Source: a virus
Lineage: Duplodnaviria > Heunggongvirae > Uroviricota > Caudoviricetes
Reading direction: 5' to 3' (one strand)
Virus record (IMG/VR): IMGVR_UViG_2609459799_000011
Length of the DNA stretch: 5,383 nucleotides
Shown: positions 1 to 5,383 of the stretch, in pieces
Position numbering within the stretch: the first letter of the stretch is position 1
How the letters are laid out: each line of letters opens with the position of its first letter
Translations under genes and position numbers: made by a program
The notes under the pieces: generated by a model
What the model was told of the DNA's origin: nothing
The model's input: the letters and a program-made list of their open reading frames with translations, nothing else
Databases searched by the model: none

Positions 1-91
1 GAGTCCCCACCTTGGTTAAACAACGCTTTGGCTCACAGTTTACAACAGGCATGTTAAGCCGTCTCGCAGAGATGTTATTGCAGCGAATATA

Positions 92-185
92 GCGCGGCGA
101 TTTTTTTGATACCGATTTGCATTTCATTTGATACCGCTGAAAAACGCCGATACGCAACTTATTTGATACTAAATCGGCGCTTTTC
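92..185. repeat. Direct repeats of TTTGATAC(C/T) at 105-113, 127-135 and 162-170, flanked by inverted AAATCG(G/C)CGC-like elements (92-103 and 171-182); candidate protein-binding or end-repeat array.
   Basis: Read directly from the sequence: three 9-bp copies spaced 22 and 35 bp apart; GCGCGGCGATTT (92-103) is a near reverse complement of AAATCGGCGC (171-180). Confidence 0.5.
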
Positions 186-215
186 TTTTGGGTTTTAGAA
201 TGAGTTTTTAAGCGC

Positions 216-953
216 TCATTCACTCTCTTTCAAACCAGTTTTAACTGTTTGGGGTTTTGGGTAAGGCTGGACTTTGAATAGCTTTATGTTGAGGCGTTTT
301 CTGGCCCTCTTGTTCAGAAACCGGATGTAACGAAACTGTCGGAACTTATGAACACTGGCTCTGTCGATATTAGCCCTCAGATGTTCACCTCGTTGTCCGC
401 CTCGTTTAATGGCATTCCTGCAAATCTCGTGATACCACTCGCCATCAAGTTCATAGAATGTTGATTCATGGCTGCCTACATAATCAAAATTGCTTGCCTG
501 ATACACGACACCAAGACAGCCACAACGCTCATCTGCAAACGACTGAACCCACTGTACCTGCGGATAAAGCTGTCTGATAAGTTTGAGTGCGTAACTGATG
601 GCCCTTGATTCGGAGTTTCTCGGCATACAGTCATGCAGCCATAACCGGTTAAGCTCCATATATTCGCGGTTCTGCGTACCGGTTACGACGCGCGCTCCAC
701 TGTTTGGATTAAGGGCATAACCCCATTGCATTACGCCAACCAGCTCTCGTTCTGAAAATATACCCAGATGAAGGTAGGAGTTATTTACGAAACGGTGGCT
801 GTAATGTTTATTGACGATGACCAGTCGGGCCAGCCAGCAACTTATTGTCTCAACCCGTAACTCACGGGAGCCATAACCGACGATATTGTCGTTATAGAGA
901 ATAAGTTCAGGCGTGCTGATGATACGGGATGTAACTTGTTTTCTGTTCCCCAC
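216..953 (-). CDS. mom: Mom-like DNA modification protein (adenine-modifying anti-restriction function of Mu-like phages), 245 aa, probable GTG start.
   Basis: 245-aa ORF starts with GTG (no in-frame ATG until about residue 75), overlaps the 3' end of the upstream zinc-finger com-like gene by 47 nt in another frame, and has AGGAA 8 nt upstream. Identity is from synteny with com and gin; Mom sequence itself is not recalled. Confidence 0.75.
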
Positions 954-1107
954 GACAGGATTTCCTTGTGTATGTGGGGTGCTCTGTGGCGCTCGGAGAT
1001 GTGATTTGATTGAGGGTTTTACAGCGCGGACATTTTACTTCCAGATAACTGAAACTGGCCCGTGCCAGTAACTTGTTGCAGTGTCGGCACCGTATGTTTC
1101 GATACAT
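907..1107 (-). CDS. com: Com-like zinc-finger translational activator of mom, 66 aa.
   Basis: ATG start with AGGAGG about 10 nt upstream. Cys pairs CRHC and CPRC resemble the Mu Com zinc finger, and the N-terminus ([14 protein letters not shown]) resembles recalled Mu Com (MKSIRCKNCNKLL). It overlaps the mom start. Confidence 0.75.
948..979 (-). promoter_or_regulatory. mRNA stem-loop sequestering the mom start codon and Shine-Dalgarno (translation-inhibition structure).
   Basis: On the minus strand CCCCAC (plus 974-979) pairs with GUGGGG (plus 948-953), which contains the GUG start; the loop holds AAGGAAA, and CAAGGA can pair with UCCUGU inside it. Confidence 0.5.
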
Positions 1108-1330
1108 GGCCGCATAACCTCCTGCTTTGTTGATGATATCTTTCTCGCCTAATCGATCGACAAAAACGATCGATTCGATGTGTTTAATTGATACAACAAA
1201 TAGATTGAAAAGTCATCAACAATGATTCAGGGAGGTGATTATTTACTAAAAGAAAACGAAGACTTAGGGTGTGAAAACGATCATAAAATGATCATTTTAT
1301 TGACTTTTTATCCAGTGAAGGTAGGATCGC
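1108..1330 (-). promoter_or_regulatory. GATC-rich upstream region of com-mom; candidate Dam-methylation-sensitive promoter control region.
   Basis: Five GATC sites in about 175 bp (1155, 1168, 1279, 1290, 1324), in palindromic contexts: TCGATCGA (1153-1160), CGATCGAT (1167-1174), and the 14-bp perfect palindrome AAAATGATCATTTT (1285-1298). No promoter hexamers could be assigned with confidence. Confidence 0.4.
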
Positions 1331-1367
1331 GCGCATATGTAGTATGTTTCAAATCAACAGGATACTA

Positions 1368-1406
1368 CATAAAAGGGAAACCCAGCATAGCTGGAACTAT
1401 GCTGGG
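1368..1406 (-). terminator. Candidate rho-independent terminator for leftward transcription.
   Basis: Perfect 10-bp inverted repeat CCCAGCATAG (1381-1390) / CTATGCTGGG (1397-1406) with a 6-nt loop; on the minus strand it is followed by UUUCCCUUUU. Confidence 0.45.
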
Positions 1407-1513
1407 TCAATCTGTAAAAACTTGCATCAATGCTTTACTTCGAGCTCGTGGCGTATCCTATGATATTCCCCGGTCTCCTGTAAAGCAGAGATATATCTGT
1501 TCAGGCAGGAAAA

Positions 1514-1720
1514 ATGGATAAACTAACCACAGACCCAAAGTTACAGGCTGCGCGAATTGCAGCTGATATTACAATTGCAGCAATGACATCCACCAGGGGT
1601 AACTTTACCTCTTTTCATACAGCAGGTGATTCATCCGCTATGCAGTTATGGAACGCGTGCTTTTCTGATGTAATTCGTGCAATCAGCGAGTCAGTTGACC
1701 TTCGCGAACCGCAAAAATAG
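1514..1720 (+). CDS. Hypothetical small protein, 68 aa.
   Basis: ATG preceded by AGGCAGGAAAA. It is convergent with the next ORF and overlaps its 3' end by 38 nt, so one of the two may be spurious. No recognisable motif. Confidence 0.35.
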   Translation: MDKLTTDPKLQAARIAADITIAAMTSTRGNFTSFHTAGDSSAMQLWNACFSDVIRAISESVDLREPQK

Positions 1721-1883
1721 CGCATCTTGGGGTACACAGGATCTGCATAGCTATCCACATTGCGGTGGCGAAGTTTCGATCCTGTAATGTATCTTCATCA
1801 AGTCCTGAACGTAGCGCATTGATAATTTCCGCGCTTAATCTTTCTAGGCCTTTGGTATCAGGTTGCTTTTTATTCTTGTCCAT
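1683..1883 (-). CDS. Hypothetical small protein, 66 aa from the internal ATG (78 aa if the upstream ATG at 1919 is used).
   Basis: The internal ATG at 1883 has AGAGGA 8 nt upstream; the ATG at 1919 has no Shine-Dalgarno. Same strand as the two small genes upstream. Confidence 0.4.
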   Translation of the reverse strand: MDKNKKQPDTKGLERLSAEIINALRSGLDEDTLQDRNFATAMWIAMQILCTPRCAIFAVREGQLTR

Positions 1884-1958
1884 GATTATTGTCCTCTGAT
1901 TGGTATATAAAGCGCCCATGAAAATAAAACCGACAGGAGAAACTGCCGGTTTGTATTG

Positions 1959-2213
1959 TTACATCATGGTGCTGTCAGTTCCGGGCTGAGCCGGTTCTGG
2001 TTGCTCTGGCTGCGCGTCGGTTTTCGGTTCATTATCAGCATCACTGGCCGCTGCTGCTGGCCCAATAAGTTTTTCCAGCACCTCATCAACGTAAGTGTCG
2101 ATTTGTGCCTCAAAATCCTTGCGGACCTGCGCTTTCAGCAACTTATTTACTTCACCGGAATACAGTGCCTGTTTTACCAGGTCTTCAGTGACGGTGCCTT
2201 TAATTTCTGGCAT
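1959..2213 (-). CDS. Hypothetical acidic protein, 84 aa, with a helical-looking N-terminal half and a Pro/Ala/Gln/Glu-rich tail.
   Basis: ATG with strong AAGGAGG 6 nt upstream; 35 nt downstream of the preceding small gene; acidic composition. Confidence 0.55.
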   Translation of the reverse strand: MPEIKGTVTEDLVKQALYSGEVNKLLKAQVRKDFEAQIDTYVDEVLEKLIGPAAAASDADNEPKTDAQPEQPEPAQPGTDSTMM

Positions 2214-2248
2214 GTATATCCTCCTTATGCGGGAATAAAGCCCTGCAA

Positions 2249-2431
2249 TCAGGGCTGGGTCGGGTCTTTTGGGAGCGGAGTTGCCTGCGCTGTTTTACTG
2301 AGTTTTTCAGCTGCTGCGTCCTCAATTTTGCGGCGAACATAATTTCTGATGGCCTTATAACCACCACTCACCAGATATAACGCACATACTGCCGTGCAGA
2401 AATACAATAAAATAAGCTGTAAAAATGTCAT
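2249..2431 (-). CDS. Hypothetical small single-pass membrane protein, 60 aa from ATG at 2431 (the ORF track starts at a TTG at 2443).
   Basis: ATG at 2431 with GGGAGGG 5 nt upstream. Residues about 3-23 (FLQLILLYFCTAVCALYLVSG) form a hydrophobic helix followed by a charged tail. Confidence 0.5.
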   Translation of the reverse strand: MTFLQLILLYFCTAVCALYLVSGGYKAIRNYVRRKIEDAAAEKLSKTAQATPLPKDPTQP

Positions 2432-2526
2432 TATCCCTCCCAATTATTGACATGGTGTTGACACCGGTAATATCTGTTAGGTAAAAAGGTGCACTGCATT
2501 TTTTGCTTTGGATATAACGATCTTTT

Positions 2527-2568
2527 TGCCGCCGGTTTCTTGTTTTCCCTTACCGGCGGCATTTTTTT
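2527..2568 (+). terminator. Rho-independent terminator oriented for rightward (plus-strand) transcription, with no plus-strand gene upstream.
   Basis: 10-bp stem TGCCGCCGGT (2527-2536) / ACCGGCGGCA (2552-2561) followed by TTTTTTT (2562-2568). On the minus strand the hairpin is followed by A-rich sequence, so it is not a canonical terminator for the esterase gene. Confidence 0.45.
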
Positions 2569-2575
2569 ATCCTGC

Positions 2576-4630
2576 TTACGCGTTATTCACTTCCACCACG
2601 ATACTGTCAATCAGTACCGGGTAAGTCGCATTTTTAGTGATATCGGTCACGCGCAACTTGTCTGCCGTAAACGTGCCGACCGGAGACTGCGACAGCATGA
2701 ATGGTGTCCCGTCCTTACCATCAATGACCGGCGTCACCTCAATACTGTTGTTACCGGCAAAACGGAAGCCCAGCGTATGCCATTCGTTATTAAATGCGCC
2801 GAATGACCCCAGCTTCGTGTTCTGCGCCGTGTTTCCTTTGTGATACATCACGTTAAGGTCTGTGGCATCGCTCTGTACGTAGAACGATGCCAGCAGGTTA
2901 TGACCGGCATTTCCTTCCAGAGTAACCCCTTGCGGCAGGGCAGAAACCGGCCAGTACAGCGCCAGTGCGTACTGATTAGCCGTAAGCGCGCCATCGAGTT
3001 TAAAACGACAACTGACAAGACCACCTTTACCCAGCAGGTCCGCACCATTACCAGCATCATGCTCAAGGTACCAGGGGGCTCTTCCTGTTTCCTTGGTCAG
3101 TTTCATTGCCTTACCCCCGCTGGCTCCGGCATCATCCACGATTTGAGCCTTGCCACCTCCGGCAGCCCAACCCTGTGGTGTCAACCGTCCTTCAGACTCA
3201 GATGCCCGGTAAGCAAATAGCGTACTCATCGTCGTGGTGTCTGCGGGTGGCGTGGACGGTTTTGATGGTGTATCAGGTGACGGCTTCTCATCCGGTGGTG
3301 TCACGGTCTGCCCGCGCATCAGTTCAGCCGTGCGCCCTGCATGGAGCATAATAGCTGAGGCCAGACGGTCTGAAATGACGCCCCTGCGTGCCCATGAGCT
3401 GAAATGGCTGTCACGCTGTGTCGAAACAAAACTGCCCTGGGTTCGGGATGCTGCACCGTAATACCCGACAGCCACAATATCCGGGTCTTCCGCCGGAGCA
3501 TTCGTTGGCGTGCTCTGTCCATTCTCATCCGTCAGGAACGGTACAAAGAAAATTTTCTGTGCTTCCTTGCCTTTGTAGCCACCGTATACTGCCTCATATT
3601 TATCGGTGCCAGCGTTTTTCCAGTAATACGTGGTATCACCGCAAATCCACGGCACCGTGGTGGCATTTCCACTCACGCACTGCGCAGCAAGCGGAGCCAG
3701 GTCAGTTCTGAACTGCTGAACCATGGCCGTGAATAAACTATTATGCTGCTGGCTTCCTGAGGCAAGGTCTGCCTCTCCCTGCATCCAGACCACAGCCAGA
3801 AGTTTGTTTTTCGGGTTTTTCGCCAGCGCGACTTTGGTGCGGCTTACCAGGTCCTGATACAGAGGTTTACCGGCCCCCCAGCGTGAAGAATCAGCGGAAG
3901 CACCGCTGGCCTCACTGAATGAGCCGTCGGCTCCAGTGGTGAATGCTGACCCGCCACGACAACAGGGCACCAGAAGTATCCCGGCATTCTGTGGGATATA
4001 GGGAAGCAGTTTTTTGGCAATATGCAACCCCTGACCGACAGTCCCGTACTGGCCTTTTGCCAGATCAGCTTTCGGGTGGTTTATCCCGCTCATATCCTGA
4101 ACATCATGCAGGCAGTGGTCTGCCGGAATGATGTCGTTGTATGTACACGACGTACCGTTGGGCGTTACCGTACTGCGGCGTGCCAGTTGCTTAATGCGTG
4201 GGTCCGGGCGGTCAAACGAATCCGGTAACGGCAGCCCCTCGCCGTAGGCCATGCCATTTGACTGACCCGCGAGAATGACAACAAAGTAATATTCCGGCTC
4301 TGAACTGCTGCCATTCGTGCTACCGGAAGGCCCGGCGTTATCCGGTGCATTCCAGTCGGAGGGCGTGAGCGTTCCGGCCACGTCAGATGTGATTGGAATG
4401 ATGCCAGTCACGCCTGAACTGGTGATTTCTGCACTGGGATTACCGGATACCGGCATTACCCATAATGGCTCTTTCGTGCTGAAGCGGATCACGCAGTCTG
4501 CGAAGGTGATCCCCCCTTTATTACCCGAAGGGCGGAAAGGGCTTTCAATAAATGCCACCGTGCCACCGGCAACCTTGACTGAAAACTCTCCGGGCATGGC
4601 GGAGAGCATTTTCCACTTGGAGTCTGACAT
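2576..4630 (-). CDS. Putative carbohydrate O-acetylesterase of the SASA/SGNH-hydrolase type (phage NanS-p-like), 684 aa, with a Pro/Thr-rich linker and lectin-like C-terminal domain.
   Basis: Motifs LAGQSNG (residues 120-126; Ser124 at nt 4259-4261), WMQGEAD (282-288) and DSH (407-409) resemble sialate O-acetylesterase family signatures as recalled. Linker QTVTPPDEKPSPDTPSKPSTPP is at about residues 441-468 (nt 3227-3310), followed by a roughly 215-residue C-terminal region. No N-terminal signal peptide is evident. Confidence 0.8.
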   Translation of the reverse strand: MSDSKWKMLSAMPGEFSVKVAGGTVAFIESPFRPSGNKGGITFADCVIRFSTKEPLWVMPVSGNPSAEITSSGVTGIIPITSDVAGTLTPSDWNAPDNAGPSGSTNGSSSEPEYYFVVILAGQSNGMAYGEGLPLPDSFDRPDPRIKQLARRSTVTPNGTSCTYNDIIPADHCLHDVQDMSGINHPKADLAKGQYGTVGQGLHIAKKLLPYIPQNAGILLVPCCRGGSAFTTGADGSFSEASGASADSSRWGAGKPLYQDLVSRTKVALAKNPKNKLLAVVWMQGEADLASGSQQHNSLFTAMVQQFRTDLAPLAAQCVSGNATTVPWICGDTTYYWKNAGTDKYEAVYGGYKGKEAQKIFFVPFLTDENGQSTPTNAPAEDPDIVAVGYYGAASRTQGSFVSTQRDSHFSSWARRGVISDRLASAIMLHAGRTAELMRGQTVTPPDEKPSPDTPSKPSTPPADTTTMSTLFAYRASESEGRLTPQGWAAGGGKAQIVDDAGASGGKAMKLTKETGRAPWYLEHDAGNGADLLGKGGLVSCRFKLDGALTANQYALALYWPVSALPQGVTLEGNAGHNLLASFYVQSDATDLNVMYHKGNTAQNTKLGSFGAFNNEWHTLGFRFAGNNSIEVTPVIDGKDGTPFMLSQSPVGTFTADKLRVTDITKNATYPVLIDSIVVEVNNA

Positions 4631-4703
4631 CGTCTTTTCTGCCTGTTTCTGAATTAAACAGAGTCAGAATAGCGACCGCTGAAAAATATGTGTTTTGCGG
4701 AAA

Positions 4704-4735
4704 TTCAAAAAAGCGTCACGGTACTTTTGGTGACG
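4704..4735 (-). terminator. Weak candidate terminator overlapping the invertase stop codon.
   Basis: Minus strand: stem CGUCAC (plus 4730-4735) / GUGACG (plus 4714-4719) with a 10-nt loop, then C plus UUUUUU (plus A-run 4707-4712). The invertase stop codon lies within the 3' arm. Short stem and large loop suggest it is leaky. Confidence 0.35.
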
Positions 4736-5288
4736 GAGCTGGTGAGGCAGGAAAATAACGATAAAGGGTGGAAAGGCCAATATCAAATATCAGTGCGATT
4801 TGTTTACGGGACTCGCCATTAGCCAGCAAACGGGCGATTTGCTCCCGCTCTTTCTCTGTCAGTTTCTGAGGTCTGCCGCCATGACGCCCCTGAGCACGGG
4901 CAGCAGCAAGACCCGCGCGTGTACGTTCAATAATGAGTTCCCGCTCCATTTCCGCCAGCGCGCCCATTATATGGAAAAAGAAACGTCCCATGGGAGTGGA
5001 TGTATCAATATTGTCCGTAATGCTGCGGAAGTTAACGCCGCGTTGCCGGAGTTCTTCTGTTAAAAGGACAAGGTGCTGCATACTGCGTCCAAGGCGATCC
5101 AGTTTCCAGACCAGCAGGGTATCCCCTGGCCGGAGTCGCTTTAATGCGCGTTTAAGTCCGGGACGCTCCCTTGTCTTACCGCTTATTCTGTCTTCGAAAA
5201 ACAGCTCACATCCTGCACATTCCAGCGCATTTCTTTGTAGCGCCGTATTCTGGTCATTTGTTGACACCCTGATATACCCAATCAGCAT
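4716..5288 (-). CDS. gin: Serine DNA invertase of the Gin/Hin/Pin/Cin family, 190 aa.
   Basis: N-terminus MLIGYIRVSTNDQNT...LQRNAL, the stretch GDTLLVWKLDRLGRSM, MGRFFFHIMGALAEMERELIIERT and a C-terminal helix-turn-helix (LSTLYRY) closely match Gin and Hin as recalled. AAGGAA lies 5 nt upstream of the ATG. The symbol gin is chosen from the com-mom context. Confidence 0.9.
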   Translation of the reverse strand: MLIGYIRVSTNDQNTALQRNALECAGCELFFEDRISGKTRERPGLKRALKRLRPGDTLLVWKLDRLGRSMQHLVLLTEELRQRGVNFRSITDNIDTSTPMGRFFFHIMGALAEMERELIIERTRAGLAAARAQGRHGGRPQKLTEKEREQIARLLANGESRKQIALIFDIGLSTLYRYFPASPAPSPKVP

Positions 5289-5353
5289 ACGATTTCCTTA
5301 TTATAAAAAGCCGGAATTGTCGCATGAGGAATAAAACAGAGTTAATCCTGGCT

Positions 5354-5379
5354 TTCCTGAAAACCTCGGTTTACGGGAA
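5354..5379. other. gix/hix-type 26-bp invertase crossover site (imperfect palindrome around a 2-bp core).
   Basis: TTCCTGAAAACC-TC-GGTTTACGGGAA; the two 12-bp halves are near-perfect inverted repeats and resemble recalled gixL (TTCCTGTAAACCGAGGTTTTGGATAA). It lies 66 bp upstream of the invertase start. Confidence 0.7.
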
Positions 5380-5383
5380 ACGG

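Follow-up and report, generated by a model that had tools for sequence, protein, structure and literature searches.

In phage Mu, mom and com are the last genes before the right end, which lies ~115 to 130 bp past the mom stop codon. The att-site layout of Mu, part of which is established knowledge, comprises three transposase-site repeats per end, with R1 and R2 abutting at a 22-bp phasing, L1 in a terminal position, and L2 and L3 ~100 to 165 bp inside. According to published accounts, the target-site duplication measures 5 bp in Mu and 6 bp in B3. TG-CA termini were described as conserved in all Mu- and B3-like phages until TA-TA transposable prophages were described in Leptospira (PMC8705779, 2021); these elements encode a B3/Tn552-type transposase and generate a 6-bp duplication, and the same study asks whether other bacteria have TA-ended transposable prophages (PMC8705779). 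The Sp18 family of Escherichia coli prophages has been described as Mu-like, packaged, and not circularized and as occupying strain-specific sites (PMC2669165, PMC7430833, PMC10132054), and these papers leave its ends, binding sites, and duplication length undescribed. Papers on SuMu and the Yersinia phages contain no end or duplication data. The prophage family is already known, and a description of its end anatomy was not found in the searchable literature: our search, which lay outside subscription journals and much of the older Mu literature, returned no 4-bp duplication in Mu-like phages and no Sp18-type end structure.

The locus analyzed here is a 5,383-bp stretch of DNA (the window) that reads, from its gene content, as the right-end portion of a reversely oriented Mu-like prophage. 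As in Mu, mom and com come last; the mom stop codon is at 216 to 218, and mom is the final gene before the right end. Mu gin directly adjoins com, whereas in the window an accessory module absent from Mu intervenes, in which the SASA (sialate-O-acetylesterase-like)/DUF6645 gene of 684 codons sits between the invertase and com/mom alongside DUF826 and DUF1378 genes. The remaining open reading frames are several and small, and an Rfam search of the window gave no match. Positions 88 to 215 are very probably the attR of a Mu-like transposable prophage of the Sp18 type that has inserted between sohB and yciK in E. coli, a reading that includes the transposase-site mechanism proposed below. The features are as follows.

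1 to 87, no strand: host DNA, the E. coli sohB-yciK intergenic region, an exact match to empty sites
84 to 87, no strand: CGAA, predicted to be the right-hand copy of the target duplication, whose partner would lie ~39 kb away, outside the window
88 to 104, plus strand: right terminus and terminal block 5'-TATAGCGCGGCGATTTT, from the junction of 19 independent insertions
105 to 113, plus strand: core of candidate site R1, TTTGATACC, 18 bp from the terminus (full site roughly 93 to 114)
127 to 135, plus strand: core of candidate site R2, TTTGATACC, 22 bp after R1 (full site roughly 115 to 136)
162 to 170, plus strand: core of candidate site R3, TTTGATACT, oriented like R1 and R2, at 75 bp from the terminus
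139 to 185, minus strand: predicted hairpin with arms at 139 to 151 and 173 to 185 and R3 in the loop, from the inverted repeat and the RNA fold
216 to 953, minus strand: mom (DNA adenine modification), Pfam Mom at 2.4e-77 and 79% identity to Mu Mom
907 to 1107, minus strand: com (translational activator of mom), Pfam Zn_ribbon_Com at 2e-12, overlapping the mom start
2576 to 4630, minus strand: 684-aa protein with SASA esterase and DUF6645 domains, from a domain search
4716 to 5288, minus strand: Gin-type serine invertase, from a domain search

To locate the prophage/host junction, we compared the window with empty host loci and with other insertions of the same element. Base 1 is the base immediately upstream of the sohB start codon, and positions 1 to 110 matched 5,423 of 5,426 complete E. 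coli genomes, with the best matches covering 1 to 87 at 100% and then diverging. The empty site between sohB and yciK in one genome (L003) reads ...TTATTGCAGCGAA|AGTATGAC, compared with ...TTATTGCAGCGAA|TATAGCGCGG in the window. Among the matches listed, no complete E. coli genome had an insertion between sohB and yciK, none of the matches spanning base 88. We aligned 19 independent junctions, one from the window, two from complete genomes, and 16 from IMG/VR contigs; in these the common sequence begins exactly at T88 and base 87 and all of the flank before it vary; one of the IMG/VR contigs ends exactly at the T equivalent to 88. Because the 19 insertions agree only from T88 onward and the empty sites match 1 to 87, we place the start of the element at T88. 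In window orientation the element begins 5'-TATAGCGCGGCG..., or in longer form 5'-TATAGCGCGGCGATTTTTTTGATACC, and the right end is TA in 19/19 E. coli copies. A T(A/G)T(A/T)G(C/T)GCG... block is kept at the right ends of relatives in Sodalis, Klebsiella, Edwardsiella, Arsenophonus, Leminorella, and Limnobaculum.

The original prediction had recognized the end of a Mu-type transposable element in this region, and the right end indeed lies ~130 bp past the mom stop. The leftmost part had been taken for host or flanking DNA; it is host DNA, although it extends through 87, as the empty-site match indicates, and not to about 78. The boundary itself had been set at 73 or 79, 9 to 15 bp away from the real one at 87|88 seen in the empty sites and the 19 insertions, and the TG dinucleotides at 73-74 and 79-80 that were offered as possible termini exist but are host bases, the terminus being TA. 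Comparison with an uninterrupted host locus, which had been suggested as a check, revealed the expected prophage/host junction but moved its position to 87|88. In keeping with an element end, related prophages carried no related sequence left of 73, and similarity stopped at 88.

The prophage part alone was present in about 226 genomes, beside many different host genes, and the host gene at the insertion differed in every copy (for example, elfC, cas3, cas7e, meaB, a motA-like gene, and sorM). Complete copies of 39.2 to 39.7 kb contain Mu-like head, tail, and lysis genes, Mor, Gam, a MuB homologue, and a 696-aa transposase, and their end sequence is identical to that of the window. In complete relatives the transposase has Pfam Mu-transpos_C and HTH_Tnp_Mu_1 domains and a weak rve match; it aligns only locally with MuA, at 21 to 31% identity, and among solved structures it gave only weak matches (E about 2e-4), to retroviral integrase catalytic cores. 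The closest transposases of isolated phages are those of Yersinia vB_YpM_5/6 (79% identity), Klebsiella Kp4866-3 (57%), SuMu (43%), and D3112-like phages (about 30%). The MuB homologue of the family is 49% identical to MuB. Complete relatives thus encode a DDE transposase of the Mu type together with a MuB-type ATPase. No integrase is annotated in the element, whose sole recombinase is a Gin-type invertase, and insertion sites vary, with no sign of the fixed attB core and the tyrosine or serine integrase of an integrase-type prophage. Because the flanking genes differ from copy to copy and a Mu-type transposase and MuB homologue are encoded, we conclude that insertion occurs by transposition and not by site-specific integration. 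Read inward, the left end is 5'-T(G/A)TAACCAGGTGAATCATTTGATACCG, and each of the two variants (TG or TA) was found at several distinct insertion sites. Four of the copies have a RefSeq "tRNA-OTHER" annotation of 80 to 88 nt in the head-morphogenesis region, outside the window (L020, 21830-21909; L031, 21275-21354; L032, 21463-21550; L035, 21075-21154). Independent copies interrupt type I-E CRISPR-cas genes, namely, cas3 in strain 88_1577 and cas7e in strain 143, and other copies of the Sp18-type prophage lie inside Stx phages (E. coli genomes L031, L036, and L002).

We next determined the length of the target-site duplication in complete copies of the family. In 6/6 copies, 4-bp direct repeats lie directly outside TATAGCG...GGTTA(C/T)A, and the fifth base is mismatched in 5/6. 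The repeats and their evidence are listed by copy.

L020: CTAA; the reconstructed empty site equals intact elfC, 120/120 in one gapless piece
L031: TGAA; flanking repeat
L032: GGGG; the reconstructed empty site equals an intact motA-like gene, 120/120 in one gapless piece
L035: TGAC; flanking repeat
L036: CGAA; direct comparison with intact cas7e in L031
Sakai Sp18: TAAA; flanking repeat

A 5-bp or 6-bp duplication with the boundaries moved by one or two bases fits none of the junction pairs, and the 5-bp duplication originally predicted gives way to one of 4 bp. Since 4-bp duplications were found in six complete relatives and the empty site reads ...GCAGCGAA|AGTATGAC, the CGAA at 84 to 87 is predicted to be the right-hand copy for the sohB-yciK insertion. 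The left junction of this insertion would then read ...CACCTGGTTA(C/T)A, followed by CGAA-AGTATGACAAAG; a gap-tolerant pattern search of viral and metagenome contigs for the left junction of the window's own insertion found none. Matching right-end to left-end contigs within individual IMG genomes was mostly unsuccessful, since the flanks are different; the one pair that fit, L009/L023 (TGTT), is tentative.

We then asked what the direct repeats next to the junction might be. The original prediction had placed three of them here, and they are present where it put them, at 105, 127, and 162. The motif TTTGATAC(C/T) has three matches in the 5,383-bp window, all on the plus strand, compared with a shuffle mean of 0.10, and 0/200 dinucleotide-preserving shuffles reached three. 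A repeat finder extended the octamer units to 16 to 23 nt, spaced 22 and 35 bp apart. A complete 39.2-kb copy contains 8 occurrences of the octamer TTTGATAC (0.9 expected), of which 6 are within 172 bp of the two termini. These six all point inward, and their starts are 18, 40, and 75 bp in from the right terminus and 18, 113, and 165 bp in from the left one, so that L1 and R1 are equidistant (18 bp) from their own termini. Multiple repeats, for which transposase binding is predicted, are thus present at both ends of the complete copy and inverted between them. In a cross-genus pattern search that took a single genome from each species, right ends built in the same way turned up in Sodalis (many copies), Klebsiella, Edwardsiella, Arsenophonus, Leminorella, and Limnobaculum, with flanks that differ upstream of the terminal block. 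The right-end octamer positions of 18, 40, and 75 bp are identical in seven enterobacterial genera despite differing spacers; the octamers and their approximate spacing were built into the scan pattern, which left only the terminal block and the distance to the terminus free to vary. The start-to-start distance between R1 and R2 is exactly 22 bp at every enterobacterial end in the 7 genera, in a search that allowed a gap of 13 to 15 nt. We infer that the octamers are the R1 to R3 binding sites of the family's transposase.

Under this model, the DDE transposase, encoded outside the window ~36 to 38 kb from the right end and near the left end, would bind R1, R2, and R3 through the core (A/T)TTTGATAC(C/T) and pair them with the three inward-pointing left-end sites (18, 113, and 165 bp). 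It would nick after the terminal A opposite T88, and the transferred 3' end, at this presumed cleavage position, would be the minus-strand A opposite T88. Joining of that 3'-OH to the target with a 4-bp stagger would yield the 4-bp duplication, predicted here to be CGAA at 84 to 87.

Related right ends also occur in high copy number in two other genomes. They were found on at least 7 contigs of a Sodalis sp. Tcar metagenome-assembled genome (MAG) (L039, L044, L056, L060, L063, L064, and L065) and on the chromosome and two plasmids of Klebsiella sp. WOUb02 (L047, L053, L054, and L061), which suggests either recent transposition bursts or degraded multicopy elements. Arrays that include TTTGATAC were also seen in unrelated genomes, including Firmicutes and other MAGs (L038, L043, L050, L070, L075, and L076), several of which have 20- to 30-nt repeats ending in TTTTGATAC, and Flavobacterium (L037, L040, L055, L062, L068, and L069) has 11-nt tandem arrays, TTTGATACTAC, that contain TTTGATAC.

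Two inverted repeats overlap the same region. As originally noted, AAATCG(G/C)CGC elements are present in inverted orientation: GCGGCGATTT at 94 to 103 and AAATCGGCGC at 171 to 180 are 90% complementary over 10 nt. In the other pair, GAAAAACGCCGAT at 139 to 151 and ATCGGCGCTTTTC at 173 to 185 are complementary at 12/13 positions. Folding of the mom-sense RNA gave a 13-bp stem between an A-run and a U-run (-23 kcal/mol, z = -3.55). The arm bases are changed in the divergent copy L008, in which by eye the stem still pairs, and the Edwardsiella and Limnobaculum relatives have a clean hairpin just inside R3. A simple terminator scan of the window did not call the 139-to-185 hairpin, because its loop (21 nt) exceeds 8 nt, and instead called a weaker palindrome at 198 to 221 that overlaps the mom stop. 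The 139-to-185 hairpin is likely, from its predicted fold, an intrinsic terminator of mom, possibly bidirectional; its arms could instead be protein sites. As a terminator it would shield the end sites from transcription of mom and keep outside transcription from reading into the prophage.

Three other explanations of the region were weighed against this reading. One is that it is a Mu/D108-like end with its terminus at the TG of 73-74 or 79-80, sites of the MuA type (GAAAAACGC among them), and a duplication of 5 bp. TGCAGCG at 79 to 85 does resemble the Mu terminus TGAAGCG, a few megablast hits began at 79-80, and GAAAAACGC is found in Mu R1 too. However, bases 73 to 87 are identical in the empty sites and different in all other insertions, no sequence in the window matches the Mu consensus, and duplications in the family are 4 bp; the megablast starts at 79-80 arise because those flanks resemble the local host flank by chance. 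GAAAAACGC, which had been proposed to resemble a Mu-type transposase site, is present, but it forms one hairpin arm and is not a MuA-type site. A Mu/D108-like TG end is thus highly improbable, being already refuted by the empty sites and the junction alignment. Even less credible is an integrase-type prophage attR, or a degraded remnant whose deletion point looks like an end. The place of the region at a prophage/host junction is all that speaks for it, and it is already refuted: every copy examined is at a different site with a short duplication, no integrase is annotated, the end sequence is the same as in full-length 39.2- to 39.7-kb copies, and Sp18 DNA reportedly undergoes efficient packaging and is not circularized (PMC2669165).

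More plausible than either of these, yet still unlikely, is the possibility that the repeats are sites for mom expression or termination, or iteron-like regulatory sites, and that the end is recognized only via the terminal block. R3 falls within the loop of the hairpin downstream of mom, and transposase binding to the octamers is deduced from sequence. Against a regulatory role, the octamer is mirrored, at the same 18-bp distance, at the left end, which has no mom. In addition, its positions are identical in seven genera even though the sequence internal to R3 is unrelated to that of the window (a comparison limited to right-end sequences), and the layout parallels that of Mu, with L1 terminal, L2 and L3 distal, and R1 and R2 abutting at 22 bp. 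We therefore retain the reading of the octamers as candidate transposase sites in an Sp18-type attR.

The Sp18-type ends share with Mu the number of sites (here three octamer sites per end), the abutting R1 and R2 with 22-bp phasing, the terminal L1, and the placement of L2 and L3; both elements also insert at random with a short duplication, and the MuB homologue and Mom are 49% and 79% identical to their Mu counterparts. The site sequences are unrelated, with the Sp18-type core being TTTGATAC versus TGNTTCAYTNNAARYRCGAAAR in Mu, and the 22-bp Mu consensus TGNTTCAYTNNAARYRCGAAAR had 0 matches in the window at up to 3 mismatches. The noncoding end has no significant similarity to Mu attR. The alignment to the Mu right end that had been suggested for checking a Mu-type end scored only about 2.4 standard deviations above shuffles for positions 88 to 215, so there is no real homology. 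R3 is direct in Sp18-type ends, whereas the Mu R3 match is inverted in a by-eye reading of the Mu right end; the right terminus is TA rather than TG, and the duplication is 4 bp rather than 5 bp. None of the marks of Mu sensu stricto (MuA consensus, TG...CA termini, and 5-bp duplication) was found.

Within E. coli, Sp18 of O157:H7 Sakai and its relatives in Shiga-toxin-producing E. coli belong to the same family, with an essentially identical right end and the same gene order; the window copy, at sohB-yciK, is at a locus other than that of Sp18. The TA-TA transposable prophages of Leptospira share a noncanonical TA terminus on an evidently active transposable prophage (PMC8705779). They differ in having a B3/Tn552-type transposase and a 6-bp duplication, compared with a Mu-transpos_C-type transposase and 4 bp in Sp18-type elements, and in being TA-TA, unlike the Sp18-type left end, which is polymorphic for TG or TA. 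Many Sp18-type copies have TA at the right end only, which sets them apart from the Leptospira TA-TA type.

The right end in the window is an ordinary feature, the attR of a known prophage family, and the end anatomy of that family is a real, if modest, variation on the Mu paradigm. For the window, the prophage/host boundary is fixed at 87|88, the host locus is identified, and a plausible but wrong TG call is corrected. Terminal CA and a fixed stagger are regarded as hallmarks of Mu-type transposition. We think it somewhat probable that Sp18-type enterobacterial phages are a distinct variant of Mu-like transposition, with TTTGATAC-core sites, TA-3' accepted or preferred over CA-3', and a 4-bp stagger. 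If so, they would be the first transposable phages with TA ends to be found outside Leptospira, and in a host amenable to genetics. Shiga-toxin-producing E. coli strains carry the family widely, and its activity is visible in its many insertion sites, which include Stx phages and CRISPR-cas genes. It offers an E. coli system for studying how cleavage and stagger depend on the terminal dinucleotide and on transpososome geometry. The ends also supply an annotation rule for delimiting such prophages, TATAGCG ... GGTTA(C/T)A with 4-bp repeats, by which the annotated Sakai Sp18 feature is a few bases off: in NC_002695.2 (L077, L078) the feature, 5040971..5079729, starts 1 nt inside the left end at 5040970 and ends 5 nt beyond the right end at 5079724.

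Three further observations concern the interior of the window. At 5354 to 5379, a short way upstream of the gene for the Gin-type invertase, TTCCTGAAAACCTCGGTTTACGGGAA is similar to the gix crossover site of Mu (5 to 7 mismatches of 26), and an invertible tail-fiber segment probably starts near 5354 to 5379 and continues beyond the window. A palindrome, AATCGATCGACAAAAACGATCGATT, at 1151 to 1175 contains two GATC sites and lies just upstream of com, an arrangement that may resemble the Dam/OxyR-controlled mom promoter region of Mu. Finally, a plus-strand open reading frame at 1222 to 1521 is near-identical to a 154-aa gene of the relative L036 up to ~1492, past which the window is unrelated to L036 and has a different 68-aa open reading frame at 1514 to 1720. 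The accessory region from 1222 to 1760 thus holds an apparent mosaic breakpoint.

Follow-up and report, generated by a model that had tools for sequence, protein, structure and literature searches.

How can a gene be translated if its only possible start codon is a GUG that is predicted to be locked in a hairpin of its own messenger? This question is posed by the mom gene in a stretch of 5,383 nucleotides of viral DNA (IMG/VR record IMGVR_UViG_2609459799_000011), here called the window. In phage Mu the answer is a small protein, Com, described as a translational activator that binds the mom mRNA and without which mom is not translated (PMC6483171, PMC3378877). Here we ask whether the same answer holds for a diverged relative.

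The prophage end and its genes

The window is the right end of an E. coli Mu-like prophage and bears the com-mom operon. On the minus strand the genes follow each other from gin (4716-5288, a profile match) via three cargo genes to com (1107-907), mom (953-216) and the phage terminus at 88. A comparison of three insertion sites assigns 1-87 to the host flank and 88-169 to the prophage right end, which consists of the terminal T at 88 and three direct repeats of the TTTGATAC type. From 88 the prophage reads TATAGCGCGGCG..., the Mu counterpart being TGAAGCGGCG. The repeats, each ending in TTTGATAC, occupy 97-112, 119-134 and 154-169 and are probably end-binding sites of the transposase. The insertion site is unlike that in two other genomes. 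The nearest phage records are the 'inserted Mu-like phage' regions of two Stx-converting phage entries (94% identity), and the mom DNA is about 71% identical to that of Mu, D108 and SfMu. At least 80% of window 1-2600 is present in 15 complete E. coli genomes. In strain NCCP 13983, the one genome inspected, RefSeq annotates exactly the same com and mom CDSs.

Between gin and com sits a cargo block of about 3.4 kb (window 1400-4700), which Mu does not have. The block includes a gene (2576-4630) for a 684-aa protein that combines a SASA carbohydrate-esterase domain with DUF6645, a DUF1378 gene (2249-2443) and a DUF826 gene (1959-2213). A search of the phage collection with the block yielded almost no DNA match, and an NCBIfam search with Com, Mom and the cargo proteins gave no matches. 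In its make-up the block is presumably similar to the esterase/DUF1378/DUF826 region of lambdoid Stx phages. A weak Rfam match to the EHEC sRNA Esr41 (2488-2570, plus strand) is located between the esterase gene and DUF1378; with 22 bits versus a gathering score of 102 and E = 0.68 it is probably due to chance. Two plus-strand ORFs, 1222-1521 (99 aa) and 1514-1720 (68 aa), diverge from com. Neither of them found a match in Pfam or NCBIfam, and RefSeq labels the former an incomplete hypothetical protein.

The region upstream of com is rich in GATC, the site of Dam. Five of the 12 sites in the 5.4-kb window fall in 174 bp (1155-1328), which we regard as a putative Dam-sensitive com-mom promoter region. 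A perfect 9-bp inverted repeat, AATCGATCG-N7-CGATCGATT (1151-1175), holds two such sites. Enteric com loci have 2-5 GATC per 250 nt upstream of com, whereas the remainder of these loci has about 0.1-1.5 per 250 nt; upstream of com in the Pseudomonas and Desulfovibrio loci there is none. In Mu, com-mom is under Dam/OxyR control (PMC3378877), and by analogy the cluster would fit a host-specific control of this kind. A sigma-70 promoter scan revealed no convincing com-mom promoter, the region upstream of com could not be aligned with Mu Pmom, and the gene for the late activator C lies outside the window. Two strong hairpins of the terminator type, each with a U-tract on the coding strand, are seen at 1379-1408 and 1927-1952 (both minus). 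One of these ends about 270 nt upstream of com and, therefore, com-mom probably has its own promoter between 1379 and 1124.

The com CDS (907-1107, minus strand, 66 aa) was taken from the list of open reading frames and is the same in RefSeq. As read from the sequence, its ATG (1107-1105) is preceded at a distance of 10 nt by the Shine-Dalgarno sequence AGGAGG (1118-1123, minus strand). The protein matches Pfam PF10122 (Zn_ribbon_Com) with E = 2e-12, which is above the curated cut-off. An alignment with Mu Com, as the initial annotation had proposed, shows 45% identity (E = 2e-14), and the zinc cysteines C7, C10, C26 and C29 are invariant among 9 aligned homologues. Judged from these similarities, Com is a CCCC zinc-ribbon protein and would act as a translational activator. 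A PDB sequence search with Com yielded no Com structure, only a weak similarity to the eS27 zinc ribbon. Nor does a structure of a Com-RNA complex exist (PMC6483171).

The mom start and the predicted structure that encloses it

The mom CDS (216-953, minus strand) encodes a DNA adenine hypermodification enzyme of 245 aa. Its non-ATG start had not kept the initial annotation from calling it mom, and rightly so: the protein matches Pfam Mom with E = 2.4e-77, and its identity to Mu Mom amounts to 79% over 233 aa. RefSeq has an identical CDS of 738 nt under the name 'Mom family adenine methylcarbamoylation protein'. The alignment with Mu Mom begins at residue 1 of both proteins; therefore the GUG of the window (951-953) is homologous to that of Mu. 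That mom lacks an ATG start is confirmed by its frame. The next upstream in-frame stop is TAA at 1037-1035, no ATG, GTG or TTG occurs between this stop and GTG 953, and the first in-frame start thereafter is an ATG at codon 75. Thus, GTG 953-951 is the only possible start. The codon-75 ATG was considered as a start and rejected, since it would drop residues that are invariant among Mom homologues, e.g., S9, R10, G26 and G28. In Mu, an in-frame AUG lies 10 codons before the GUG and is taken by RefSeq as the start, whereas the window has no such AUG. The assignment of the GUG is therefore cleaner here than in Mu. The genes com and mom overlap by 47 nt in different frames; by the same measure, the overlap in Mu is 50 nt.

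The GUG is part of the 3' arm of a predicted hairpin, the translation inhibition structure (TIS; 948-979, minus strand). Its outer stem is built from CCCCAC (979-974) and GUGGGG (953-948), which enclose a loop of 20 nt. The loop harbours the mom Shine-Dalgarno sequence AGGA (963-966), 9 nt upstream of the GUG, and this sequence is itself partly paired to CCU 959-957: A966, G965 and G964 are predicted to form an inner helix with U957, C958 and C959. The initial annotation had placed the GUG and the Shine-Dalgarno sequence in a stem-loop at 948-979 within the 3' end of com, and the coordinates proved to be exact.

The TIS stem appears in the minimum free energy structure of segments of 46, 71 and 251 nt, the GUG is paired with a probability of 0.99-1.0, and the Shine-Dalgarno guanines G965 and G964 are paired with a probability of 0.97-0.98, C958 and C959 being their partners (P = 0.97). 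All six pairs of the outer stem have probabilities of 0.98-1.00 in five contexts from 71 to 925 nt. In consequence, a competing fold that would free the GUG was not found in any of the five contexts up to 925 nt, and the folding check suggested at the outset came out in favour of the TIS. The hairpin alone has a dG of -11.5 kcal/mol; the segment comprising Com site and TIS reaches -13.7, the Mu equivalent -10.7 kcal/mol. When compared with dinucleotide shuffles, however, the 46-nt segment attains a z of -2.4 only, 4 of 200 shuffles being no less stable, and the 71-nt segment shows a weak excess (z = -1.0). Folding statistics alone are unconvincing, because this excess over shuffles is modest. 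Energies for opening the ribosome binding site are not discriminating either: 14.1 kcal/mol for mom, 10.9 for com's own site and 10.6 for Mu mom. The pairing probability of the start codon does not separate com-positive from com-less mom loci and was, for this reason, not used as evidence. The 4227 families of Rfam gave no match with E <= 1 for region 907-1107.

Comparison of related loci provides stronger evidence than folding that the TIS is beyond chance. Its arms are present in all 15-16 unique enteric com-mom variants that were aligned, and CCCAC/GUGGG is invariant in them, except for a single C-to-U change, which leaves a wobble pair. The enclosed loop differs in sequence and measures anything from 11 to 20 nt. 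The outermost pair is C-G in the clade of the window, U-A in that of Mu, or U.G. The conservation of the arms could, of course, partly reflect the overlapping reading frames (His-Pro-Thr in com, Met-Gly in mom), because the arms are nearly invariant.

The probable Com site and its distribution

Directly 5' of the TIS lies a second element that the initial annotation did not mention. It is a putative Com-binding hairpin (979-992, minus strand) of the sequence GCGC[CACAGA]GCAC, with the loop CACAGA at 988-983. Its stem comprises G992-C979, the mismatch C991xA980, G990-C981 and the closing pair C989-G982. The zinc finger of Com selects the bipartite motif GAG(N)2CC(N)2-3GAG(N)2CC in SELEX experiments (PMC6483171), and the window offers GAGCGCC-ACA-GAGCACC at 978-994 (minus strand), an exact match to GAGNNCC-N3-GAGNNCC. 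The window contains no second exact match to the motif, and 200 shuffles produced not a single one. The hairpin aligns base for base with the Com-binding hairpin of Mu, AUGC[CUGCGA]GCAU, and scores 34.5 bits with a covariance model. By analogy with Mu, it would be the place where Com binds. In the predicted free RNA it is weak (P <= 0.2). The mismatch C991xA980 weakens the stem in the lineage of the window; it is common to the relatives L029 and L030, while L022 has U-A at this position.

For comparison, 80 viral and 49 genomic mom loci were collected and their com-mom junctions aligned. The result was 34 non-identical Com-site hairpins ranging from enteric phages through Pseudomonas, Desulfovibrio and Rhodospirillaceae, a count that leans towards structure because some of the sites were chosen by eye or by covariance model. 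In these sites, 96.3% of the stem cells are standard pairs. All four stem pairs show compensatory double changes (34 cells), and none of 500 shuffles reached the observed values. When the partner column was slid by 1-3, the covariation signal was lost. A more independent test made use of a covariance model built from 14 enteric seeds only. Among distant com-positive loci, 12 distinct ones yielded a site (E<0.02), on the right strand and 20-60 nt before the mom start; a search of 11 loci without com upstream yielded no Com site. RNAalifold, applied to 15 enteric sequences, independently predicted both hairpins.

The two hairpins may share a nucleotide. In the alignment of enteric sequences, the column that contains C979 (column 18) pairs with column 5 as GC 7, AU 6 and GU 2 times, and with column 49 as CG 7, UA 7 and UG 1 times. 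It is plausible from these sequences that C979 is common to the Com hairpin, with G992 as partner, and to the TIS, with G948 as partner. A Com-stabilised hairpin would therefore remove the terminal pair of the TIS. The sharing suggests how such a hairpin could begin the unzipping of the TIS, the number of independent lineages behind it being few.

The loci also differ in their starts. Among enteric and other gammaproteobacterial loci with a Mom at least 74% identical to that of the window, the presence of com mostly goes along with a GUG in a CCCAC/GUGGG stem; exceptions are found in the L111/L086/L033 group, which has an AUG start and lacks these arms. Homologues of mom (about 70-78% identity) without com upstream (L075-L077, L080-L083, L085, L088, L092, L094, L096 and L097) start at ATG or TTG and have neither the CCCAC/GUGGG arms nor the Com-site hairpin. 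Distant com-positive loci mostly start at AUG.

Those distant loci seem to hide their start in a different way. In com-mom loci of Pseudomonas, Desulfovibrio and Rhodospirillaceae (L099-L127), the start-codon region is complementary to the loop of the Com site. Examples are GCCAUGG/CCAUGGC, GCCACGG/CCGUGGC with a GUG start (L113), and, for start region and Com-site loop of L105, GGCCAUGGA/UCCAUGGCC. Com binding and sequestration of the start would, therefore, be mutually exclusive. When the best partner of the start-codon region was determined in 22 distant loci, it overlapped a Com-type hairpin in 15 of them versus 8.3 expected from position alone, which is suggestive only, because the loci are phylogenetically related. 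There is one case of covariation between loop and start codon, CACGG with a GUG start. In many loci of this group, two Com-type hairpins follow each other in tandem 20-60 nt before mom. Does the combination of Com hairpin and occluded start site represent a widespread, uncatalogued Com-responsive RNA switch, which works via competition for shared nucleotides? We would give this idea slightly less than an even chance. If so, the lineage of the window would be a 'double-locked' variant with an extra anti-Shine-Dalgarno helix and a weakened Com hairpin. The 34 covarying Com sites in two architectures could seed an RNA family; Rfam has none.

The proposed switch, its rivals and its known relatives

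We are confident, though not certain, that the com-mom operon of the window is controlled after transcription by the switch known from phage Mu. The gene identities and the unique GUG are observed; to these come the conserved TIS as predicted by folding and alignment and a covarying candidate Com hairpin with the SELEX motif. Every sequence-level feature of the Mu Com/mom system that is testable here is present, which supports the match with the Mu mechanism that the initial annotation had seen. The switch would operate as follows. On a bicistronic mRNA, com would be translated from its ordinary AGGAGG/AUG site. The ribosome binding site of mom would stay closed, with the GUG (953-951) held in the stem by CCCCAC (979-974) and the Shine-Dalgarno guanines by the inner CCU. 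Com would then bind to the small hairpin 992-979 (loop CACAGA, motif CC-N3-GAG) immediately 5' of the TIS. Its binding would destabilise the adjacent TIS and expose Shine-Dalgarno sequence and GUG, as in Mu; Mom would thus be made only once Com has accumulated.

The initial annotation called this relationship 'translational coupling', which is a misnomer. In classical coupling by termination and reinitiation the upstream stop is found at or near the downstream start; here, the com stop (909-907) lies 44 nt 3' of the mom GUG, and in Mu it is the Com protein that activates. Termination-reinitiation coupling is therefore not supported. A coupling in cis could nevertheless be envisaged in which ribosomes translating com melt the 979-948 hairpin and let mom initiate, the Com protein being unneeded. 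The com frame indeed runs through the whole TIS before its stop, and a com-mom overlap of 44-68 nt is kept in most com-positive loci. Yet the position of the stop makes a reinitiation geometrically unlikely, and a covarying, conserved hairpin with the SELEX motif adjoins the TIS. According to Wulczyn, Boelker and Kahmann (1989), Com is reportedly active when supplied in trans. We consider a pure cis mechanism unlikely, also in view of Mu, where mom is reported to need Com for its translation and where Com binds the corresponding RNA (PMC3378877, PMC6483171). Ribosomes translating com must cross the TIS, however, and their melting of it may contribute.

Still less probable is the view that the hairpin is a by-product of two overlapping coding frames without any regulation, mom being weakly translated from its GUG. 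It would be in line with the TIS arms being nearly invariant instead of covarying, with the modest significance against shuffles (z of -2.4 for 46 nt and -1.0 for 71 nt) and with the failure of generic pairing measures to discriminate. Against it stand the arms, which are kept at synonymous positions (the Pro codon is always CCC) while the loop between them changes in length (11-20 nt) and sequence, and the compensatory change from C-G to U-A in the outermost pair. Moreover, phage Chuche has the same arms before an unrelated methyltransferase gene, and the homologous structure of Mu has experimental support (PMC6483171). Hardly credible at all is the possibility that Com is a DNA transcription factor and the RNA structures are irrelevant. 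It is backed by the RefSeq product name only: the same com gene (L133 4325-4525) is listed there as 'Com family DNA-binding transcriptional regulator'. This name is probably misleading, because published work describes Com as an RNA-binding translational activator. By SELEX, EMSA and SHAPE the Com zinc finger was shown to bind RNA specifically (PMC6483171), and the window contains the corresponding RNA motif, which is conserved.

The preferred reading, the Mu-type switch opened by Com, does not overturn anything in the current understanding of Com and mom. The switch of the window is a clear but ordinary copy of that of Mu, and its genes are already annotated as Com and Mom in RefSeq. Its value for annotation is that it justifies the non-ATG start of mom and marks an unannotated cis-regulatory RNA at 992-948. 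As a diverged natural variant of a textbook activator system, it could help to define what it is that Com recognises and in which way its binding opens the TIS.

The closest known relative is the com-mom operon of phage Mu itself (Hattman; Wulczyn and Kahmann; PMC6483171). [quoted passage not shown] The Mu TIS, too, has the GUG within its stem (PMC6483171), i.e., in both phages the codon is part of the 3' arm of a CCCAC/GUGGG stem with the Shine-Dalgarno sequence enclosed. Immediately 5' of the TIS, each phage has a hairpin of 4 bp, whose 6-nt loop has the form C-N3-GA and is closed by a C-G pair; in both, GATC sites cluster upstream. The differences are those of a diverged copy. Com has 66 aa instead of 62 in Mu at 45% identity, with cysteines at 7, 10, 26 and 29 instead of 6, 9, 26 and 29. 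The TIS loop measures 20 nt versus 7-11 nt in Mu, and the outer stem has a sixth C-G pair beyond that of Mu. The Shine-Dalgarno sequence is sequestered by the extra AGG/CCU inner helix, whereas Mu uses G.U pairs (CCCACGG/UUGUGGG). Unlike in Mu, the Com hairpin has a C-A mismatch, and 3.4 kb of cargo separate gin from com.

Homologues of Com are also associated with DNA adenine methyltransferases, as in FluMu (hin1523), Pnm1 and phage B3, where the Com gene overlaps or precedes the modification gene (PMC3299994). Possible Com sites have been noted at hin1523, and Com sites of other Mu-like prophages, too, have already received comment (PMC3299994). The downstream gene of the window, in contrast, is a true Mom homologue and not a methyltransferase as in the FluMu, Pnm1, B3 and Chuche loci. 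In Escherichia phage Chuche (L003 1960-2160, minus strand), it is a DNA methyltransferase gene, and not mom, that the Com homologue overlaps. A Com-type hairpin (22.8 bits) and CCCCAC/GUGGGG arms are nonetheless retained at this locus, and the annotated start, an AUG, precedes the GUGGGG arm by 5 nt. This suggests that Com and its RNA form a module that is portable between modification genes.

The classical couplings with AUGA or UGAUG junctions likewise involve two overlapping cistrons with the downstream ribosome binding site buried inside the upstream gene. The window differs from them by a stop 44 nt past the start and by a dedicated RNA-binding protein with its own site. A more distant analogy, drawn by Hattman and in PMC6483171, is that with Tat and TAR of HIV. 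There, as here, a small basic or zinc-binding viral protein meets a hexaloop hairpin with CC-N-GAG and a C-G closing pair. The two systems are, however, evolutionarily unrelated: Tat-TAR controls transcription elongation, while Com acts on the initiation of translation.

Follow-up and report, generated by a model that had tools for sequence, protein, structure and literature searches.

An OxyR-type operator and a divergent cassette promoter probably share the GATC cluster upstream of com-mom in an Escherichia coli Mu-like prophage

Introduction

Dam and OxyR together control the mom gene of phage Mu, and Mu mom, E. coli agn43 and P22 gtr are all loci at which Dam-sensitive OxyR binding has been reported (PMC2909390). 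The same work gives a half-site consensus, ATAGnTnnnAnCTAT, and a model in which OxyR binds as a dimer of dimers (PMC2909390), and an extended binding mode has been described for reduced OxyR (PMC2881104). At P22 gtr, OxyR binds the half-site pairs AB and BC, the second of which overlaps the promoter, and methylation of the GATC pairs abolishes binding; at agn43 there is a single OxyR site, and it is a repressing one (PMC2909390). In Mu, translation of mom is activated by Com (PMC3299994). Hemimethylated GATCs are also reported to control the transposase promoters of IS10, Tn5, Tn903 and IS3 (PMC4659465).

Here we analyze a locus of this kind in a stretch of viral DNA of 5,383 nucleotides (IMG/VR record IMGVR_UViG_2609459799_000011), which we call the window. 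A sequence-only reading of it had pointed to five GATC sites in paired palindromes upstream of com-mom and proposed that the methylation-dependent control known from Mu is conserved here with a different arrangement of sites. Our literature search found no description of mom regulation for this Sp18-like prophage lineage, and methylome studies of E. coli O111 and ST131 give no report of the locus.

Results

Location and genes

The window is found at 99.9% identity in E. coli chromosomes (strain NCCP15648 is one example) and is the right end of a 39-kb E. coli Mu-like prophage inserted in a fimbrial usher gene, with the prophage boundary near position 83-88 of the window. Such a host fits a requirement for Dam and OxyR, as E. 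coli has both dam and oxyR. The minus strand carries all phage genes of the window (Table 1). The com product is 44% identical to Mu Com by tblastn, and mom, which overlaps com by 47 nt, is annotated as such in a 99.9%-identical E. coli genome. Because both genes lie on the minus strand, the DNA from 1108 onward is upstream of com. The position that the sequence-only reading had given to the cluster, upstream of com-mom, thus rests on a domain match for com (Pfam Zn_ribbon_Com) and on Mom-named homologues with PF25680 for mom.

Table 1. Positions of genes, repeats and candidate regulatory elements in the window.
Feature	Position	Strand	Basis or detail
mom, DNA-modification gene, 245 aa	216-953	minus	ORF; homologues with PF25680, named Mom
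com, zinc-ribbon translational activator of mom, 66 aa	907-1107	minus	Pfam Zn_ribbon_Com, E 2e-12
com Shine-Dalgarno	1116-1121		AGGAGG
Candidate com -10	1138-1133	minus	TATCAT, 5/6 versus TATAAT; predicted transcription start near 1126
25-bp block AATCGATCGACAAAAACGATCGATT	1151-1175		perfect 9-bp inverted repeat with GATC 1155 and 1168
OxyR-like half-site II	1156-1170		inside 25-bp block; 7/10 versus ATAGnTnnnAnCTAT, equal to Mu
OxyR-like half-site I	1187-1201		ATTTGTTGTATCAAT in com sense; without GATC; 7/10
Alternative candidate com promoter	1216-1211, 1193-1188	minus	ATGACT, 17-bp spacer, TATCAA
Distal GATC pair	1279-1300		GATC 1279 and 1290, 11 bp apart, in overlapping repeats
Candidate sigma-70-type promoter	1300-1305, 1322-1327	plus	promoter scan; TTGACT, 16-bp spacer, TAGGAT; predicted start near 1334
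Structured leader of plus-strand cassette	1334-1513	plus	hairpins 1336-1371 and 1380-1407
Candidate antisense RNA, about 75 nt	1484-1479, 1460-1455, 1408-1369	minus	conserved promoter TTTACA / TAGGAT; hairpin and T-rich tail at 1408-1369; predicted RNA from about 1448 to 1370
Cargo ORF, 68 aa	1514-1720	plus	no Pfam family; weak PHROG match only
DUF1378 and DUF826 genes, then one small hypothetical gene		minus	in that order between the DUF6645 gene and com
DUF6645 protein gene	2576-4630	minus	
Gin-like recombinase	4716-5288	minus	

The GATC cluster

GATC occurs at 1155, 1168, 1279, 1290 and 1325, which makes five of the 12 sites of the window, these five lying within 221 bp upstream of com and spaced 13 bp (1155/1168), 11 bp (1279/1290) and 35 bp (1290/1325) apart. 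The excess that had been claimed for this cluster is borne out. Base composition predicts 0.72 GATC for the stretch 1108-1330, which has 36% G+C, and five or more appear in 1.4% of its dinucleotide shuffles; a 175-bp span with at least five arises in 2.8% of shuffles of the whole window and in 0.3% of cases when 12 sites are placed at random. All other 175-bp spans of the 39-kb prophage have four at most, so that this is its densest cluster. Comparable intergenic regions of the same genome had been named as the check on this excess, and here the gap upstream of com carries 8.7 GATC per kb versus 1.5 in the other intergenic DNA of the prophage, about six times as many, with coding DNA at 2.8.

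The palindromic contexts hold in all but one point. TCGATCGA (1153-1160) is a true 8-bp palindrome, and GATCATAAAATGATCA (1279-1294) is an inverted repeat (GATCAT/ATGATC) that is also an 11-bp direct repeat and overlaps a perfect 18-bp palindrome, ATAAAATGATCATTTTAT (1283-1300). CGATCGAT (1167-1174), which had been read as a palindrome in its own right, is not one as a whole, only its CGATCG being palindromic; it forms half of the perfect 9-bp inverted repeat AATCGATCG-N7-CGATCGATT that makes up 1151-1175.

The proximal pair

We scored the half-site consensus ATAGnTnnnAnCTAT at every offset in diverse mom loci anchored on the 13-bp GATC pair. In the window this gives two half-sites with starts 31 bp apart and a 16-bp spacer between them (Table 1), and a two-part register of the same kind, with starts 31-32 bp apart, is found in Mu, Chuche and the mom loci L006, L142, L091, L010, L012, L013, L016, L052 and L011, where scores are mostly 7-8/10 per half. 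Half-site I itself stands in the same register in Mu, Chuche, L091, L010, L013, L016 and L011. Half-site scores of 7/10 are modest, and both the consensus and the region are AT-rich. A score of at least 7 is reached at 0.2% of prophage positions and at 2% of local AT-rich positions. Shuffling the local segment yields a 14/20 two-part site in 1.7% of cases, and in 42 kb only three sites, the one at 1156 among them, reach at least 14/20. No third in-register half-site of at least 7/10 was found upstream in the window, which holds a single two-part site only.

Conservation singles out the same two half-sites. The block 1151-1175 is without a variable column (0/25) in a set of 13 unique E. coli-lineage variants, an invariance that is partly circular for half-site II since many of the variants were retrieved by a pattern requiring the GATC pair. 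Half-site I is equally without one (0/15); it was never in any search pattern, and its invariance is not circular. The surroundings are less uniform: changes are seen in 5 of the 11 columns of the neighboring part of the spacer (1176-1186), in 18 of the 49 that separate half-site II from the ATG and in 9 of the 20 directly upstream of half-site I. The GATC pair and the 25-bp block are also invariant in six BLAST-derived variants, and the same geometry recurs at loci with no more than 44-73% identity in com. Distant mom loci have kept the 13-bp GATC spacing together with the ATCG...CGAT ends, not the inverted repeat.

The occurrence of the pair also differs by host group. In a set of mom loci gathered solely by the similarity of their Mom proteins, GATCs 13 bp apart were present in the 250 nt upstream for 8 of the 15 loci from Enterobacterales and absent for the other seven; all 61 loci from Desulfovibrionaceae, Alphaproteobacteria, Pseudomonas and other taxa lacked them. 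Enterobacterales encode Dam and the other scanned taxa would not methylate GATC, a statement that is general knowledge and not a genome-by-genome one.

Neither the promoter scan nor inspection by eye gave a strong sigma-70 promoter for com, and there are two weak candidates instead (Table 1). The first is the candidate -10 TATCAT, which starts 16 nt after the proximal GATC and reads CATCAA in the commonest (O157-type) lineage, with CATCAA or TATCAA across other lineages. The second, ATGACT-17-TATCAA, keeps both hexamers and the distance between them in the L006/L106 lineage, whose homology stops just upstream; it is weak in that its -10 is without the final T and its elements are not conserved in L091. 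With this second promoter in use, the OxyR site would span about -20 to +25, an agn43-like position, and under either candidate the OxyR-type site is predicted to overlap the core promoter. Upstream of com we did not find CCGCAAAnCCnGCCCC, a motif common to the lys and I promoters of this prophage and only a candidate C box; the Mor/C-family protein of the prophage is WP_000852373. Elsewhere in the gap, CACCTCCC (1236-1229) resembles part of the Mu I promoter and differs among variants.

The distal sites and the divergent cassette

The three GATCs farther from com lie at a candidate promoter on the plus strand, whose -35 is abutted by the palindrome ATAAAATGATCATTTTAT. GATC 1290 ends 7 nt before this -35 and is kept in all variants, including the diverged L007, L091 and L149, the same three in which GATC 1279 is lost. 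GATC 1325-1328 overlaps the 3' end of the TAGGAT -10; it is kept in L007, L091 and L149 and reads GATT in L090, L094 and L097, with the -10 intact. In L007, L091 and L149 the hexamers TTGACT and TA-N-GAT are conserved and the spacer between them is variable. A consensus scan gave no OxyR half-site or two-part match near 1279, 1290 or 1325.

The DNA beyond the com module changes between prophages. Homology to the com module stops near 1203-1216 in L006/L106, with a different upstream cassette beyond, and L135 is without about 1241-1630 and retains the com module. The latter is an apparent deletion between 8-bp AATCACCT repeats and looks like a secondary event, not the ancestral state. Related prophages have a different gene at position 1514, where the cargo ORF starts. 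The leader before this ORF has fold z-scores of -4.7 and -3.4, and its hairpin 1380-1407 shows compensatory changes in L129, L149 and L091; an Rfam search of the whole window at a permissive threshold gave no match in 1100-1700. A longer reading frame, 1222-1521 (99 aa; annotated by PGAP as a pseudogene at 1222-1497; 154 aa in O157), runs over the distal GATCs and was considered as a gene. It is probably non-coding, as it has no Pfam family, shows single-base length differences in L111, L122 and L008, and does not keep its frame in L007 and L091, where the promoter hexamers and hairpins are conserved.

Discussion

We propose that the five GATCs probably belong to two adjacent but separate elements, an OxyR-type operator of com-mom and the promoter of a divergent cassette. 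The proximal pair probably sits in a conserved OxyR-type operator that would make com-mom depend on Dam methylation, as in Mu. The distal trio is set apart from this operator by a cassette that is replaced or deleted, by a conserved promoter that points the opposite way and by the lack of an OxyR-like site. Geometry, conservation and confinement to Enterobacterales are what the sequences show, and we infer that OxyR may bind here, that its binding may be sensitive to methylation and where com transcription would start. More generally, a dense GATC cluster can combine unrelated neighboring elements.

By homology with Mu mom, agn43 and gtr, a reduced OxyR tetramer would bind 1156-1201 only if GATC 1155 and GATC 1168 are unmethylated or hemimethylated. 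Bound OxyR would block RNA polymerase at the adjacent com promoter, such that com-mom is repressed. Full Dam methylation would exclude OxyR and leave the com-mom promoter free; com-mom would then be transcribed and Com would activate translation of mom, as reported for Mu (PMC3299994). The operator would abut the core promoter, with the GATCs at about -45 and -32 relative to a start set by TATCAT, and the predicted geometry is that of OxyR(BC) at P22 gtr, not that of Mu. In the other direction, the plus-strand promoter would drive a swappable cassette made up of a structured leader, a candidate antisense RNA and a small variable gene. The distal GATCs, if active, would act on this cassette promoter, either by making it sensitive to Dam or as the operator mark of some other regulator. 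Since some lineages have lost GATC 1279 and others GATC 1325, support for Dam acting on the plus-strand promoter is weak. GATC 1325 resembles the IS10-type arrangement in overlapping the -10 of the candidate promoter, but the cassette promoter faces a small accessory gene and not a transposase, and this GATC is lost in three variants.

Could the proximal repeat serve something other than OxyR? The inverted repeat at 1151-1175 might be the operator of a phage regulator, for example a late activator of the C/Mor family, or an RNA hairpin in the com leader, with the GATCs incidental to ATCGATCG. The late promoters of this phage family do need an activator (PMC4461284), the perfect 9-bp repeat with its 7-nt loop is flagged as terminator-like on the plus strand by a lenient scan, and the repeat would be transcribed if the start were near 1181. 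We nevertheless consider this unlikely. A regulator or hairpin that depends on the repeat is at odds with the distant mom loci, which keep the GATC spacing and the ends but not the inverted repeat (Mu ATCGGTAATACAGAT is none), and the same block is present in agn43 and gtr, neither of which has a phage activator. Nor does the lys/I promoter motif occur upstream of com, and among the scanned loci the GATC pair is confined to Enterobacterales.

It is distinctly unlikely, in our view, that the five GATCs form a single extended Dam/OxyR region of com-mom, perhaps a switch with two alternative binding sites like those of gtr or pap. The sequence-only reading had taken the distal trio as part of com-mom control, and this part of it did not survive: the trio belongs to a separate cassette that is exchanged in L006/L106 and deleted in L135 with the com module retained, its sites flank the -35 and overlap the -10 of a conserved promoter facing away from com, and its pair, 11 bp apart and not 13, has no OxyR half-site match. 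The crowding of all five sites within 221 bp, in the densest cluster of the prophage, would speak for one region, as would the two GATC pairs of P22 gtr, which lie 51 bp apart.

The close spacing of the sites also brings SeqA to mind. SeqA binds groups of at least two hemimethylated GATCs if their spacing is about one to three turns of the helix, and the clusters at 13 and 11 bp could let it transiently sequester both divergent promoters after replication, when the DNA is hemimethylated. The spacings (13, 11 and 35 bp) and the heavy replication of a transposing phage are compatible with this, but it leaves unexplained both the conserved half-site I, which is free of GATC, and the exact 13-bp register of the reported OxyR sites. 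We rate it as very unlikely to account for the cluster, noting that the SeqA and OxyR readings are not mutually exclusive. Highly improbable, finally, is a chance by-product of AT-rich palindromic DNA without a methylation-related function, for although the window statistics are no more than moderate, with five sites reached in 1.4-2.8% of shuffles, and neither GATC 1279 nor GATC 1325 is kept in all lineages, the proximal pair is invariant between variable flanks, its geometry persists at 44-73% identity in com, it is limited to Enterobacterales among the scanned mom loci (8/15 versus 0/61) and the other intergenic DNA of the prophage has only about a sixth of the GATC density seen here.

Returning to an OxyR-type operator beside a cassette promoter as the preferred reading, one might ask whether mom is under heritable, methylation-dependent ON/OFF control in lysogens and is not strictly a late lytic gene. 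The operator appears to overlap the core promoter as in gtr and agn43, and no C-activator site is detectable, which is what raises this idea; we regard it as unlikely. If it were true, a subpopulation of lysogens would modify its own DNA with Mom, and the divergent GATC-bearing cassette promoter might be coupled to the same methylation state.

How close, then, is this locus to Mu mom? The Mu-type Dam/OxyR control put forward by the sequence-only reading is supported for 1155/1168, which have the 13-bp spacing, the flanks and the register of Mu GATC2/GATC3, share the layout of agn43 and P22 gtr and are invariant; it does not extend to 1279/1290/1325. Both loci have a com-mom operon with the same gene overlap, a 31-bp start-to-start register and a two-part site that scores 7+7 of 20. 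In both, the half-site nearer com holds two GATCs 13 bp apart, then CGATT, and the flank GATCGATT is common to them. The proposed difference in site arrangement was also found: two GATCs here versus three in Mu, and an operator 48 versus 75 nt from the com start codon. The GATCs of Mu lie 109, 91 and 78 nt upstream of the com ATG, spaced 18 and 13 bp apart, and all three are in the OxyR region, where the window has only 1155 and 1168. The third GATC of Mu is at the 3' end of half-site I, and this lineage reads TATCAAT there. In L010, L014 and L016 a GATC stands at the 5' end of half-site I, which gives a 31-bp spacing.

The operator of the window is 27 bp closer to the com ATG than that of Mu, where the 75-nt gap is filled by a promoter feature annotated in the GenBank record. 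The window shares its spacing class of 48 nt with Chuche, L091 and L010; the class of about 75 nt comprises Mu, L012, L025 and L052, and also L013 if its com starts at the ATG after the ribosome-binding site GGGGGAG, 21 nt downstream of the start chosen by our script. In Mu the C-activator site lies between the operator and the -10, and the geometry of the window is unlike that, since a 48-nt spacing would leave no room for a Mu-type C-activator site there. The wider surroundings differ as well: gin is immediately upstream in Mu, and in the window 3.6 kb of cargo and the divergent cassette come between. For enterobacterial mom operons we can tell apart at least two arrangements of operator and promoter: a Mu-like one that leaves room for the C activator and, as here, a short gtr-like one. 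The two arrangements raise the question of a possible phase variation of mom, a point listed among the unknowns in the gtr paper (PMC2909390).

The agn43 gene of E. coli K-12 is like the window in having one two-part OxyR site, ATAGAATAAAACGAT-17-ATCGTTTATATCGAT, which scores 16/20, and its half-site II block, TATCGATCGTTTATATCGATCGATA, is identical to window 1175-1151 at 21 of 25 positions. It has three GATCs, spaced 19 and 13 bp apart, versus two in the operator of the window. By the annotated start of isrC, its leader RNA, the agn43 site spans the -10 and the early transcribed region. Unlike mom, for which such behavior is not known, agn43 is a chromosomal adhesin gene that phase-varies.

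The half-sites of P22 gtr, A (ATCGGTAACAACGAT), B (ATAGATAAAAACTAT) and C (ATCGCTTGTATCGAT), start 32 bp apart and have a 13-bp GATC pair in A and in C. Its BC site is laid out as in the window: a GATC-free half-site, a spacer of 17 bp (16 in the window) and then a half-site with the 13-bp GATC pair. From GATC4 of gtr it is 17 nt to the -10 TACACT, and the corresponding distance to TATCAT in the window is 16 nt; the GATC pair lies at about -46/-33 in gtr and would lie at about -45/-32 in the window if TATCAT is the -10. What sets gtr apart is the third half-site A, 32 bp further upstream and with its own GATC pair, which provides two alternative OxyR positions and heritable ON/OFF states. The regulated genes and the type of phage also differ between the two.

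Given the textbook case of Mu mom, Dam/OxyR control in a Mu-like prophage of pathogenic E. coli is to be expected, and the proximal operator looks like just such a homologous Dam/OxyR control element, in a gtr-like arrangement and with a mechanism that would be the one known from Mu, agn43 and gtr. Its signature is recognizable: one half-site holds two GATCs 13 bp apart, and the start of the other half-site is 31-32 bp away. The two-part signature is present also upstream of other phage accessory genes. Common to Mu mom, agn43 and P22 gtr, it may be used to spot such switches from sequence alone.

Conserved elements and variable genes upstream of com

We find that window 1334-1513 is, on both strands, a conserved non-coding cassette, within which fold z-scores reach -3.4 and -4.7 and for which Rfam contains no matching family. 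Its predicted elements are listed in the table, together with the genes that occupy the neighboring slot in this and related prophages. Transcription from the minus-strand promoter could yield an antisense transcript, about 75 nt long, that terminates at the hairpin.

Features of the non-coding cassette and occupants of the com-DUF826 slot
Feature	Location	Strand	Remark
5' hairpin	1336-1371	+	beginning of plus-strand leader
Second hairpin	1380-1407	+	in leader; compensatory changes seen in other loci
Conserved minus-strand promoter (predicted)	TTTACA 1484-1479 / TAGGAT 1460-1455	-	
68-aa ORF	window 1514-1720	+	slot occupant here
56-aa zinc-ribbon protein	L009 about 1965-2137	+	slot occupant, O157-type prophages
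175-aa gene product	L007 1957-2484	+	slot occupant, strain M18
86-aa gene product	L006 1848-2108	+	slot occupant, strain JE86

A prophage variant (locus L135) lacks about 390 bp relative to the window, between about 1240 and about 1634, and with them the entire promoter and antisense cassette. The junction is an 8-bp direct repeat, AATCACCT, of which the window carries a copy at either end, suggesting that the variant arose by deletion between short repeats.

An open reading frame overlaps this region (1222-1521, plus strand, 99 aa); PGAP annotates it as a truncated pseudogene, and its counterpart in O157 strains is 154 aa long. We consider that it is probably not a gene, given single-base length differences in several variants, the absence of a family match, and its overlap with the conserved promoter and hairpin elements.

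The small plus-strand gene between com and the DUF826 gene differs from prophage to prophage, and when these loci are compared the slot looks like a hotspot for cargo exchange. The window's 68-aa ORF and the O157-type zinc-ribbon gene have an identical start position, downstream of the same leader. The 68-aa ORF, which PGAP leaves unannotated, runs into the 3' end of a minus-strand ORF at 1683-1883.

Candidate regulatory motifs elsewhere

An OxyR-like signature of the form GATC-18-GATC-13-GATC is present in three further IMG/VR contigs (L109 605-627, L101 13135-13157 and L114 11445-11467), where it precedes other accessory genes of phages; their products are a DUF4942 protein, a tail fibre and, for LPS biosynthesis, a family-25 glycosyltransferase. 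Dam/OxyR switches may thus be commoner among phage cargo genes than the established examples, gtr and mom, indicate. The three-GATC OxyR-like site is also retained immediately upstream of some enterobacterial mom genes in loci from which com is absent (L011 1387-1421, L014 1421-1468 and L016 1418-1465), in Symbiopectobacterium and an Enterobacteriaceae metagenome-assembled genome.

The motif CCGCAAA(T/A)CC(T/G)GCCCC, common to L005 28852-28867 and 20665-20680 (minus strand), lies upstream of the prophage's lysozyme and head protease genes and is a candidate binding box for its Mor/C-family late activator; it is absent upstream of com.

Other contents of the prophage

Within the head-gene region, RefSeq annotates a "tRNA-OTHER" at L005 21330-21409, flanked by a virion morphogenesis gene and a head morphogenesis gene. 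Window 2488-2570 (plus strand) bears a weak Rfam likeness to Esr41, a small RNA of EHEC (22 bits, with a gathering score of 102; E 0.68). The matching stretch amounts to little more than a terminator-like hairpin and the T run after it, and the likeness is probably not significant. The Gin-like invertase is separated from com-mom by genes for a DUF6645 protein (684 aa; 2576-4630, minus strand), DUF1378 and DUF826. The prophage right end thereby holds 3.6 kb of extra cargo; gin of Mu abuts com directly.

Follow-up and report, generated by a model that had tools for sequence, protein, structure and literature searches.

The window, as we call the whole 5,383-nucleotide stretch of DNA that was analysed, belongs to a Mu-like prophage of the Sp18 type with 99.9% identity to E. 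coli FORC_069. An earlier note on this DNA had described three small genes on one strand, downstream of an esterase gene. The genes and their location are confirmed, on the minus strand and in the accessory right end of the prophage. Each gene has its own Shine-Dalgarno sequence, read off as GGGAGGG for gene 1, AAGGAGG for gene 2 and GAGGA for gene 3, and the gaps between the genes measure 35 nt (2214-2248, genes 1 and 2) and 75 nt (1884-1958, genes 2 and 3). The esterase lies upstream, its stop codon 144 nt from gene 1, and the RefSeq annotation of strain FORC_069 has the identical three coding sequences. Gene 1 is counted here from its ATG as 60 aa; a start at the TTG further upstream (2443) would lengthen it to 64 aa. 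A scan of the window found no good-quality sigma-70 promoter for the pair formed by genes 1 and 2 or for gene 3. The features of the locus are listed below, with the evidence on which each was called in brackets.

1379-1408, minus strand: second terminator-like hairpin with a 13-bp stem, between gene 3 and the com-mom promoter region (terminator scan)
1493-1929, unstranded: variable 437-bp cassette holding gene 3 and a convergent 68-aa ORF (pairwise BLAST against loci L003-L005)
1514-1720, plus strand: ORF of 68 aa, convergent with gene 3 and sharing 38 nt with its 3' end (synonymous excess against L003)
1683-1883, minus strand: gene 3, 66 aa, predicted soluble helical protein (synonymous excess against L003)
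1927-1952, minus strand: intrinsic terminator directly 3' of the DUF826 stop codon (10-bp stem, 6-nt loop, then UUUUAUUUUC)
1959-2213, minus strand: gene 2, DUF826 family, 84 aa (Pfam PF05696, phrog_311)
2249-2431, minus strand: gene 1, DUF1378 family, 60 aa (Pfam PF07125, phrog_494)
2488-2575, plus strand: small-RNA candidate in antisense orientation, or else an antisense-facing terminator, in the spacer that separates the esterase and DUF1378 genes (folding, comparison with PasA/PasC)
2576-4630, minus strand: NanS-p-type carbohydrate esterase, 684 aa, with a SASA domain and a C-terminal DUF6645 domain (PF03629, PF20350, phrog_143)

The DUF1378 and DUF826 proteins and the esterase module

None of the three small genes had been recognised at first reading. 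This no longer holds for two of them, which match the Pfam families DUF1378 and DUF826 and PHROGs 494 and 311. Gene 1 matches PF07125 with an E-value of 9.4e-33 (112.6 bits against a gathering cut-off of 25; residues 1-58 of the 59-position profile) and phrog_494 with an E-value of 4.6e-33. Its description as a 60-aa single-pass membrane protein stands, with one hydrophobic stretch at residues 3-21 (Kyte-Doolittle 2.27). Hydropathy and charge place an N-terminal transmembrane helix at about residues 3-24, followed by a basic segment with the conserved motif SGGYKxIRNYxRxKI, and the predicted topology is N-out, C-in. A length of about 55-60 aa, a single N-terminal hydrophobic helix and the motif SGGYKxIRN mark the family, and gene 1 has all of them. 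Residues S22, G24, Y25, K26, I28, R29 and N30 are invariant among the E. coli, Cedecea and Rosenbergiella copies. Gene 1 is 63% identical to the DUF1378 protein of O157 TW14359, and pN/pS for DUF1378 ranges from 0.26 to 0.47.

Gene 2 matches PF05696 (E 3.9e-15, 56.2 bits against a gathering cut-off of 25) and, over its full length, phrog_311 (E 1e-28). It had been described as an acidic protein of 84 aa whose tail is disordered, which agrees with a pI of 4.2, a net charge of -9 and a pLDDT below 50 for residues 61-84. The AlphaFold2 model, in essence a single long helix, has a short helix at residues 10-17, a long helix at residues 20-50 and a disordered, acidic, Pro-rich tail, the C-terminal end of which (..QPEPxQPGTDxxMM) is conserved when alleles are compared. 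Identity to the lambdoid DUF826 copies is about 40-55%, pN/pS is 0.07-0.68, and a word-indexed homologue search with DUF826 returned close E. coli and Shigella relatives only. DUF826 follows DUF1378 by 23-40 nt in 66/66 loci, and alleles of the two genes recombine freely.

For DUF1378, DUF826 and the 66-aa family of gene 3, the family and profile searches gave no homology that would indicate a function. Sequence searches of the PDB with the three proteins returned nothing meaningful, literature searches under old locus tags (L0106, ECs1208 and others) brought up irrelevant matches only, and a scan of genome contigs yielded three loci only. Frameshifts or stops across homologous loci, or clear homology to Mu genes of assigned function, had been named as grounds against the three genes. 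The reading frames are conserved, purifying selection acts on all three, and none of them is homologous to a Mu gene of assigned function.

The esterase is the first gene of the module that holds genes 1 and 2. It matches phrog_143 (E 1.7e-296) and carries the Pfam domains PF03629 and PF20350; Pfam shows SASA and DUF6645 only, the N-terminal DUF1737 capsid-binding domain being absent. Lambdoid esterases align from about residue 96-114 of the window protein, and Mu-like ones from residue 1-4. In Stx phages, DUF1378 and DUF826 are already known as a pair next to nanS-p (PMC10462455). The ORFs between nanS-p and the S holin gene of Stx lambdoid phages of the 933W/Sakai type belong to these two Pfam families and have the same order and spacing as in the window, where the SASA-type esterase, DUF1378 and DUF826 succeed one another on one strand with gaps of 144 and 35 nt. 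The preceding SASA/DUF6645 esterase and a similar spacer with a hairpin are also shared. The window differs in being part of a Mu-like transposable prophage, with the module between gin and com-mom, and in having an esterase without DUF1737. It differs also in what comes after the module, which does not stand directly before a class II holin or endolysin gene and is followed instead by a terminator, the 66-aa gene and com-mom. The lysis genes lie about 20 kb from the pair.

Esterase, DUF1378 and DUF826 were linked in 70/70 E. coli-type loci surveyed (38 lambdoid viral and 32 Mu-like), and these three, not the three small genes that had been taken as one set, are the conserved trio. The lambdoid order, seen in O157 TW14359 and the 38 viral loci, is esterase, DUF1378, DUF826, class II holin, YdfR and lysozyme; the Mu-like order, in the 32 loci and six annotated genomes, is gin, esterase, DUF1378, DUF826, com and mom. 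Among phage records, 347 carry the esterase and 309 carry DUF1378, and about 10% of the esterase-carrying records are without DUF1378. Prophages PP2 and PP5 of E2348/69 have the esterase and the holin with no small genes between them. Because these two prophages and about a tenth of the records do without it, the pair is dispensable for the esterase and for lysis.

The intrinsic terminator at 1927-1952 (fold energy -14 kcal/mol, z -3.96, from terminator scan and folding) is the end of the esterase module. Its stem is kept in L003, where a G-U pair becomes A-U, and homology to M3-type and Sp18-type loci without gene 3 picks up again at 1927-1930. The esterase, the spacer element, DUF1378, DUF826 and this terminator make up a mobile module, of which the pair is the fixed 3' part.

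DUF1378 and DUF826 could be accessory factors of the esterase, serving as a membrane anchor, a chaperone, or a processing or virion-attachment factor, and such a role would explain the joint transfer of the pair with the esterase across phage lineages. The pair adjoins the esterase in all 70 E. coli-type loci, lambdoid and Mu-like, while all other neighbours differ, and the spacer between the esterase and DUF1378 is strongly conserved. As described in the text of a preprint (10.64898/2026.04.10.717836), gp84, the lambdoid esterase of phi24B, is a capsid-decoration protein that undergoes processing, which makes helpers of assembly or processing conceivable; term searches of the same text brought up no virion protein resembling the pair. 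However, some distant DUF1378 genes occur without an esterase, beside Rz or after tail-fibre genes, and esterases occur without the pair in PP2, PP5 and the tenth of phage records given above. The linkage may also reflect the transfer of a contiguous, terminator-bounded block, and on balance we regard an accessory role for the esterase as unlikely.

It is highly improbable that the pair in the Mu-like prophage consists of functionless passengers that came with the esterase upon its capture from a lambdoid phage. The edge of the module does coincide with the terminator, and the lysis cassette that adjoins the pair in lambdoid phages is absent here. Nevertheless, both ORFs are intact in all 32 Mu-like loci, with alleles down to 59% (DUF1378) and 70% (DUF826) identity, and pN/pS among these alleles is well under 1, indicating that purifying selection has been kept. 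A passenger origin without function is already disfavoured by these selection data.

Gene 3 and its variable cassette

Gene 3 is separate from the DUF1378/DUF826 unit, as it lies beyond the terminator and in a variable cassette. A survey of co-occurrence, which had been suggested for the three small genes, found the 66-aa gene missing from 19 of the 28 informative Mu-like loci. The cassette is present in nine of these 28 viral loci, where the esterase alleles are 53-100% identical to that of the window, and in 17/5426 complete E. coli genomes; none was found in phage records. In Sp18-type prophages a 203-bp stretch occupies its place.

Compared with a 92%-identical allele in L003, gene 3 shows 12 synonymous and 4 non-synonymous differences (pN/pS 0.09, p 9e-6). 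An alternative upstream ATG at 1919 would give a 78-aa version, which was rejected; a 1-nt indel between the two ATGs breaks this longer frame in L003, and the 66-aa start is therefore the right one. The model of the protein has four helices (pLDDT 80), and no fold match to it was significant. Gene 3 was also considered as a holin remnant and rejected in this role, having no similarity to the lambdoid class II holin, which likewise stands 75 nt after DUF826.

Gene 3 is a member of a tiny family specific to Mu-like phages. Only five close clusters were found among 5.8 billion proteins, and three distant relatives (P0071, P0072 and P0073, 36-42% identity over nearly the full length) among 1.84 billion representatives. 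The motif of gene 3 is NFxxAMW[IL]AMQxxC[GT]P, and the distant relatives share its AMW[IL]AMQ part, a size of 64-78 aa and a setting in Mu-like phages. All three follow a DUF1804/gp27-like gene, either immediately or at a distance of up to a few hundred bases, and their place in the late operon is between gp27 and a large pre-portal gene that is taken as the large terminase. The sole copy in the window prophage, unlike these relatives, sits at the right end, in the opposite neighbourhood. A second copy was sought at the gp27 junction of the window prophage and was not found there, the junction being occupied by an unrelated 82-aa ORF. With low confidence we suggest that gene 3 is probably a late accessory protein from the packaging region, since relocated.

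The convergent 68-aa ORF is possibly a real gene. Against L003 it shows 7 synonymous and 5 non-synonymous differences (p 0.01), and its N-terminus, TTDxxxQxARIAAD, matches an 88-aa ORF of L009 that converges on a gene-3 homologue with a 26-nt overlap. It is truncated in L006 and L017, where gene 3 is intact, and a word-indexed homologue search with it returned near-identical sequences only. Gene 3 and this ORF might be a self-contained two-gene cassette inserted beside the esterase module. Both show a synonymous excess, they co-travel in one 437-bp block between prophages whose esterase alleles differ widely, and the convergent arrangement, with its overlap and a related N-terminus, is present also in L009, a distant Mu-like phage. 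Yet the likeness to the L009 partner spans 18 residues only, L010 and L011 have a gene-3 homologue without a convergent partner, and AST198-type loci have an intact gene 3 but an ORF that lacks the first 37 codons. Neither member gave a family, defence or toxin match. We judge very unlikely a self-contained cassette of this kind, in which one member could regulate the other by antisense overlap or the two could be a toxin-antitoxin-like or small defence pair.

The three ORFs are genuine genes, yet they are split between two unrelated units. Genes 1 and 2 are a catalogued, uncharacterised pair that accompanies a phage sialic-acid esterase, and gene 3 is an unrelated, rare gene of Mu phages. The locus is ordinary prophage cargo and not a new three-gene system. 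For the window itself the message is modest, a known pair next to an unrelated rare orphan, with no sign of a new defence or toxin system.

Possible function of the DUF1378/DUF826 pair

Our best guess, made with low confidence, is that DUF1378 and DUF826 take part in lysis or release as late-acting factors at the inner membrane. The esterase, DUF1378 and DUF826 would be co-transcribed and produced late in infection. DUF1378, which is basic and predicted N-out, C-in, may be the membrane anchor of the pair, and the soluble, acidic DUF826 may be the partner of this anchor; the two would work together on the cytoplasmic face of the inner membrane as accessory factors in the lysis or release step. 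Each of these steps is likewise proposed with low confidence. The explanation as a whole, which joins a DUF1378/DUF826 pair within an esterase module, a separate gene 3 and a late accessory role of the pair in lysis or release, is one towards which we lean with moderate confidence.

Some holin-endolysin-Rz/Rz1 cassettes end in a distant DUF1378 gene (50-59% identity) whose start falls on the Rz stop codon, and these copies have neither an esterase nor DUF826 nearby. Other distant copies without an esterase come after tail-fibre genes. No holin family in Pfam or PHROG matches gene 1. With regard to a holin-like topology, taken as at least one transmembrane domain with a charged C-terminus, encoded in a lysis cassette, gene 1 has one transmembrane domain and a basic juxtamembrane segment, and its distant members are coupled to Rz. 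Against the proposed explanation, the endolysin of a Rosenbergiella phage with DUF1378 appears, judged by N-terminal sequence, to be an ordinary one and not a SAR endolysin; the distance of the window pair from the lysis genes of its prophage, its dispensability and the free recombination of its alleles, all given above, weigh on the same side.

The earlier note had speculated that small membrane and acidic proteins of this kind serve in superinfection exclusion, toxin-antitoxin or anti-defence functions; the pair would then be lysogenic-conversion cargo expressed from the prophage. Exclusion proteins are typically small single-pass membrane proteins, and the genes are found next to gin and mom, in the accessory region at the right end of a Mu-like prophage. 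Read-through from gin, which in Mu is expressed in lysogens, may be possible in this setting. The speculation nonetheless found no support. PADLOC gave no match for any of the small proteins, NCBIfam was empty as well, and no toxin-antitoxin family was matched in Pfam or NCBIfam. DUF1378 is syntenic with late and lysis genes; in lambdoid phages the pair lies within the Q-dependent late operon, just ahead of the holin, and distant DUF1378 members are translationally coupled to Rz. This late-operon position and the coupling to Rz point to late lytic, not lysogenic, expression. Conversion cargo is for these reasons a decidedly unlikely account, and we infer, again with low confidence, that the pair is not a toxin-antitoxin or defence system.

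A late role in lysis or release invites comparison with the Mu releasin gp25 (DUF2730), to which the pair would be similar if a membrane-tethered anionic protein were split in two polypeptides. Releasin has an N-out/C-in anchor, an anionic cytoplasmic domain and a basic junction (PMC9239132). DUF1378 is alike in architecture, with an N-terminal transmembrane helix predicted as N-out/C-in and a basic membrane-cytoplasm junction, and the anionic helical cytoplasmic part of releasin would be supplied by DUF826, a likeness of architecture alone. The pair is mostly encoded among late and lysis genes, as releasin is. Here, in contrast to releasin, the features are spread over two polypeptides, and the window prophage has a DUF2730 gene of its own. 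Homology to releasin was rejected, as hhalign against the prophage DUF2730 protein gave probabilities of 0.1% for DUF1378 and 0.7% for DUF826. A specific version of this analogy, in which DUF1378 as basic anchor and DUF826 as an anionic coiled coil would make up a two-polypeptide, membrane-tethered lysis regulator that tunes the release of SAR endolysin or the triggering of pinholin, seems to us quite doubtful. If it were true, the pair would help to time the release of Shiga toxin and esterase in Stx phages, since it precedes the lysis genes in most of them, and its retention in Mu-like prophages would mean compatibility with unrelated lysis systems.

The pair is of wider interest, as it is found in hundreds of Stx-converting and related prophages, between the toxin/esterase genes and the lysis cassette. 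Any effect of the pair on lysis timing would have a bearing on the release of Shiga toxin. Three results narrow the hypotheses about it: the pair is a constant component of an esterase module which is mobile and passes between lambdoid and Mu-like phages, it is under selection even away from lambdoid lysis genes, and coupling to Rz is seen in distant DUF1378 genes.

The spacer between the esterase and DUF1378 genes

The element on the plus strand of the spacer combines a U-rich body with a GC hairpin of 10 bp and ends in a U7 run right against the esterase stop codon; its fold energy is -25 kcal/mol, with a z of -4.8. Two TTGACA boxes lie near it, at 2447-2452 and 2458-2463. In comparison with lambdoid loci, the spacer shows 75-89% identity and the coding sequence of DUF1378 67-75%. 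Its match to Esr41 (Rfam RF02676) was weak, at 22.2 bits against a gathering score of 102, with an E-value of 0.68 in the whole window and 0.033 in a 261-nt local search. Membership of Esr41 was rejected on this score, which is below that of the family.

PasA/PasC (EcOnc51/52) are prophage small RNAs of EPEC and EHEC; a literature search for EcOnc51/52 found nothing. Using the coordinates of PasA/PasC from Table S6 of PMC8550237, we compared loci L096 and L097 with the window. By sequence the element is not PasA/PasC, as blastn gave no significant match in the window or in the DUF1378-carrying lambdoid loci, and the esterase-holin interval of EPEC E2348/69, unlike the window, contains no DUF1378 or DUF826. 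Place, strand and architecture are as in PasA/PasC (EcOnc51/52) of E2348/69, which are likewise antisense, about 75-85 nt long and directly after the esterase stop codon, with a U-rich body and a GC hairpin followed by U7. The spacer element is a candidate antisense small RNA of a PasA/PasC-like kind.

Three small right-end genes of a Mu-like prophage

The three small ORFs lie at the right end of a Mu-like E. coli prophage. FORC_069, which is 99.9% identical to window bases 1100-2700, carries a complete Mu-like prophage of ~38 kb inserted in a fimbrial usher gene. Related prophages from independent insertions align with the window only from base 88 onward; bases 1-87 are therefore host sequence, a truncated fimbrial usher gene.

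Features of the window
~88: prophage right end, where alignment with independently inserted relatives starts
216-953, minus strand: Mom
907-1107, minus strand: Com
1493-1929: 437-bp segment with the 66-aa gene
1514-1720, plus strand: 68-aa ORF, convergent on gene 3, with a 38-nt overlap with its 3' end
1683-1883, minus strand: gene 3, 66 aa
1959-2213, minus strand: gene 2, 84 aa (DUF826)
2249-2431, minus strand: gene 1, 60 aa (DUF1378)
within 2447-2575, plus strand: antisense small-RNA candidate of about 75-85 nt, antisense to esterase and DUF1378
2576-4630, minus strand: 684-aa SASA/DUF6645 carbohydrate esterase, NanS-p type
4716-5288, minus strand: Gin-type invertase

An earlier note on this DNA correctly described three co-oriented ORFs separated by 35 and 75 nt, each with its own Shine-Dalgarno; these read GGGAGGG, AAGGAGG and GAGGA. 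Gene 1 does encode the single-pass membrane protein it proposed, in which a basic segment comes after a single, strongly hydrophobic helix (residues 3-21), and the gene 2 product is acidic (pI 4.2) with the last third disordered in the structure model. All three ORFs are real coding sequences and show a surplus of synonymous substitutions between alleles; pN/pS in allele comparisons was 0.26-0.47 for DUF1378, 0.07-0.68 for DUF826 and 0.09 for the 66-aa frame (12 synonymous vs 4 non-synonymous changes, p 9e-6). A longer, 78-aa start of gene 3 was ruled out by a 1-nt indel in a related allele.

While these observations were right, the note's grouping of the genes and its functional speculation are unsupported. 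It recognised none of the three, but genes 1 and 2 match profiles of DUF1378 (PF07125, phrog_494) and DUF826 (PF05696, phrog_311), the Pfam matches lying far above threshold, and gene 3, carried on a cassette of its own, is a Mu-lineage gene unrelated to them. Pfam and PHROG annotate both families as 'unknown function', as does previous work on Stx2a phages, where some annotations place both ORFs between nanS-p and the holin gene S (PMC10462455). What the window adds is one more copy of an already known but uncharacterised gene pair, here in the less common Mu-like context, together with a rare orphan gene.

The DUF1378/DUF826 pair as the tail of a mobile esterase module

Genes 1 and 2 form the conserved 3' end of a mobile module headed by the esterase; two unrelated temperate-phage lineages share it, and the two genes are still under selection in both. 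The 83 surveyed loci encoding DUF1378 fall into four contexts. In 32 Mu-like loci (context A) the order is gin - esterase - DUF1378 - DUF826 - com - mom, and in 38 lambdoid loci (context B) it is esterase - DUF1378 - DUF826 - holin - endolysin; O157:H7 TW14359 has esterase, DUF1378, DUF826, class II holin, YdfR and lysozyme. Context C, comprising two Rosenbergiella genomes and seven viral contigs, has a distant DUF1378 (50-59% identical) that is terminal in a holin-endolysin-Rz/Rz1 cassette, its start codon overlapping the Rz stop; neither esterase nor DUF826 occurs at these loci. Context D is a lone DUF1378 gene after tail-fibre genes in Cedecea (L013), and three more viral loci placed here (L086-L088) also have neither esterase, DUF826 nor lysis genes nearby.

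The DUF1378-to-DUF826 distance is 23-40 nt in 66/66 E. coli-type loci. In four lambdoid loci DUF826 breaks off after residue 52, where a fragment similar to an esterase C-terminal region has been inserted (about 4221-4680 in L051, L054 and L074; about 1674-2133 in L063); this shows active recombination between esterase copies at DUF826. Linkage of the pair to the esterase is strong but not obligatory, since 347 phage records have the esterase and 309 have DUF1378, and EPEC E2348/69 prophages PP2 and PP5 carry esterase and holin without DUF1378 or DUF826 (L096 2767-3213; L097 2832-3265). The module ends right after the DUF826 stop with a 10-bp hairpin followed by UUUUAUUUUC (coding strand, 1952-1927). 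The stem is kept in L003, a comparison locus with a 92%-identical gene-3 allele, because a single base change there only converts a G-U pair to A-U. M3-type and Sp18-type prophages have no gene 3, and their homology to the window picks up again at 1927-1930, where this terminator lies.

Right after its transmembrane helix DUF1378 has an invariant juxtamembrane motif, S-G-G-Y-K-x-I-R-N, past which come a helix, basic at first and then alanine-rich, and a variable Pro-rich end; by the positive-inside rule its topology would be N-out, C-in. In the DUF826 model a short helix precedes a single long one (20-50, pLDDT 84-95), and the acidic tail is disordered. Total length ranges over 79-127 aa through variation in this tail, yet a ..[QE]PEP..(T/M)M(L/M) motif recurs at its end, which suggests a docking peptide. 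PDB sequence searches found no solved-structure relatives of either protein.

Besides the esterase, the only recurring neighbours of DUF1378 are lysis genes, and we therefore rank first among the readings a late, inner-membrane role for DUF1378 associated with lysis or release. In lambdoid phages of E. coli DUF1378 lies ahead of the holin, and in the distant phages it is translationally coupled to Rz; DUF826 would be its soluble acidic partner. The architecture of the pair resembles that of the Mu releasin gp25, an N-out/C-in anchor with basic membrane-junction residues and an anionic cytoplasmic domain (PMC9239132); the analogy is functional only, and a profile comparison of the pair with the DUF2730 protein of the window's own prophage was negative. 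The chief alternative would have the pair act for the esterase itself. It is somewhat plausible given that a preprint (10.64898/2026.04.10.717836) describes the lambdoid esterase as a processed capsid-decoration protein, but DUF1378 is found without the esterase and the esterase without DUF1378. The superinfection-exclusion, toxin-antitoxin or anti-defence function floated in the earlier note received no positive evidence from PADLOC and NCBIfam scans, and late-operon synteny fits it poorly.

Spacer element and esterase N-terminus

Between the esterase stop and DUF1378 lie 144 nt of spacer that are at least as conserved as the DUF1378 coding sequence (75-89% vs 67-75% identity, window vs lambdoid loci). 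TTGACA boxes come first on its plus strand, then a U-rich stretch and a 10-bp GC hairpin, and last a U7 run abutting the esterase stop (fold z -4.8); the element is a candidate antisense small RNA. An A-run and hairpin are kept at this site in all allele types, with differing stem sequences. The element shares its position, strand and architecture with PasA/PasC, Hfq-dependent small RNAs of EPEC E2348/69 (coordinates in Table S6 of PMC8550237) that a 2026 preprint places between sialic-acid esterase and holin-lysozyme genes; in PP2, two successive antisense hairpin-and-U-run elements correspond to the major and minor PasA 3' ends. BLAST detected no similarity of the element to PasA or PasC and Rfam returned only a weak Esr41 match (22 bits), so it was assigned to neither family.

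The window esterase lacks the N-terminal DUF1737 domain, the capsid anchor of lambdoid NanS-p (phi24B gp84) according to preprint 10.64898/2026.04.10.717836. Residues 1 to about 100 (4330-4630, minus strand) form an N-terminus common only to Mu-like copies: alignments to the window esterase begin at residue 1-4 in Mu-like loci and only at about residue 96-114 in lambdoid loci. This N-terminus may be a lineage-specific virion-attachment domain.

Gene 3, its cassette and the prophage right end

Sp18-type prophages have a different 203 bp in place of the 437-bp segment that carries gene 3. The segment occurs in 17/5426 complete E. coli genomes, is absent from the sequenced phage records, and is present in 9/28 informative Mu-like viral loci; there it accompanies esterase alleles with identities to the window's of only 53-100%, and so travels independently of the esterase module. 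Among 5.8 billion proteins, just five near-identical clusters match the 66-aa protein. Three distant relatives (36-42% identity) sharing the motif NFxxAMW[IL]AMQxxCGP came from exhaustive HMMER scanning of 1.84 billion representatives. All three are in Mu-like phages, just after or a few hundred bases after a DUF1804 (Mu gp27-like) gene and upstream of a large pre-portal gene, which is read as the large terminase on grounds of size and position, with no Pfam match on record. The window's prophage has no second gene-3 copy, and its gp27 junction holds an unrelated 82-aa ORF. Reverse-strand cargo genes appear to insert preferentially in the interval from the gp27-like gene to the pre-portal gene. 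In one Mu-like prophage (L010 6259-7116, minus strand) a convergent 285-aa DUF4145 protein is encoded beyond the gene-3 homologue.

The convergent 68-aa ORF has a weaker coding signal than gene 3 (7 synonymous vs 5 non-synonymous, p 0.01), and within the overlap 4/4 substitutions are silent in the gene-3 frame while three residues are altered in the 68-aa frame. That the two form a functional pair is a minor rival reading. The ORF's N-terminus is similar to that of an 88-aa ORF on the distant Mu-like contig L009, which also converges on a gene-3 homologue with a 26-nt overlap; against a pair, AST198-type prophages have lost the first 37 codons of the 68-aa ORF and kept gene 3 intact.

A 99-aa ORF (1222-1521, plus strand), labelled a pseudogene in RefSeq, is a truncated version, keeping the 5' part, of a 154-aa ORF in Sp18-type prophages (L005) whose C-terminal end is Cys-rich and zinc-ribbon-like. 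Inside it lies a strong terminator-like hairpin (1408-1379, minus strand), and L003 has a 79-bp insertion at window position 1402. Just upstream of com, a 25-nt palindrome with two GATC sites, AATCGATCGACAAAAACGATCGATT (1151-1175), is reminiscent of the region through which Dam methylation and OxyR control the Mu mom promoter; the terminator scan scored it terminator-like on the plus strand. In L006, a related Mu-like prophage of E. coli AST198 that retains the esterase, DUF1378, DUF826 and 66-aa genes, a Com-family gene is followed by a DNA cytosine methyltransferase where mom would stand (2669-3875). Three TTTGATAC(C/T) repeats within 88-170, at 105-113, 127-135 and 162-170, probably serve as end repeats bound by the transposase.

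Follow-up and report, generated by a model that had tools for sequence, protein, structure and literature searches.

A 5,383-nucleotide stretch of viral DNA (the window, to which all coordinates refer) carries, at 2458-2568 on the plus strand, what we judge with a probability of about 0.85 to be an independent small RNA gene, namely a variant of EcOnc33 that resides in a Mu-like prophage. Prophage small RNAs are known to rewire host regulation in pathogenic E. coli, with AgvB, AsxR, Esr41, and the Pas RNAs as examples. An earlier note, made from the letters of the window, had proposed a stand-alone plus-strand small RNA gene that opposes its flanking genes, and this proposal is supported by the O157 orthologue EcOnc33, which has been detected with the predicted polarity. 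The window locus and EcOnc33 are orthologous and syntenic, and their promoters and terminators are conserved.

EcOnc33 and its counterpart in the window

In E. coli O157:H7 Sakai, EcOnc33 was reported as a small RNA that crosslinks to Hfq (Tree et al. 2014, Mol Cell; PMC4104026). Table S2 of that study (PMC4104026) assigns EcOnc33 to the minus strand of prophage Sp6, predicts a Rho-independent terminator, and gives a Northern blot size of ~71 nt and an Hfq-CRAC peak in five of five data sets (AUC 2.6e7). The Northern probe (PMC4104026) matches, as an exact reverse complement, the O157 sequence that corresponds to window positions 2489-2527. Within Sakai, the probe falls with 0 mismatches between ECs_1527, annotated as a 9-O-acetyl-N-acetylneuraminic acid deacetylase (esterase), and ECs_1528 (DUF1378), and it matches the strand that codes for these genes. 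Thus, the RNA detected in Sakai has the polarity that the earlier note predicted for the window.

The two loci resemble one another closely. Specifically, the intergenic region is 81.4% identical (149 nt) to that of Sp6; 67 of 84 alignment columns are identical in the RNA (80%), as are 43 of 54 in the promoter. A profile of EcOnc33-type sequences, in which a window-type sequence is included, scores 153 bits on window 2418-2571. In both prophages, the RNA gene occupies the slot between the stop codon of a nanS-p-type esterase gene and the DUF1378 gene and is oriented against both. The promoter elements, the stem sequence, and the loop core CUUGUUUUCCCU are identical, and the U tail is U7 here and U6-7 in Sakai. 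The differences are that the carrier is a Mu-like rather than a lambdoid prophage, that the window loop is 6 nt shorter, that two nucleotides are inserted before the stem, and that there are a few substitutions. One G-to-U change lies in the seed-like stretch of the 5′ part (CAUGUUUU in Sakai, CAUUUUUU here).

Queried with the 149-nt intergenic region, 361 of 5426 complete E. coli genomes carry the locus. Twenty-one of these carriers are at least 99% identical to the window, and the rest are mostly O157:H7 at 81.4%. Many of the 21 genomes with an identical or near-identical copy come from human stool isolates. The intergenic region had no blastn match among 50,697 phage genomes, and an exact-pattern scan that took one genome from each bacterial species was likewise without a match; copies were found only in E. 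coli prophages. The literature that we searched yielded no functional study of EcOnc33 and no mention of it in a main text.

Promoter, terminator, and predicted transcript

The elements that the earlier note listed are all present: TTGACA at 2447-2452 and again at 2458-2463, TAATAT at 2468-2473, and a hairpin followed by a T-run at 2527-2568. The spacing of 15 nt that it gave between the TTGACA at 2447 and TAATAT is also correct. The promoter that it assembled from these two hexamers is not supported by comparison across 14 distinct EcOnc33-type sequences drawn from complete genomes and IMG/VR prophage contigs. In relatives, the upstream TTGACA reads TTGATA, TTAATA, TCGACA, or TTGGCA, and it is missing from two variants. 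TAATAT reads TAATAC or TAATGC in every non-identical relative, with loss of the critical final T. The upstream TTGACA stems from an 11-bp duplication and is probably not a functional -35. This duplication (TTGAYATGGTG / TTGACAYCGKT) accounts for the tandem TTGACA pair at 2447-2463; the ST865 and 1604D011 variants lack it.

What is conserved lies slightly downstream. The proximal TTGACA (2458-2463), a 6/6 match to the -35 consensus, is invariant in all variants with the duplication, and the two variants that lack it have a single TTGACA, again 17-18 nt from an A-rich -10. Indeed, an A-rich hexamer (TAAAAA or TTAAAA) follows the proximal TTGACA at 17-18 nt in 14 of 14 variants, all of which keep TAAAA. 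The window has TAAAAA at 2482-2487, 18 nt after the -35. As a -10, an assignment that we infer from conservation, this hexamer is weak: it matches the consensus at four of six positions and is without the final T. The pattern TTGACA-N18-TAAAAA occurs once in the window, compared to 0.03 expected from shuffles, and the same geometry of TTGACA and A-rich -10 recurs with other RNA body types at the esterase slot. Given the conservation of TTGACA and TAAAAA across the variants, we assign 2458-2487 to the promoter and ~2493-2496 to the start; the promoter of the earlier note was probably the wrong one.

The terminator consists of a 10-bp GC-rich stem, a 15-nt loop, and a U7 tail (2527-2568, plus strand). 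In the predicted fold, UGCCGCCGGU (2527-2536) pairs with ACCGGCGGCA (2552-2561), and the T7 tract follows at 2562-2568. A simple terminator scan, which allows loops of at most 8 nt, missed this hairpin for the sole reason that its 15-nt loop exceeds the limit. Folding of the predicted transcript, one of the checks that the earlier note had suggested, gives -23.0 kcal/mol for the 76-nt RNA versus -12.0 ± 2.4 kcal/mol for 200 shuffled sequences (z = -4.5), none of which folds as well. The stem is kept among the 14 variants, and the loop sequence CUUGUUUUCCCU is invariant. Covariation does not add to this picture: there is almost no compensatory change in the stem among the 14 variants, only G-U pairs and single mismatches, because the variants are too similar. 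Support for the stem in vivo comes from Sakai, in which an intramolecular CLASH hybrid of EcOnc33 links both terminator arms. With respect to the loop, the core CTTGTTTTCCCT (window 2538-2549) is the same in all 14 EcOnc33-type variants, while the adjacent positions vary and contain indels; the core is pyrimidine-rich, has a UCCC motif, and resembles an anti-Shine-Dalgarno sequence.

The following scheme is suggested. A sigma-70 promoter, composed of TTGACA at 2458-2463, 18 nt, and TAAAAA at 2482-2487, would drive transcription from ~2493-2496, and the intrinsic terminator at 2527-2568 would end the transcript 8 nt short of where the convergent esterase gene has its stop codon. This would yield an RNA of ~75 nt that is U-rich and largely unpaired in its 5′ part and has the hairpin and U7 at its 3′ end. 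A U-rich open 5′ part together with a hairpin and U-tail is the standard shape of an Hfq-dependent RNA. The predicted RNA spans 2493-2568 on the plus strand (5′ end ± 3 nt; 67 of 84 columns identical to Sakai). Its mostly single-stranded 5′ part (2494-2520), which contains the seed-like CUGCAUUUUUUGC, is a candidate region for target pairing and Hfq binding, as judged from the fold and from the Sakai CLASH data. A start near 2480 could still be accommodated as an alternative to 2493. In Sakai, the edges of the CRAC and CLASH clusters extend into the A-run and are compatible with a start a few nucleotides upstream; the equivalent promoter predicts an RNA of ~81 nt there, versus ~71 nt by Northern blot.

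The earlier note had found no plus-strand gene upstream of the hairpin. We agree: no conserved ORF lies there or across the hairpin because indels of 1, 2, and 6 nt among relatives break any frame. Two plus-strand ORFs, 2489-2806 and 2508-2624, were considered and rejected; both cross the terminator and are disrupted by these frame-breaking indels.

A skeptic could argue that there is no RNA gene at all, that the hairpin merely stabilizes or ends the esterase mRNA, and that the promoter hexamers occur by chance. The hairpin does begin, on the minus strand, just 14 nt after the esterase stop codon (2562-2575: GCAGGAT, then an A7 run), and a consensus promoter scan listed no plus-strand promoter at the locus. 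We nonetheless consider this notion barely credible. Read on the minus strand, the hairpin leads into AAAAAGAUCGUU (also given as AAAAAGAUCG), and the U-tract exists on the plus strand only; thus, the hairpin terminates in the plus direction only. Moreover, the orthologous region yields a discrete RNA of ~71 nt, of plus polarity, that crosslinks to Hfq. The -35, the -10, and their spacing are kept in 14 variants and recur with unrelated RNA bodies at this slot, and chance would supply the promoter pattern 0.03 times per window.

Neighbouring genes and candidate targets

The window represents the right end of a Mu-like prophage that is inserted in an E. coli fimbrial usher gene. Several complete genomes match the entire window at 99.9% identity, and the copy annotated in NZ_CP009050 has an invertase as well as baseplate and tail genes and finishes with com/mom. 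The first ~87 bases of the window are host DNA, belonging to a disrupted FimD/PapC-type usher gene beside elfD, and the prophage end comes next. On the minus strand, mom (216-953) and com (907-1107) overlap as they do in Mu, and the invertase, from the gene list of the window, occupies 4716-5288.

Between the invertase and com/mom lies a module of minus-strand genes. It comprises a sialate O-acetylesterase of the nanS-p type (2576-4630; 684 aa; SASA and DUF6645, Pfam PF03629 and PF20350; RefSeq annotation), a small membrane-type DUF1378 protein (2249-2431; 60 aa, with a hydrophobic N-terminus; Pfam PF07125, E = 9e-33; RefSeq annotation), and, last, a DUF826 gene (1959-2213; Pfam PF05696). Directly after DUF826, a terminator scan identifies a strong terminator-like hairpin (1927-1952, minus strand) that would end the module transcript. 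The 144 bp that separate the esterase stop from the DUF1378 start contain the small RNA unit, which is on the plus strand and opposes both genes: the esterase gene is convergent with it, with the stop codon 8 nt past the U-tract, and DUF1378 is its divergent neighbor. Lambdoid prophages have the same gap and flanks, with a SASA esterase on one side and DUF1378/DUF826/holin on the other; there, the module lies downstream of the late promoter. The small RNA gene is thus one that travels with an accessory ("moron") module of esterase, small RNA, DUF1378, and DUF826, and the pairing of an EcOnc33-type RNA with this module is carried by Mu-like prophages as well. Current views are not overturned, as convergent small RNA genes beside accessory genes of prophage late regions have already been published.

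Other features of the window are minor. A second minus-strand terminator-like hairpin (1379-1408), with a 13-bp stem, lies within an annotated plus-strand pseudogene (1222-1497). Small ORFs at 1514-1720 (plus strand) and 1683-1883 (minus strand) have no Pfam match. An STnc100/PasD-type RNA upstream of the esterase is absent here (no Rfam hit in window 4631-4715); lambdoid contexts have one to four STnc100 copies at that position (loci L002, L003, L005, L237, and L287).

The earlier note saw a resemblance to type I toxin-antitoxin loci, in which case DUF1378 would be a small membrane toxin and the plus-strand RNA its antitoxin. The resemblance has a basis. As in hok/sok, ibs/sib, and ralR/ralA, a prophage small RNA gene lies beside, and diverges from, a gene for a small hydrophobic protein (60 aa, hydrophobic at its N-terminus), and the DUF1378 gene and the RNA are found together in most EcOnc33-type loci. 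Geometry and pairing energy speak against such a function, which we regard as highly improbable. The RNA overlaps neither the DUF1378 coding region, nor its ribosome-binding site, nor an mRNA that starts near the gene; rather, its start lies ~62 nt upstream of the ATG, and it extends away from the gene. Complementarity to the 5′ region of the DUF1378 mRNA (2249-2431), for which the earlier note had advised a search, is not above chance: in predicted pairing with the 113 nt of the DUF1378 upstream and start region, 66 of 500 shuffles in one comparison and 89 of 500 in the other are as good. The type I loci named above differ on both counts, that is, in mRNA overlap and in complementarity. Furthermore, the ribosome-binding site of DUF1378 varies between variants while the loop and stem of the RNA stay constant, and PasA and PasC occupy the equivalent slot in E2348/69, whose annotation shows no DUF1378 gene there. 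PF07125 is a phage late-region family without toxin or functional annotation, again unlike the proteins of known type I loci. Finally, the relatives of the window RNA set it apart from such antitoxins: the EcOnc33 orthologue is associated with Hfq and RNase E and has trans partners. The description of the RNA as antisense in the earlier note applies where a read-through esterase-DUF1378 transcript crosses the intergenic region; it does not apply to an mRNA that covers DUF1378 only.

For partners encoded elsewhere, information comes from RNase E-CLASH, in which the table of EcOnc-mRNA hybrids has 80 entries for EcOnc33 (Waters et al.). The top EcOnc33 hybrid has a score of 5.4 and an FDR of 2.7e-4, is present in both replicates and in both orientations, and has ECs5359 as its partner. 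It joins Sakai CCUGCAUGUUUUGCUUUGGAU, the equivalent of window CUGCAUUUUUUGC, to AUUUAGGUAGCAAACAUGCAGACC of ECs5359. ECs5359 (ECs_5359) is arcA, and the hybrid sequence AUUUAGGUAGCAAACAUGCAGACC covers the arcA start codon. The predicted duplex between the 5′ part of the RNA and the arcA start has an energy of -22.8 kcal/mol in Sakai (2 of 500 shuffles as good) and -17.5 kcal/mol in the window (14 of 500). The stretch that pairs in the CLASH hybrid is CCUGCAUGUUUUGC in Sakai and ACUGCAUUUUUUGC in the window; the two differ by one internal G-to-U change, which falls on an arcA-pairing base. We offer the arcA start region as a lead: it is the best-supported candidate target in O157, drawn from one high-throughput data set in another strain. 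The notion is that, as for the O157 orthologue, the RNA would be made in the lysogen and bound by Hfq, and its 5′ part would pair with mRNAs made elsewhere. We infer expression in the present host and the Hfq dependence of this copy from that orthologue. If the arcA link holds, the RNA would tie the prophage to host anaerobic and respiratory control.

The esterase 3′ flank and related small RNAs

PasA and PasC of EPEC strain E2348/69 are Hfq-dependent RNAs of ~80 nt that are encoded after a prophage sialate esterase gene (PMC8550237; doi 10.64898/2026.05.13.724894). Their position and orientation are confirmed at the recorded E2348/69 coordinates. The window RNA is similarly arranged: its gene lies in the gap after the esterase and is transcribed against the flanking genes ("> < >"), its 3′ end abuts the esterase stop as that of PasC does, and it shares with both a TTGACA promoter, an A-rich -10, and a 3′ end composed of a hairpin and poly-U. 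Its stem and seed differ from theirs. Membership in the Pas family was considered and rejected. The criterion of Zhu, Shabalina & Storz (2026 preprint) is sequence similarity by blastn, and we found no significant homology with profile HMMs in either direction. At E ≤ 100, the window contains no match to a profile of 50 PasA/PasC variants. In the opposite direction, the best match scores 3.2 bits in both runs (E = 0.37-1.1, a value that varies with the amount searched) and covers only the promoter of a PasC-like unit. Thus, we do not file the locus under the Pas family.

In Rfam (4227 families, searched with the window at E ≤ 10), the sole match is a sub-threshold one to Esr41 (RF02676). It spans the full length on the correct strand at 22.2 bits (E = 0.68), compared to a gathering score of 102 and to 108.6 bits for genuine Esr41, so membership in Esr41 is likewise rejected. 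Esr41, which resides in island SpLE1 of EHEC, does resemble the window RNA in overall shape, in that both have a 5′ part rich in U and a GCCG-rich terminator with UUUUUUUAU after it; unlike the window locus, it has no adjacent esterase gene. Conversely, the EcOnc33-type profile has no match to the Esr41 RNA or its promoter (2510-2622 of the SpLE1 locus, L298), and the only hit there, at 3901-3959, is non-significant (E = 1.2). Rfam also returns nothing at the known positions of PasA and PasC and thus contains no model for PasA, PasC, or EcOnc33. For this reason, the comparative definition of the gene given here (promoter, 5′ region, and terminator) should aid annotation.

To place the locus in a broader context, we surveyed the 3′ flanks of IMG/VR esterase homologues with 62-100% amino acid identity (76 loci, L219-L297; 41 distinct flanks). 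A convergent hairpin with T6-8 ends 1-10 nt from the stop codon in 39 of the 41, and TTGAC(A/T)-N17-18-(T)TAAAA lies ~110-150 nt from the esterase stop in 37 of the 41. Two flanks are exceptional, and the esterase ORF appears truncated or frameshifted in these. Between promoter and terminator, the RNA bodies belong to several unrelated types. Related Mu-like prophages (L218 3926-4085; L220, L221, and L231) match the esterase, DUF1378, DUF826, invertase, and com of the window and nonetheless carry a different RNA body, with the stem CCCGCCAG/CCGGCGGG and the promoter geometry TTGACT-N17-GTAAAAA. Alignments of these prophages with the window break at ~2404-2431, near the DUF1378 start, and resume at 2552, which is the 3′ stem arm. 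From these breaks, the swap of bodies between Mu-like prophages looks like cassette exchange, and the putative exchangeable cassette (2432-2551) would contain the promoter, the RNA body, the 5′ stem arm, and the loop.

A second type of body at the esterase slot leads back to Esr41. This type 2 body (…UUUUUUCUCCAUAGGUAUUACCACCGCCAGCG…) is found at L287 3254-3330 (minus strand) and at ~25 similar IMG/VR loci. It is significantly related to Esr41 together with the Esr41 promoter (L298 2510-2622, Sakai SpLE1; nhmmer E = 6.8e-6), and it scores 30.9 bits with the Rfam Esr41 model. Both it and Esr41 terminate in TTTTTTTATCA. A further relationship links the type 2 body to the Mu-like type 3 (E = 2.9e-5). 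Esr41 may, then, descend from a small RNA of the esterase slot, although it is now without an adjoining esterase gene.

These patterns lead us to propose, tentatively and at somewhat less than even odds, that the esterase 3′ flank is a dedicated, exchangeable small-RNA cassette site in lambdoid and Mu-like prophages, at which the seed-bearing body is swapped and from which Esr41 descended. The parts kept would be the TTGAC-N17/18-TAAAA geometry, the 3′ stem arm, the U-tract, and the placement against the esterase stop. At least five unrelated bodies would have been inserted: EcOnc33, the Esr41-like body, the CCCGCCAG type, PasA, and PasC. If so, the window displays one allele of a fast-evolving collection of regulators, and the G-to-U change in its seed may shift its targets relative to those of O157 EcOnc33. 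Variable 5′ parts have been described for PasA (Zhu et al., doi 10.64898/2026.05.13.724894); thus, the flank pattern extends a known pattern rather than establishing a new principle.

The tight placement against the esterase stop can also be taken to mean that the RNA acts mainly in cis. Over its full length, the RNA is complementary to intergenic sequence in a transcript that reads through from the esterase into DUF1378, and a cis role could mean RNase III cleavage, uncoupled expression of the two genes, or interference with convergent transcription, with trans targets being secondary. Such a role is compatible with the small RNA gene that we propose. In its favor, the terminator lies 1-10 nt from the esterase stop in 39 of 41 flanks whatever the RNA body, which suggests a constraint tied to the esterase gene, and 3′ ends of the EPEC esterase mRNAs are among the RIL-seq partners of PasA. 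We consider a mainly cis role unlikely on several grounds. Hypervariable RNA bodies behind a constant promoter better fit seed diversification in a trans-acting RNA because, in cis, any sequence would be antisense. EcOnc33 has many trans partners in CLASH, and the overlap with the read-through transcript remains at least 55 nt away from the DUF1378 ribosome-binding site. We also explored pairing, of the kind reported for PasA, with the part of the esterase 3′ coding region that lies outside the overlap, and found it unconvincing: 91 of 500 shuffles are as good for the 5′ part of the RNA, and 13 of 500 are as good for the stem-loop part, which is already self-paired.

Returning to a trans-acting EcOnc33 variant as the preferred reading, we note two compound arrangements of such units in other prophages. 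In PP2 of E2348/69 (L004 2766-2880), a second, shorter PasC-like promoter-terminator unit lies between PasA and the esterase stop, and the 236-nt "minor" form of PasA (Pearl Mizrahi et al., PMC8550237) has its 3′ end at the terminator of this unit. Finally, one prophage contig (L017, 1-1800) contains, within 1.8 kb, PasA, a PasC-like unit, a 124-aa C-terminal fragment of an esterase, DUF826, DUF1378, an EcOnc33-type unit, and a truncated esterase; this arrangement is a tandem, recombinant one of two modules.

Follow-up and report, generated by a model that had tools for sequence, protein, structure and literature searches.

The locus described here raises the question of what kind of protein is specified by a long reading frame lying between the DNA invertase gene and the com-mom genes of a Mu-like prophage, and what significance should be attached to its unusual N-terminus. 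With NanS-p esterases, pathogenic E. coli can feed on the O-acetylated sialic acids of mucin, and it is very probable, judging from its sequence, that the product of this gene is a sialate O-acetylesterase of the NanS-p family carried by a prophage. It is an enzyme of a known kind, which differs by its Mu-like prophage setting and by an orphan N-terminal domain in place of DUF1737, two features that had escaped the first-pass annotation. Within the window (viz. the entire stretch of 5,383 nucleotides that was analysed), the gene is a complete CDS for a protein of 684 amino acids (2576..4630 on the minus strand, with an ATG start and the stop codon at 2576-2578). This CDS is present in the list of open reading frames and the RefSeq annotation of E. 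coli NCCP15648 (WP_001284084.1) has the identical start and stop; hence, the reading frame described in the first-pass annotation is genuine. The assignment draws on the Pfam SASA and DUF6645 domains and on the structures 3PT5 and 6YP6, and this exact protein sequence is the head of a 599-member sequence cluster. The description of the protein as having three parts holds if the first of its linkers is ignored, but with the linker at residues 83-111 counted there are four segments. A full-length AlphaFold model built with 25 homologues has a mean pLDDT of 32. No NCBIfam model matches the esterase protein, PADLOC gave no defence-system match for it or for the small neighbouring genes, and no Rfam match was found anywhere in the window.

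The NanS-like SGNH/SASA catalytic domain comprises residues 112-435 (3326..4297, minus strand), as delimited by the match to 3PT5 and by four aligned active-site blocks. A SASA match had been expected at about residues 115-440; the Pfam model (PF03629) was indeed found above its threshold (51.3 bits versus a cut-off of 24.8, E 1.5e-13), but the span covered by it is residues 117-312, and the homology to E. coli NanS/YjhS (PDB 3PT5; E 1.8e-117, 58% identity) is seen over residues 110-428. In this alignment, the blocks GQSNG (residues 122-126), RGGSAF (225-230), MQGEAD (283-288) and RDSHFS (406-411) correspond column by column to residues 17-21, 120-125, 178-183 and 298-303 of NanS, whose block positions were taken from published work (PMC10792757). 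The motifs which had been noticed earlier are also correctly placed (GQSN at 122-125, WMQGEAD at 282-288 and DSH at 407-409), and the serine in question is Ser124 as claimed. The residues required of an SGNH enzyme are present, viz. the Ser of block I (in GQSN), the Gly of block II, the (H/M)QGE of block III and the His of block V. The canonical Asp of block V (DxxH) is absent, and Arg406 is found three residues ahead of His409, the same as in NanS, which itself lacks the block V Asp (PMC9487903, PMC10792757). The site of Asp407, in turn, is variable and contains S, A or P in other alleles. On the alignment, the missing Asp is a trait of the NanS subgroup and should not be interpreted as an argument against membership in the SASA/SGNH group. 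For the same reason a Ser-His-Asp arrangement around Ser124, by which the first-pass annotation had proposed to judge the enzyme, is unsuitable for this purpose. The predicted catalytic pair is Ser124 (codon at 4259-4261, minus strand) and His409 (codon at 3404-3406, minus strand). Similarity to tail-fibre or tailspike proteins, either over the full length or at the N-terminus, which would favour a structural role, was not seen in the Pfam, PDB or fold searches, and the PHROG comparison gave one weak partial match only, to a 'tail protein' family (phrog_25867; residues 211-312, E 1e-6), which lies inside the SASA domain.

The catalytic domain is followed by a second linker (residues 436-468; 3227..3325, minus strand), which by its composition is the Pro/Thr-rich linker reported earlier (24% Pro and 21% Thr) and whose length differs among alleles. 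The remainder of the protein (residues 469-684; 2579..3226, minus strand) is a jelly-roll lectin-like domain, which matches DUF6645 (PF20350, E 7e-68), and residues 469-683 align end to end with the solved structure of the NanS-p C-terminal domain (PDB 6YP6; E 7e-98, 69% identity), which has been described in the literature as a lectin-like jelly-roll. The suspicion of a beta-rich, lectin-like C-terminus is thus borne out. Further, four residues proposed to bind carbohydrate in vb_24B_21, viz. Y510, Y515, Y540 and F611, have their counterparts here in Y554, Y559, Y584 and F654, and all four of them are retained.

The N-terminal part of the protein is of a different character. Residues 1-82 (4385..4630, minus strand) form an orphan domain, predicted to be a small all-beta barrel, which is found in place of DUF1737. 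No Pfam match to residues 1-115 was obtained at E<=10, and hence there is no DUF1737 (PF08410), which is present in the lambdoid (class B) homologues and absent from the Mu-like class; when residues 1-100 are forced into alignment with the lambdoid proteins, the identity is 10-29%. Among 1.84 billion representative sequences, the only relatives recovered for the N-terminus were fragments of the protein itself and one Salmonella relative, word-indexed homologue searches returned fragments only, and a profile search with the N-terminal alignment of genome contigs (one genome per species) yielded no relative. With moderate confidence, the structural model indicates that this domain is a small cupin-like beta-barrel, and several cupin dimerisation domains, e.g. 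those of Mif2p and CENP-C, are among its structural neighbours in the fold search. The domain is under purifying selection, with dN/dS of 0.04-0.14 as compared to 0.09-0.14 for the SASA domain, and all of its occurrences are fusions to a SASA esterase in a Mu-like prophage of E. coli, Shigella or Salmonella. It is connected to the catalytic domain by a first linker rich in Ser, Gly and Pro (residues 83-111; 4298..4384, minus strand), where pLDDT is below 50 (residues 82-109), the aligned homology to DUF1737-type proteins begins (at about residue 110, at 'EPEYY') and the DNA similarity to Stx phages stops (at window position 4302). As judged from these sequence boundaries, this linker is the junction of the Mu-type N-terminus with the part that is common to the lambdoid NanS-p proteins. 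A hydrophobic stretch was not found near the N-terminus, the highest Kyte-Doolittle mean over 15 residues within residues 1-70 being 1.05; by this hydrophobicity heuristic alone, there is no evident signal peptide, in agreement with the first-pass annotation.

In terms of its genomic location, the esterase gene is found immediately downstream of the invertase gene, where it had been placed earlier, on the same strand and at a distance of 85 bp. The latter gene codes for a Gin/Hin-type serine DNA invertase of 190 amino acids (4716..5288, minus strand; Resolvase and HTH_7 domains, phrog_125) and is where the tail-fibre/invertible region of the Mu-like prophage ends; in locus L001, the tail-fibre genes are located upstream of it. 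The esterase gene is followed by genes for a DUF1378 small membrane-type protein (2249..2443, minus strand; PF07125, E 1e-32; the RefSeq start is the ATG at 2431) and a DUF826 protein (1959..2213, minus strand; PF05696, E 4e-15), and then by the overlapping genes com (907-1107, minus strand; Pfam Zn_ribbon_Com) and mom (216-953, minus strand; Pfam Mom), and these two genes delimit the prophage on the right. The stretch from DUF826 to com contains variable ORFs, which annotations often list as frameshifted or partial. The end of the prophage is at about window position 88, as the matches in other genomes all start at 80-88 and the host flanks differ. The full element is Mu-like, with transposase, Mor, head, tail, invertase, com and mom genes, and the order invertase, esterase, DUF1378, DUF826, com, mom is seen in some 30 loci from IMG/VR as well as in the four annotated records (E. 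coli or phage) that were inspected; in variants lacking the invertase, the esterase gene directly follows the tail-fibre assembly gene. Among 5,426 complete genomes of E. coli, 233 carry Mu-like prophages of this com-mom module type, and many of these 233 are STEC. From the low-numbered accession WP_010917876 and the literature, we infer that the prophage belongs to the type of which Sp18 of O157 Sakai is an example. Prophages of the Sp18 type undergo spontaneous induction and do not respond to mitomycin. The trio of esterase, DUF1378 and DUF826 is also found in the Stx phage POCJ13, ahead of the holin (54% identity for DUF1378 and 45% for DUF826), and the occurrence of DUF1378 and DUF826 after nanS-p has been reported for Stx2a phages (PMC10462455). 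A GC-rich 10-bp hairpin (2527..2561) is located 15 bp past the esterase stop codon; its fold z-scores are -3.6 on the minus strand and -4.5 on the plus strand, none of 200 shuffles folded as well, and a U7 run follows it on the plus strand only. Another hairpin, overlapping the stop codon of the invertase gene, does not stand out statistically (z -0.4), and consensus scans for a promoter in the 85-bp spacer upstream of the esterase gene and for a terminator of this gene gave nothing convincing.

Comparison of the alleles shows modular exchange within the protein. From about residue 110 onward, the protein from the window exhibits 84-91% identity to lambdoid DUF1737-SASA-DUF6645 proteins, which along with the matches to SASA, NanS and 6YP6 corroborates the likeness to NanS-p-type esterases that had been noted earlier. 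The SASA domain in the window exhibits 85-93% identity to lambdoid alleles versus 64-70% to other Mu-like alleles, whereas the proteins from two Mu-like loci (L038 and L039) are 100% identical in their N-termini, but only 67% in the SASA domain and 41% in the C-terminal domain. Thus, the N-terminal domain tracks the Mu-like phage type, while shuffling with lambdoid alleles affects the catalytic and lectin domains. A test for co-evolution between the N-terminal domain and the capsid gave no support for it, as prophages with N-terminal domains that are only 57-60% identical have capsid genes with a DNA identity of about 95%.

Based on these observations, the SGNH/SASA domain would strip O-acetyl groups from sialic acids and, going by close homologues, its preferred substrate may be the 9-O-acetyl-Neu5Ac of mucin glycans, on which form of sialic acid NanS is most active (PMC9487903). 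This specificity would follow from the identity to NanS and from the close lambdoid alleles, which perhaps are not the alleles that were tested. Ser124 would be the nucleophile and the base would be His409, with no acidic third residue, as in NanS (the roles of the NanS residues being those given in two reviews), and the GQSN and (M)QGE blocks are expected to build the unusual oxyanion hole of SASA enzymes. Due to the lack of an evident signal peptide, the substrate would be reached only upon phage lysis of the cell, by an enzyme that may be either free or particle-attached. The unit of esterase, DUF1378 and DUF826, known from the late region of Stx phages, is here located close to where a Mu-like prophage terminates on its right side, with the capsid-anchoring DUF1737 of phi24B swapped for an unrelated, selectively kept barrel (predicted, about 80 residues) which is specific to Mu-like phages, and with the catalytic and lectin modules recombining freely with lambdoid alleles. 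The homology, the conservation of key residues, the domain architecture, the genomic setting, the exchange of modules and the purifying selection are seen directly in the sequences; we infer on which substrate the enzyme acts, when and by which route it is released, and what the N-terminal domain may do. The following explanations have to be weighed.

The most probable of these, which we place only slightly below an even chance, is that the esterase is a soluble public good: it would be freed at lysis and never be borne on the particles, and the surviving lysogens would grow on the deacetylated sialic acid. The N-terminal barrel would then serve only for oligomerisation, stability or extra glycan binding, a proposal for which the chances are likewise not far from balanced. 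This is the classical model for NanS-p, and it is backed by experiments in which recombinant alleles were active esterases, enabled growth on Neu5,9Ac2 and deacetylated mucin glycans (PMC8065619). The lack of an evident signal peptide, the cupin dimerisation domains among the neighbours of the N-terminal model, and the absence of co-variation between N-terminal alleles and capsid genes are also consistent with it. However, a soluble enzyme leaves unexplained why a strongly constrained, phage-type-specific module is present in place of DUF1737, and it is in conflict with the report that the canonical member of the family, gp84 of phi24B, is a structural protein that decorates the capsid and is held there by its N-terminal DUF1737 (preprint 10.64898/2026.04.10.717836).

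This report forms the basis for an alternative, which we regard as possible but rather unlikely, that the N-terminal barrel is a new module anchoring the esterase-lectin unit on the Mu-like particles, whether on the capsid, the tail or the tail fibre. It would be the counterpart in a myovirus of DUF1737 in the podovirus phi24B and, somewhat doubtfully, it may enable the particles to bind to, or move through, sialomucus that is O-acetylated. The replacement of DUF1737 by another small constrained domain on a flexible linker, and the strict linkage of this domain to phage type, and to SASA esterases, while the enzyme modules are exchanged, speak for anchoring, as does the location of the gene, which is co-oriented with and adjoins the tail-fibre/invertase block or, in the variants without invertase, the tail-fibre assembly gene. 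However, no co-variation of the N-terminus with the capsid is seen, and the linkage to phage type also has a neutral explanation in the limits to recombination, as recombination with lambdoid alleles can occur only downstream of about residue 110 because homology exists only there. Anchoring of the protein to the virion by this domain is an analogy and should not be interpreted as a result. Related to it is the tentative suggestion that the esterase, DUF1378 and DUF826 genes constitute a portable cassette for interaction with mucus, the enzyme and lectin modules of which are swapped between lambdoid and transposable phages, with the anchor (viz. the N-terminal barrel) being specific for the phage.

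It is less probable still, and in our view improbable, that the substrate is the O-acetyl groups on the O-antigen, the capsule or polysialic acid of bacteria, so that the enzyme, in combination with the variable tail fibres, would aid adsorption or block superinfection. This idea has been raised for NanS-p (PMC8065619), and it is in accordance with the position of the gene in a hypervariable block that also contains the invertase and the tips of the tail fibres (67-79% DNA identity versus 88-96% for the rest of the prophage), with the high variability of the C-terminal binding domain among alleles, and with the weak partial PHROG match. However, the catalytic domain is close to that of NanS, which is most active on the free form of 9-O-acetyl-Neu5Ac (PMC9487903), the NanS-p alleles that were tested act on mucin sialic acids (PMC8065619), the same cassette in lambdoid phages adjoins the lysis genes and is far from the tail genes, and full-length similarity to tail fibres or tailspikes is lacking. 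Lastly, the possibility that the gene is a decaying, functionless remnant of a lambdoid cassette stranded in a Mu-like prophage, as the variable and often broken ORFs between DUF826 and com might suggest, is extremely improbable and was rejected, as an intact ORF of 678-691 amino acids is present in about 22 sequence clusters and nearly all of the loci examined, dN/dS is 0.04-0.18 across every domain, all catalytic and binding residues are kept, and the arrangement has been maintained in three diverged lineages including Salmonella.

Irrespective of which explanation applies, these results indicate that the enzyme-lectin unit and its two small companion genes are a regular part of a second, very different type of phage. 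As only the N-terminal module varies with the type of phage, this provides a direct test of whether the N-termini of NanS-p proteins are interchangeable virion anchors. Further, surveys of nanS-p alleles that are keyed on DUF1737 or on the lambdoid context will overlook the Mu-like class, and a literature search for Mu-like nanS-p found nothing relevant.

In comparison to the known systems, the protein described here shares with the lambdoid NanS-p proteins (z1466/L0105 of 933W; vb_24B_21, i.e. gp84, of phi24B; 6YP6) the SASA and DUF6645 domains, the Pro/Thr linker, the downstream DUF1378 and DUF826 genes and the absence of a signal peptide. However, at their N-terminus the lambdoid proteins contain DUF1737, whereas the protein from the window contains an unrelated predicted beta-barrel of about 80 residues and a longer linker, and it is also longer overall (684 versus 636-657 amino acids). 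Further, the lambdoid nanS-p gene is located in the late operon between Q/stx and the holin gene S, whereas the gene in the window is situated between the invertase and com-mom genes of a Mu-like transposable prophage of myovirus type; the classic setting of NanS-p is lambdoid. With chromosomal NanS (YjhS, 3PT5), it shares identical or near-identical blocks (GQSN, RGGSAF, MQGE and R-x-S-H-F-S) and the missing block V Asp, but NanS is a single-domain protein of about 326 amino acids specified by the nanCMS sialic-acid operon, while the protein in the window is phage-borne and has, in addition, the predicted N-terminal barrel, two linkers and the lectin-like domain. In overall design, the protein resembles gp84 of phi24B, which is likewise from a temperate E. 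coli phage and in which a small domain at the N-terminus is joined by a flexible linker to the esterase, with another linker leading on to the lectin domain. However, the DUF1737 of gp84 has one helix and three strands and forms a hexamer on the central hexons, whereas the N-terminus in the window is non-homologous and predicted to be all-beta and cupin-like.

The 684-aa reading frame of the esterase, which starts with ATG and occupies window 2576..4630 on the minus strand in the ORF list of the window, is identical to a CDS annotated by RefSeq in E. coli NCCP15648 (WP_001284084.1). The motifs named in the first-pass annotation were each found in their place, viz. GQSN at residues 122-125, so that the serine is Ser124, WMQGEAD at residues 282-288, and DSH at residues 407-409. 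The Pro/Thr linker it described corresponds to segment 436-468, which is 24% Pro and 21% Thr, and the SASA match it expected is present (PF03629, residues 117-312; 51.3 bits, cut-off 24.8). Further, in a search of solved structures, E. coli NanS/YjhS (3PT5) matched residues 110-428 (E 1.8e-117, 58% identity), and the active-site blocks of 3PT5, viz. GQSNA 17-21, RGGSAF 120-125, MQGEFD 178-183 and R-x-SHFS 298-303 (PMC10792757), align with GQSNG 122-126, RGGSAF 225-230, MQGEAD 283-288 and RDSHFS 406-411 of the window protein. Because these four blocks align, Ser124 and His409 are the counterparts of Ser19 and His301 of NanS. The DSH motif had thus pointed to the correct histidine (His409); however, the Ser-His-Asp triad with which it was coupled is not a valid test in the NanS subgroup, as the block V Asp is absent from NanS itself, its acid role being taken by a main-chain carbonyl (PMC9487903, PMC10792757), and the esterase, like NanS, has an arginine (Arg406) at this position. 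The position of Asp407 is variable, with S, A or P in other alleles. We infer the probable substrate and mechanism of the esterase from its homology to NanS, which has its highest activity on 9-O-acetyl-Neu5Ac (PMC9487903), and to NanS-p, of which recombinant alleles from EDL933 and O104:H4 strains are active esterases that deacetylate mucin glycans and make growth on Neu5,9Ac2 possible (PMC8065619). A signal peptide had been said to be lacking, and residues 1-70 indeed contain no hydrophobic stretch (best 15-residue Kyte-Doolittle mean 1.05), a heuristic that argues against a Sec signal. The C-terminal domain matches Pfam DUF6645 (PF20350; E 7e-68, residues 533-650) and the NanS-p C-terminal domain 6YP6 (residues 469-683; E 7e-98, 69% identity), and the carbohydrate-binding aromatics proposed for vb_24B_21, viz. 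Y510, Y515, Y540 and F611 (PMC10462455), are retained in the alignment as Y554, Y559, Y584 and F654.

The homologues of this protein show two architectures, one without and one with DUF1737. The class without DUF1737 comprises about 22 clusters (678-691 aa) in which SASA and DUF6645 are both present and which cover 98-100% of the query, whereas members of the common DUF1737-SASA-DUF6645 class (640-655 aa) are 84-91% identical to it, but only across its last ~85%. The junction between the two classes is sharp and lies at about residue 110 ('EPEYY'), and the DNA similarity to Stx phages is confined to window 2552-4302. Residues 1-115 gave no Pfam match even at E ≤ 10, and when 1.84 billion representatives were searched in full with HMMER, only one relative, at 30% identity, was recovered apart from fragments of the protein itself. 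This relative, a contig-end fragment from Salmonella enterica, has the same layout of N-terminal domain, Pro/Thr linker and start of SASA, and its gene likewise lies shortly after the tail fibres and invertase in a Mu-like prophage. In IMG/VR, the N-terminal domain is found at 34 loci in two allele groups (95-100% and 57-62% identity), and every locus with long enough flanks has the order invertase, esterase, DUF1378, DUF826, com, mom; in a few variants without the invertase, a tail-fibre assembly gene leads directly to the esterase gene. Residues 1-115 were modelled with AlphaFold from 11 sequences; the model is of moderate quality (mean pLDDT 69; 76-88 across residues 10-70), has six beta-strands within residues 7-79 and a low-confidence linker at 82-109, and suggests a small cupin-like beta-barrel. 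Fold searches with this model gave generic matches only (Foldseek against PDB, E ≥ 0.04), those in BFVD being ~90-aa uncharacterised phage proteins (TM ~0.6, E 0.008-0.05), and a cupin site that binds metal is unlikely, since the domain lacks histidine. Nei-Gojobori estimates of dN/dS for residues 1-82 of the window allele were 0.04 against L020 (8 synonymous and 1 non-synonymous changes), 0.04 against L023 (17 and 3) and 0.14 against L022 (6 and 3); for the SASA domain in the same pairs they were 0.09-0.14.

Per-domain identity matrices indicate that the N-terminus tracks the phage type and that the other domains do not. The SASA domain of the window protein is 85-93% identical to lambdoid alleles versus 64-70% to other Mu-like alleles, and its C-terminal domain 81-93% versus 42-74%. 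The Mu-like alleles L002 and L039 are nearer to the allele of Stx phage POCJ13, with 80% identity in SASA, than to that of the window, and L038 and L039, whose N-termini are 100% identical, share only 67% in SASA and 41% in the C-terminal domain. Based on these identities, the enzyme and lectin modules have been swapped between lambdoid and Mu-like phages, but the N-terminal module has not. One possible explanation is that the Mu-type N-terminal domain anchors the esterase to Mu-like particles, by analogy with the NanS-p protein gp84 of phi24B, which is reported to decorate the capsid, held in the central hexons by a DUF1737 hexamer, and to lose its esterase and lectin parts by later cleavage (2026 preprint 10.64898/2026.04.10.717836). 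However, the co-variation with capsid genes predicted by this explanation was not found. Between prophages that differ in N-terminal allele group, the DNA is 94.6% identical in the head genes, 88.5% in the tail and baseplate genes and 95.7% in com-mom, but 67-79% from the tail-fibre tip through the invertase and esterase to DUF826; hence the N-terminal alleles do not co-vary with the capsid genes, and they lie in a hypervariable block that also holds the host-range determinants. The anchoring proposal is thereby weakened as far as the capsid is concerned; the partner may instead be in the tail fibre, or there may be none. Further, the linkage to phage type has a neutral explanation, as recombination with lambdoid alleles is possible only where homology exists. 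We regard anchoring to the virion as a tentative proposal that is rather unlikely to be correct.

The hypervariable block (NCCP15648 record L001:25270-26220 together with window 1900-5383, compared with locus L041) extends from the tail-fibre tip and assembly genes to DUF826 at 67-79% identity within a prophage backbone that is 88-96% identical, one breakpoint lying between window 1492 and 1922. The region from DUF826 to com (window 1110-1950) is also variable, its ORFs being present, absent, truncated or annotated as frameshifted depending on the locus. It contains plus-strand ORFs at 1222-1521 (phrog_26524) and 1514-1720, a minus-strand 78-aa ORF at 1683-1919, and terminator-like hairpins on the minus strand at 1379-1408 and 1927-1952; no Pfam or PADLOC assignment was obtained for the ORFs of this region.

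The window covers the right-hand end of a transposable, Mu-like prophage, which in NCCP15648 is inserted within a fimbrial usher gene beside elfD and there has the order head, tail, baseplate and tail fibre, then invertase, then esterase, DUF1378 and DUF826, then a small variable region, then com and mom. A complete element of ~38.7 kb, inserted in siiEA in the O157:H7 strain 380-94, carries a repressor, Mu-type transposase, AAA ATPase, Gam, Mor, lysis, head and tail genes, invertase, esterase cassette, com and mom. In other genomes every match begins at window 80-88 and the host flanks differ, as expected for transposition, and a com-mom module of the window type occurs in 233 of 5,426 complete E. 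coli genomes. The low-numbered accession WP_010917876 suggests a candidate link to Sp18, the Mu-like prophage of O157 Sakai, which has been described as apparently intact (PMC2669165). Mu-like phages of this kind also sit within other prophages (L002:5997-6000, L039:6028-6999), one being found in Stx1a- and Stx2c-converting phages, where a 4-bp target duplication is annotated, and another in the portal gene of an O145:H28 lambdoid prophage. The com and mom frames overlap by 47 nt (window 907-953), like those of phage Mu, and the Mom protein is named inconsistently in RefSeq ('hypothetical protein', 'protein mom', 'adenine methylcarbamoylation protein', 'tRNA(Gly)-dependent adenine aminoacyltransferase'). 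Some prophages of this Mu-like lineage have a 350-aa C5 DNA cytosine methyltransferase-like gene (L002:6165-7217, minus; motif GTPCQAFS; RefSeq 'DNA cytosine methyltransferase') after com in place of mom, apparently an exchange of the DNA-modification gene under Com control. An 80-nt RefSeq 'tRNA-OTHER' is kept by two of the prophages (L001:41235-41314, L041:20973-21052) between the virion morphogenesis and head morphogenesis genes, on the strand opposite to the head genes.

The position of the esterase gene directly downstream of the Resolvase/HTH_7 invertase (4716-5288, minus) was borne out, the two genes sharing a strand with a gap of 85 bp. As all genes from the tail operon through mom lie on one strand, late transcription of the cassette by read-through is plausible. 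Consensus scans of the 85-bp spacer revealed no convincing promoter, and a small hairpin over the stop codon of the invertase folds no better than shuffled controls (z -0.4). Another hairpin (2527-2561), starting 15 bp past the esterase stop codon, has a perfect 10-bp GC-rich stem (z -3.6 and -4.5) flanked by A7 and A5; since a U-run follows it on the opposite (plus) strand only, it resembles an intrinsic terminator solely for plus-strand transcription.

The membership of the esterase in the NanS-p family is well supported by the sequences of its catalytic and lectin domains, and existing database names for it are 'sialate O-acetylesterase' or 'DUF6645 domain-containing protein'. A nanS-p-like gene with 76% DNA identity over window 3777-4273, in one case annotated as a DUF1737 domain-containing protein, is also present in three Escherichia phage records of 33-40 kb (vB_EcoM-569R5, vB_EcoM-705R2 and Entero_P88); the esterase may thus occur in a further phage type, suspected from the size of these records to be P2-like. 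No description of a Mu-like nanS-p or of the orphan N-terminal domain was found in the open-access literature searched. Whereas canonical NanS-p has an N-terminal DUF1737 domain and is located in the lambdoid late region, the window esterase lacks this domain and its gene is located elsewhere; however, the companion genes of canonical NanS-p, DUF1378 (window 2249-2443) and DUF826 (window 1959-2213), both minus, are kept beside it. In canonical Stx phages (POCJ13; PMC10462455) Q and stxAB are followed by esterase, DUF1378, DUF826, holin, lysozyme and Rz; the esterase-DUF1378-DUF826 unit is therefore common to two very different phage types whose flanking genes are not shared. The esterase assignment itself is ordinary; of moderate interest are the N-terminal module that goes with the phage type and the portable cassette of three genes.

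Follow-up and report, generated by a model that had tools for sequence, protein, structure and literature searches.

Tail-fibre switches driven by serine DNA invertases of the Gin/Cin/Pin/Hin family are well known in phages and prophages. In phage Mu, both gix sites, which we read from NC_000929, have the sequence TTATCCAAAACC TC GGTTTACAGGAA when read outward from gin. Phages P1 and P7 likewise use 26-bp sites with a 2-bp core, switch the tip of the tail fibre and carry an annotated enhancer inside the invertase gene, at its 5' end. The annotated cix sites of P7 are CAATCCTAAACC TT GGTTTAAGAGAA and TTCTCTTAAACC AA GGTATTGGATAA. The outer half is imperfect, so a perfect one is not required for a site of the Gin/Cin family to function. 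Two further systems, the e14 Pin/P-segment and Salmonella Hin/hix, belong to the same serine invertase family and also use 26-bp sites; the four invertases Gin, Cin, Pin and Hin can stand in for one another in trans. The e14 segment is ~1.8 kb and carries two tfa genes, whilst what Hin inverts is a promoter and not the end of a fibre. In the Mu-like Shigella phage SfMu, no host-range difference was seen by the authors who described it, and inversion was suspected to be impaired by a base beside the core of one site (PMC4406740).

We compared these systems with a crossover site at the right-hand edge of the window, as we call the whole 5,383-nucleotide stretch of DNA analysed here. The site, an unstranded gix-type element of 26 bases at 5354-5379 (TTCCTGAAAACCTCGGTTTACGGGAA), is very probably the invertase-proximal site of a two-site Gin-type inversion switch in a transposable Mu-like E. 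coli prophage, the equivalent of Mu gixR. It reads TTCCTGAAAACC TC GGTTTACGGGAA, with the outer half at 5354-5365, the core dinucleotide TC at 5366-5367 and the inner half at 5368-5379. Two imperfectly symmetric 12-bp half-sites thus flank a 2-bp core, the format of Gin, Cin, Pin and Hin sites. Of its 26 positions, 22 agree with Mu gix. As in Mu, the core is TC and the site lies upstream of the invertase gene, with its polarity towards that gene also shared.

The site was found to be unique in the window. No second match to the 26-mer was present there at up to three mismatches, and 200 shuffles gave none. The exact core pattern AAACC-NN-GGTTT occurred once in the window and in 0/200 shuffles; with two mismatches allowed, four occurrences were found against 3.0 expected, placing the other three at chance level. 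For a broader scan we assembled a half-site consensus from the Mu and P7 sites (gix/cix), and this returned no second site in the window above the shuffle maximum. A partner-type sequence was likewise absent from the window, and none of the inverted repeats in the window takes in 5354-5379. An earlier annotation made from these bases by a model without database searches (the sequence-only reading) had claimed a single gix-type site, upstream of the invertase gene, and these scans bear that out. One other candidate was considered, a 31-nt repeat at 313-343 and 4623-4653 (71% complementarity) that brackets the esterase module and contains the half-site-like TTCAGAAACC. It was rejected as a chance match, its full-site score of 12/18 being at the level of shuffled sequence.

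The neighbouring gene (4716-5288, minus strand) encodes an intact serine DNA invertase of 190 aa belonging to the Gin/Cin/Pin/Hin family. The protein combines an N-terminal catalytic Resolvase domain (Pfam, 1.6e-51) with a C-terminal helix-turn-helix (HTH_7, 4.9e-15) and shares 74% identity with Mu Gin in an ungapped alignment of 184 aa. It is 74.6% identical to the Gin-like invertase of SfMu and 72.6% identical to Cin of P1/P7. Residues 4-13, GYIRVSTNDQ, align gaplessly to GYVRVSTNDQ of Gin, and the catalytic-serine motif Y-x-R-V-S-T-x-x-Q is present (YIRVSTNDQ). The best solved relatives are the Gin structures 4m6f and 3uj3 (E 2.5e-88), and the PHROG match is 'DNA invertase' (1.9e-94). An NCBIfam search added nothing for the invertase, the esterase or the small ORFs of the window.

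A distance of 65 bp separates the crossover site from the invertase start codon (ATG; 5288, minus strand). The spacer (5289-5353, minus strand) presumably holds the promoter and leader region of the gene, and its position matches the gixR-gin spacer of Mu (~55 bp). A consensus promoter scan of the spacer found no sigma-70-like site. Within the 5' end of the gene, alignment alone points to a candidate Fis-dependent recombinational enhancer at 5203-5270 (minus strand), which aligns to nucleotides 19-86 of P7 cin, annotated as an enhancer in the P7 record. DNA identity to Mu and P7 is 78-81% across this stretch, compared with 57-72% over the next 114 nt, and the protein is at its most conserved in the part encoded here. 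Its conservation would fit an enhancer and could equally be explained by coding constraint.

To the left, the window runs to the end of a prophage. Over 20 complete E. coli genomes contain prophage copies with 98.5-99.9% identity to the window from about position 88 to 5383. The Mom protein led to ten further assemblies, in which the element lies elsewhere in the chromosome and differs from the window at 3-7 of 5,284 positions. Together, the complete genomes and these assemblies hold it in at least nine different insertion sites. At nine separate insertion sites, similarity between the flanks is lost right past ...GCGCTATA, marking window position 88 as the prophage terminus. Since the same element lies at many chromosomal sites and its flanks diverge at once past this sequence, we identify the window as the right-hand end of a Mu-like, transposable prophage of E. 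coli, with host DNA in bases 1-87. The host-prophage junction of the window had no exact match in a search of one genome per species, and its flank was not shared by the ten loci fetched via Mom. Just inside the prophage end, the motif TTTGATACCG occurs at 105-114 and 127-136 and TTTGATACT at 162-170; these repeats may be transposase-binding sites. A literature search found no published description of this particular prophage.

Family searches placed mom at 216-953 and com at 907-1107, both on the minus strand. Between com-mom and the invertase, ~3.6 kb (1108-4715) are taken up by the esterase gene, a DUF1378 gene and a DUF826 gene, these two also on the minus strand, and three small ORFs without a family. 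The esterase (2576-4630, minus strand; 684 aa) was assigned from its SASA and DUF6645 domain matches. The esterase-DUF1378-DUF826 trio resembles the NanS-p module found in lambdoid phages and in Stx phages, and by this analogy the 3.6 kb suggest cargo captured in a hotspot. More than one copy can be present per genome, as in TOE17 and DLI.5a, which have two or three prophage copies or remnants (L019, L020, L021). The remnants have a 1-base invertase frameshift and tail-gene deletions, yet both segment orientations occur among them.

To follow the locus beyond position 5383 we used the prophage of strain NCCP15648 (locus L001), which is 99.9% identical to the window and in which the window site lies at 14272-14297. 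A partner site, TTCCCGTAAACC GA CGTTATCGATAA, was found there at 15589-15614, inverted, with a complementary core, and within the gene for the tail fibre (15250-16131, minus strand). In prophage copies with 98.5-99.9% identity to the window, it lies 1,291 bp to the right of the first site. Its inner half is the same as that of the window site, whilst its outer half differs at five positions (5/26), including a C-to-G change beside the core. The in-fibre site of SfMu (TTATCCAAAACG TC GG...; L017 1346-1371) has the same change. A search of the extended locus with the window site at up to three mismatches returned only the site itself and no second copy, because the outer half of the partner has diverged too far. 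The partner was instead recognised as the head of an 86-nt inverted repeat with 90% complementarity, joining L001 14277-14362 to 15524-15609. These two are the only gix-like sites in the 23-kb locus, ruling out a multi-site system of the shufflon or Min type.

In window coordinates the partner would fall at ~6671-6696 by extrapolation, 1,288 bases past the window end, provided that the genome of the window shares the right-hand continuation of its near-identical copies, as it probably does. To the right of position 5383, TTCCCGTAAACCGACGTTATCGATAA or something very similar would then be expected ~1.29 kb past the site, within a fibre gene. The last four bases of the window (ACGG, 5380-5383, plus strand) are the first four of the invertible segment past the site and part of the 86-nt inverted repeat. 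Both orientations share these four bases, and the window alone therefore does not reveal its own orientation; the first base that distinguishes the two is L001 14303, equivalent to window position 5385. In some genomes a 65-aa ORF, WP_071995513.1, is annotated through the crossover site toward the invertase start (L003 3120-3317; L006, L013 and L014 3456-3653), and in window coordinates it would overrun the right end and stop near 5301. It is called solely where the invertase-side repeat arm has one allele and is probably spurious.

Between the two cores, the segment measures 1,319 bp and contains an expressed fibre tip of 113 codons, a silent tip of 116 codons that lacks an N-terminus, and one tail-fibre assembly gene. 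The assembly gene (tfa; L001 14697-15218; Caudo_TAP, PHROG 136) adjoins the silent tip in L001. The partner site falls at fibre codons F-I-D-N-V-G-L-R-E-T-V-N-R-A and gixL of Mu S at F-I-Q-N-L-G-L-Q-E-T-V-N-R-A (shared F-I-x-N-x-G-L-x-E-T-V-N-R-A). The crossover is thus placed at a homologous position of the fibre protein in Mu, and the constant part of the fibre is 47% identical to Mu S. In-silico inversion at the cores was in frame both ways, giving fibres of 293 and 296 aa with residues 1-180 in common; in the inverted form the 296-aa fibre is followed by the assembly gene. Both isoforms cover the full length of PHROG tail-fibre family 1833, and a Pfam search returned no family for either. 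A GC-rich hairpin, AGAAGGCCTTCCGGCCTTCT, lies inside the segment between the converging fibre and tfa genes (L001 15222-15241). Only on the minus strand did the scan class it as terminator-like, although its palindromic form might let it work in both directions. A consensus promoter scan upstream of tfa on its own strand found no sigma-70-like promoter.

In near-identical prophage copies, then, the extended locus agrees with the remaining structural claims of the sequence-only reading. It had placed the invertible segment beyond position 5383 with a partner site within about 5 kb to the right, and the partner is indeed there, 1,291 bp beyond the first site. It had proposed alternative tail-fibre ends as in Mu, and two tips that fuse in frame were found. 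It had also left the esterase out of the segment, correctly, as that gene is on the other side of the invertase.

Next, the orientation of the segment was surveyed. Junction queries of 651 nt for both orientations were run against 5,426 complete E. coli genomes. We found orientation A in 18 cases and orientation B in four, at 99.8-100% identity, with one further diverged B. All 10 of the further assemblies were in orientation A by whole-segment comparison. The skew, 18 against 4-5, could be consistent with slow or biased inversion. We relied on the 651-nt junctions and whole-segment comparison for all orientation calls; short diagnostic junction strings were dropped as markers because outer repeat polymorphisms are shuffled among alleles and make such strings misleading.

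The clearest evidence of inversion came from strains NCCP13983 and NCCP15648, which have the prophage in the same elfC insertion site. The NCCP13983 region showed 0/6,651 mismatches to an in-silico inverted NCCP15648, compared with differences spanning 14303 to 15583 against the uninverted sequence. With the same insertion site, identical sequence and opposite orientations, the flip must have happened in the prophage state. The exchange maps to the outermost identity block of the repeat, 19 bp long (14284-14302) and beginning with the core; the longer blocks (32 bp and 23 bp) were not used. Exchange in the block that starts at the core is the prediction of invertase-mediated exchange at the core. 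The sequence-only reading had anticipated orientation heterogeneity, and both orientations do occur among finished genomes, including these strains with a common insertion site; the heterogeneity is between assemblies, not reads.

Taken together, these results are best explained by the following mechanism. An invertase dimer would bind the window site and the inverted partner inside the tail-fibre gene. Both sites would be cut at the central TC/GA dinucleotide and exchanged, inverting the 1,319-bp segment, a step that may depend on Fis and the candidate enhancer. Inversion would fuse the constant N-terminal 180 fibre codons to either the 113-codon or the 116-codon tip, and this swap of tips presumably changes host range.

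Not all variation among the alleles fits exchange at the core. Polymorphisms in the outer repeat (the first ~40 nt inside each site; L005-L014 and L018-L021) have in several alleles been exchanged or evened out between the arms with no net inversion, indicating that homologous exchange or gene conversion between the arms also occurs besides core exchange. In addition, two defective copies in DLI.5a share a 1-base frameshift of the invertase gene but differ in segment orientation. Their flip was not made by a cis-encoded invertase and needed either an invertase acting in trans or homologous recombination. Both observations favour the view that the inversions are the product of general (RecA-type) homologous recombination between repeat arms of 86-136 nt, of which the gix-like sequence is merely a part. 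The frameshifted copies would, however, also be accounted for by trans complementation among Gin-family invertases, and all identity blocks of the repeat are very short for RecA-type recombination. The cleanest pair, from the shared elfC site, exchanges in the block that starts at the core and not in the longer ones. General recombination also leaves aside the intact Gin homologue 65 bp away and the likeness of the site to Mu gix in sequence, core and polarity. We therefore regard it as a very unlikely source of the inversions.

A second view, that the site is a relic, is in our judgement extremely unlikely. The switch would have been frozen by decay of the partner half-site, and the two orientations inherited from different infecting phage particles. 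The five mismatches in the outer half of the partner, including the base beside the core, fit such decay, the same change having been suggested by the SfMu authors to reduce or abolish inversion (PMC4406740), and the predominance of orientation A fits a frozen switch. Independent infections are contradicted, however, by the NCCP13983 and NCCP15648 pair, in which the flip took place after insertion. Decay is also difficult to reconcile with the half-site variant TTATCGATAAC being kept in a diverged relative, with the outer half of the functional P7 cixR being imperfect too (TTATCCAATACC), or with the intact invertase reading frame in the window. The Gin-type switch is thus the reading that we retain.

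The diverged relative is a Mu-like element in Stx2c/Stx1a converting phages (LC727881, LC727895), the closest deposited phage record at ~85% nucleotide identity over 23% of the window. Its invertase is 78% and its tfa 62% identical to those of the prophage, and it has a similar esterase; its fibre tips are just ~48% identical. Its crossover sites are TTATCGATAACC TC GGTTTACGGGAA and ATCCCTGAAACC TC GGTTTACGGGAT, and the in-fibre site keeps the C beside the core where the prophage has G. The element (L016 2475-4375; LC727881) has the same three-part segment with a single tfa gene. The layout is thus probably maintained and not an accident.

This layout has one Caudo_TAP gene alongside two tips, unlike the Mu G, P1 C and e14 P type, in which each tip has its own co-oriented assembly gene. 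The gene is co-oriented with the fibre in orientation B only and converges on the fibre gene in the commoner orientation A. In orientation A the tip shows homology to S' of SfMu, a tip followed by a chaperone gene, and also to fibre tips of the P1 and P2 types, which we take to have an adjacent chaperone gene as well. It is possible, though less likely than not, that the segment is a conserved minimal variant of Mu G (1.3 kb, two tips, a single assembly gene) in which inversion also sets whether the chaperone gene lies downstream (B) or converges (A). If so, either one chaperone would serve both tips via a separate promoter, or the fibres of one orientation would assemble poorly, making inversion a partial on/off switch; the asymmetric partner site could bias the orientation equilibrium. 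With the single-chaperone layout seen again in the diverged relative, assembly of the second tip is a question for both elements.

The main value of these results lies in correct annotation. The site delimits one side of an invertible, presumed host-range segment in an E. coli Mu-like prophage that is both widespread and mobile, being found at many insertion sites and in more than one copy in some genomes. An invertible fibre end accounts for the inconsistent public annotation of the fibre gene as 'partial phage tail protein' or 'hypothetical protein'. The natural data also indicate that the C-to-G change beside the core, the suspected inversion block of SfMu, does not stop both orientations arising in this prophage family.

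Mu is among the closest known systems. The order at the right end of the transposable phage is the same, with fibre, invertible segment, invertase and com-mom. Several details differ: the segment is 1.32 kb, compared with ~3 kb for Mu G, and is arranged as Sv, one tfa gene and Sv' in place of S-U-U'-S'; the two sites are identical in Mu but differ in their outer halves here; and Mu ends in CA whereas this prophage ends in TA. In both Mu and SfMu, com-mom directly follows the invertase, a place occupied here by the 3.6-kb module of esterase, DUF1378, DUF826 and other ORFs. The upstream fibre region resembles what we take to be the e14 arrangement, a fibre module preceded by a YmfQ-family baseplate gene, and YmfQ is annotated at this locus. 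P1/P7 differ in other respects: the core is TT/AA and the segment ~4 kb, compared with TC/GA and 1.32 kb here, and the P7 site overlaps the 3' end of cin with the segment downstream of the invertase gene, whereas here the site is upstream of the invertase. SfMu has the classic four-gene arrangement with two chaperone genes, compared with a single chaperone gene here, and its inversion is suspected to be impaired (PMC4406740), whilst both orientations are documented in this prophage. The system is thus an ordinary new example of the well-known Gin/Cin/Pin/Hin tail-fibre switches, unusual only in its single chaperone gene and its skewed orientation.
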